From the IMG/VR virus record IMGVR_UViG_3300009968_000004: a DNA stretch of 36,835 nt; one strand, given 5' to 3'. A model generated the notes under the pieces. That model was not told the origin of the DNA, searched no databases, and saw nothing but the letters and a program-made list of their open reading frames with translations. This DNA is from a virus. Both the position numbers and the translations under genes were made by a program. This document shows positions 1-36,835 of this stretch, in pieces; the stretch's first letter is position 1, and every line of letters starts with the position of its first letter.

Positions 1-114
1 CCTCTATTTCTTGGTCTTTTTCTTCTATGGACTCATTGAGCTCACCAATTATTGTTATAAGCTCGTCAACGCTTTTGCTTTCTAAATCATCCATTGTTAA
101 AATTCCTCAATCAA
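1..114. repeat. Terminal direct repeat, copy 1 (wrap-around of a circular or permuted genome)
   Basis: Bases 1..114 (cctctatttcttggtc...cctcaatcaa) match 36722..36835 base for base. The repeat lies inside a CDS, so 1..94 (-) is a duplicate partial copy of the N-terminus of the 88-aa gene at 36549..36815. Confidence 0.95.
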
Positions 115-321
115 ACTATAAAAGTAATCATCATCCGTTTGCGTTTCTAGCGCCTTGATATCCAGCTTATCCTGAATAGCCTCTCGCTTTTGCCTAGCTT
201 TGCCATGAGATGAATCTAAACCACTATTAGCGTGTGTTAATGCGTTAGTGTTATTCTTTCTATCACTTGTGATTTTGCGTTGCTCCATTAGCTCGGTAGG
301 GCATAAAGTGTTAATTGACAT
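97..321 (-). CDS. Hypothetical protein (74 aa), leftward early operon
   Basis: Open frame. Its stop lies 2 nt before the wrapped start (position 94 = 36815) of the next leftward gene, and its start abuts the stop of 321..518. No motif recognised. Confidence 0.55.
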   Translation of the reverse strand: MSINTLCPTELMEQRKITSDRKNNTNALTHANSGLDSSHGKARQKREAIQDKLDIKALETQTDDDYFYSLIEEF

Positions 322-518
322 TATTTCACCTCACTACATTCAAGCACTACATTGTGCTTTGATTTAATTTCGAACGTCTTAACACATAATAACTGCTTAT
401 CATCGAGGTGCTTTTGTATTGCCTCTAGCTCAACAGTGTTCATGTAAGAGTTAAAGCCAAGCATTGTTATAATAAGCACGAACAATACGCCATTAAGTTT
501 TTTTGTTGCTGAGTCCAT
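321..518 (-). CDS. Small membrane protein (65 aa)
   Basis: One hydrophobic segment (GVLFVLIITMLGFNSY). The start overlaps the stop of the upstream HTH gene by 1 nt. Confidence 0.55.
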   Translation of the reverse strand: MDSATKKLNGVLFVLIITMLGFNSYMNTVELEAIQKHLDDKQLLCVKTFEIKSKHNVVLECSEVK

Positions 519-706
519 TATTTCTCTCCAGTTGATAATAGTGCGAATAAAACATACTTTCCATGCTGCTTTCTGATTATGTGCGATTCGCCAGATAGGT
601 CACTCATATACTTTCTTACGGTGCCACGGCTAACACCCAGTTCTTTAGCTAGTAAAGATTGGTTGTGGCGGTAGTAAGGCTTCATTAGTAAATCGTTAAT
701 TGTCAT
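518..706 (-). CDS. Small helix-turn-helix DNA-binding regulator (Cro-like position)
   Basis: The motif QSLLAKELGVSRGTVRKYMSD is a classic HTH. It is the first gene of the leftward operon, next to a divergent promoter region. Confidence 0.7.
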   Translation of the reverse strand: MTINDLLMKPYYRHNQSLLAKELGVSRGTVRKYMSDLSGESHIIRKQHGKYVLFALLSTGEK

Positions 707-736
707 TTTATATGCTCGTTTGTTTAAGTTGATTAA

Positions 737-765
737 ATACTAGCGCTTATATAGGTAAATGTAAA
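737..765 (-). promoter_or_regulatory. Candidate leftward early promoter (TTTACA-17-TAGTAT)
   Basis: On the minus strand, TTTACA (765..760), a 17-nt spacer, then TAGTAT (742..737). It overlaps the imperfect palindrome TACTAGCGCTTATA. Confidence 0.35.
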
Positions 766-801
766 GTGCAAATAAAAAACAATAAAAGTTAAAATAAATA
801 C

Positions 802-829
802 TTGCGTTGTAGAATCGTTGTGCTAATAT
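802..829 (+). promoter_or_regulatory. Candidate rightward early promoter (TTGCGT-16-TGcTAATAT, extended -10)
   Basis: TTGCGT at 802..807, TG at 821..822, TAATAT at 824..829. It lies about 100 nt upstream of the first + strand gene. Confidence 0.45.
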
Positions 830-928
830 TTCTACATCGAGTGGTTAAGCAGGCAGCTAGCGTCATCCCGTCAACCACTCAGAACAAAATGACTAAGCCA
901 ATACTAGCGACTAATTAAGGAGGGGGTT

Positions 929-1150
929 ATGAACGACATTTTAATCAGCGATAACGAAAGCAAGTTAAGTGCTATAGAAGCAATAGAGGCTTTAATTGAT
1001 AGAAACGATATAACCACTAAAGAAGTTGTGCTTGAGGTTATAGGTGAGTACAAGGCGGTTCTTGAGCTGCAAGTAAACACATTAAAAGGTGAGCAATACC
1101 AAGCTGACGCAAATGCTGACCATGTAACGGAGCAAATACCTAATGTCTAA
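929..1150 (+). CDS. Hypothetical acidic protein (73 aa)
   Basis: Strong SD (AAGGAGGGGG) 6 nt upstream of the ATG. The 3' end overlaps the next gene. Confidence 0.7.
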   Translation: MNDILISDNESKLSAIEAIEALIDRNDITTKEVVLEVIGEYKAVLELQVNTLKGEQYQADANADHVTEQIPNV

Positions 1151-1721
1151 TTTAGATTTGTGGGACAAGGTTGAGAAAACCGACCCTAGCCACACTAAAA
1201 GCGCAAACGTTCGCGGCAACAAGATTACTGCTATAGCTCCACAGCGACAAATTAAGAACGCTACTGAGCAGTTCGGCGCTTACGGTATAGCATGGGGGTT
1301 TAAAGAGATTAAATTCGATTATGCGCTTGCTGAGGCTACGGGAATAGTTGTTTTTCACGGCGTATTTTATTTTCCTAAAGGTGAGTTTCCAATTACCTCA
1401 TCAATTAGCGCATATAAAGACGGAGCCAGAACAAAGCCTGACGCTGATTTTGCAAAGAAAGTTGAAACTGATGCATTGACAAAGGCACTTAGCAAGCTTG
1501 GCTTTAACGCTGATGTATTTATGGGGTTATTTGATGATCATAAATATGTACAGATGATGCAGGATGAATTTAACAAGCCTGTAACGCCACTAGAAATACA
1601 GAATGCAATTGATAATAACGATATTGAATACGTAAAAGCTAACTGGCAAACAACAATAGCTGCGGCATGGGGTAACTTACCAAGTGACGCAGTAACTAAA
1701 CTAAATGGGATGATCGGATAA
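1143..1721 (+). CDS. Rad52/Sak-family single-strand annealing protein
   Basis: N-terminal motif EQFGAYGIAWGF. The motif KKVETDALTKALSKLGFNADVFMGLFDDHKY resembles the Rad52/Sak signature (TDAxKRALxxFG...D..Y). An exonuclease and SSB follow directly. Confidence 0.65.
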   Translation: MSNLDLWDKVEKTDPSHTKSANVRGNKITAIAPQRQIKNATEQFGAYGIAWGFKEIKFDYALAEATGIVVFHGVFYFPKGEFPITSSISAYKDGARTKPDADFAKKVETDALTKALSKLGFNADVFMGLFDDHKYVQMMQDEFNKPVTPLEIQNAIDNNDIEYVKANWQTTIAAAWGNLPSDAVTKLNGMIG

Positions 1722-2476
1722 TGAATATATTTATAGATATTGAAACACTACGCGCACCAGAAGAGACTCGACTTCAGATGCTAGAAGGCGTTAAGAGTAA
1801 CTTTAAGGCACCATCAACTTTAACCAAGGCACAAGCTGCTACTGATTTAGGGTTAACTGATGCTAAAGAAATTAAATTTACATCTAAAGACGATATGATC
1901 TCACGATGGGAAAAAGAGTTAGCAGAAACTAAAGCCGGTGAGGTAGCTAATGCAGCATGGGAGAAAACCAGCTTTAACCCTGATGTAGCACCGATAGCTT
2001 GTATTTGTATCGGTTGGTATGACGATGGGGTTTATCGCGCCAATGAATTTGATTTGATTTCATATGGTGATGAGCAATCAATGCTTGATGAATTTCATTT
2101 GCAGATTATCGAAATATGCTCAAAGAATGGAGCAATGATTAGCAAGCCTAATTTTATAGGTCACTATATCACCAAGTTTGACTTGCCTTTTATCTGGAAG
2201 AGGTCGGTAATAAATAACGTATCTACCGCAAGCGATGTTAAATGGGTTGATGCAAAGCATGGCTATAATTGCTATGACACACTAACCGCTTGGGCTGGGT
2301 ACGGAAATTCAATAAGCATGGATAATCTAGCCGATATACTTGGCATAAAAGGCAAAGGAGATATTGACGGCTCAATGGTTTACGATGAGTGGCAAAAATA
2401 CCCACAAAAAGTAATCGGATACTGCCATGCAGATGTTGAAATGGTAAAGGCAATTTACGAACGATTAACTAAATAA
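1721..2476 (+). CDS. DnaQ/PolB-exo-like 3'-5' exonuclease (RNase H fold)
   Basis: Exo I-like IFIDIET, Exo II-like IGHYITKFDLPFI, Exo III-like YCHADVEMVKAIYERL. Start overlaps the upstream stop (ATAATG). Confidence 0.65.
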   Translation: MNIFIDIETLRAPEETRLQMLEGVKSNFKAPSTLTKAQAATDLGLTDAKEIKFTSKDDMISRWEKELAETKAGEVANAAWEKTSFNPDVAPIACICIGWYDDGVYRANEFDLISYGDEQSMLDEFHLQIIEICSKNGAMISKPNFIGHYITKFDLPFIWKRSVINNVSTASDVKWVDAKHGYNCYDTLTAWAGYGNSISMDNLADILGIKGKGDIDGSMVYDEWQKYPQKVIGYCHADVEMVKAIYERLTK

Positions 2477-2505
2477 CAATTAACTACTAAAGAAGGTAAG
2501 CAGAA

Positions 2506-3006
2506 ATGGCAGGTATTAACAAAGTAATTCTAGTTGGCAATTTAGGGCAAGATCCCGAAGTTAAATTTATGCCAAGCGGTGAGGCAGTTGCTAACATATC
2601 AATAGCTACCTCTGAAAGCTGGAAGGATAAACAAACAGGCGAGCAGAAGGAAAAGACCGAATGGCATCGTGTGTCGATGTTCGGTAAGTTAGCGGAAATA
2701 GCTGGCGAGTATTTAAAGAAAGGATCAAAGGTTTATATTGAGGGTAAGTTACAAACCCGTAAATGGACCAATCAACAAGGGCAAGATCAATACACTACTG
2801 AAATTGTGCTACAAGGTTTTAATGGTGTAATGCAAATGCTGGATGGTAAACAAGGTGGCGCACCAGCTAATCAAGGGCAGCAACAGCAAGGAGGTTTTGC
2901 ACCTCAACAACAAGCGCCAGCTCAACAGGGCGGCTTTGCTAACCAAGGTCAGCAGCAACAAGCACCAAGTCAGCAAGGTGGATGGCCTCACGGTAACAAC
3001 CAGTAG
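2506..3006 (+). CDS. ssb: Single-stranded DNA-binding protein
   Basis: OB-fold N-terminus [39 protein letters not shown]...[14 protein letters not shown] is near-canonical bacterial-type SSB. The tail is Gln/Gly-rich and lacks a DDDIPF tip. Confidence 0.92.
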
Positions 3007-3142
3007 CAGTTAACGCGCATCTTCAAGGATGAGGGCGCACCAATAACTAGACCAAATAATAACGAACATAACCAGAGTTAATAGGCATAGTAAGCGGTAT
3101 ATGTGTCTATTAATGTTACGGTAAACTTTTATGGAGCATATT

Positions 3143-3520
3143 ATGGAATTATCAGATTTAGAAATTTGTAAACGAATTGCTGAGATTGAAGGTGTTGAGT
3201 TCGTAAGCGATAGAGGTGTGATTGTTTTATCTGAAAATTACAATGAGCTTATCAATACAATATGTAGTGGTAGGTATTCACCTGAACAGGTTGTGAAAAT
3301 TACAGATAAGGCAGCGTATAACCCGCTAGAAGATGATGCCTTGTGTTTTAGACTAATGATAGGACATGGTGTTTTACGTGAGCTTTGTGGTGATAATCAT
3401 CGTTTCGTCATGCCTAAGTGGAATGGTACACCAGAATATTTCAGGGTAACAGATAAATCACCTAACAAAGCGTTGTGCTTAGTGATAATAAAAGCCAATG
3501 AACCAATCACACAAAAGTAG
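3143..3520 (+). CDS. Hypothetical protein, DUF2591/NinX-like (weak)
   Basis: ORF is open from 3131, but GGAG sits 6 nt before the ATG at 3143. LSDLEICKRIAEIEGV...YNPLEDDALCFRLM resembles DUF2591-type phage proteins. Confidence 0.6.
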   Translation: MELSDLEICKRIAEIEGVEFVSDRGVIVLSENYNELINTICSGRYSPEQVVKITDKAAYNPLEDDALCFRLMIGHGVLRELCGDNHRFVMPKWNGTPEYFRVTDKSPNKALCLVIIKANEPITQK

Positions 3521-3558
3521 GCTTTGCCTACAAAGAATTGTACTTAAAAGGAATTGTT

Positions 3559-3816
3559 ATGAAATTTTTCAAAAAGAACTACAACAGGTTTAAGCTCTAT
3601 TTTGTCATTAAGAAAACTAAGCGTTGGGCTTTAACCTGTACAGACCCGTTAAAGAAAGCCATGTGCGTTGGTATGTACAATATGATGGTTGAGCCATATA
3701 ACGCAATGATGCCAAATTGGATAAAGAAAATCGAAGTTATACCTACAGAAACCACCATGACTGACATTAAAAGCATGGCTGACGGTTATAAACCACCAAT
3801 GAATCTACAGGCGTAA
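3559..3816 (+). CDS. Hypothetical protein (85 aa)
   Basis: Track ORF begins at TTG 3538. AAGGA lies 6 nt upstream of the ATG at 3559, so that start is preferred. Confidence 0.55.
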   Translation: MKFFKKNYNRFKLYFVIKKTKRWALTCTDPLKKAMCVGMYNMMVEPYNAMMPNWIKKIEVIPTETTMTDIKSMADGYKPPMNLQA

Positions 3817-3874
3817 AGCGCTTATATTAAGGTAGACACATAAACTCACTTAGTAAACCTTAACGGAGAATATT

Positions 3875-4054
3875 ATGAAAAAAGCAAAGTTTAGCGAGAA
3901 AGATAGTCGTGGTCATGTTTTTGTTGATTGTACAGAGTGTGAGCGAGGGTTTAACGGCACTGATAAAGATAAGTGTTCGAGTGGCTTTAAGCATAAAAAA
4001 GGTCACAAGGGCGGCTGTTTTAGCGGTGAGTTACTGGCTGTTTTAGAGGTTTAA
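3875..4054 (+). CDS. Small Cys-rich protein (59 aa, below the track cut-off)
   Basis: GGAG SD 7 nt upstream. Translation MKKAKFSEKDSRGHVFVDCTECERGFNGTDKDKCSSGFKHKKGHKGGCFSGELLAVLEV. It fills an otherwise empty gap. Confidence 0.5.
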   Translation: MKKAKFSEKDSRGHVFVDCTECERGFNGTDKDKCSSGFKHKKGHKGGCFSGELLAVLEV

Positions 4055-4090
4055 AACCAACAACACCAAAGTAGACAAAAAGGAATAACC

Positions 4091-4252
4091 ATGGCATTTC
4101 AATATAAAGCTAAACAAAACATACCCTGCTCTATATGTAACAAAGACATTCAAAGGGTAGAATTGAGAAAGGTTGATTTAGGTCAGCATAGTCACTTATG
4201 GCACTATATTAAAAAGCCGGTTGTTGATGGGCCGTGGCTGCTTGTAGCATAA
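4091..4252 (+). CDS. Small protein (53 aa, below the track cut-off)
   Basis: AAGGA SD upstream. Translation MAFQYKAKQNIPCSICNKDIQRVELRKVDLGQHSHLWHYIKKPVVDGPWLLVA (CxxC...HxH). Confidence 0.45.
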   Translation: MAFQYKAKQNIPCSICNKDIQRVELRKVDLGQHSHLWHYIKKPVVDGPWLLVA

Positions 4253-4281
4253 TTAATTTAAACGGATAGGAGAGTAATAGA

Positions 4282-4671
4282 ATGAAGTTAAAATTAATAA
4301 CTTTCAGTAACAACGTATGTACAATGGGCAAGCTATACCATGATAAAGAATTAATCTGTCATACGTTTGAATTGCCATGGCTAAAGAATGCGCGGAACGT
4401 TAGTTGTATTCCTGCTGGTGAGTATCTAATTAAAATGACCAATTCAAACAAGTTTGGGCCAAGCTATGAAGTTAAAAGCGTAGTAGGTCGAAGTAACATA
4501 CTTATCCATAAAGGTAATATGGTCGATGATACACAAGGCTGTATTATGCCTGTATCGGGATTTGGTGTTAACGGTGGTGTATGGATGGGGTTATCAAGTA
4601 GAAAAGCTTACACTAGGCTAATGCACTTGCTAGGCGGCGAGTCTCACACTTTAATAATAGAGAGGCATTAA
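4282..4671 (+). CDS. DUF5675-like protein; candidate non-canonical endolysin (His/Cys motif)
   Basis: AGGAG SD. The pattern CHTFELPW..N.SCIPAGEY...VVGRSNILIHKGNMVDDTQGCIMP fits the DUF5675 consensus as I recall it. It sits directly upstream of a holin. Confidence 0.5.
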   Translation: MKLKLITFSNNVCTMGKLYHDKELICHTFELPWLKNARNVSCIPAGEYLIKMTNSNKFGPSYEVKSVVGRSNILIHKGNMVDDTQGCIMPVSGFGVNGGVWMGLSSRKAYTRLMHLLGGESHTLIIERH

Positions 4672-4673
4672 TT

Positions 4674-5117
4674 ATGGCTTTAGATCCAATTACAGCAGCA
4701 CTAGACGTTGGTAAAGTATTAATAGAAAAGATATGGCCCAATGTTGTAGACCAAGCAAGAGAAATTAGATTACTGGAAGAGTTACATCAAAAAGGCGACT
4801 TGGCAGAGTTAAACGCTAAGGTTGAAGCACTAAGAGGTCAACTGGAAATAAACAAGGTCGAAGCAGGTCATAAAAGTATTTTTGTTGCTGGCTGGCGTCC
4901 TTTTGTCGGCTGGGTATGTGGATTTGGCTTGTTATACGCTACTATTTTAGAGCCTATAATGCGATTTATTGCGACTATGTGCGGGTATGAAGGGGGTTTT
5001 CCTGTTATTGATACCACTTTAACAATGCAGGTTCTTATTGGTATGCTTGGCTTGGTTGCATCTAGAACAAGAGAAAAAGAAAAGGGTGTTCACAAAGACA
5101 CGCTGAAAGTAGTATAA
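4674..5117 (+). CDS. Holin, GTA-type '3TM holin' family
   Basis: N-terminal coiled-coil, then FVAGWRPFVGWVCGFGLLYATILEPI and a second hydrophobic segment. This matches my recollection of the Pfam 'Holin of 3TMs, for gene-transfer release' signature. Confidence 0.6.
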   Translation: MALDPITAALDVGKVLIEKIWPNVVDQAREIRLLEELHQKGDLAELNAKVEALRGQLEINKVEAGHKSIFVAGWRPFVGWVCGFGLLYATILEPIMRFIATMCGYEGGFPVIDTTLTMQVLIGMLGLVASRTREKEKGVHKDTLKVV

Positions 5118-5119
5118 TT

Positions 5120-5692
5120 ATGGATACCGGAATAGTAACTGAGGTATTAATATGGGTAGCCCAATCAAGCCACCACCACCGCCACCTGTTGACCCTAAAT
5201 AGTGTAAATATACAGAGCGTGGGTATAACTAATATAATTACGTTCCTGTATATTTTAGCTTTAGTTTTTAATCGTAAAGGTCGCTATATTGCGGCCTTTT
5301 TATTATGTGACTTGTTTGCTAGCGTATATACATACTCAAGCCGTACAGGTTACGAGATATATTTTGGATATGTATTTGTATACTCAATCCTTTATTGGGT
5401 TATAACTATTGACAAAGCGCAATTAAAAACTCGCCTTGCTTGTGGTATCATTGTTCTTTTTGATGCGAGAATGACTTTGCATGCATACTTTGATGGAGGT
5501 TATGAGGCGTTTATTTACGTTAATTACGAGTATATCACTCTGCTTACTCATATATGTCTCATTGCTACACTACTTCCGTGGAAACTCATTAGGAGAAGTG
5601 TGGGGGATTATTGTAGAGGTTTGTATGGTAAGTTTCGTTATAGTGACGGTATTGCATATATTTGTTATAATTGTTCCAAACAAACAAGTTAA
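5120..5692 (+). CDS. Polytopic membrane protein (start uncertain)
   Basis: At least five hydrophobic segments. Weak SD at 5120. The N-terminal 30 aa overlap a CCA-repeat and a well-SD'd mini-ORF (see findings). Confidence 0.5.
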   Translation: MDTGIVTEVLIWVAQSSHHHRHLLTLNSVNIQSVGITNIITFLYILALVFNRKGRYIAAFLLCDLFASVYTYSSRTGYEIYFGYVFVYSILYWVITIDKAQLKTRLACGIIVLFDARMTLHAYFDGGYEAFIYVNYEYITLLTHICLIATLLPWKLIRRSVGDYCRGLYGKFRYSDGIAYICYNCSKQTS

Positions 5693-5703
5693 CCGGAAAG
5701 AAA

Positions 5704-6030
5704 ATGAGTAATCCTGATTTAGTTTTATTGATAACTGAGCTTATTTCGTCTCAAAAAGACACGAATGAAAGCATTAAAGAAACCAATAAGGCTGTCAATC
5801 ATCTATCCAGCTCTGTTGATAAGTTAATAACTGACAACAAGGTTAGGGAGGAAAAGGACAAGCATCAGGACGAAAAGAACACCTCATTTTTAAAACATAT
5901 GGAAAAAACAAACCCAACGGTTAACCGATTAAAGCTAGTGTTTGGCACGTGGGATAAAGTAAAAATACCCTTGATAGTGGGGTTTATAATATTGGTTATG
6001 ACCGCATTAAACTTTAATTTCGCAGGCTAA
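5704..6030 (+). CDS. Coiled-coil protein with C-terminal TM anchor (108 aa)
   Basis: Open from 5671, but GGAAAG precedes the ATG at 5704. Hydrophobic tail IPLIVGFIILVMTALNF. Confidence 0.55.
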   Translation: MSNPDLVLLITELISSQKDTNESIKETNKAVNHLSSSVDKLITDNKVREEKDKHQDEKNTSFLKHMEKTNPTVNRLKLVFGTWDKVKIPLIVGFIILVMTALNFNFAG

Positions 6031-6042
6031 CAAGGCTAAACA

Positions 6043-6744
6043 ATGACAATTACACGCTCAATAACAAGCTCTATCACTCGTAGCATTACTAGCTCTATAA
6101 GTGGCGCTATAACTCGCTACTTCTCAACACTAGACCCAGTACTAAATAGTCACTATGTAATAGCTAACCCTATCGCGTTTACTGGGGATTTTGAGATTAG
6201 ACTAGATTTCGCGGGACCAAATCAAGCTAAAATACTTCTAGGTGATTCACATGCTACATCTTATTACTTTAATGTTGATGCAACCAACCTAACAGTTAGA
6301 ATTGCTGGCGTTCCAACAGAGTTTGCACACGCAGGTAGTAATCTTTTTGACGGAAAGCTACATACGATAACATACAGGTTAACAGGCACCAGCTTTGAAG
6401 TTTTAGTTGATACGTTATCTCTAGGTTCTCAGGTTGTAGTCCCGTATACAGGCGCAAACAACTTCTTATTAGGTAGCTCTAATAGCATAGCTACCTATCT
6501 AGATGGAATCCTAGCTAACCCTAAATTTACAGATAACTCAGGCACACCAGTAACCACAACATTCACACTAGGCAATGCACCAGGTGTTGATGCAGAATTA
6601 TCAGCGGAAGGTAATAACACAGCAACTCGCGTTAATGTTGCACTAGCTAACACTGAGAACTTCCAGCTATCTAACGATAAAACTCAATGGGATAACATAA
6701 GCCCAGACCCTAAACAATTACCTGTAATTATCGAGATAGCATGA
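6043..6744 (+). CDS. ConA/LamG-like domain protein with N-terminal ITxS repeats
   Basis: N-terminus ITRS-ITSS-ITRS-ITSS-ISGA-ITRY. The body (FEIRLDF...LLGDS...DGKLHTITY...FLLGSSN...YLDGILANPKF) resembles the LamG/concanavalin-like lectin fold. Confidence 0.55.
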   Translation: MTITRSITSSITRSITSSISGAITRYFSTLDPVLNSHYVIANPIAFTGDFEIRLDFAGPNQAKILLGDSHATSYYFNVDATNLTVRIAGVPTEFAHAGSNLFDGKLHTITYRLTGTSFEVLVDTLSLGSQVVVPYTGANNFLLGSSNSIATYLDGILANPKFTDNSGTPVTTTFTLGNAPGVDAELSAEGNNTATRVNVALANTENFQLSNDKTQWDNISPDPKQLPVIIEIA

Positions 6745-7076
6745 TGAAATACTTTTACGCTGTGATGTATACTGTAAATTCAGAGTTCTTAGTTAGTGGT
6801 GCCAAGTACGTTGAGGGCAAGGTTACGCTAAAGGGCTTAACTGAAGCTGAGATAGTCGAGTACAAGGGTGATGTTAACAGAATTGACCATAAAGGTTTTA
6901 ATCCTGATAACGACCCTGAGCAAGAAGGGCTATCGACTGAACAACTTAGTACTATGATGACAGGGCTAGCTAATCAAGAGCCTAACACTGTATTAGGTGT
7001 GCTTAGTATTCCACAAGGCAAATGGTTATATGCTAACCACGAAGCATTCAAGCCTAAGCAAGAACAATCAATTTAA
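6741..7076 (+). CDS. Hypothetical protein (111 aa)
   Basis: ATGA start/stop overlap with the upstream gene. No motif recognised. Confidence 0.6.
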   Translation: MMKYFYAVMYTVNSEFLVSGAKYVEGKVTLKGLTEAEIVEYKGDVNRIDHKGFNPDNDPEQEGLSTEQLSTMMTGLANQEPNTVLGVLSIPQGKWLYANHEAFKPKQEQSI

Positions 7077-7109
7077 TGTACAATGTAATTTTAATAAGAG
7101 GTTAAGAAG

Positions 7110-7337
7110 ATGACAACTTTAGTAAACAATCAAGTAACAAGGGTTGGACCTGGTACATATTCATTTGATGTTACCGGCGCTATGGAGTTACAAACAGATA
7201 AATCAGGAACCTTTAAAACTCTTAAAGATGGAACGTTCACAGGGGTTGATGATGATATAATAACACTGCCATCATGTAATATTAGAATAATCAATGCTGG
7301 CGCTAATGAGTTCATCTTCAATCTAGTTACATTATAA
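7110..7337 (+). CDS. Hypothetical protein (75 aa)
   Basis: GAGG SD upstream. No motif recognised. Confidence 0.55.
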   Translation: MTTLVNNQVTRVGPGTYSFDVTGAMELQTDKSGTFKTLKDGTFTGVDDDIITLPSCNIRIINAGANEFIFNLVTL

Positions 7338-7395
7338 TTTAAAATAAAGCGCTTTACAGTGTAAGGTGCTAGCTCATTTATGACGGGGTTATAAA

Positions 7396-7827
7396 ATGGC
7401 TAAGAAACTAACCTCAAAAGAAGAGTCTTTTGCACAGGCGTATGTATTTCATAAGAATGACTCTATTGAGGGTTATAGAAACTCTGAATACTCCCAAAGC
7501 TTAACCTCAGAACAAATGAGCGCACAAGCATACCGTTTACTTCATAAACCACATATAAACCATAGAATCAAAGAGCTTCAATTGAAAGCCTCTGTAATAG
7601 CTGAAAAAAAGTTCACAATAACCGTTGAGCAGCGCTTAACATGGTTGAAACAAATAACTGAAGCTGGTATGGCTGTTTACAATGATTCGACAGGTGCAGC
7701 TCGTAGAGAGTCTCTAACTGCTGCGCGTGGGGCAATAGAAACTATGAATACTATGCTAGGTGTTGATGAAGGTGCCGATAAAGTTAAGCCGGTTAAAATA
7801 TTCGTAGGTGTTAAAGATGCCTCTTGA
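7396..7827 (+). CDS. terS: Terminase small subunit (Terminase_2-like)
   Basis: LTSKEESFAQAYVFHKNDSIEGYRNSEYS matches the LTxKQxxF..Y....N...A...AGYS signature. It lies directly upstream of TerL. Confidence 0.75.
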   Translation: MAKKLTSKEESFAQAYVFHKNDSIEGYRNSEYSQSLTSEQMSAQAYRLLHKPHINHRIKELQLKASVIAEKKFTITVEQRLTWLKQITEAGMAVYNDSTGAARRESLTAARGAIETMNTMLGVDEGADKVKPVKIFVGVKDAS

Positions 7828-9163
7828 TTCTGAAGTTGGTGTAAGCCTCAATGTGCCTCAGTTTGAATTCTACTCAATGGATAAACAGTTTCGCGCATTC
7901 GTTGGAGGGTATCGCTCCGGTAAAACATACCTTGGTTGTGTTCGCCTTTGTATACTGGCATTAAGTTACCCGGGTATTAAATTAGGTTACTTTGCTCCTA
8001 CCTACCCGCAAATATCAGATATATTTTATGCAACAATAGAGGATGTAGCTGGTATGTTCGGCATGACTGCTGATGTAAAAGTGTCAATCAAGGAGGTAAC
8101 GCTTAGTTATTATGGTGATGTTCATGCTGTTGTTAAATGTAGATCAATGGAGCATCCGTCAAGAATAGTCGGCTTTGATATTAATCACGCTTTAATTGAT
8201 GAGATTGACACGCTTAAAAAAGAAAAGGCTGATGCAGCATGGAAAAAGATTATCGCCCGTTTATCATCGTCTGGCTTTGATGAGCAAAGATTATATGATG
8301 AAGAGGTTAATGCTGACTTAGTTATCGAGGCACTAGAGGAAAACACTGTAGACTTCACAACTACACCAGAGGGTTTTGGGTGGGTATATGATTTATTTGT
8401 CAAGCAGCTAAAAGGTGATGAAGATTTACAGCGTTATTACGGAATTGTTCACGCATCCACTAAACAGAATGCCAAGAACCTAGCAAAAGGTTATATTGAA
8501 TCACTTTACGCTACATACCCACCTAATTTAGTTGATGCTTACATTAACGGTAAGTTTACCAACCTTGTAAGTGGCACTATTTACACTTGCTATGATAGAA
8601 AGCTAAATAATACCAATCGAACTATAAAGAAAGACGACCATCTGCATATAGGTATGGATTTCAACGTTGGCAAAATGTCAGCTATCGTTCATGTTAAAGA
8701 TGAAGGCACTACCAGCGCAGTAGGTGAGCTAATGGGCTTACTCGATACTCCTGCTATGATTGATGCCATACAAGAAAGGTATCCTGACCATCGTGTTACA
8801 ATATACCCTGATGCAAGTGGGCAAAATAGAAAGTCAGCTAATGCCAGTGAAACAGATATCAGCCAATTAAAGGCCGCATTCAAGGTTAAGAATAAAAGCA
8901 AGAATCCATTTGTTAAAGATAGAATAGCAAGTGTTCAAGCTATGTTATGCAATGCGAATGGTGATAGGCGATACTTTATTAATGAAAATGAATGCCCTGA
9001 AACGTGCGATTCATTAGAGCAGCAGGTTTATAACAAAGCTGGCGAGCCTGACAAGTCACATGACAACGATCACCCTAACGATGCGTTAGGCTACTATATA
9101 CACAACAATTACCCTATAATACGTAAAGGGTTAACATCAAGCTTAGAAGTTACAGGATTTTAA
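7817..9163 (+). CDS. terL: Terminase large subunit
   Basis: Walker A VGGYRSGKTY, Walker B-like HALIDEID, C-terminal nuclease-sized domain. Open from GTG 7808; the ATG at 7817 has AGGTG 6 nt upstream. Confidence 0.88.
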   Translation: MPLDSEVGVSLNVPQFEFYSMDKQFRAFVGGYRSGKTYLGCVRLCILALSYPGIKLGYFAPTYPQISDIFYATIEDVAGMFGMTADVKVSIKEVTLSYYGDVHAVVKCRSMEHPSRIVGFDINHALIDEIDTLKKEKADAAWKKIIARLSSSGFDEQRLYDEEVNADLVIEALEENTVDFTTTPEGFGWVYDLFVKQLKGDEDLQRYYGIVHASTKQNAKNLAKGYIESLYATYPPNLVDAYINGKFTNLVSGTIYTCYDRKLNNTNRTIKKDDHLHIGMDFNVGKMSAIVHVKDEGTTSAVGELMGLLDTPAMIDAIQERYPDHRVTIYPDASGQNRKSANASETDISQLKAAFKVKNKSKNPFVKDRIASVQAMLCNANGDRRYFINENECPETCDSLEQQVYNKAGEPDKSHDNDHPNDALGYYIHNNYPIIRKGLTSSLEVTGF

Positions 9164-9164
9164 A

Positions 9165-10499
9165 ATGCCAATTAATACGAAATACAACGGATATGATGAG
9201 GCAATGAAAAAGGTTGCCAGAGTGCGCGACTTTGCCGAAGGCTCTGATGCTGTAAAGGGTGCTGGTGAAAAGTACTTACCTAAGCTTGGTGGTCAATCTA
9301 AGGATGATTACGATAGCTATAAAACTCGCGGCTATTTAATCCCTGCTGTGTCACCAACCGCTAAAGCGGTCAAAGGCTCAATTATGCGCCGACCTCCTGT
9401 ATTTAACCCTACTGGTGCAGAGTACTTGCTTGATAACTTCACCGGCACAGGTGTAAGTGTTAATGAGTTCGTTGGAGATATGATTACCGAGTTACTATAT
9501 GCCGGCGGTATTGGTTACTTAGTTGAATTCGATGAAATGCCATTTGCTAAACCATATACCCGCGAAAACATTATTAACTTCAGTAAAGATTATATTGTCC
9601 TATCGCAAAGCTATGTCGTGCAGAATGAGCAGGACAGATACGAGCAAGAAACTAAAACCGAATACCTAGAATTAACCTTTGATGAAGAGGGTAATTATAT
9701 ACAGCGTATTTGGCGTGAAACTGTAGGTGGTGGCAAGTTTGAGGTGCAAGGCGAGCCAACCATACCAACAAACCGTGGCGAACCATTAAAAGAGATCCCT
9801 TTTGTTTACTCTAGTGTTGGTAAAGTCGGCATTGTAAACACTGACCCAATTTTATTACACCTTACCAACGTGAATCATGACCAGTATTTATTATCTACTG
9901 ACCATCGACACGGATTGCACTGGACCGCATTGCCTACCATGTTTTTATTTGGTGAGATGGTTGATGATAAAGGCAAGCAAATACAAATTAAAGTTGGTCC
10001 TGGTAGTGCTAATCAAGTCGGTGATACTGATGCTCGAGCTGAATTACTAGAGTTTACCGGGCAAGGCTTAGGCTCAATCAAAACAGCGGTTGATGATGAT
10101 ATAAGCACTATGGCTAGTATTGGTGCTAAGATGATGACCAATGAGTCAGGCGGTGTTAAAGCGGCAGAGACAGCACGTATTGATGCAAGCAGCGAGACAG
10201 CTACATTGACGGTAATTGCTAACAGTGTTGATCAAACGATGCTTCAACTATTAACAATAATGAGTGAATGGGGCGGGTTTACGCAACCTGACTTTAAGAT
10301 CAATCGAGACTTCATTGATATTAAACTTGATCCACAAGCATTACTTGCACTGTTACAGACTTGGCAGTCGGGCGGTATGAGCTTAAACTCTTTCTTATAT
10401 CAATTAGAAAAGGGTGAGTTATTACCTCCTAAAGTAACGGCAGAAGATGAAGAGGACCGTATTGATACTGGTCCTGATTTTGACTTGGGTGGTGAATAA
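9165..10499 (+). CDS. Portal protein
   Basis: 444 aa, immediately after TerL and before the MuF-like head protein. Acidic C-terminus. Confidence 0.75.
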   Translation: MPINTKYNGYDEAMKKVARVRDFAEGSDAVKGAGEKYLPKLGGQSKDDYDSYKTRGYLIPAVSPTAKAVKGSIMRRPPVFNPTGAEYLLDNFTGTGVSVNEFVGDMITELLYAGGIGYLVEFDEMPFAKPYTRENIINFSKDYIVLSQSYVVQNEQDRYEQETKTEYLELTFDEEGNYIQRIWRETVGGGKFEVQGEPTIPTNRGEPLKEIPFVYSSVGKVGIVNTDPILLHLTNVNHDQYLLSTDHRHGLHWTALPTMFLFGEMVDDKGKQIQIKVGPGSANQVGDTDARAELLEFTGQGLGSIKTAVDDDISTMASIGAKMMTNESGGVKAAETARIDASSETATLTVIANSVDQTMLQLLTIMSEWGGFTQPDFKINRDFIDIKLDPQALLALLQTWQSGGMSLNSFLYQLEKGELLPPKVTAEDEEDRIDTGPDFDLGGE

Positions 10500-10666
10500 T
10501 GAAGATTTACCTACACTTTAAATGTGAGACAGGTGCGATTATAGAGCGTTATATTGATAGAGATACTAAGCAGACTAATTGCGAGTGTGGCAAGGTGGCA
10601 AAGAAAACTATCTCTACACCTCGTTATTTATCCAACAGTACCGGCAAGTCACCAGCGAGACATTAA
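10499..10666 (+). CDS. Small degenerate zinc-ribbon-like protein (55 aa, not in track)
   Basis: TAATG coupling at both ends (portal stop / its ATG; its stop / the next ATG). Translation MKIYLHFKCETGAIIERYIDRDTKQTNCECGKVAKKTISTPRYL... Confidence 0.55.
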   Translation: MKIYLHFKCETGAIIERYIDRDTKQTNCECGKVAKKTISTPRYLSNSTGKSPARH

Positions 10667-11721
10667 TGGCAATTAAAGACGATTTCAGCAGACACGCGCA
10701 TTTCATCGAGCAATACAAGAACGGCAACGTCAATAAGTTCGAGGCTTTCTTGCGCCGTGTTGCAAAGGGTTTGCGTGGTGAGCTATTAAAGACTAATACA
10801 GTCACCAGCCAATCACGCATTGAAGCAAAGCTTAAATTCGTTGAGGATTTAATTACAACTGAATTCACAGCTTACACTGATGAGATAGCCGAACAAATAG
10901 AATTGTTCGCAGTTAGCGAAGCTGGTTTTGTTGCTGAAACCGTCAAAAATGCTTCAGGTGTTAGCTTTACACTACCTAGTGACGCGCAATTAATAGCCGC
11001 CGTTAATGCTAGGCCATTTAATACTAAGCTGCTAAAAGATTATCTGAAAGACTTTACTAGCCAACAAGCAAAAGCCGTTAGTAATGCCGTTAGCATGGGT
11101 TTTTATGAAGGTAAAACAACACCTGAGATAGTACGCGATATTATCGGCACTAAAGCGCAGAACTTTAAGAATGGCACGCTGCACACTTCACGCACAAGCG
11201 CTGAAACAATGGTAAGAACTGCATTGAGTCATACCTCTTCAGTAGCACGTAATAAAACCTATGAGGATAATGATGATTTAATACCTTACTATGAGTGGGT
11301 ATCAACCCTAGACGGTCGCACATCACCAATATGCCGTAGTCGTGATGGAATGGTATGGAAGGTTAACAAGGGGCCATTGCCACCTGCACACCCGAATTGC
11401 CGAAGCACTACAGCTCCGTTATTCAAAGAAGATGTAAAAGTAACTAAAGGAAGTACGAAAACGGGTCCAGAAAAGCTAACTAAAATACCAGAGGGCGGCA
11501 CACGCGCAAGTATTGACGGGCAAGTAAGCGCTGATTTGACTTATAACGATTGGCTAAAGCGTCAAACTAAAGCTTTTCAGGTAGATGTATTAGGCAAGCA
11601 GAAAGCCGAGCTATTCCGTAAAGGTGGGTTAACGATGGATCAATTTGTTAATAATAAAGGTCAAGAGCTAACCCTTGACCAGTTACAAGCTAAATACCCT
11701 ACTGCATGGGGTAAGATTTAG
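10666..11721 (+). CDS. Head morphogenesis protein, Mu F / SPP1 gp7 family
   Basis: Signature WVSTLDGRTSPICRSRDGMVW...PPAHPNCRSTT. Preferred start is the ATG at 10666, coupled to the upstream stop; the track start at 10579 overlaps the small ORF. Confidence 0.85.
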   Translation: MAIKDDFSRHAHFIEQYKNGNVNKFEAFLRRVAKGLRGELLKTNTVTSQSRIEAKLKFVEDLITTEFTAYTDEIAEQIELFAVSEAGFVAETVKNASGVSFTLPSDAQLIAAVNARPFNTKLLKDYLKDFTSQQAKAVSNAVSMGFYEGKTTPEIVRDIIGTKAQNFKNGTLHTSRTSAETMVRTALSHTSSVARNKTYEDNDDLIPYYEWVSTLDGRTSPICRSRDGMVWKVNKGPLPPAHPNCRSTTAPLFKEDVKVTKGSTKTGPEKLTKIPEGGTRASIDGQVSADLTYNDWLKRQTKAFQVDVLGKQKAELFRKGGLTMDQFVNNKGQELTLDQLQAKYPTAWGKI

Positions 11722-11890
11722 TTAAACCTAAATACTCAAACTCATCCTTGGTGTTGTAATCGCTAATTACCTTTACGCCATTACATTCGCCATAAATCTC
11801 ATTCTGACCACAGCAGACATAATCAACTAGGAATACCTCGCCTGTAGCGTTATTTCTGTAGTAGCCTAGCTTTGGAATTAATACACTCAT
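11699..11890 (-). CDS. Island gene 6, hypothetical (63 aa)
   Basis: GAGGTGG SD and a TGATGA stop/start overlap with island gene 5. Its 3' end overlaps the MuF gene 3' end convergently by 23 nt. Confidence 0.55.
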   Translation of the reverse strand: MSVLIPKLGYYRNNATGEVFLVDYVCCGQNEIYGECNGVKVISDYNTKDEFEYLGLTKSYPMQ

Positions 11891-12084
11891 CACCCACCTC
11901 CAAATTTCACATAGTAATTAACAATAGCAAGATAGCAATCACCCACCTCGTTACACCTAGGGTATATATCATGCAATTCGACAAAATAACCAGCAACATC
12001 TAACGCTGACTGAATGTTTACTAATAGGTTAGAATCCCATGCTATCGGGACCCTAAAATAAAAATGCTCAGAAGGTAGGCTCAT
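11890..12084 (-). CDS. Island gene 5, hypothetical (64 aa)
   Basis: GGAGGT SD 5 nt upstream of the ATG at 12084 (alternative GTG at 12087). No motif recognised. Confidence 0.55.
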   Translation of the reverse strand: MSLPSEHFYFRVPIAWDSNLLVNIQSALDVAGYFVELHDIYPRCNEVGDCYLAIVNYYVKFGGG

Positions 12085-12143
12085 CACTTACCTCCAAATA
12101 TGCGCTTAAAATCTTCTTCTAACTCTTTTGGTAGTTCAGTCAT
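12084..12143 (-). CDS. Island gene 4, 19-aa mini-ORF (MTELPKELEEDFKRIFGGK)
   Basis: GAGGAG SD 7 nt upstream. Its stop overlaps the next ATG (TGATGA). The C-terminus and junction DNA mirror those of island gene 5. Confidence 0.35.
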   Translation of the reverse strand: MTELPKELEEDFKRIFGGK

Positions 12144-12145
12144 CT

Positions 12146-12490
12146 TTACTCTCCTCTATCAATGAACCTATTAACACCTAAGTCGATATCATCAACATTG
12201 ATGCCTTCACCGAATGACTTGGTCTTGCCCCCTTCATATTGAACACAGCCAAAATCACTCATGACATACAGTGTTGCTTTGTAATCACTGCCATCTTGAA
12301 CGAATGCTTTATGATCCTTGTACTTATCCATCAACTCTCTATTGCAATAATTTTCAGACTCAACATCATCATTCCAATCAGTACAGTCGTAAAACATACG
12401 GACCTTTGTGCAAGGCTTTAAACTCCCGTTAAGCTTGTTGTCATCATCATCACCAGTACCCCAGTATTTACATGATTCACAGCTATCCAT
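12146..12490 (-). CDS. Island gene 3, Cys-rich hypothetical protein (114 aa)
   Basis: N-terminus CESCKYWG...C...C...C. The start overlaps the stop of island gene 2 by 8 nt. Confidence 0.6.
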   Translation of the reverse strand: MDSCESCKYWGTGDDDDNKLNGSLKPCTKVRMFYDCTDWNDDVESENYCNRELMDKYKDHKAFVQDGSDYKATLYVMSDFGCVQYEGGKTKSFGEGINVDDIDLGVNRFIDRGE

Positions 12491-12653
12491 CGTGCTTACC
12501 CCTTAAATTATCAACCTCGTTTTTAATTAATTCATTCTGTTTATTATCTTTATTAGCGTGCTCACGATACCACCGCAACGAATAACCTATATGCTCGCAG
12601 AACTCTAAAAGCGTATAGCCTTTATTTCTAATCTTTCTTGTTAGCTTGTTCAT
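12483..12653 (-). CDS. Island gene 2, small HTH-like DNA-binding protein (56 aa)
   Basis: MNKLTRKIRNKGYTLLEFCEHIGYSLRWYREH reads as helix-turn-helix. The ATG at 12653 is coupled (TAATG) to the stop of gene 1; the track start at 12689 is less likely. Confidence 0.55.
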   Translation of the reverse strand: MNKLTRKIRNKGYTLLEFCEHIGYSLRWYREHANKDNKQNELIKNEVDNLRGKHDG

Positions 12654-12928
12654 TACCACCCCATTTGAATTAATAGGCTCAAGTCGCAACCAACAGACTC
12701 AAGCGTGAATGTTCGTACAGTTAAACTCATGTCCTTTGTCTTATATAAGATGTCGATAATAGACAAGAACTTACCATCAACTAAAAAACCCTCTTCTTCC
12801 ATTAATACAAACCAACCTTCATCCCTACACACTGACATGTTTCTAGGCAGACCTAAAGGCGAGCATGTTGCATGGCAAGCCTCGCTTAAACGTAAATCCT
12901 TTTCTAAATCTAAAATCTTATCAATCAT
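12653..12928 (-). CDS. Island gene 1, hypothetical (91 aa)
   Basis: AAGGGG SD about 7 nt upstream. First gene behind the leftward promoters. Confidence 0.6.
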   Translation of the reverse strand: MIDKILDLEKDLRLSEACHATCSPLGLPRNMSVCRDEGWFVLMEEEGFLVDGKFLSIIDILYKTKDMSLTVRTFTLESVGCDLSLLIQMGW

Positions 12929-12952
12929 TATAAACCCCTTTAATTATCATCT

Positions 12953-12988
12953 TTTGCATTATACTAGTTCACTATTTGCATTATATCA
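12953..12988 (-). promoter_or_regulatory. Tandem leftward promoters within an 11-bp perfect direct repeat
   Basis: TTTGCATTATA at 12953..12963 and 12975..12985. Each reads TATAAT on the minus strand, and the second is TGaTATAAT (extended -10). A third partial copy, GCATTAT, is at 12993..12999. Confidence 0.5.
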
Positions 12989-13016
12989 AGTGGCATTATT
13001 AAATTAATTATCACCA

Positions 13017-13025
13017 TGCTATAAT
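13017..13025 (+). promoter_or_regulatory. Candidate rightward late promoter (extended -10 TGcTATAAT)
   Basis: Perfect TGnTATAAT about 55 nt upstream of the scaffold gene. No good -35 element. Confidence 0.45.
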
Positions 13026-13078
13026 CTATTTGACAATAACGGTTACAGCGTAGCCACCAATAATCCAGAGGATTAACA

Positions 13079-13777
13079 ATGTTACATTTCAAATTAAGCT
13101 CAGAAGACTTCGATAAACTAAACGATGTAGAAAAAACTTTATACGCTCAAGCTGGTGATGGCTATCAGTTACAGGTAGATGGAGCTGTAGATAAAGCCAA
13201 GCTAAACGAATTCAGAGCCACTAACACTGACTTGATGAAACAACAAGAGCAGTTTAAGGGTGTTAATTTAGAAAAGTATCGTGAGCTTGAAGCGCAAGAA
13301 CTTAAATTGCGCAACAAAGAATTAATTGACAAAGGTGAGTTTGATACATTACTTGCAGAAAATACAGCCAGCTTACATGCTGACTATAAAGGTCAAATTT
13401 CTAATCTAAACGATCAACTCAATAGTAATACAGGCCAATATAATAACCTTGTATCGAAGTATGAAATCGAAGGCGCAGCAACTAAAGCTTTTGCCACTCA
13501 TAAAATCAACCCTGATGCTTATGACGGTGTAATGGCTCAAATCAAATCTAAGTTTAGTATTGATAACGGCTTAGTGGTCGCTAAAGATGGTGATAGTATT
13601 CTTGCTGGTGCTGATGGTAACTTAACTGTTAGCGAGTTCGTAGCAAGTCAACCTGAAATATTTAAGATTCAAAGTAACGGCGGCAAAGCTACCGGCAGTG
13701 AAAGTAAAGGTGGTATGCAACAAGGTACGTCTAGCCAAGATAAAATCAAGTCTGGTTTAGCGGCTAGAATGGCTTAG
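13079..13777 (+). CDS. Scaffolding protein
   Basis: Charged, helical, coiled-coil-like sequence of 232 aa, directly upstream of the major capsid gene. GAGG SD. Confidence 0.65.
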   Translation: MLHFKLSSEDFDKLNDVEKTLYAQAGDGYQLQVDGAVDKAKLNEFRATNTDLMKQQEQFKGVNLEKYRELEAQELKLRNKELIDKGEFDTLLAENTASLHADYKGQISNLNDQLNSNTGQYNNLVSKYEIEGAATKAFATHKINPDAYDGVMAQIKSKFSIDNGLVVAKDGDSILAGADGNLTVSEFVASQPEIFKIQSNGGKATGSESKGGMQQGTSSQDKIKSGLAARMA

Positions 13778-13806
13778 TTGTAATAAAATAGTTACAGGAG
13801 TATAAT
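13778..13806 (+). promoter_or_regulatory. Candidate promoter in front of the capsid gene (TTGTAA-17-TATAAT)
   Basis: TTGTAA at 13778..13783, a 17-nt spacer, TATAAT at 13801..13806. Small hairpins follow (GACTCggtGAGTC at 13816..13828). Confidence 0.4.
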
Positions 13807-13918
13807 TAATGTATTGACTCGGTGAGTCTTTAACAACTTATTCCATACAGCAGTGCTGTGATATAAAAATATCATGGCATTTTTTATGCCTTGAACTTAA
13901 CAATTAAAGGTACAAATC

Positions 13919-14857
13919 ATGACTACTCAAACTTTAGCAGAAGCTAAAAAATTAATCCAAGACGATCTTGTTGCAGGTGTTGCAGAAGATATCTTTACAA
14001 CCTCACCTATCTGGAATGTAATGCCGTGGACTTCTACAGCAGGTCAAGCAATTCTAGTTAACCGTGAAGGCATCTTAGGTACGGCACAACATTTAGCTGT
14101 TGGCTCAACTATCACAGCGAAAGCGGCAGCAACATTCGTGCAAGATAGCTATTCACATACAACCACAATCGGTGATGCTGAATTAAACGGCTTGGTTAAA
14201 GCTACCTCTGCATCTGGTGGTGTTGACCAAATGGCTGTTGAGATTAGCTCTAAAGCTAAATCAGTAGGTCGCTTACTGCAAACAGGTCGTGCAACTGGTG
14301 ACGGTACAGGCGCTAATATGAATTCGCTTCATACTTTGGTTGATGCAACTCAATATACCAGCGCTTCAGCAGGTCAGGCATTAAGCTTTGAATTGCTAGA
14401 TGAATTACTAGATTTGGTTAAGGCTAAAGATGGCGAAGTTGATTACATCGAATTACCTAGCCGTACGTTACGTTCATATCGCACACTTGTTCGTGCTTTA
14501 GGTGGCGTTAATGAAACGATGGCATTCGATATGGGTAATGGTCGTACACGTAATATTGATGTTTATAACGGCATTCCAATGTTCCAAAACGATTACTTGT
14601 CAATTGCTGAAACTGCCAACGGTGCAGCCTTAACAGGTGGCGCGTTAACATCTATCTACGCTGGTTGTTTTGATGATGGCTCAAGCAAAATTGGTCAAGC
14701 GATGATTTACCCTGACGGTACTCCGATTGGTATTGACGTTTCTATGGTTGGTCTTGCTGAAGCGAAAGACGAAGAGATTGCACGTGTTAAGTCTTACAGT
14801 AACTTTGTAAACTTTAACCGCCGTGGCCTTGCTCGTTTACCTTCAATCAACAACTAG
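13919..14857 (+). CDS. Major capsid protein (HK97 fold)
   Basis: 312 aa after the scaffold gene. The segment LSFELLDELLDLVKAKDGEVDYIELPSRTLRSYRTL is typical of HK97-family capsid proteins. Strong SD and a terminator follow. Confidence 0.85.
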   Translation: MTTQTLAEAKKLIQDDLVAGVAEDIFTTSPIWNVMPWTSTAGQAILVNREGILGTAQHLAVGSTITAKAAATFVQDSYSHTTTIGDAELNGLVKATSASGGVDQMAVEISSKAKSVGRLLQTGRATGDGTGANMNSLHTLVDATQYTSASAGQALSFELLDELLDLVKAKDGEVDYIELPSRTLRSYRTLVRALGGVNETMAFDMGNGRTRNIDVYNGIPMFQNDYLSIAETANGAALTGGALTSIYAGCFDDGSSKIGQAMIYPDGTPIGIDVSMVGLAEAKDEEIARVKSYSNFVNFNRRGLARLPSINN

Positions 14858-14875
14858 AAATTAGTTGGTATTTAG

Positions 14876-14899
14876 AAGCGATTCATTGAGTCGCTTTTA
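14876..14899 (+). terminator. Rho-independent terminator after the capsid gene
   Basis: AAGCGA (14876..14881) pairs with TCGCTT (14891..14896), followed by a T-run. Confidence 0.45.
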
Positions 14900-14925
14900 T
14901 AATATTAATCAATGGATAAAGCAGA

Positions 14926-15165
14926 ATGACTGAATCAAAAGTAGCACACTTCAAACTTAAACAAAAAAACCATGCTGGCGATGATCCATATTACGCTGGT
15001 ACAGGTTCATACTTCGGGCTTCACTTTGAACAAACTGGCGAAGAGTTAGTTGCTAGTGGTGACGAGAAAGATTTTGAATCATTAGTGAAAGCCAAGAAGA
15101 TTACCAAACTTAGTGCTAACGCTTTGAAAGAATTAAAAGCAGAAGCCAAAGAAGCGGAAGAATAA
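14926..15165 (+). CDS. Hypothetical head-associated protein (79 aa)
   Basis: Position after the capsid gene. Lys/Glu-rich C-terminus. Confidence 0.6.
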   Translation: MTESKVAHFKLKQKNHAGDDPYYAGTGSYFGLHFEQTGEELVASGDEKDFESLVKAKKITKLSANALKELKAEAKEAEE

Positions 15166-15168
15166 TAT

Positions 15169-15450
15169 ATGGGCGTTCTAAGCATTGATCATAACTTTGC
15201 CGTTGATGGTAGTAGTGAGTCTTGGAACGTTCCCGTTTCTAATCAGTACATGTTTTATGCCGTAGGTGATTTTGGAAATGGCTGTTTATCGCTGGAGTCA
15301 TTGCCTAACGGTTTGGGTGATGATTGGTTTACTGTTGATCAACTAACTAAGCCTGGTAGATTAATTCGATACTTAGTAAGCGGCGAAAAAGTTAGATTAA
15401 GACTAATCAATGCCACTAATCCAGATGTTAACGCAGGTATTAGACAATGA
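15169..15450 (+). CDS. Hypothetical protein (93 aa)
   Basis: Tightly packed; ATGA overlap with the next gene. Confidence 0.6.
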   Translation: MGVLSIDHNFAVDGSSESWNVPVSNQYMFYAVGDFGNGCLSLESLPNGLGDDWFTVDQLTKPGRLIRYLVSGEKVRLRLINATNPDVNAGIRQ

Positions 15451-16256
15451 CCGAAAGCACTCAGCACGACAAAGAAGGCTTGCCAGATTATTTAATAGAA
15501 ACCAGTGGCAGGGGCAATTCAGCATTAAAGATATTCATGCAAGATCAAACGTCCTTCCCTCTGTCTGTTCCTTTACTCCAAGAAAGGAACGCCGCAACTC
15601 TAGCTATTGATGCTGTATTGGGTAGTCGAGATGTAACTCTTGTTGTTGGTCACAACGCTATAGTTGGTGATATATTGGAAATAGCACAGATTGCCACTGG
15701 TACGTTTTTGCAATCAGAAATAACCAATGTAAATGTAAATGTTATCACACTAGATCAACCTGTTAACTTTCCATATTTAACTACTGATGCAGTAGTCGTA
15801 TCAAGTAGAGAGATGGGCGTTAATGGCGCGATAACACCTCAAGTATTTTCTATACTTCCTTTACCAACACAAAAAGGCGACATGGTAAGGGTTACTTTTG
15901 AGATTCAAGATGACTCAGACATGGATTTTACAACATTCGGCGGGTCTGCAAAGTTACTTAATGGATGTGTTCTCAGAATAAAAAACGGCGATGGAACGTT
16001 TAGGAATATTTTCAACTTTAAAGGTAATGGAGATATTATAAATCAGTGTTTCGATCATTCCTTTTTACTGCCAAAGCAAGGTGGCTCAATAAGAGGGTTT
16101 ACAGCGAGACTGACATGGGGTGGGCAATCAAAGCATGGTGTGGTAATTCGCTTAGACGGCTCTTTAAGTGAAGAGTTACAAGTCGTAATACAAGATGACT
16201 TATCTGGCTTGACTAGATTTAGAATGATAGCCCAGGGGCATGAGTTACAGGAATAG
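15447..16256 (+). CDS. Hypothetical structural protein (269 aa)
   Basis: Beta-rich sequence in the head-neck region. No motif recognised. Confidence 0.65.
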   Translation: MTESTQHDKEGLPDYLIETSGRGNSALKIFMQDQTSFPLSVPLLQERNAATLAIDAVLGSRDVTLVVGHNAIVGDILEIAQIATGTFLQSEITNVNVNVITLDQPVNFPYLTTDAVVVSSREMGVNGAITPQVFSILPLPTQKGDMVRVTFEIQDDSDMDFTTFGGSAKLLNGCVLRIKNGDGTFRNIFNFKGNGDIINQCFDHSFLLPKQGGSIRGFTARLTWGGQSKHGVVIRLDGSLSEELQVVIQDDLSGLTRFRMIAQGHELQE

Positions 16257-16258
16257 TT

Positions 16259-16741
16259 ATGTTAATAATTGAAGATGGCACACAGGTAGCGAACTCAAAC
16301 AGCTTTGTTACTGATTTAGAATATACGACCTATGCAACGCTTAAGGGTTTAACTATTGGCGTAGATGCAGCAGCAAGGAAAATTGATTTGCTTGCGGGTA
16401 TGGATTATATCCTATCGCAAGAGGATTGCCTGCAAGGTCGCAGAGTATCAAGTACTCAATCGGTAATGTTTCCTCGTGTTGGTGTTTACTTATTTGGTTA
16501 CGCTGTTAACTCTGATGTTATTCATGATTATGTTAAGAATTCACAAATGGAGGCAGCAGCATATAACACTAGCGGCACTCTATTAAGTAATATCGAAACA
16601 ACGAACGTACAACGCGAAAAGGTTGATATTTTAGAGCGAGAATACTTTAAAGGCGGCAAGCGTAGCAATGTCAATTTGCAGCGCGTTAATGCTTACCTTG
16701 AGCCATTACTCGAAGATACTAATAAACTGGTTAGAACATAA
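16259..16741 (+). CDS. Head-tail adaptor (gp6-like / 'DnaT-like' domain)
   Basis: The N-terminus MLIIEDGTQVANSNSFVTDLEYTTYA matches the IxEDGTGxxNANSYvs..ea..Y signature of phage adaptor proteins. Confidence 0.6.
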   Translation: MLIIEDGTQVANSNSFVTDLEYTTYATLKGLTIGVDAAARKIDLLAGMDYILSQEDCLQGRRVSSTQSVMFPRVGVYLFGYAVNSDVIHDYVKNSQMEAAAYNTSGTLLSNIETTNVQREKVDILEREYFKGGKRSNVNLQRVNAYLEPLLEDTNKLVRT

Positions 16742-17094
16742 TGAGCTTAGATTTATCGGAAGTAGCAACAGAGCTAATGAAATCATTAGGAGATGAAGTC
16801 TATATAACTATCACCCGTAAATCAGGCGGTACATTTGACCCTGTTGCTGGTGAAACTACCGGCGAGGTTGCTAATATATTACCCGCTACCGGCGTAGTAA
16901 CTAAGCTAGATAGTCGATTAATTGACGGTACACGAATAAAAGCTAACGATAAAATGATTCTGCTCGACAAGGAAGTCACTCCCGTTTATACGGATTTAAT
17001 CACATTTGCAGGTGTTGATCATACTATCGTTGATATAGATGAGTTGAACCATGCCGGTATTGCCCAGTTATGGAAGGTTATATGTCGTGGCTAA
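16741..17094 (+). CDS. Head closure / head-tail joining protein (putative)
   Basis: 117 aa. The call rests on synteny between the adaptor and the gp10-like protein. Confidence 0.45.
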   Translation: MSLDLSEVATELMKSLGDEVYITITRKSGGTFDPVAGETTGEVANILPATGVVTKLDSRLIDGTRIKANDKMILLDKEVTPVYTDLITFAGVDHTIVDIDELNHAGIAQLWKVICRG

Positions 17095-17533
17095 ATTAGT
17101 AAGTATGAGCAGCCTAAGTGATGAGCTATCAAAAGCCTTAGACAGTACCAGCGTTGAGGTTAAAGCGAGAGCTAACACAGCGTTGCGTGTTGCACTGATA
17201 AAGACTTGGGGTAAAATTATCAGAATGACCCCTGTTGATAGCGGTAGGGCGCGAAGCAATTGGTTTATTGGTTTGAGTGCAGGTAGTGAAGTTAGCGCGG
17301 TAAATCGTAGACGTGGCCCGCAATACATTGATAGGAATTTGCCGCAAGACTTACTGACTAATAAAGTATTTATGTATAACAATTTACCCTACATAGAAAC
17401 ATTAGAGTTCGGTGGTTATGGTGAAGGACCTAAAACAGCGGGTGGATTTTCAACCCAGGCGCCTCAAGGCTTCGTTAGAATATCCTTGCTAGGCTGGGGT
17501 AGAGCATTAAAGAAAGCATTTAAGGTAGCGTAA
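17087..17533 (+). CDS. HK97 gp10-like neck / tail-completion protein
   Basis: Motif TPVDSGRARSNWF (family signature TPVDTGxLRxxW). GGAAGG SD before the GTG at 17087; alternative starts at 17051 and 17105. Confidence 0.65.
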   Translation: MAKLVSMSSLSDELSKALDSTSVEVKARANTALRVALIKTWGKIIRMTPVDSGRARSNWFIGLSAGSEVSAVNRRRGPQYIDRNLPQDLLTNKVFMYNNLPYIETLEFGGYGEGPKTAGGFSTQAPQGFVRISLLGWGRALKKAFKVA

Positions 17534-17541
17534 TGGCATAT

Positions 17542-18201
17542 TTAGGTGGATCTACTCCAGCCTTGGTGGTGTTCGCTTTCTCCGCTACTAACTCTATACA
17601 TATCCCTTATGTTTAGGTTGTTTTTCCTGCTAAACTCAGCAAGATTATAAACTTCAACAGAATCACCATTAGGGCCGATAAACTTATAGTGTTTAGCCGC
17701 CGCCTTTATTGAATTATCTGTCTTGCTTACAAATAGGCAGGTGCTTGGTGAATACACCCTGTTACCATCTATTTTTATATCTTTATCTAAGTGTTGGCCG
17801 TTAATGTAGTTTTCATCAAACCAACAAGCAAAGTTTTGAAAGTTGTGCCACTCATCGCATACGGTGCAGTCGATGTATGAAGGGCGTCTTTCGTGTAGCT
17901 CTATCGAGTAGCACCTCGTTATCATTGCGGACCAAATACTATACGCCTTGGTTTTAATGCCGTTAACTGATGGCTTATAGTTACCCTCGCCAATAAATCC
18001 GACACCGCAAGATGACGGAATGGTTAAGTCTTTTACGCCACCCTTCCTTATGTTATCAGATGTTGCGATTGTGGAGTATTTGGTCTTAATAAACTGAACA
18101 GTAACATTGTTTTTTTTAGCGTAATCGACAATACGTAAATCACCATAGTTGTTAGTTTTGTGTACAGTTCCCGCGATCATGTCTTTTGGTGTGGATTTCA
18201 T
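17542..18201 (-). CDS. Free-standing homing-endonuclease-like / DNA-binding protein
   Basis: Opposite strand inside the neck-tail module. The patterns YGDLRIVDY...VTVQF, GVGFIGEGNY, YSIWSAMITRCY...CTVCDEWHNFQNFACWF and C-terminal F.GPNG....V.NL.EF...NL......V..G...HHQGW occur in phage selfish-gene families. No HNH or GIY-YIG catalytic motif was identified. Confidence 0.5.
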   Translation of the reverse strand: MKSTPKDMIAGTVHKTNNYGDLRIVDYAKKNNVTVQFIKTKYSTIATSDNIRKGGVKDLTIPSSCGVGFIGEGNYKPSVNGIKTKAYSIWSAMITRCYSIELHERRPSYIDCTVCDEWHNFQNFACWFDENYINGQHLDKDIKIDGNRVYSPSTCLFVSKTDNSIKAAAKHYKFIGPNGDSVEVYNLAEFSRKNNLNIRDMYRVSSGESEHHQGWSRST

Positions 18202-18291
18202 AATTACCTCGTAGTAATTGCTCGTAAATGAAGTTTTGCACCAACCAGTTACGAGTTCAGGTATTCAGCCGCTAAGCCTAGGTGCATTACC

Positions 18292-18300
18292 AATATATCA
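18292..18300 (-). promoter_or_regulatory. Candidate promoter for the endonuclease-like gene (TGaTATATT)
   Basis: Extended -10 on the minus strand. The roughly 85-nt leader holds the inverted repeat CTCGTAA / TTACGAG. Confidence 0.3.
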
Positions 18301-18306
18301 CAACTG

Positions 18307-18315
18307 TGTTAGAAT
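18307..18315 (+). promoter_or_regulatory. Candidate restart promoter for the tail genes (TGtTAGAAT)
   Basis: Extended -10-like element about 35 nt upstream of the gene at 18348. Confidence 0.3.
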
Positions 18316-18347
18316 ACTAATATAAAAACATTTATGGTGACTATATA

Positions 18348-18758
18348 ATGAGCTACTTGAGTATTCACAAGGCGTTAACTCAATCAGTTATTGATTTAGC
18401 TCTAGGCTTACCGGTAGCTTATGAGAATAGCGACTTTAACCCTGAAGTAGATGGTGGGGATCATTTTATAAAGATTGATATTTTATACGACGAGCAAAAC
18501 ACTGTTACAAAAACAGGGCTTGATGATGTTGACGGGTTCTTGCAGATAACTAGCAGGGTTAAATCTGGCACTAGTGTAAAAGCTATGTATGATTTAGTTG
18601 ATACGCTCAACGCTGCATATCCTCACGCTAAACAATTCACAGCAGGCACACAGGTTATAAACATTCAAAACATCGCGGTTAATAAGCGGAATAATATCAA
18701 TGGCTGGTATACTACCGATTTCACTATCAATTTCTGGACTGATTTAACGCGAGCTTAA
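18348..18758 (+). CDS. Tail terminator (DUF4128 / gpU-like, putative)
   Basis: The segment LPVAYENSDFNPE...GFLQITSRVKSGT and the position just before the tube gene support the call. Confidence 0.5.
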   Translation: MSYLSIHKALTQSVIDLALGLPVAYENSDFNPEVDGGDHFIKIDILYDEQNTVTKTGLDDVDGFLQITSRVKSGTSVKAMYDLVDTLNAAYPHAKQFTAGTQVINIQNIAVNKRNNINGWYTTDFTINFWTDLTRA

Positions 18759-18803
18759 AACGTGTTAATATTACAATAATTAAACAACTAAAAGGCGTAT
18801 ATT

Positions 18804-19226
18804 ATGTCAGGCGAACTTAACGGCACAGCGATAGTTTTAAACAACACTACTGGAGAGGTTGTTGGACAAGGTGATTTTACTCATACTTTTGGCGGAACTC
18901 CAATCGAGATTGGCAACAAATCAACAGGTGATAATGTCGTGTATCTTGATGGTGAATTAGCCACTAAACAACATATATTTTCTGGTGAACTTACATACAA
19001 TAGCGATGCACAATTCAGAAAGGTTCGCGGCGATGCCTTTACTGGTACGCAAGACACTTACACTTTAACTTATGTAGGCTCTGGTGATGTGACCGATGAG
19101 TCATTTTCTGGTTTGTTTGTGCCTACAGGTCTTAGCGACGCAATACCTATGGGTGCAAAAGTAGCAACCACTCTATCATTTAACTCTAGCGGCGTTGTGA
19201 CCATAGTTGCAGCGGCAGACATTTAA
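18804..19226 (+). CDS. Major tail tube protein
   Basis: 140 aa, beta-rich, strong SD, immediately upstream of the chaperone pair and the tape measure. Confidence 0.65.
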   Translation: MSGELNGTAIVLNNTTGEVVGQGDFTHTFGGTPIEIGNKSTGDNVVYLDGELATKQHIFSGELTYNSDAQFRKVRGDAFTGTQDTYTLTYVGSGDVTDESFSGLFVPTGLSDAIPMGAKVATTLSFNSSGVVTIVAAADI

Positions 19227-19645
19227 TGATTAAGTTATGCTATGAGGAATATAAGTTCAAGATATCCTTGAATGCGTGTAAAGTATTTTATGATCAAACA
19301 GGTTTAGATTTACAAACTGTTTTTATGAAATACATTGCCCATTGCTCAAAGACTAATGAAATGGGGTTAGCTGAAAGGCTGGTTTCATTTTCTGAGTTAT
19401 ACACTAGAGATATTGCATGTAAAGCATTGCACGCTGTAATTGATGCGGGTTCGGATAGTATACCTCTAGCTGAAATTGAGGACGCTACCTATAGAGTTGG
19501 TTGGTTTGAGAACACAAAAGACGATGATATGAGCGAGCCTTGGCCTATGGTCATGCTTGCAACTGCATTGCAAATCAATGACTACTTTTCGGATAATACC
19601 CATATAAAAAAGCCGGATACCTCGGGTGCTTCGAGTCCGAGGTAG
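19226..19645 (+). CDS. Tail assembly chaperone (gpG-like, zero-frame product)
   Basis: Position between the tube and tape-measure genes. Contains a slippery heptamer near its 3' end. Confidence 0.75.
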   Translation: MIKLCYEEYKFKISLNACKVFYDQTGLDLQTVFMKYIAHCSKTNEMGLAERLVSFSELYTRDIACKALHAVIDAGSDSIPLAEIEDATYRVGWFENTKDDDMSEPWPMVMLATALQINDYFSDNTHIKKPDTSGASSPR

Positions 19646-19848
19646 GCCCAGTGCCGTTTGATTATTGGCAATGGTGGCGAATATCAGTTACAGAATTAAA
19701 TATACAGCCAGAGCAAGCATGGAAGCTTGATTTTGTTGAGATACACAAGCTAATAAACACAAAAAGTTCAGTTAGTGATTTGTCTGTAATGCTTAACTAC
19801 AAAAGAATATTAAACGGGGCGTCAAAAAAATGGCTACAAGATCGTTAG
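19226..19848 (+). CDS. Tail assembly chaperone G-T fusion made by a -1 frameshift at 19606..19612
   Basis: After a -1 slip on A_AAA_AAG the frame reads KKAGYLGCFESEVGPVPFDYWQWW..., running straight into the 19651..19848 ORF. That ORF carries a GTA/TAC-like segment (ELNIQPEQAWKLDFVEIHKLI). Confidence 0.7.
19606..19643 (+). promoter_or_regulatory. -1 programmed frameshift signal (slippery A_AAA_AAG plus hairpin)
   Basis: The heptamer is in the X_XXY_YYZ register at 19606..19612. After a 6-nt spacer, ACCTCGG (19619..19625) pairs with CCGAGGT (19637..19643). Confidence 0.7.
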
Positions 19849-21665
19849 TTGTCGAGTTAGACGCTAAAACAAAAAAACTCGACGCCAAGCTCTCTAAAAC
19901 TGGTGATGGCTTTGATGACTTAGGCAGAAAAGCAAAGTCTACAGACTCATCATTTAGAAGCATGTCAGGCGCTGCCGGTTTAGTTGGTAAGGGCGTCTTA
20001 GCTGTTGGCGCTGCCGCAACAACCGCAACAATCACAATGATAGCACTTTCAAAGGCTGTCGGTGAATACTCCAAAGAGATCAAAATAGCGGCTAACCTAT
20101 CAGGTGTAGCGGTTGAAGAGTTGCAATTAATGGCTCATGCAACGGCAACTGTAGGAATAGGTATTGAGCAGCTTGGCGATATATCAAAAGACACGCGAGA
20201 GAAAATAGGCGACTTCCTAAACACAGGCGGTGGCGGCTTCATGGACTTTGTTGACGCTATGAAGCTCACAAAGAAAGAAGCGCGCGAAGTTGCTGTTGAA
20301 TTCTCTAAAATGTCTGGCCCTGCAATACTTCAAGAGATGGTTAGCCGAATGGAAGATGCTAATGTATCAGCCGTTCAAATGTCACACGCTCTTGAGGGCA
20401 TGGCATCAGATACAACAAAATTAATACCTTTACTCGCAGATAGCGGCGCAGAACTTAACAAGCTAAGCGATGCAGCGGCAAGAGTAACAATCCCCCTTAG
20501 CGATGAAGATATAGATTTATTTATCCGTATGGGCACAAGTACGGATATAGCGGCAGCAGCACTTAAAAGTCTTGGCGAGCAAACACTATTAAGTCTTGGC
20601 GAATCATTTATAAAAGCAGCAGAGGCAGCAGCATTCTTTTTTGCAGCGTTAAACGAAGGTACTGAGGCGCAGAAAACAAAACGATTAGCTGATATAGCAG
20701 AAGAAATAGAACAGATTCAAGAAAATTACGAACATCTTGATAACTGGTTTAATAGGGCAATAAGTAGTGAGGCAGGATTTCAGCAGCAACAAGCAGAAGG
20801 TGCAGAAAAAGTTAATGCGCTACTAAAAGAAAGGGCGCAACTGCAAGAGGATTTAGCAAAAAGCAGGTTCGGAATTGGTGAGGACTCAAGCGATGGCGCT
20901 GGTGGTGGAGCCGGTGAAGTCATACCTGGCTCGGTTAAATCAGCTGACGATAATGCAAGCGCAATACAGGCAATAAAAGATAGATTCAAAAGCGAAGAAG
21001 AGTTACTAACTGAGAAATTTGAGCGCGAGCTTGAGATGATTGGCGAAAACAATGAGCTAAAACTACAGTTAGAAAATGAATATGTAGACGCGTTATTTGA
21101 AATTACTGAAGCATCAGATGCTAGGGTTGCAGATGCAGCGGCGAGGGCAGAAAAAAAACGAGTTAAACAGGCAAAAAAGGATAACAAGGACGAGTTAAAA
21201 GACAAAAAAAACATGGAGCTACAAAAGCTAAATAACCAAGAGGCCGCCATAGGGTTAGGTAAGGCTTTAAATGAGTCGTTACTTGGTGATAACAAAGCAG
21301 TCGCAGCAGGTTTGATAATTGCAGATACCGCTGTAGGTATATCGAAGAGCTTATCAATTAGTCCTTACGATTATGTGAATGTAGGTATTATTGCTGCAAC
21401 TGGGGCTTTAAATTTAGCTAACGCATTAGGAGCAAGCAAAGGTGGCGGCTCCATATCAACTGGCGCATCTGGCGGCGGCTCTGGCGCTCCTCCTGTAGCA
21501 TCGCAACCTGATTTCCAGCAAGAAACAACGGGTCTTGAGTTTACTGATTCTGAAGCGGGCGGCTCTCAAACAAATACTATCAACTTCGGCACTGACTCAG
21601 GTGATGATTTAATTGACGCTATAGCCGCAGCACTAAATAAAGCACAAGTAGAAGGGCGCACTTAA
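19830..21665 (+). CDS. Tape measure protein
   Basis: 611 aa, Ala/Glu/Lys-rich and helical with hydrophobic patches and Gly-rich ends. It follows the chaperones. Confidence 0.85.
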   Translation: MATRSLVVELDAKTKKLDAKLSKTGDGFDDLGRKAKSTDSSFRSMSGAAGLVGKGVLAVGAAATTATITMIALSKAVGEYSKEIKIAANLSGVAVEELQLMAHATATVGIGIEQLGDISKDTREKIGDFLNTGGGGFMDFVDAMKLTKKEAREVAVEFSKMSGPAILQEMVSRMEDANVSAVQMSHALEGMASDTTKLIPLLADSGAELNKLSDAAARVTIPLSDEDIDLFIRMGTSTDIAAAALKSLGEQTLLSLGESFIKAAEAAAFFFAALNEGTEAQKTKRLADIAEEIEQIQENYEHLDNWFNRAISSEAGFQQQQAEGAEKVNALLKERAQLQEDLAKSRFGIGEDSSDGAGGGAGEVIPGSVKSADDNASAIQAIKDRFKSEEELLTEKFERELEMIGENNELKLQLENEYVDALFEITEASDARVADAAARAEKKRVKQAKKDNKDELKDKKNMELQKLNNQEAAIGLGKALNESLLGDNKAVAAGLIIADTAVGISKSLSISPYDYVNVGIIAATGALNLANALGASKGGGSISTGASGGGSGAPPVASQPDFQQETTGLEFTDSEAGGSQTNTINFGTDSGDDLIDAIAAALNKAQVEGRT

Positions 21666-22447
21666 TGACAATTATAACTAATGTCGCAAGTCAAACCATT
21701 GCTAACGGGTTATCAATATCTACTAGTAATGTGCTTGTTGATCAAACGCCAGTAATAACTGATACAGGGATAGGAGAGATTGCTGCTAATATATCCGACC
21801 CTGACCACTCGCTTAATTACACCTGCGGCTCTAGTGTTGCAAATTTCACTGTTAGCTATGGCGCACAAACAAATATTAGTTATGTTGGTATTTCAGGCCA
21901 TAACGCAGCAACACCGGCACAAGCAACAATTGAGCTATACAACGATACAACCTTGATCGATAGCGTGGTATTAACTCGCAATCATAATGTTATGTTTACG
22001 TTTCCTGCTCAAGCATTCCAAGACTTGATAGTTAAATTTATTACTGTACCTGTAACTTATCAGGCAACTGTAAGCTTTATAGCGGCAGGGCAGCACTTAA
22101 CCATTGCCACAGGTGAGCAGTCAGGTTACAAGCGTTTATGGCAAAATAGACACACTACACAACGCACAACTACTAATTTACAAGTAGGTCCAATATCAGG
22201 CACAAGAAAAGCAAAAGCGTTAAAAGGCTCTCTTTCATTGCCTAACGAATTAGCTACATTTAGCGAGGGCTTATGGCAAACATTTATAGACTTTAGTTTT
22301 GAGCAGCCTTTTTTTATAAAGGAACAGCAAGATAAGCCACAGTCTACTTACATTTGTTACGATCCAAAGCATGGAGTATCAGCACACCCGCAAACTAGAC
22401 AGTTAAATGCTATCACTTTAAAATTCACAGCTTACAACGGGTTATAG
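21665..22447 (+). CDS. Distal tail / minor tail protein (putative)
   Basis: 260 aa, directly after the tape measure (ATGA-type overlap). Confidence 0.55.
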   Translation: MTIITNVASQTIANGLSISTSNVLVDQTPVITDTGIGEIAANISDPDHSLNYTCGSSVANFTVSYGAQTNISYVGISGHNAATPAQATIELYNDTTLIDSVVLTRNHNVMFTFPAQAFQDLIVKFITVPVTYQATVSFIAAGQHLTIATGEQSGYKRLWQNRHTTQRTTTNLQVGPISGTRKAKALKGSLSLPNELATFSEGLWQTFIDFSFEQPFFIKEQQDKPQSTYICYDPKHGVSAHPQTRQLNAITLKFTAYNGL

Positions 22448-22448
22448 A

Positions 22449-24827
22449 ATGGCATCTTTTGAAGCTACACAAAATATTAGAATGCAAGAGCATTTTGAGG
22501 TACTAGAAATAGACCTTCCTGTGATTACTGGCGCATGTACTATCGGTGGTAACGATGGGTTTGGAACTCCTTTAACTTGTGATCAAGCTTGGACCAATGA
22601 ATGGAAAACTTATAAATTCACTAATGAAAATTGCTCGATTATATTACCAGGTAGCCCTTGGAGGGTTATCAAGTCAATAGCTGAGACTGCTACAGAATTA
22701 AAGCCAGGTGATGGGCTGTCAGGTAGAGGATCATTAAAGATAGTTTTTACTGATAACGAAAAACAAGATCCAAACCCTGACGCACCAGGTGTGACCGCTT
22801 TAGTTAAAAATCAAGGTACTTTCTTTGGCAAGCTATCAGCAAGACAGATATTTGAAAATAAACCTGTACGACTAAAGTTGTATAGAGTGCAAGCTGATGG
22901 CTCTGTTGATTTAGTTAATGGCGCACAAACTCGTCATTATATTGCTGATACACTAACCACAAGCAGTAAAGGCACCTGGTCGCTATCCTGTAAAGATGTC
23001 TTATCACTTGCTAACTTAGGTGAGAAAACATGGCCAATACCAACGCAAAGTTTTTTGCGTCAGGATATTGACGATACAGTTACCTCTATCCCTGTTGATG
23101 GCGATACAGATTACTCGAGTGTTTTTGCTGTAAGGTCAGGCGATGAATTCATGGAAGTTACCGGTGTTACTGATAACTTACTTCCAACTGCTTCTTTAAC
23201 TGTTGCCGCTAGAGGTAGTGATATTTTAGCGCCAGTATCAGGTGAGCTATTAACCAAGACAGCAAAAGACGATCATAGCGCTGGTGATGAAGTGTTTTTA
23301 TGTGAATTATCAGATGATGAAACTATTGATTCGTTATTAACTCGGGTATTAGTTGATTCTGATTTCGATCCACTATTAATACCTGCTGCCGAATGGTCGG
23401 CAGAGGTGGCAGAGTGGCACGCCAATGATAAAATAAACACGTTGCATAGCGAATCAAAGGACGTTAATGAAGTATTAAAAAATATCCTAACAGGCTTTCT
23501 TATGGATTTATGGTTTTCAACTACTGAGAACCTAGCAAAACTATCAGCTATTAGTGTATGGAAACAATCAACAGCTACACTTGTTGAGGGTAAGGAGATT
23601 AACGCCTACACGGTTAATAAAAAGCCTCAAGAGTCGTTAAGAGCTTCAAGAGCGCTTGTTATCTATGATAAAAGAAACCTAACTGACGATGATAGTGTGG
23701 CGAGTTATAAAAAAGGCGCTCAGTTTAGCGATAGCTCTATTATTGGCCCGCAACTATTCTCTAAGCATAAAGATAAGCTATTCGAAAATAATCAATTAAT
23801 AGGCTCTGATGCTGCTGATTTATTAGTACAAAGATATGTTAGCCGGTTTAAGTTTACGCCATTCGTTCGAACCTTTGATACTGACGAGCGACACCTCACC
23901 TTTAAAGCTGGTGACGTTGTTGATATGCGTGCAACTATCGATCAAGCTGCTGACGGCTCAACATCTAGCAACGTTAGGGCGCAAATAACAAAAATAAACC
24001 CTAAATACACTAAAGACGGGCGAATGTATAAAGTTAGCGCTATGACTTACGAGGCAGCTTTTGAGGATGGTACAGAGATAGTTTTAGACTCTCCGTTAAG
24101 TGAATCTAGCTTGTATATACTTGCTGGCGCACCATCGCAAGCGGTAACTATTACCTTTGTGTTAACTGCTTATTCATTTGGGCTTACTGGTTTTCGTGCC
24201 GGTTCATTCCCTGTCGGCTCAAAAATAATATTAATCCTTGCTGATGGTTTTGACGGTCAAGCGCAAGGCGGTAGAGGCGGTAAAGGTGAGGGAATATTCT
24301 ATGAGGCAGAATCAAATATATGGGTCGGTGGATTTTCTAATAATGCCGGTGACGGTGGTATTGTTTACGATGCTCAAAATGTGGATACAGACATTTATTT
24401 TAGCGGTGCAACTCCCTCAGTAGCTTATCCAGTTGCAGACGGATACATTCGCGCCCCTGGCGCTGGTGGTGGTGGTAATACTTCACCTTCAACGGGTACT
24501 GATGATGCTACAGGTTACGGTGGTAATTCAGGTGGTGGTGGTGCTGGTCGTGCTGGTGGTATTGCTCCTTCAGGCGGCGCTGCTGATTCTGATTTACCAT
24601 CACGCCCTGGCGTTATTGGTGGTGCCGCTGCAAACGGTGATATAATCGGCAACGGTGGTGCGACAAACGACATACCTCAAAGTGCACCGGCTGAGGCTGG
24701 TGGTGATTGGGGTCAGGATACAGTAGCAGCATTAGCAGGTAAAGGCGTTGTTGATTCAGGCGCAACAGTAACATTTTTCGGCGATACGCCAACAAGATAC
24801 ATCAACGGCAATGGATCACACCCGTAA
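22449..24827 (+). CDS. Tail tip / hub protein (gpJ/Tal-like) with Gly-rich C-terminal module
   Basis: 792 aa in the third position after the tape measure. The C-terminal 200 aa are rich in GGxGG runs. Confidence 0.65.
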   Translation: MASFEATQNIRMQEHFEVLEIDLPVITGACTIGGNDGFGTPLTCDQAWTNEWKTYKFTNENCSIILPGSPWRVIKSIAETATELKPGDGLSGRGSLKIVFTDNEKQDPNPDAPGVTALVKNQGTFFGKLSARQIFENKPVRLKLYRVQADGSVDLVNGAQTRHYIADTLTTSSKGTWSLSCKDVLSLANLGEKTWPIPTQSFLRQDIDDTVTSIPVDGDTDYSSVFAVRSGDEFMEVTGVTDNLLPTASLTVAARGSDILAPVSGELLTKTAKDDHSAGDEVFLCELSDDETIDSLLTRVLVDSDFDPLLIPAAEWSAEVAEWHANDKINTLHSESKDVNEVLKNILTGFLMDLWFSTTENLAKLSAISVWKQSTATLVEGKEINAYTVNKKPQESLRASRALVIYDKRNLTDDDSVASYKKGAQFSDSSIIGPQLFSKHKDKLFENNQLIGSDAADLLVQRYVSRFKFTPFVRTFDTDERHLTFKAGDVVDMRATIDQAADGSTSSNVRAQITKINPKYTKDGRMYKVSAMTYEAAFEDGTEIVLDSPLSESSLYILAGAPSQAVTITFVLTAYSFGLTGFRAGSFPVGSKIILILADGFDGQAQGGRGGKGEGIFYEAESNIWVGGFSNNAGDGGIVYDAQNVDTDIYFSGATPSVAYPVADGYIRAPGAGGGGNTSPSTGTDDATGYGGNSGGGGAGRAGGIAPSGGAADSDLPSRPGVIGGAAANGDIIGNGGATNDIPQSAPAEAGGDWGQDTVAALAGKGVVDSGATVTFFGDTPTRYINGNGSHP

Positions 24828-24842
24828 CAATAAGGTTTTAAA

Positions 24843-27098
24843 ATGAAAGCATACCACGGTACAGCGATATTAAAGTTTGACGATGGAATCACAGGAAATT
24901 CAGCCAGTGGTGCATTAGTCACTGTGAGAATTAACTCAACGCAAGCGCTAGCAACTCTCTTTGATGTAGATGATATTGCAACAGCAAATCCATTAACGGC
25001 AGACTCAAATGGTAATTATTCATTTAAGGCTGCTGATAACATATACGACATAATAATTAGCGAGGGTATTGGTGACGAGGTAAAGCTTGAAAAGGTAGAA
25101 GTTGCAGAGATACCAACAGCACCTATTTTAATAAACGACCTGTCACAAATTTATGATTTTGAAACTGTCACAGAAATGACAGCAGCAGCAATAGACTTTC
25201 CTGTTAAAAAAGTCATTCGTGCATTAGATCGAGGGTTATTTACCGTTGTACTTACTTCAGGTGTAACACCGAATAACGACAATATAATTCAATCTTCAAG
25301 TGTGCCAGCAAATTCTTACAAGCAAAAAGAAAACTCAGAATATATAAACGTTCTTGAATCTGATAACGAGCGCTTACATCGTGGCGAGAATGGCGCAATT
25401 GTATTTATCTTTGATGATAATAAAAGGACAGTTTTTGATAACGGCTTGCCAGTGTTTCAGGCTCAAGGCGAAGTGGCTAACATGGCATTAATTGCAGATC
25501 GCTTAATTGTTCGTGAGCCATGGGATGCTGCAACGGCCAGCTTAGCTGATTGGTTATTTGCTCAAGATTCAGGCTGGGAAGCTATTTCTCACGGTTACTA
25601 TATCTCTACAGTTTTCAACTCTGGTTTAGATTTAGCTGTTGGCGAGGAAGAATTGCAACAATCTTTCAATTATCTTAATGCTGTAGGCTTAAAGGTTAAA
25701 CAGTTTGTTGCACCTTCAAGCACTTTAGATAGCAAATTCTTACCGAAAGTTGGCGAGATTTACAGCGGCGCTCACATTGGTTCAAACACTTCTGATCCAG
25801 CAGTTGCCACACCGAACAACGGCAATGACGCTTATGATCTTAGACGTGTATCATTAGAAGAAAATTTAACTAGTGATGTGTTATTTAATGCTTTTGTTGA
25901 TTACTGTAAAGCTAACAACACATTAGGCGTGGTTTATGCTCATGAAGTTGATGGTGTTTTTGGCTCAGTGCCATTAACAACCGCCCGTTTAAATTCGCAC
26001 ATTGATTACTGTCAATCTGAAAACGTTGATATATTAACTGTTAGCGATGCGTTACAGCGTTACAACACAAACACAGTTAGAAACGAATTTTTAGGCGGTG
26101 AAGCTCCAGAAGAAATATCAGCGTTTAAAATTAAGAATAGTAATTTACTATCAGGCTCAGGCTTTAACGATGATTTAACCGCTTCATGGGTGTTTGCTGC
26201 CGGTACAGTTGGCGCTACAAGTCGTGTTGATGGTGCGAATATTGCTGGTCAGTTCGTGTTTGAAATTGGCGGAGGTGCTGGTAGTGGTACGACTCAACTT
26301 AGTCAAATAGCAACACTACCAACTAGTAAAACTTCACTACCTATTTTTGGATCAGTATTTGCTGGAAGGGTTAGCGGCACATTAGACGATCAAGATTTAA
26401 TTATTGATATCGTTTATCGCAGGTTAGGCGCTCCAATCGCTAACGGCACTAAAACATTAACATTCCCGTTAACCAATGTCATGACAGAATATAGCCTTGA
26501 TGACTTTATCAAGTTCGATACTGTTGCCGAAGAAATCCAATTAGTTATTAAAGTTGCCAATAATAACCCTGGCCAAGCTGTAGATATTGCCATTCAAAAA
26601 CCGAACTTAGGCTTTGACGATGGCGCATGGTTCGCTGCTGACAATAAAACTTATGTTAGAAGCCGTAGGACCACAACACAAGGCGGCGTAACAAGTGCCG
26701 GCGCTGTTGTTGCATTTGCCACTACAGCAGAGGACAGGCTCGGAGAGTATGACGATGCAGGACTGTTTACAGCATCAAGGACAGGAACATTAACCGTAAA
26801 TGCTAGTGTAATGATTAACGACCTTGGTTTTGCTTATGATATTACTAAGCTACTACTTGATATACGAAAAAATACAACCGCAGTTGTTAGAGGTAGCACT
26901 CTAATAGATATTGCAACAGCAGTAGCAGGCGGGGCTAGTGTTGCAGGTAGTAGATTTTCTGAGCCTGAAGTTGCTGTGTCAGCTTCTATTGATGTAGTTG
27001 CCGGTGATACTATTGATATATTCATTAGTCATAACGGCACAACCACAATGATATTAGATCCTAATGATAATGCAACTTGGTTAACAATATCAGCATAA
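24843..27098 (+). CDS. Tail fibre/spike with a central CE4-like (polysaccharide deacetylase-like) region
   Basis: The N-terminus (VTVRINSTQALATLFDVDDIATANPLTADSNGNYSF) looks like a fibre anchor domain. The central region has IFDDN, EAISHG, FVAPSS, VVYAHEVDG and DILTVSDAL in NodB-like order. Confidence 0.6.
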   Translation: MKAYHGTAILKFDDGITGNSASGALVTVRINSTQALATLFDVDDIATANPLTADSNGNYSFKAADNIYDIIISEGIGDEVKLEKVEVAEIPTAPILINDLSQIYDFETVTEMTAAAIDFPVKKVIRALDRGLFTVVLTSGVTPNNDNIIQSSSVPANSYKQKENSEYINVLESDNERLHRGENGAIVFIFDDNKRTVFDNGLPVFQAQGEVANMALIADRLIVREPWDAATASLADWLFAQDSGWEAISHGYYISTVFNSGLDLAVGEEELQQSFNYLNAVGLKVKQFVAPSSTLDSKFLPKVGEIYSGAHIGSNTSDPAVATPNNGNDAYDLRRVSLEENLTSDVLFNAFVDYCKANNTLGVVYAHEVDGVFGSVPLTTARLNSHIDYCQSENVDILTVSDALQRYNTNTVRNEFLGGEAPEEISAFKIKNSNLLSGSGFNDDLTASWVFAAGTVGATSRVDGANIAGQFVFEIGGGAGSGTTQLSQIATLPTSKTSLPIFGSVFAGRVSGTLDDQDLIIDIVYRRLGAPIANGTKTLTFPLTNVMTEYSLDDFIKFDTVAEEIQLVIKVANNNPGQAVDIAIQKPNLGFDDGAWFAADNKTYVRSRRTTTQGGVTSAGAVVAFATTAEDRLGEYDDAGLFTASRTGTLTVNASVMINDLGFAYDITKLLLDIRKNTTAVVRGSTLIDIATAVAGGASVAGSRFSEPEVAVSASIDVVAGDTIDIFISHNGTTTMILDPNDNATWLTISA

Positions 27099-27103
27099 AA
27101 GGT

Positions 27104-27132
27104 AAAGCCTTACCTAGTCAGTAAGGCTTTTT
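27104..27132. terminator. Bidirectional terminator between convergent blocks
   Basis: AAAGCCTTAC (27104..27113) pairs with GTAAGGCTTT (27121..27130). It is flanked by A-runs and T-runs and overlaps the stop of the - strand lipoprotein gene. Confidence 0.65.
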
Positions 27133-27480
27133 GCTATAAACCATCTCATACAGTAACTCGCTACCATAATCACCTGTAGCAACGGGCCAATTAATCTCAT
27201 TATCGTAAACCAAGCCATCTTTTAATAATACAGCGTGTGGTCCGTACCATCGTTTCGTGTACATCACCTTGCCGCCTATTTGAAGTTGCAGAGTAAAAGC
27301 GAAATCTTCACAGTCACCCGCAAAAGGCTTATCGATACTATCAAACCTATTCCATAAACCTTCGTGGCTATCTGCTTTATAAGTGAAATTACTCAGCGCC
27401 TTATGTAACATCTGAGTATCTTCAGGTATCGCACTACAGCCAATTAATAGGATGATCAATAAGTATTTCATTTTGAGCAT
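27118..27480 (-). CDS. Lipoprotein, transglutaminase-like cysteine protease (BTLCP/LapG-like)
   Basis: Signal peptide plus lipobox (LLIGC, Cys15). GDCEDFAF (Cys57), GPHAVLL (His82) and VYDN (Asp93) match the C-H-D order of the BTLCP family. Confidence 0.6.
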   Translation of the reverse strand: MLKMKYLLIILLIGCSAIPEDTQMLHKALSNFTYKADSHEGLWNRFDSIDKPFAGDCEDFAFTLQLQIGGKVMYTKRWYGPHAVLLKDGLVYDNEINWPVATGDYGSELLYEMVYSKKPY

Positions 27481-27905
27481 CCTAGCCAGCCAAAGTAAGC
27501 CGCACTTCTAGTGTCTTCATTGCTGCGACCTTTCCACCCTGTAACCTTTTCAAATTGCGCCTTGTCCTTTTTCCACATCTTAGATATTTTATGCTTAACA
27601 ACTGGTAACTCCCACCACTCAGCCAACCTCTCCAACTCAACCTGTGACTGCTGAACCATGCCTAGACGTCTGGCTATGGACTGTTGAACGCTGACATTAT
27701 TTCCCTTTCTGAATATGGCGTTATTAGCGCAAACATCTTCAACATGAAACTCAACAGTTAGCCTTTCTTCTGTACTCATCTCAAACAATAGATTGTGAAT
27801 ATCAAAAAGCTCAAAGCAGTCTAGCTCAGTTATTTTTTTATCCTTGTAGACTGCCACGCCATGCTTTTTACTATCTGGGTCAATACCAATAATTATTTTA
27901 CTCAT
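27468..27905 (-). CDS. RuvC-like Holliday junction resolvase
   Basis: IIGIDPDSKKHGVAV (RuvC motif I), FHVEDV, and C-terminal NEDTRSAAYFGW. Confidence 0.6.
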   Translation of the reverse strand: MSKIIIGIDPDSKKHGVAVYKDKKITELDCFELFDIHNLLFEMSTEERLTVEFHVEDVCANNAIFRKGNNVSVQQSIARRLGMVQQSQVELERLAEWWELPVVKHKISKMWKKDKAQFEKVTGWKGRSNEDTRSAAYFGWLGCSK

Positions 27906-28276
27906 ACTCTTGTATCCATAATTGCAGTTATCACATCAGGGTTTGGTGTTTCGTAACCATAATCTTCCATACTATTAAGCATCTTAATAAACAAATAACT
28001 TTGCCTAAAATACCTTTTTGTAAAATTATTTTTGAAATGAGTTACATTGTCAGGATGATTGCTACTAACATCATGCAACTCAAACGGAACAGGCAAAATA
28101 AAATAATGCCCTATCGCCACCTTGTTGTGTTTAGCGCTCCTGCCTAGCACGTGGTGAAGCTGAATAGGCTTGTTTGACCATTCATCACCGTAAAGTATTT
28201 GTATGTTATTTTCTGCCCATTCAACTATATCTTTCATCCACTGCTTTTGTGCAGCATTCGCTTGTTTCATCGCCAT
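27902..28276 (-). CDS. Ref-like (P1 Ref / RecA-dependent nuclease-like) HNH-type protein, putative
   Basis: AAQKQWMKDI...IQLHHVLGRSAKHNK...ILPVPFELHD resembles the P1 Ref core (slHHiaGRt...lPLC..HH). Confidence 0.4.
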   Translation of the reverse strand: MAMKQANAAQKQWMKDIVEWAENNIQILYGDEWSNKPIQLHHVLGRSAKHNKVAIGHYFILPVPFELHDVSSNHPDNVTHFKNNFTKRYFRQSYLFIKMLNSMEDYGYETPNPDVITAIMDTRV

Positions 28277-28277
28277 A

Positions 28278-28379
28278 TCAATACACCCACATCATAGAAT
28301 AAGAAATACTAGCCGCTATAAGTAGAGCTACAATAATTCTACACCCTACCCAACATAATGCCTCTTGATATATTTTCAT
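28278..28379 (-). CDS. 33-aa hydrophobic mini-protein (not in track)
   Basis: MKIYQEALCWVGCRIIVALLIAASISYSMMWVY. It fills the gap between the NinB-like and Ref-like genes. Confidence 0.3.
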   Translation of the reverse strand: MKIYQEALCWVGCRIIVALLIAASISYSMMWVY

Positions 28380-28381
28380 CA

Positions 28382-28819
28382 TTAATCCTTAAATTTAATC
28401 ATTACACCCAAATCATTATAGTAATAAATCATCTGCTCCATATACTGTTTCGATTCAGCGGTATTAAATAAGCTTGTAACCTCCAGGCACTGTATTAACT
28501 TCATTCTGCTTTCGTGGCTGTGACGATAGTAATCAAGCTTACACAGTAGGAATTCGAGCTTATCACCATGATTAACGCTATTTAACAGTATCGGCAACCC
28601 TATTGCATCCTTGCAGAAACTTTTAACCTCTAACGCTGTACGGTCGCCATAATGGTTTGCTATGTCAGAGTACCACCGGTGTTGTTGAGCGTTAGCACTT
28701 AGCCCTCGCTTCTCCTTCCAAGGTGTTACCACTAACCGCCATGACTTACTATCATCAAGCTTTGATAACTCTTGCTTGATGTAGTCGCCATTACCGGTTT
28801 TATATTGTAGGTCTTTCAC
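28382..28819 (-). CDS. NinB/Orf-like recombination mediator (putative)
   Basis: RGLSANAQQHRWYSDIANHYG..EVKSFCK and the C-terminal TS....ESKQYMEQMIYYYNDLGV parallel lambda NinB (RSLDQNRKLW...ST..M...EF..LLE....F). The GTG at 28819 is coupled (GTGA) to the upstream stop. Confidence 0.45.
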   Translation of the reverse strand: MKDLQYKTGNGDYIKQELSKLDDSKSWRLVVTPWKEKRGLSANAQQHRWYSDIANHYGDRTALEVKSFCKDAIGLPILLNSVNHGDKLEFLLCKLDYYRHSHESRMKLIQCLEVTSLFNTAESKQYMEQMIYYYNDLGVMIKFKD

Positions 28820-28956
28820 TTGCAAAACCCTTTTAAATACTCTTTATAATCTGGTTTTAGCTTCTTAGCTGCTGCCATATCTTTTTTAGCGTCACCAGTA
28901 GGGGTAACGCCTTTTCGCTCTAATAGTTCGCGTATTGCCTTACTGGTGGTAGTCAT
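28816..28956 (-). CDS. 46-aa basic protein (not in track)
   Basis: ATGA overlap with the methyltransferase stop and GTGA overlap with the next start. Translation MTTTSKAIRELLERKGVTPTGDAKKDMAAAKKLKPDYKEYLKGFCK. Confidence 0.45.
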   Translation of the reverse strand: MTTTSKAIRELLERKGVTPTGDAKKDMAAAKKLKPDYKEYLKGFCK

Positions 28957-29825
28957 AATAAACCCTTAAAAATATGAGTGACTGTCCTACATTCCCACCC
29001 GTTACCTATCATTTCATAAGCCTGAGTATTGCTAACTGATTTCGTGTAACCATCTGGTAGGCCGTGGCATCTTTCACATTCAACTACTGTAGGGTATCTA
29101 ATTCCTTTGTGATCAAGTACACCAAAAAACCTTTGTGAGGAATACTTCTTATACATTGTAGCTTCAAGCATTTGCATTTTACCTGAGTTAGTAAATACCT
29201 TTAAATCCTTGCCTTTCCTTTTTGCGTGATTAGATAACCAGTTAAAAGCCGCTTCTGAGTAATAAAAATTATCTGCAGCATTCCATTCCCTTATATCTCC
29301 AAACGATGATTTGACAGGTGTTATTTCTTCGAACTCAATGTTAGTCCAGTAGTTACGCTTCCTATCGACAGGGGCTATCTGGTTGCTTTCTATCTTGTGA
29401 GGCTTAACCCCAAACAGTTCATTTATGAAGTTTTCATACTTAGCTTTCATAAAGACGTTTTCAAAAAAGAATTTTACACCAGGGTTTAATGACTTTACAT
29501 GCTCGAATATCTCTATCAACACTAAAACAAGAGCGCCTCTCGGGTCATCTAGTCCGCCTTGATCTCCAGAAAAAGACCATGCCTGACAAGGAAAACCAGC
29601 CATAATTAAATCAATGCTTGCCCAATCAATAAGCCACTCTCGCCAGTTATTAATATCACCTAAGTTAATTGCCTTGGGGAAGTTATCATCTGCCACCTGT
29701 ATAGCGTACTTATTTATATCTGATGCGTAATACTTATTAACCTTAATGCCTGCTTGTTGTAGGCAGTAAGCACCGCACCGCATACCATCAAATAAACTCA
29801 ATACATTCATAATCATTCTCTCCAT
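28953..29825 (-). CDS. DNA (cytosine-5)-methyltransferase, orphan
   Basis: Motif I LSLFDGMRCG, motif IV GFPCQAWS, motif VI FFFENV, and C-terminal ECERCHGLPDGYT and IGNGW. The likely true start is the ATG at 29810, which has a GGAGAG SD. Confidence 0.9.
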   Translation of the reverse strand: MERMIMNVLSLFDGMRCGAYCLQQAGIKVNKYYASDINKYAIQVADDNFPKAINLGDINNWREWLIDWASIDLIMAGFPCQAWSFSGDQGGLDDPRGALVLVLIEIFEHVKSLNPGVKFFFENVFMKAKYENFINELFGVKPHKIESNQIAPVDRKRNYWTNIEFEEITPVKSSFGDIREWNAADNFYYSEAAFNWLSNHAKRKGKDLKVFTNSGKMQMLEATMYKKYSSQRFFGVLDHKGIRYPTVVECERCHGLPDGYTKSVSNTQAYEMIGNGWECRTVTHIFKGLL

Positions 29826-29892
29826 TAATTAAATTCAAACTAACTATAACCTATAAACCTTGATTCACTGCTCCGACCAGTGACAAGTCAAT

Positions 29893-30198
29893 CTAAACCC
29901 CTTTCAATTTATAGGAAGTGCTTTTGAGTCTACCTTCCCATATGGTTTCTTTAATAATAACTCCCTCGTCAAGTAAGTGGCTCGCTGCACGACTAATAGT
30001 TCCTTTTGATAGCCCCGTGAAGGTCACAACGTCCTTATAGGTAATCCACGCATCTAAGGTAAGGACTAGAATAAATCTATCCCTTGTATCCCTACTAGAT
30101 GACTGCATCTTATGCCCTTTCTTTACTGTTAACTTGCGCTCCACTTTCTTAATGAAGAAAGGAGGGTTTATCTTTTGTATTAAGTCAAAGTTTAACAT
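29893..30198 (-). CDS. Winged-helix DNA-binding protein (paralog B)
   Basis: VTFTGLSKGTISRAASHLLDEGVIIKE is MarR/wHTH-like. Confidence 0.6.
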   Translation of the reverse strand: MLNFDLIQKINPPFFIKKVERKLTVKKGHKMQSSSRDTRDRFILVLTLDAWITYKDVVTFTGLSKGTISRAASHLLDEGVIIKETIWEGRLKSTSYKLKGV

Positions 30199-30503
30199 TT
30201 TACATCCTTAGCTATACTGTAAAAACCTACTGGCCTTTGAGAGTGTTGTAATTTAACTGTTTCAATAATCACAACGCCTTTGTCTTTCTGCGTAGTCAAT
30301 CTTCTTGCTATAGCTGCTCGACTTCTACCGGTTACCTTTGATAACTGAGGTATTGACATAGGCTTGTCTTTAATTGCTAGTAATATACTAGCTAGGAATC
30401 TATCGCCATCTTCAACTCTTGTACACCCTATTACATCGCCCGATGTATAATCATCAACACAGCCTAAAGGTTTAATTCTTCTTAACGCTTTCATGTTTAA
30501 CAT
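30192..30503 (-). CDS. Winged-helix DNA-binding protein (paralog A)
   Basis: IPQLSKVTGRSRAAIARRLTTQKDKGVVIIE. It has the same architecture as the downstream gene. Confidence 0.6.
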   Translation of the reverse strand: MLNMKALRRIKPLGCVDDYTSGDVIGCTRVEDGDRFLASILLAIKDKPMSIPQLSKVTGRSRAAIARRLTTQKDKGVVIIETVKLQHSQRPVGFYSIAKDVKC

Positions 30504-30634
30504 TGCTCTCCCTTCAACTCATCATTAATCTTAGCAACCTTAGCGCGGCATTCTATCAACTCTAATTCTGCCGCCTCATTCTCTGCTGCTGATTCTTTTT
30601 CTAAATCTGATAGTAAATCTGTTTCGTTACTCAT
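30497..30634 (-). CDS. 45-aa acidic coiled-coil protein (not in track)
   Basis: ATGA overlap with the upstream stop, and its own stop overlaps the next ATG. Translation MSNETDLLSDLEKESAAENEAAELELIECRAKVAKINDELKGEQC. Confidence 0.45.
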   Translation of the reverse strand: MSNETDLLSDLEKESAAENEAAELELIECRAKVAKINDELKGEQC

Positions 30635-30852
30635 AAGAACTCTTCCTCTATAATTTCACTTGATGGTTGCTTAGGTAACTCCTGCCAATACAATACGTCT
30701 ATCGAGCCTTGTTCGTGGTCAGTTCCTAACATTGCAAATTCTTCATCGTGAGGTTGCCACATACCCAACCAATAACAACCATCTTCACATACACATAAAT
30801 ACTCGATTTCTTCAGTTGGTTGCTCATCATCAATATTAATCCAGTTACTCAT
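30631..30852 (-). CDS. DUF551-like protein
   Basis: WINIDDEQP...YWQELPKQP matches the DUF551 pattern (W..v.d..P....W.plP.pP). Confidence 0.55.
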   Translation of the reverse strand: MSNWINIDDEQPTEEIEYLCVCEDGCYWLGMWQPHDEEFAMLGTDHEQGSIDVLYWQELPKQPSSEIIEEEFL

Positions 30853-30874
30853 TCTCTCTACCCTCTTTATAGTG

Positions 30875-31273
30875 TTACTGGTTGGTTAACTTGCGCCCGA
30901 CTCTAGTAATCGCGCCTCTGATTTGACCTAACTTAGTGCCAATAAAGCCCATTTCTATTTTAAGCTTTCTTGCTCTGATGCAGGACTCGCAACCATACAT
31001 ATGCAAAACTTCATCATACCCGTAAGCCTCGTATTCATATGCATCACGATTTAATATCTTTACCGCTTCATAAGCATGATTACCGCAAGTGCCGTAAATT
31101 ACATCTTCATTACTTAGCTTATCTTTACCGTCAAATACATCTTCAAATAAATCACTATATTTATGATTAGATAATTCAACGCCAATCTTACGCTTTAAGT
31201 CGCTTTTTAAATCTGCATACTTGGCGTGTTTAATAACAAGGCTCTCAATACTCATACTATCTCCTATTGCCAT
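30875..31273 (-). CDS. Hypothetical protein (132 aa)
   Basis: Open frame in the operon. No motif recognised. Confidence 0.6.
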   Translation of the reverse strand: MAIGDSMSIESLVIKHAKYADLKSDLKRKIGVELSNHKYSDLFEDVFDGKDKLSNEDVIYGTCGNHAYEAVKILNRDAYEYEAYGYDEVLHMYGCESCIRARKLKIEMGFIGTKLGQIRGAITRVGRKLTNQ

Positions 31274-31307
31274 TAGGCTTAAACGCTATGCGCTATGCGT
31301 TGGTTAT

Positions 31308-31673
31308 TTAGCGCTTATTTACTAAATCATAATACTTGGTCATAAATTCATCGCGTGATTTCTGCGCGCTGTTAAGTGTTCGTTCTAATGCTGATATCTC
31401 TTTTTCTGCTATCTTGCTACTTGATTGAGCAACTAGCCTTGTGGCATTATCTAGCGCTGTAGACACATTCGCATCACAAGACGTCCAGCCACCATAGCCA
31501 CCATCTGTTAATCCGTTAATTATCTGGTCGGCAACGTGTTTTATTATCGTATCACTACAACTTAACTGCTCTATAAGTTGTTGCTCTTGCTCGCCTGATA
31601 GACTACTTAATATATCAACTATATTAATAGTTAGGTTATCACCTGTTAATTTTGCTTCAATACTCATGTCCAT
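31308..31673 (-). CDS. Hypothetical protein (121 aa)
   Basis: Open frame in the operon. No motif recognised. Confidence 0.6.
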   Translation of the reverse strand: MDMSIEAKLTGDNLTINIVDILSSLSGEQEQQLIEQLSCSDTIIKHVADQIINGLTDGGYGGWTSCDANVSTALDNATRLVAQSSSKIAEKEISALERTLNSAQKSRDEFMTKYYDLVNKR

Positions 31674-31731
31674 CTCTCTTGTTGCTTGTTAAGTTGAGCA
31701 ACCATTGCACTGCAACAGCTGCTAGTGGGTG

Positions 31732-32124
31732 TTACTTTTCTATAACCTGTGGGCAATACTTGTTTTTCCATGCTGAATAAGCGTTAACTGTATTTGACAG
31801 TGCACCAGTCGGGTTTTCTTCCATGGTGTCACTGGCTTTTATATGAGTAAAAGCAATAGCCACAATAGCTGAAACTATAACTACAGTAACTGTAAGGATA
31901 GTGATTGGCATTGTCCATATAACATAACCAACAGATATTGACGCTGCAATTCCTGCAAACAAACACCCAAGAAAAGCGCCAGTCAATATCGCCCCTACTG
32001 ATACCATTATAAAACCCCAAAATACCGACCAGAACAAACTGCAAAAATTTGATGATACACAATCATTACCCCAGTTCGTGTCTAACTTCCAAATACTTGA
32101 TCCTTTCTTAACTGTAATATTCAT
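31732..32124 (-). CDS. Membrane protein (3 TM), first gene of the leftward block
   Basis: Three long hydrophobic segments. GAGAGAGA SD region. Confidence 0.6.
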   Translation of the reverse strand: MNITVKKGSSIWKLDTNWGNDCVSSNFCSLFWSVFWGFIMVSVGAILTGAFLGCLFAGIAASISVGYVIWTMPITILTVTVVIVSAIVAIAFTHIKASDTMEENPTGALSNTVNAYSAWKNKYCPQVIEK

Positions 32125-32169
32125 CTTTATCTCTCTCTATTGGTTGGTTGTATTTTGTAACTGAGACTA

Positions 32170-32198
32170 ACTTTAGCGGGTATCGTTTAATGTGTCAA
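32170..32198 (-). promoter_or_regulatory. Leftward promoter (TTGACA-17-TAAAGT)
   Basis: On the minus strand, a perfect TTGACA (32198..32193), a 17-nt spacer, then TAAAGT (32175..32170). It lies about 40 nt upstream of the ATG at 32124. Confidence 0.55.
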
Positions 32199-32292
32199 TA
32201 TAAAATATTATATAAATTACTATATAAAATCCTTTACTGTTTTATATGTATATGCAATACTTCAGCTGTCTTTTACGAATAGGAATAATTAT

Positions 32293-32490
32293 ATGAAAAT
32301 GTTAGGTATACAGTTCAGCGACACCCAAGCGTTAAAAATTAAAGATACTGCTTTAGTTGTGAATTCAGATTCTAGTAAGGTAGCAAGGGCAGCTATGCGT
32401 TTAGGGTTGATGCAGATTAATGCTTTAGCTGCTAGGGATATAGATAAGGCTGTAGATTTGGTTTTGATCAATGACGTTAAGTCTAGATAG
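32293..32490 (+). CDS. Small ribbon-helix-helix-like protein (65 aa)
   Basis: LGIQFSD (beta strand) followed by two helices (TQALKIKDTA, SKVARAAMRLGL). AGGA SD. First gene of the rightward replication block. Confidence 0.5.
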   Translation: MKMLGIQFSDTQALKIKDTALVVNSDSSKVARAAMRLGLMQINALAARDIDKAVDLVLINDVKSR

Positions 32491-32497
32491 CGCACAT

Positions 32498-32524
32498 AAA
32501 AAAAGCTCCCGTCCAAAAGAGCTT
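32498..32524 (-). terminator. Minus-strand terminator-like hairpin, part of 18-bp repeat copy 1
   Basis: The minus strand reads AAGCTC-10 nt-GAGCTT followed by a T-run. No upstream minus-strand gene explains it. Confidence 0.3.
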
Positions 32525-32547
32525 AGTTAGCAACGAGGTAATTATAC

Positions 32548-33270
32548 ATGAAATGGTTTAAGCATGATACTGATGCAAACATGGACGCTAAACTTCAAGA
32601 GGTAATGCTTGATTACGGTTTAGAGGGTTATGGGTTGTATTGGTATTGCATAGAGTTAATAGCGCAAAGAGTTAACGGTGATAACTTAACATTTGAGCTT
32701 GAGCATGATTGCAGAATCATAGCCAGAAATACAGGCTCAACACCTCAGAAAGTTGAGCAGATGATGAAGTCATTTATTAACTTAGGTTTATTAAATGCAG
32801 ATAACGGGCATGTTTTTTGTTTGAAACTAGCCTCTCGTTGTGATGACTTTACAGCAAAGGCAGTTAGACGGAATGGAGTAAAACCCGTTACAAATCAAGA
32901 GGTCGGAGTATGTCCGAGTTTGTCGGTTTTTGTCCCTCTAGAAGAAGAAGTAAGAAATAGAAGTAAGAAGAAGAGTATAGATATATGTCAACTTGTCGTT
33001 GACGAGTTCAATTCTAAGTTATCTGAATTAGGACAGGTTAAGGTTTTATCTGATAAGCGTAAAGCTTGGATTAAAGGCTCGATTAAGCAGATGGAAAAAA
33101 CAGATAATGATTTCTCTCAGATTGAAACGTGGGTAAGATATTTTAACTTTGTTTCAGAGCAAGATTTTCTTATGGGTAGAAAAGCAAATTCAGATTTCAC
33201 TGCAAGCTTTGATTTCCTGGTAAACAAAAATAACTTATTAAAAGTGGTAGAGGGAAATTATGATAATTAA
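32548..33270 (+). CDS. Replication organiser / initiator (DUF4373, DnaD-like)
   Basis: The N-terminus MKWFKHDTDANMDAKLQEVMLDYGLEGYGLYWYCIELIA matches the Lin1244/DUF4373 signature. It lies directly upstream of DnaB. Confidence 0.65.
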   Translation: MKWFKHDTDANMDAKLQEVMLDYGLEGYGLYWYCIELIAQRVNGDNLTFELEHDCRIIARNTGSTPQKVEQMMKSFINLGLLNADNGHVFCLKLASRCDDFTAKAVRRNGVKPVTNQEVGVCPSLSVFVPLEEEVRNRSKKKSIDICQLVVDEFNSKLSELGQVKVLSDKRKAWIKGSIKQMEKTDNDFSQIETWVRYFNFVSEQDFLMGRKANSDFTASFDFLVNKNNLLKVVEGNYDN

Positions 33271-34633
33271 CGAGCCACCAAAAAACACCGAAGTTGAACA
33301 GCAAATAATTGGCGCACTAATTAAAGATCCAACGCATTCAAACAGTAGAGAAACAATTGACAGCCTTTGTGATGATGATTTCTTTAGTATGGCTCACAGG
33401 TTAATTTTTAACGAAATAAAAACCATGAGCGAAAACAAAGAAGCTATTGACTTGGTAACTGTTGATAATAATCTTTCAAAGAAAACTGATCAATACGGTG
33501 GTTTTGTTTATCTTGCAGACTTAAACAAAAACACAACTGGTAATTACAATCTACCCGCTTACGTGGCTATTATTAAAAAATGCTCACAACTAAGAAAACT
33601 ATCAAAGATATTGTTTGATGCTGCTGAAATGATAAACCAAGGCGCTGAGCCTGTAGAAATCACAGAGATAATTGACAACGAGCTTAAAGATGCCGCTGTA
33701 AGCTCGTCAGGGGCAGAATTAAGGCATATTCAAACGGTAGAAGGTGATTGGTTAGATAGGCTACAAGATCGCATGGATAGAGGCGGTGCAATCTCTGGCT
33801 TGACTACAGGTATAGATAAGCTAGATGAGAGAATTAACGGCATTGGTGATGAATCTTTGGTGGTTGTTGCTGGCGCTCCTTCAATGGGTAAGACTTTATT
33901 CTGTCAAACTCTTGCGGCTAACGTGGGTGTTGATCAAAAGAAAAATGTAATGTTTTTCTCGTTGGAAATGTCAGAGATTGAATTATTTGAAAGATTCGTT
34001 TCAGGTGTGGGGAATATACCCGCTAACAATTTAAGGTCAGCTAGGCTTGGTGATGATGGTTTTGGCAAAGCAGAAACCGCGCTTGCAGCTTTAAGGCAGT
34101 CTGGCATATATATTACAGACCAGCCGAAGCAATCAGTCGGACAAATACGGGCAAAGGTTCGCAGGCATAAAGTAAAACACCCTGACTTATCAGCTATTTT
34201 TATTGATTACCTTGGCTTAATGAAATTAGGTAAAGCTGATAGGCATGATATTGCAGTTGGTAACATTACGCGCGACCTTAAAGAATTAGCTAAAGAAGTT
34301 AAAGTCCCTATTATTTTATGTGTTCAAGCAAACCGATATAAAGCACCAATGCGCCCTAATATGTCAAACCTGAAAGACTCAAGCTGTATTGAAGCTGATG
34401 CAGACTTAATTATGTTCGTACATCGTCAAGAAGTATTAGAACCCGAAACATTGTTAAAAGGTGTGACTGAATTAATCATAGCTAAAGATCGGCACAGTGA
34501 TGGTAACGGAACTGTTTACCTAGAAAAGATTAACGGGGCGTTTATACCGCTATCAGAAAATCAAGTCGCACAAATGGCGCACGAAGAAGAGAAAAGATTA
34601 AACCCAGCACCGCCAACGCGCGGAATGAAATAA
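33260..34633 (+). CDS. dnaB: Replicative DNA helicase DnaB
   Basis: N-terminal PPKNTEVEQQIIGALI, Walker A VVVAGAPSMGKT, Walker B IFIDYLGLM, and the later motifs ILCVQANR and LKDSSCIEADAD. Confidence 0.92.
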   Translation: MIINEPPKNTEVEQQIIGALIKDPTHSNSRETIDSLCDDDFFSMAHRLIFNEIKTMSENKEAIDLVTVDNNLSKKTDQYGGFVYLADLNKNTTGNYNLPAYVAIIKKCSQLRKLSKILFDAAEMINQGAEPVEITEIIDNELKDAAVSSSGAELRHIQTVEGDWLDRLQDRMDRGGAISGLTTGIDKLDERINGIGDESLVVVAGAPSMGKTLFCQTLAANVGVDQKKNVMFFSLEMSEIELFERFVSGVGNIPANNLRSARLGDDGFGKAETALAALRQSGIYITDQPKQSVGQIRAKVRRHKVKHPDLSAIFIDYLGLMKLGKADRHDIAVGNITRDLKELAKEVKVPIILCVQANRYKAPMRPNMSNLKDSSCIEADADLIMFVHRQEVLEPETLLKGVTELIIAKDRHSDGNGTVYLEKINGAFIPLSENQVAQMAHEEEKRLNPAPPTRGMK

Positions 34634-34663
34634 AACAAACCAAATAAACAAAGAGGGTATAAG

Positions 34664-35083
34664 ATGAATAAATTCAAGCAAGGGGATACATTCGATATTG
34701 AATACCCTTTTCATAATCAAGGCTGTGGATTTTATAACGGGGTTATCGAAACAATGTTAACTCCAGGTTGTCACCGCGACACTGAGCAAGAAGATCAAGG
34801 ATGGGGTTATCAGGAGTGTGTTTATTGGACTGCTAATTTTATGGGTAAAATAAGCTATGAGGTAATGGCTATTGCAGAAATGCCCGGTAAATACATGAAT
34901 AGAGTTATCGTTAAATATCATTACATTTTACCAGGCGGTGAAGTTTACGGAAGATCACAAATGAAAACGCTAACGGTTGGTAAGTTATCAAAGCAGATTG
35001 AAAACGATAGTGTATTTCCTTGTGAGTATGAAATAGAAGAGAGCCACCAATCATATAAAAAAACAGCAAGCAACAGTTTTTAA
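34664..35083 (+). CDS. Hypothetical protein (139 aa)
   Basis: GAGGG SD. No motif recognised. Confidence 0.6.
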   Translation: MNKFKQGDTFDIEYPFHNQGCGFYNGVIETMLTPGCHRDTEQEDQGWGYQECVYWTANFMGKISYEVMAIAEMPGKYMNRVIVKYHYILPGGEVYGRSQMKTLTVGKLSKQIENDSVFPCEYEIEESHQSYKKTASNSF

Positions 35084-35108
35084 CTAACAATACAAAAGGA
35101 GAGTAGTA

Positions 35109-35297
35109 ATGAGTGAACAAAGAATCCTGCTTTTAACATTAAGAACCAAGAGGGATGCTAAAATTATATCTAAAGCTGTCGAATGGAATTTTGGTGTATG
35201 CCCTCAAGATGAGTGGTTTGATGATTTAGTTGAAAAAACAGGATTGGATAATATCGAACTAACAAAGCTAAAAATAGAAAAATGGCCTAACACATAA
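35109..35297 (+). CDS. Hypothetical protein (62 aa)
   Basis: AAGGAGAG SD. No motif recognised. Confidence 0.55.
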   Translation: MSEQRILLLTLRTKRDAKIISKAVEWNFGVCPQDEWFDDLVEKTGLDNIELTKLKIEKWPNT

Positions 35298-35322
35298 ACT
35301 AAAACAGATAGAGGTAATAGAG

Positions 35323-35496
35323 ATGAAGGTATTAGTTTGCGGGAACGATCAAGGTTTAGCTCAACTAATTAAAAATATATTGCGTGATGCTGAAATGCTA
35401 GCAAACGAACCTAAGCCAAACATAGAAATAATCCAGCATGATTATGGGTGGTATAGAAAGTTCGAAAAGAAAGATAAGAAGCGTAATTTTAAATAA
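35323..35496 (+). CDS. Hypothetical protein (57 aa, not in track)
   Basis: GAGG SD. Translation MKVLVCGNDQGLAQLIKNILRDAEMLANEPKPNIEIIQHDYGWYRKFEKKDKKRNFK. It fills a gap. Confidence 0.5.
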   Translation: MKVLVCGNDQGLAQLIKNILRDAEMLANEPKPNIEIIQHDYGWYRKFEKKDKKRNFK

Positions 35497-35519
35497 CCAA
35501 CATAAGAGAGGGTAAGAGA

Positions 35520-35729
35520 ATGATTAAATGTGGCAAAGTTTGCCATGGAACAAAAAGCAGAGCCAAGCTTGCAATTAAGCAATTGAGAAATAAAGGTCAC
35601 AGCAGAAAGCTAAGAATTTACTTTTGTGATAATTGCGAGTGTTGGCATACAACAAGCTTTACCGCTAAGGCGATAGCTGAAATGAAAGATAAACGAATGG
35701 AGAATATAAATGACGACAATAGTCTATGA
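35520..35729 (+). CDS. Small zinc-ribbon-like protein (YFCDNCECWHTTS motif)
   Basis: C..CH...A......+..+.YFC..C..WHTTS is a widespread small phage protein pattern of unknown function. Confidence 0.6.
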   Translation: MIKCGKVCHGTKSRAKLAIKQLRNKGHSRKLRIYFCDNCECWHTTSFTAKAIAEMKDKRMENINDDNSL

Positions 35730-36150
35730 TCATAAAAACAAACAAGTAGCGTGTGACAGCAGAGAAACTGGTGGAGGCGTCTTATTTACAGATGAGGCAA
35801 TCAAATATAAGGTAGTCGGTGATGATGTGTGGTTTATCTGCGGCAGCAAGTCAGACGTAGCTATATTTATTGATACCTTTGAACATAACTCGCATTCGCC
35901 TGATAACGTTAACTGTGGCGGGATAGTTGTTCGTGATGGCGTCTGCTACAAAGCGTGTAACGAAGATGGAGTGTATAAGCTTGACGAACTGCCATGCAAT
36001 GAATCTTTAGGCTCTGGCGGTTGGTTGGCAATGGCTGCTGTTGATTTAGGTAAAACAGCAAGGCAAGCGGTTAAGTATGCAATGACTCGGGATTTATATA
36101 CTGGCGGTAAAGTTCATGTTTACGACATTGAAAAGGGTGAGTTTATCTAG
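35710..36150 (+). CDS. HslV / proteasome-beta-like N-terminal-Thr hydrolase (orphan)
   Basis: MTTIVYD... (Thr immediately after Met), VACDSRETGG against HslV IAGDGQATLG, IKYKVV against VKKVRRL, then LGSGGWLA (HslV GSGG) and DLYTGG. Confidence 0.65.
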   Translation: MTTIVYDHKNKQVACDSRETGGGVLFTDEAIKYKVVGDDVWFICGSKSDVAIFIDTFEHNSHSPDNVNCGGIVVRDGVCYKACNEDGVYKLDELPCNESLGSGGWLAMAAVDLGKTARQAVKYAMTRDLYTGGKVHVYDIEKGEFI

Positions 36151-36218
36151 TATAGTGAGATTATAAACTTCCTTGTTCGTTCCTTGGTTATTTATACTCT
36201 CTCCTTGTTGTAAAGCCT

Positions 36219-36241
36219 AGCCTAACCGTTAGGCTTTTTTA
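36219..36241 (+). terminator. Rho-independent terminator of the rightward replication block
   Basis: AGCCTAA (36219..36225) pairs with TTAGGCT (36229..36235) across a CCG loop, followed by TTTTTTAT. Confidence 0.7.
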
Positions 36242-36260
36242 TTACCGGAATAGCGCACAT

Positions 36261-36281
36261 AAAAAAACCAGCAAGCGCTGG
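36261..36281 (-). terminator. Rho-independent terminator of the leftward early operon
   Basis: The minus strand reads CCAGC-GCTT-GCTGG followed by seven T. It overlaps 18-bp repeat copy 2. Confidence 0.55.
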
Positions 36282-36354
36282 CCTTTAATCTAATCTAACT
36301 CTGGTATCCATGATATTAAACACTCTACCAGGTAATCATATAGGTTAGTCATTG

Positions 36355-36549
36355 TTATTTTTTCTTCTTAACTATTAGTTTTTTAGCTTCAGCTATAGCG
36401 GTTTTAACTAGCGCTGACGGCTTGGTAAATTGATTGTTTTTATACTTTTGCAAGGTTGTTATTGCTGTATTCTTTGCTAATGTCTCATCACAGCCAGCTC
36501 GTAAACAGCCTTTGTACGTTTCATTGTAAATCATATCGTTAGGGCTCAT
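36355..36549 (-). CDS. Hypothetical basic protein (64 aa), last gene of the leftward early operon
   Basis: Start overlaps the upstream stop by 1 nt. Lys-rich C-terminus. Confidence 0.6.
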   Translation of the reverse strand: MSPNDMIYNETYKGCLRAGCDETLAKNTAITTLQKYKNNQFTKPSALVKTAIAEAKKLIVKKKK

Positions 36550-36815
36550 TATATTCTCGCTAATATTTTATAGTTTAACCAAGAGCGCATACAGAGCTCA
36601 CCATTTTCATTCGCATCATAACCAGCATTAAAGGCGGCTTCTGCAACTTCCTCTTCATCAATTGAGCTCTCTTCGTAATTAACCATCTCTGAGCTCGCAT
36701 CTGCAACCTCAATTGATAATTCCTCTATTTCTTGGTCTTTTTCTTCTATGGACTCATTGAGCTCACCAATTATTGTTATAAGCTCGTCAACGCTTTTGCT
36801 TTCTAAATCATCCAT
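36549..36815 (-). CDS. Highly acidic small protein (88 aa)
   Basis: By my count, 26 Asp/Glu against 5 Lys/Arg. The N-terminal third lies in the wrap-around repeat. Confidence 0.65.
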   Translation of the reverse strand: MDDLESKSVDELITIIGELNESIEEKDQEIEELSIEVADASSEMVNYEESSIDEEEVAEAAFNAGYDANENGELCMRSWLNYKILARI

Positions 36816-36835
36816 TGTTAAAATTCCTCAATCAA
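36722..36835. repeat. Terminal direct repeat, copy 2
   Basis: Identical to 1..114. Confidence 0.95.

Follow-up and report, generated by a model that had tools for sequence, protein, structure and literature searches.

An island of six small genes, encoded antisense to the surrounding virion operon, lies between the head morphogenesis and scaffolding genes in a stretch of viral DNA of 36,835 nucleotides (IMG/VR record IMGVR_UViG_3300009968_000004; hereafter the window). With a little better than even confidence, this island is interpreted as a copy of an accessory transcription unit that is portable, regulates itself and circulates among marine (Alteromonadales-type) siphophages. The constant part of the unit is a bidirectional promoter module of approximately 110 bp together with the second gene, o2, a putative autorepressor and anchor gene of the cassette family. 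The cassette architecture and its insertion are held with high confidence; the architecture is well supported, and the function is what we infer. The spread of the cassette family, its differing insertion sites, the outward promoter and the co-variation of boxes and regulator helix go beyond an earlier sequence-only reading of this DNA. The genes of the island, its flanks and the features at its ends are as follows.

10666..11721, + strand: MuF-like head morphogenesis gene, left flank (PF04233, 1.7e-12; phrog_241, 1e-124)
11680..11659, - strand: terminator-like hairpin with a 9-bp stem, followed by UUUAUUAUUA, antisense inside the MuF 3' end
11890..11699, - strand: o6, 63 aa
12084..11890, - strand: o5, 64 aa
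12143..12084, - strand: o4, 19 aa, MTELPKELEEDFKRIFGGK
12490..12146, - strand: o3, 114 aa
12653..12483, - strand: o2, 56 aa counted from ATG
12928..12653, - strand: o1, 91 aa
~11733..13036, - strand: segment inserted in comparison with L003, the nearest relative (both junctions of the window aligned to the MuF/scaffold junction of L003)
13079..13777, + strand: head scaffolding gene, right flank (phrog_206, 8e-21)

The six small, coupled minus-strand ORFs of the sequence-only reading were confirmed in coordinates and junctions, forming a block of approximately 1.3 kb. Neighbouring ORFs overlap by 1, 8, 1 and 1 nt, with one 2-nt gap, and a Shine-Dalgarno-like sequence was found upstream of all six. 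The overlap of the island end with the MuF 3' end, also described earlier, was found again with its 23 nt (11699-11721). In an exhaustive representative search of 1.84 billion proteins, homologs were found for the five larger ORFs (o1, o2, o3, o5 and o6; 290 matches, E<=1e-3), with identities to non-identical homologs of up to 63-84%. Since homologs exist, these five ORFs are more than chance reading frames, and spurious ORFs were ruled out. No match was obtained with all six proteins concatenated against a word-indexed database of 5.8 billion proteins, with the island region against 50,697 phage records (megablast), or in an Rfam scan of the window. The GC skew goes negative across 11500-13000. 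A compositional island was ruled out, as the GC content (0.35-0.40) is close to that of the genome (~0.39); the strand skew alone is different.

All flanking genes are located on the + strand: TerL, portal and MuF precede the island, and scaffold and MCP (phrog_212) follow it. The probable start of MuF is ATG 10666 rather than the listed TTG 10579; its homologs align from residue ~28-31 of the ORF as listed from TTG 10579. In L003, the MuF of which is 77% identical, only 44 bp separate MuF from the gene directly after it, to which the scaffold gene of the window is 60% identical. In L069, MuF adjoins scaffold and no cassette is present at that junction. Because both of these nearest relatives join MuF to scaffold, the segment ~11733-13036 is regarded as an insertion. 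The synteny comparison suggested in the sequence-only reading thus found the MuF-scaffold junction free of the island in the closest relatives and bore out the proposed insertion against the grain of a virion operon. The insert boundaries are fuzzy, with short TAA microhomology, and according to the boundary from the L003 alignment the last ~11 codons of o6 extend into ancestral MuF 3' DNA. The statement that there is no terminator was wrong in detail: the hairpin with U-run at 11680..11659, beginning 19 nt past the o6 stop codon, is a candidate, although it is not statistically unusual (approximately -13 kcal/mol, z -0.8). In L003, the hairpin is weaker and has no U-run.

The o2 gene is always accompanied by the promoter module, for which the following elements were located in the window.

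12951..12990, - strand: inward promoter P_cas (-35 TTGATA at 12989..12984, 17-nt spacer, -10 TAGTAT at 12966..12961; promoter scan)
12985..12975, - strand: box 1, TATAATGCAAA, putative o2 operator in the spacer beside the -35
12963..12953, - strand: box 2, TATAATGCAAA, putative o2 operator over the -10/start site
12951..12943, - strand: degenerate box 3
13017..13025, + strand: outward extended -10, P_out, TGCTATAAT, inside the insert and 53 nt before the scaffold start

P_cas is a near-consensus promoter of the sigma-70 type, and in 40 distinct modules the same promoter is found ahead of the first gene of the cassette. The island had been credited with TATAAT promoters of its own; the promoter of its own holds, but both TATAAT hexamers are parts of the TATAATGCAAA repeat, and TTGATA/TAGTAT fits better. 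Boxes 1 and 2 form an exact 11-nt direct repeat, the sole such pair in the window, which holds neither further box pairs nor a second module. Across the family, the modules carry two or three direct-repeat boxes, spaced 22 nt and then 9-10 nt, and the box positions within the spacer and across the -10/start site are conserved in the 40 modules. Box 1 and the -35 form a partial palindrome in some loci only. The consensus of the 40 distinct sequences reads cTTG.aATaaTGCaAA..TA...TAaTGCaAAtGATGcaaAataaAGGGGTTTATAatg, and upstream of it ATTnTAnCAC is found, which is GTGnTAnAAT on the opposite strand. This outward motif keeps a constant spacing to P_cas in 16 or more loci and in the majority of the 40 aligned modules; in the cultured phage PANV2 it reads TGGTATAAT. 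P_out faces the next structural gene, scaffold, and is missing from the L003 junction. Extended -10 motifs are not enriched in the window as a general phage promoter (14 found vs 12.5 expected).

The o2 protein is basic (pI 9.46), while the cargo proteins are acidic (o2 9.5, cargo 4.4-4.6, window median 5.55). Structure predictions (AF2) were rebuilt from database proteins. For o2, the model (pLDDT 89.7) is a four-helix bundle with helices at residues 3-10, 15-22, 26-33 and 38-49. The top Foldseek matches are EnrR, a lambda-repressor-like protein, Aca1 and C.Esp1396I (TMq 0.55-0.63, E 0.6-10); HipB, C.BclI and other C-protein-like folds are also among the matches. The E-values are non-significant because the protein is tiny. 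The model is consistent with an XRE-like four-helix HTH protein, and the earlier assignment of the 56-aa second ORF as HTH-like is supported by the four predicted helices and the nearest folds. In the 5.8-billion-protein database, the family spans 210 clusters, all of them without annotation. Its profile gave chance matches only at E<=10 against a PDB set that contains at least Aca1, o2 gave no match in Pfam or NCBIfam, and no o2 paralogs were found elsewhere in the window. Direct-repeat boxes are unusual for XRE dimers.

Binding of o2 to the direct-repeat boxes as putative operators is judged likely from the sequences, since the box sequence co-varies with the third helix of o2: LRW occurs with TGCAA in 27 of 27 cases, LRT with TGCCA in 11 of 14 and LSS with TGTCA in 3 of 3. 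These box/helix classes are probably clades, and therefore few independent events stand behind the co-variation. Because of the positions of the boxes, o2 probably also acts as a repressor of its own operon, a role held with somewhat less confidence than the binding itself.

Across IMG/VR, o2 is the only gene family common to 34 cassettes, and 76 of the 172 cassette proteins are singletons. The count of approximately 34 covers the cassettes tabulated from IMG/VR and PANV2, and further ones are present in JGI/Tara metagenomes. The o2 homologs sit in blocks of one to nine small genes, mostly antisense to their neighbours, and are co-oriented with them in a few cases (L115, L067, L070, L073a, L109). 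Within the cassettes, o2 is preceded by none to two genes and followed by one to six more. Cassettes were found at TerL/portal (L053, L080-82, L084), at portal/MuF (L069), at MuF/scaffold (the window, L047, L056, L061, L079), after MCP (PANV2, L141) and among head-tail genes (L058, L059, L066). Two copies each are present in L066 and L073. Among 185,579 genomes, the o2 family is nearly missing, with two MAG contigs only. A gene for an HNH/AP2-type endonuclease (phrog_2081/953 family) directly follows o2 in L085, L109 and L116, and the other cassette contents include 32-aa and 100-aa TM proteins (L141), YopX and families without known function. An endonuclease gene of the phrog_2081/953 family is also present in the window, where it forms a second antisense insertion (17542-18201) and is accompanied by an outward extended -10 (18307-18315). 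Across the cassettes, the 3' ends share no conserved target-site signature; all that was found there is a 4-nt overlap of convergent stops (YTAR), which is common, and a hairpin in some cases. No transposase, recombinase or conserved 3' end accounting for cassette mobility was found.

The first cargo protein, o1 (pI 4.56), has homologs that are 40-53% identical in the family alignment and up to 58% by phmmer. One of them (P0012) is encoded at the head of a different o2 cassette (L141/L142). The o1 alignment is too variable for a locus scan. The o3 protein (pI 4.39) accounts for most of the 290 homolog matches and thus belongs to a large family; it contains a domain of ~85 aa with four invariant cysteines (C4, C7, C27 and C82), a probable metal site. 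Its predicted structure (pLDDT 81.4) matched no fold in PDB or BFVD, its sequence gave no match in Pfam, PHROG or PDB and none in phages by tblastn, and a look-up of the exact sequence returned no record. The short o4, which has a good Shine-Dalgarno sequence, may be a relay or remnant ORF; its 3' end and the next start repeat the o5/o6 junction, ATTTGGAGGTnnGTGATGAG. Homologs of o5 (pI 4.63; P0003 with 77% identity, P0018, P0149) are found in other o2 cassettes as well (L116, L119). The homologs of o6 (pI 4.55; P0004 with 69% identity, P0021, P0037, P0040, P0070) share a common sequence as far as YLGL and have variable tails beyond; the o6 family was not found in IMG/VR. A combined o1/o5/o6 profile retrieved one protein only from the 5.8-billion-protein database. 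The closest o3 and o5 homologs are encoded in operons with a different small regulator and the same promoter topology, and in a related operon type the second gene is weakly Phd/YefM-like (E 0.03). In Pfam, PHROGs, PADLOC and NCBIfam, no annotated, defence, anti-defence or toxin family was matched by the island cargo.

Several features of the island recall acr-aca loci. The operon itself codes for a small HTH protein, whose putative sites fall, as far as computational evidence goes, within a strong core promoter, and published Aca proteins repress their own promoters via core-promoter sites (PMC9410906, PMC13551039). Small cargo genes that vary greatly accompany a conserved regulator, the insertion lies among the head genes of a siphophage, and Aca1 of Pseudomonas phage JBD30 is among the best o2 folds (TMq ~0.6, E non-significant). 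This supports an Aca-like regulatory logic of an anchor gene with variable cargo. In contrast to acr-aca loci, the o2 boxes are direct repeats, while the sites of Aca1-10 are predicted to be inverted repeats; o2 is the first or second gene, while aca is typically last, downstream of acr. Furthermore, o2 has no sequence match to a PDB Aca or a Pfam HTH family, the cassette is antisense to its neighbours and carries an outward promoter, and none of o1-o6 matched a known Acr or anti-defence gene (Pfam, PHROGs, PADLOC, NCBIfam). Of the moron or acr-aca signature seen in the sequence-only reading, the insertion, the own promoter and the HTH anchor with variable small genes therefore stood; the direct repeats, the place of o2 as second of six and the lack of an Acr, Aca or defence family match do not support it. 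PeSLs of T4-type phages likewise combine strong sigma-70-like early promoter motifs with shuffled small ORFans (PMC2839356, PMC4122927). They consist of promoter and stem-loop flanking ORFs, lack a regulator gene and recur many times per genome within hyperplastic regions, whereas the o2 cassette occurs in one or two copies per genome (one in the window), has a regulator gene and no conserved 3' stem-loop, and lies inside a structural operon. The C proteins C.Esp1396I and C.BclI resemble o2 as small XRE-type regulators at the front of a unit with repeated boxes at their own promoter; unlike the island, their C-boxes are palindromic, and the island holds no R-M genes and has variable cargo.

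Taken as a self-regulated accessory unit, the cassette would act as follows. Host sigma-70 RNA polymerase would fire P_cas once the DNA is in the cell, so that o1-o6 would be transcribed antisense to the late head genes. As o2 builds up, its binding to the boxes of the spacer and of the -10/start site would switch its own operon off. P_out would re-initiate transcription of the downstream structural genes, and the antisense insertion would hence not be polar. By analogy, the cargo (o1, o3, o5, o6 and perhaps o4) would most likely act on the host early in infection, in counter-defence or takeover. That the cargo is anti-defence in particular is a possibility on the unlikely side. The reading which joins these elements, with o2 and the boxed bidirectional promoter marking an undescribed family of self-repressed early-gene cassettes that serve as counter-defence shuttles of marine siphophages, is put forward tentatively and is a shade less probable still.

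The same o2 regulation could serve a generic moron or accessory cassette, with cargo for superinfection exclusion, modulation of host physiology or control of lysis and timing. An independent unit with own promoter and candidate terminator, present or absent between adjacent genes of a late operon, fits the definition of the morons of lambdoid and other phages (PMC3594210), and small membrane peptides (L141), YopX and families without known function in some cassettes are in line with such cargo. Classical morons, on the other hand, are expressed from prophages and benefit the lysogen, while the carriers of the o2 cassette are apparently lytic phages: PANV2 lyses its host in culture (PMC9239159), the family is nearly missing from the genomes searched, and no integrase was seen in the window (without a profile search for one). 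Moreover, the cassette brings along a regulator dedicated to it as well as a conserved bidirectional promoter, and a unit comprises many genes. This explanation is considered doubtful, to the same degree as that of counter-defence shuttles. Improbable, and distinctly more so, is a selfish homing element, in which endonucleases would cut cassette-free alleles in co-infecting relatives while the small genes hitch-hike and o2 controls the nuclease. The HNH/AP2-type genes directly after o2 in three cassettes, the second antisense insertion of the window with its outward extended -10 and the C-protein-like folds among the o2 matches point in this direction. Against it, a free-standing homing endonuclease cassette encodes an endonuclease, while o1-o6 match no nuclease family; most cassettes have no endonuclease gene, and that of the window is accompanied neither by an o2 gene nor by clear boxes.

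If o2 were the HTH antitoxin and a neighbour the toxin, a toxin-antitoxin or abortive-infection module would account for small overlapping genes, an HTH autoregulator, the HipB fold match and the weakly Phd/YefM-like gene of the related operon type. Such a module is nevertheless very improbable, as no gene family is consistently beside o2, which is sometimes alone or next to unrelated genes (L064, L052), and no toxin family was matched; the conserved toxin partner beside the antitoxin of type II systems is thus missing from the o2 cassettes. Head-assembly accessory factors belonging to the morphogenesis module, finally, are scarcely credible. The position between MuF and scaffold is their sole support, while the genes are missing at this junction in the nearest relatives, are encoded on the opposite strand under an own sigma-70-type promoter and are hypervariable in content, and the cassette is found at many other junctions. 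With absence in relatives and a varying insertion site, this explanation was rejected.

If the model of a portable, self-regulated unit is right, the o2 proteins would form a new family of regulators whose protein-DNA code can be read, with three helix-3 types corresponding to as many types of box. The o2 gene would serve as a new anchor for tracing accessory and possibly anti-defence genes in uncultured marine phages, which are barely annotated, and the unit would exemplify a mobile cassette that repairs the operon it interrupts by means of an outward promoter. With PANV2 on Paraglaciecola IceBac 372, a cultured carrier is available in which the regulator code, the use of the anchor and the outward promoter are directly testable. 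Should the reading as counter-defence shuttles be true, o2 would be a new Aca-like anchor, and guilt by association over its 210+ clusters would bring to light hundreds of new anti-defence proteins, including the Cys4 family of o3, which has no fold match in the libraries searched; the outward promoter would represent a new route to antisense insertion in an essential operon without polar damage. If the cargo is unrelated to defence, the cassettes would still be a clear example of genes shuffled as modules within the best-conserved part of a phage genome.

Six small minus-strand ORFs (o1 to o6) between the MuF-like head gene and the scaffold gene were found exactly where the sequence-only reading had placed them:

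12928..12653, minus: o1, 91 aa
12653..12483, minus: o2, 56 aa
12490..12146, minus: o3, 114 aa
12143..12084, minus: o4, 19 aa
12084..11890, minus: o5, 64 aa
11890..11699, minus: o6, 63 aa

The ORFs are joined by overlaps of 1-8 nt or a 2-nt gap, and each is preceded by a Shine-Dalgarno-like sequence. The 23-nt overlap of o6 with MuF was reproduced as well. A terminator-like hairpin with a U-run, overlooked in that reading, is located 19 nt beyond the o6 stop and is statistically not unusual. On the plus strand, the island is flanked by a TerL-portal-MuF block on one side and a scaffold-MCP block on the other (Pfam and PHROG matches). Over 11500-13000 the GC skew is reversed, with a G+C content close to that of the genome. 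The five larger island proteins were used as HMMER queries in an exhaustive search of 1.84 billion representative proteins, which resulted in 290 matches. All five have homologs and are therefore products of real genes. A 20-nt junction, ATTTGGAGGTnnGTGATGAG, is present twice on the minus strand, at o4/o5 (12099..12080) and o5/o6 (11905..11886); at both, the upstream ORF ends with FGG(K/G)-stop and the downstream ORF begins with MS. The 19-aa o4 may be the 3' remnant of a lost gene, retained with its RBS-containing linker.

At the DNA level, no match to a phage record was found, and the most similar MuF proteins of isolates have 35-37% identity. In the IMG/VR contig L003 (MuF 77%, MCP 75% identical), the gap between MuF and scaffold is just 44 bp, and the junction alignment delimits a window-specific segment of approximately 11733-13036. 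The scaffold gene directly follows MuF also in L069 (MuF 63%, portal 60%, TerL 66%). The synteny comparison proposed earlier thus places the island as absent between MuF and scaffold in both nearest relatives; the island is an insertion made up of an autonomous set of genes. Because the insert is bounded at ~11733, the last ~11 codons of o6 are, judged from the alignment, ancestral DNA, consistent with the variation in the C-terminal tails of its homologs. The start of MuF is probably ATG 10666 rather than that of the listed ORF (10579-11721, plus), since alignments with homologs begin only at residue ~28-31 of the latter. This ATG overlaps the stop codon of a 55-aa Cys4 ORF with two CxxC-like pairs (10499-10666, plus), located between portal and MuF; its counterpart in L069 has 54 aa.

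The family of o2 was detected at 33 IMG/VR loci, 47 metagenome loci, in two MAG contigs and in one cultured phage. Where both flanks are visible, o2 is almost always encoded within a short block of small genes (cassette) antisense to the structural genes on both sides. A few copies are co-oriented with their neighbours (L115, L067, L070). The junction varies from locus to locus:

TerL/portal: L053, L080-82, L084
portal/MuF: L069
MuF/scaffold: window, L047, L056, L061, L079
after MCP: PANV2 gp7-gp12, L141
among head-tail genes: L058, L059, L066

Three relatives (L053, L069 and the window) each hold the cassette at a different junction, and two copies apiece are present in L066 and L073. When 172 proteins from 34 cassettes were clustered, o2 was the sole common family and 76 proteins were singletons. 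The island is one member of a cassette family that is widespread and characterised by o2 together with a bidirectional promoter. [quoted passage not shown] Each of these genes carries the annotation hypothetical, and the cassette goes unmentioned in the PANV2 paper; for the o2 family as a whole, no published description was found and every database member is labelled 'hypothetical'. Neither a recombinase nor a conserved 3' end was found across cassettes; homing endonucleases are encoded in some. In about 13 of 30 cassettes (e.g. L048, L053, L054, L056, L058, L061, L062, L068, L076, L077, L080), the last stop codon and that of the structural gene converging on it share exactly 4 nt (YTAR), which is probably just ordinary compact convergent overlap, though the cassette ends are thereby very tight.

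One module is common to 40 distinct sequences that precede the first cassette gene. It consists of a -35 (TTGnnA) and a -10 (TAnnnT), with one box, (A/G)TGCAAA, in the spacer between them, another 22 nt downstream of it and often a third 9-10 nt beyond the second, followed by a leader, AAAGGGGTTTATAATG, conserved even where the first gene differs. At a fixed distance of ~25 nt beyond the -35 on the other side, an extended -10 (GTGnTAnAAT) on the structural strand faces the next structural gene. The module elements in the window are:

12990..12951, minus: inward cassette promoter, P_cas
12985..12975 and 12963..12953, minus: boxes, putative o2 operators
13017-13025, plus: outward extended -10, P_out, TGCTATAAT

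The two TATAAT hexamers previously read as promoters exist, but both are parts of an exact 11-nt direct repeat. P_out lies inside the inserted segment, and no such motif is present at the MuF/scaffold junction of L003; genome-wide, the motif is not enriched. Neither a second copy of the exact box pair nor an o2 paralog was found in the window.

The previously noted HTH-like character of o2 is borne out by an AF2 model built with a 53-sequence alignment, which shows four helices (pLDDT 89.7). As expected with only 56 residues, each Foldseek match is non-significant; most of them, including all top eleven, are lambda-repressor-like proteins with TMq 0.55-0.63 (EnrR, a lambda-repressor-like protein, Aca1 of JBD30, C.Esp1396I/C.BclI, HipB, ImmR and the 434 repressor). 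The protein is basic (pI 9.5). In a comparison of 48 non-identical protein/promoter pairs, the box sequence could be predicted from the third-helix motif:

LRW: box TGCAA, 27/27
LRT: box TGCCA, 11/14
LSS: box TGTCA, 3/3

In the three LRT exceptions, the residues following LRT differ. The classes are probably clades, so that independent switches are few. This comparative evidence is the strongest support for o2 as regulator of the module; it strongly suggests that o2 binds the boxes, and together with the model indicates that o2 is probably the module's DNA-binding regulator. Since the boxes lie within the spacer and cover the -10/start site, repression is predicted.

The cassette genes other than o2 (cargo) are hypervariable and exchangeable. 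In the window, o1, o3, o5 and o6 are acidic (pI 4.4-4.6, window median 5.55) and gave no match in Pfam, PHROGs, PADLOC or NCBIfam. The o3 protein (window 12146-12490, minus; loci L008-L045) is a member of a large family that is widespread in phage contigs and accounts for most of the 290 matches; four of its cysteines are invariant, and it has the motif AFVQDGSDYxAxLxTxxDFGC. The structure comparison suggested earlier gave no function for o3: no PDB fold matched its confident model (pLDDT 81.4), and the one BFVD match is a phage protein that is itself uncharacterised. The o3 proteins are a separate, uncharacterised family of phage proteins. Homologs of o5 are encoded in other cassettes with divergent o2 genes (L116, L119), a homolog of o1 is the first gene of the cassette after MCP in L141/L142, and one of o3 is among the early genes of the relative L008. 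The closest o3 and o5 homologs are encoded in small-gene operons (L135 1-1572 and L134 1-760) whose second gene is not o2 but encodes a 59-aa protein of another kind (MKxMNSSRFRSFMKTELDLIE...; weak Phd/YefM match, E 0.03). In the L135 promoter, the o2-box positions (spacer beside the -35; just past the -10) are occupied by two direct repeats of CGTACAAGT. This suggests that the cassette design is broader and that its regulators can be exchanged. Further cargo includes YopX and families of unknown function, among them a common phrog_3483-like protein. Proteins of the phrog_3483 family (200-360 aa; N-terminus MKTVIDAVNEF..., motifs DIDWSKAPEGATH and FTQAMADNGELPSVGMEC) are the commonest large cargo directly downstream of o2 (L050, L051, L053, L084, L093, L119, L121, L122, L125). 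HNH/AP2 homing-endonuclease genes directly follow o2 in L085, L109 and L116. A gene of the same family (17542-18201, minus; 219 aa; phrog_2081, E 5e-63) is inserted antisense between two tail genes and is, after the island, the second such insertion in the window's virion module; following it, an extended -10, TGTTAGAAT (18307-18315, plus), faces the next tail gene.

Of the earlier acr-aca/moron reading, the inserted block with its own conserved promoter and the HTH-like o2 stood, but in Pfam and PDB searches o2 did not belong by sequence to known Aca families, and Pfam, PHROGs, PADLOC and NCBIfam revealed no known anti-defence gene in the island. The locus resembles an Aca-controlled operon in its working and a moron in its appearance. 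In contrast to acr-aca loci, the boxes are direct instead of inverted repeats, and the regulator is not the last gene of the window operon. Carrier phages seem to be mainly lytic, since the o2 family is nearly missing from 185,579 genome assemblies and PANV2 grows lytically, which argues against a classical lysogen-benefit moron. Unlike the T4 PeSL cassettes (PMC2839356), the o2 cassette includes a gene for a regulator and lacks a stem-loop motif at its flanks. An early transcription burst from P_cas would be followed by repression of P_cas by o2, while P_out would restore transcription of the downstream late genes and the cargo would act on the host early in infection. The cassette architecture is well supported; a possible counter-defence role of the cargo is suggested by analogy with acr-aca loci (PMC9410906, PMC13551039) and by the small acidic proteins. 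The o2 cassette is experimentally tractable.
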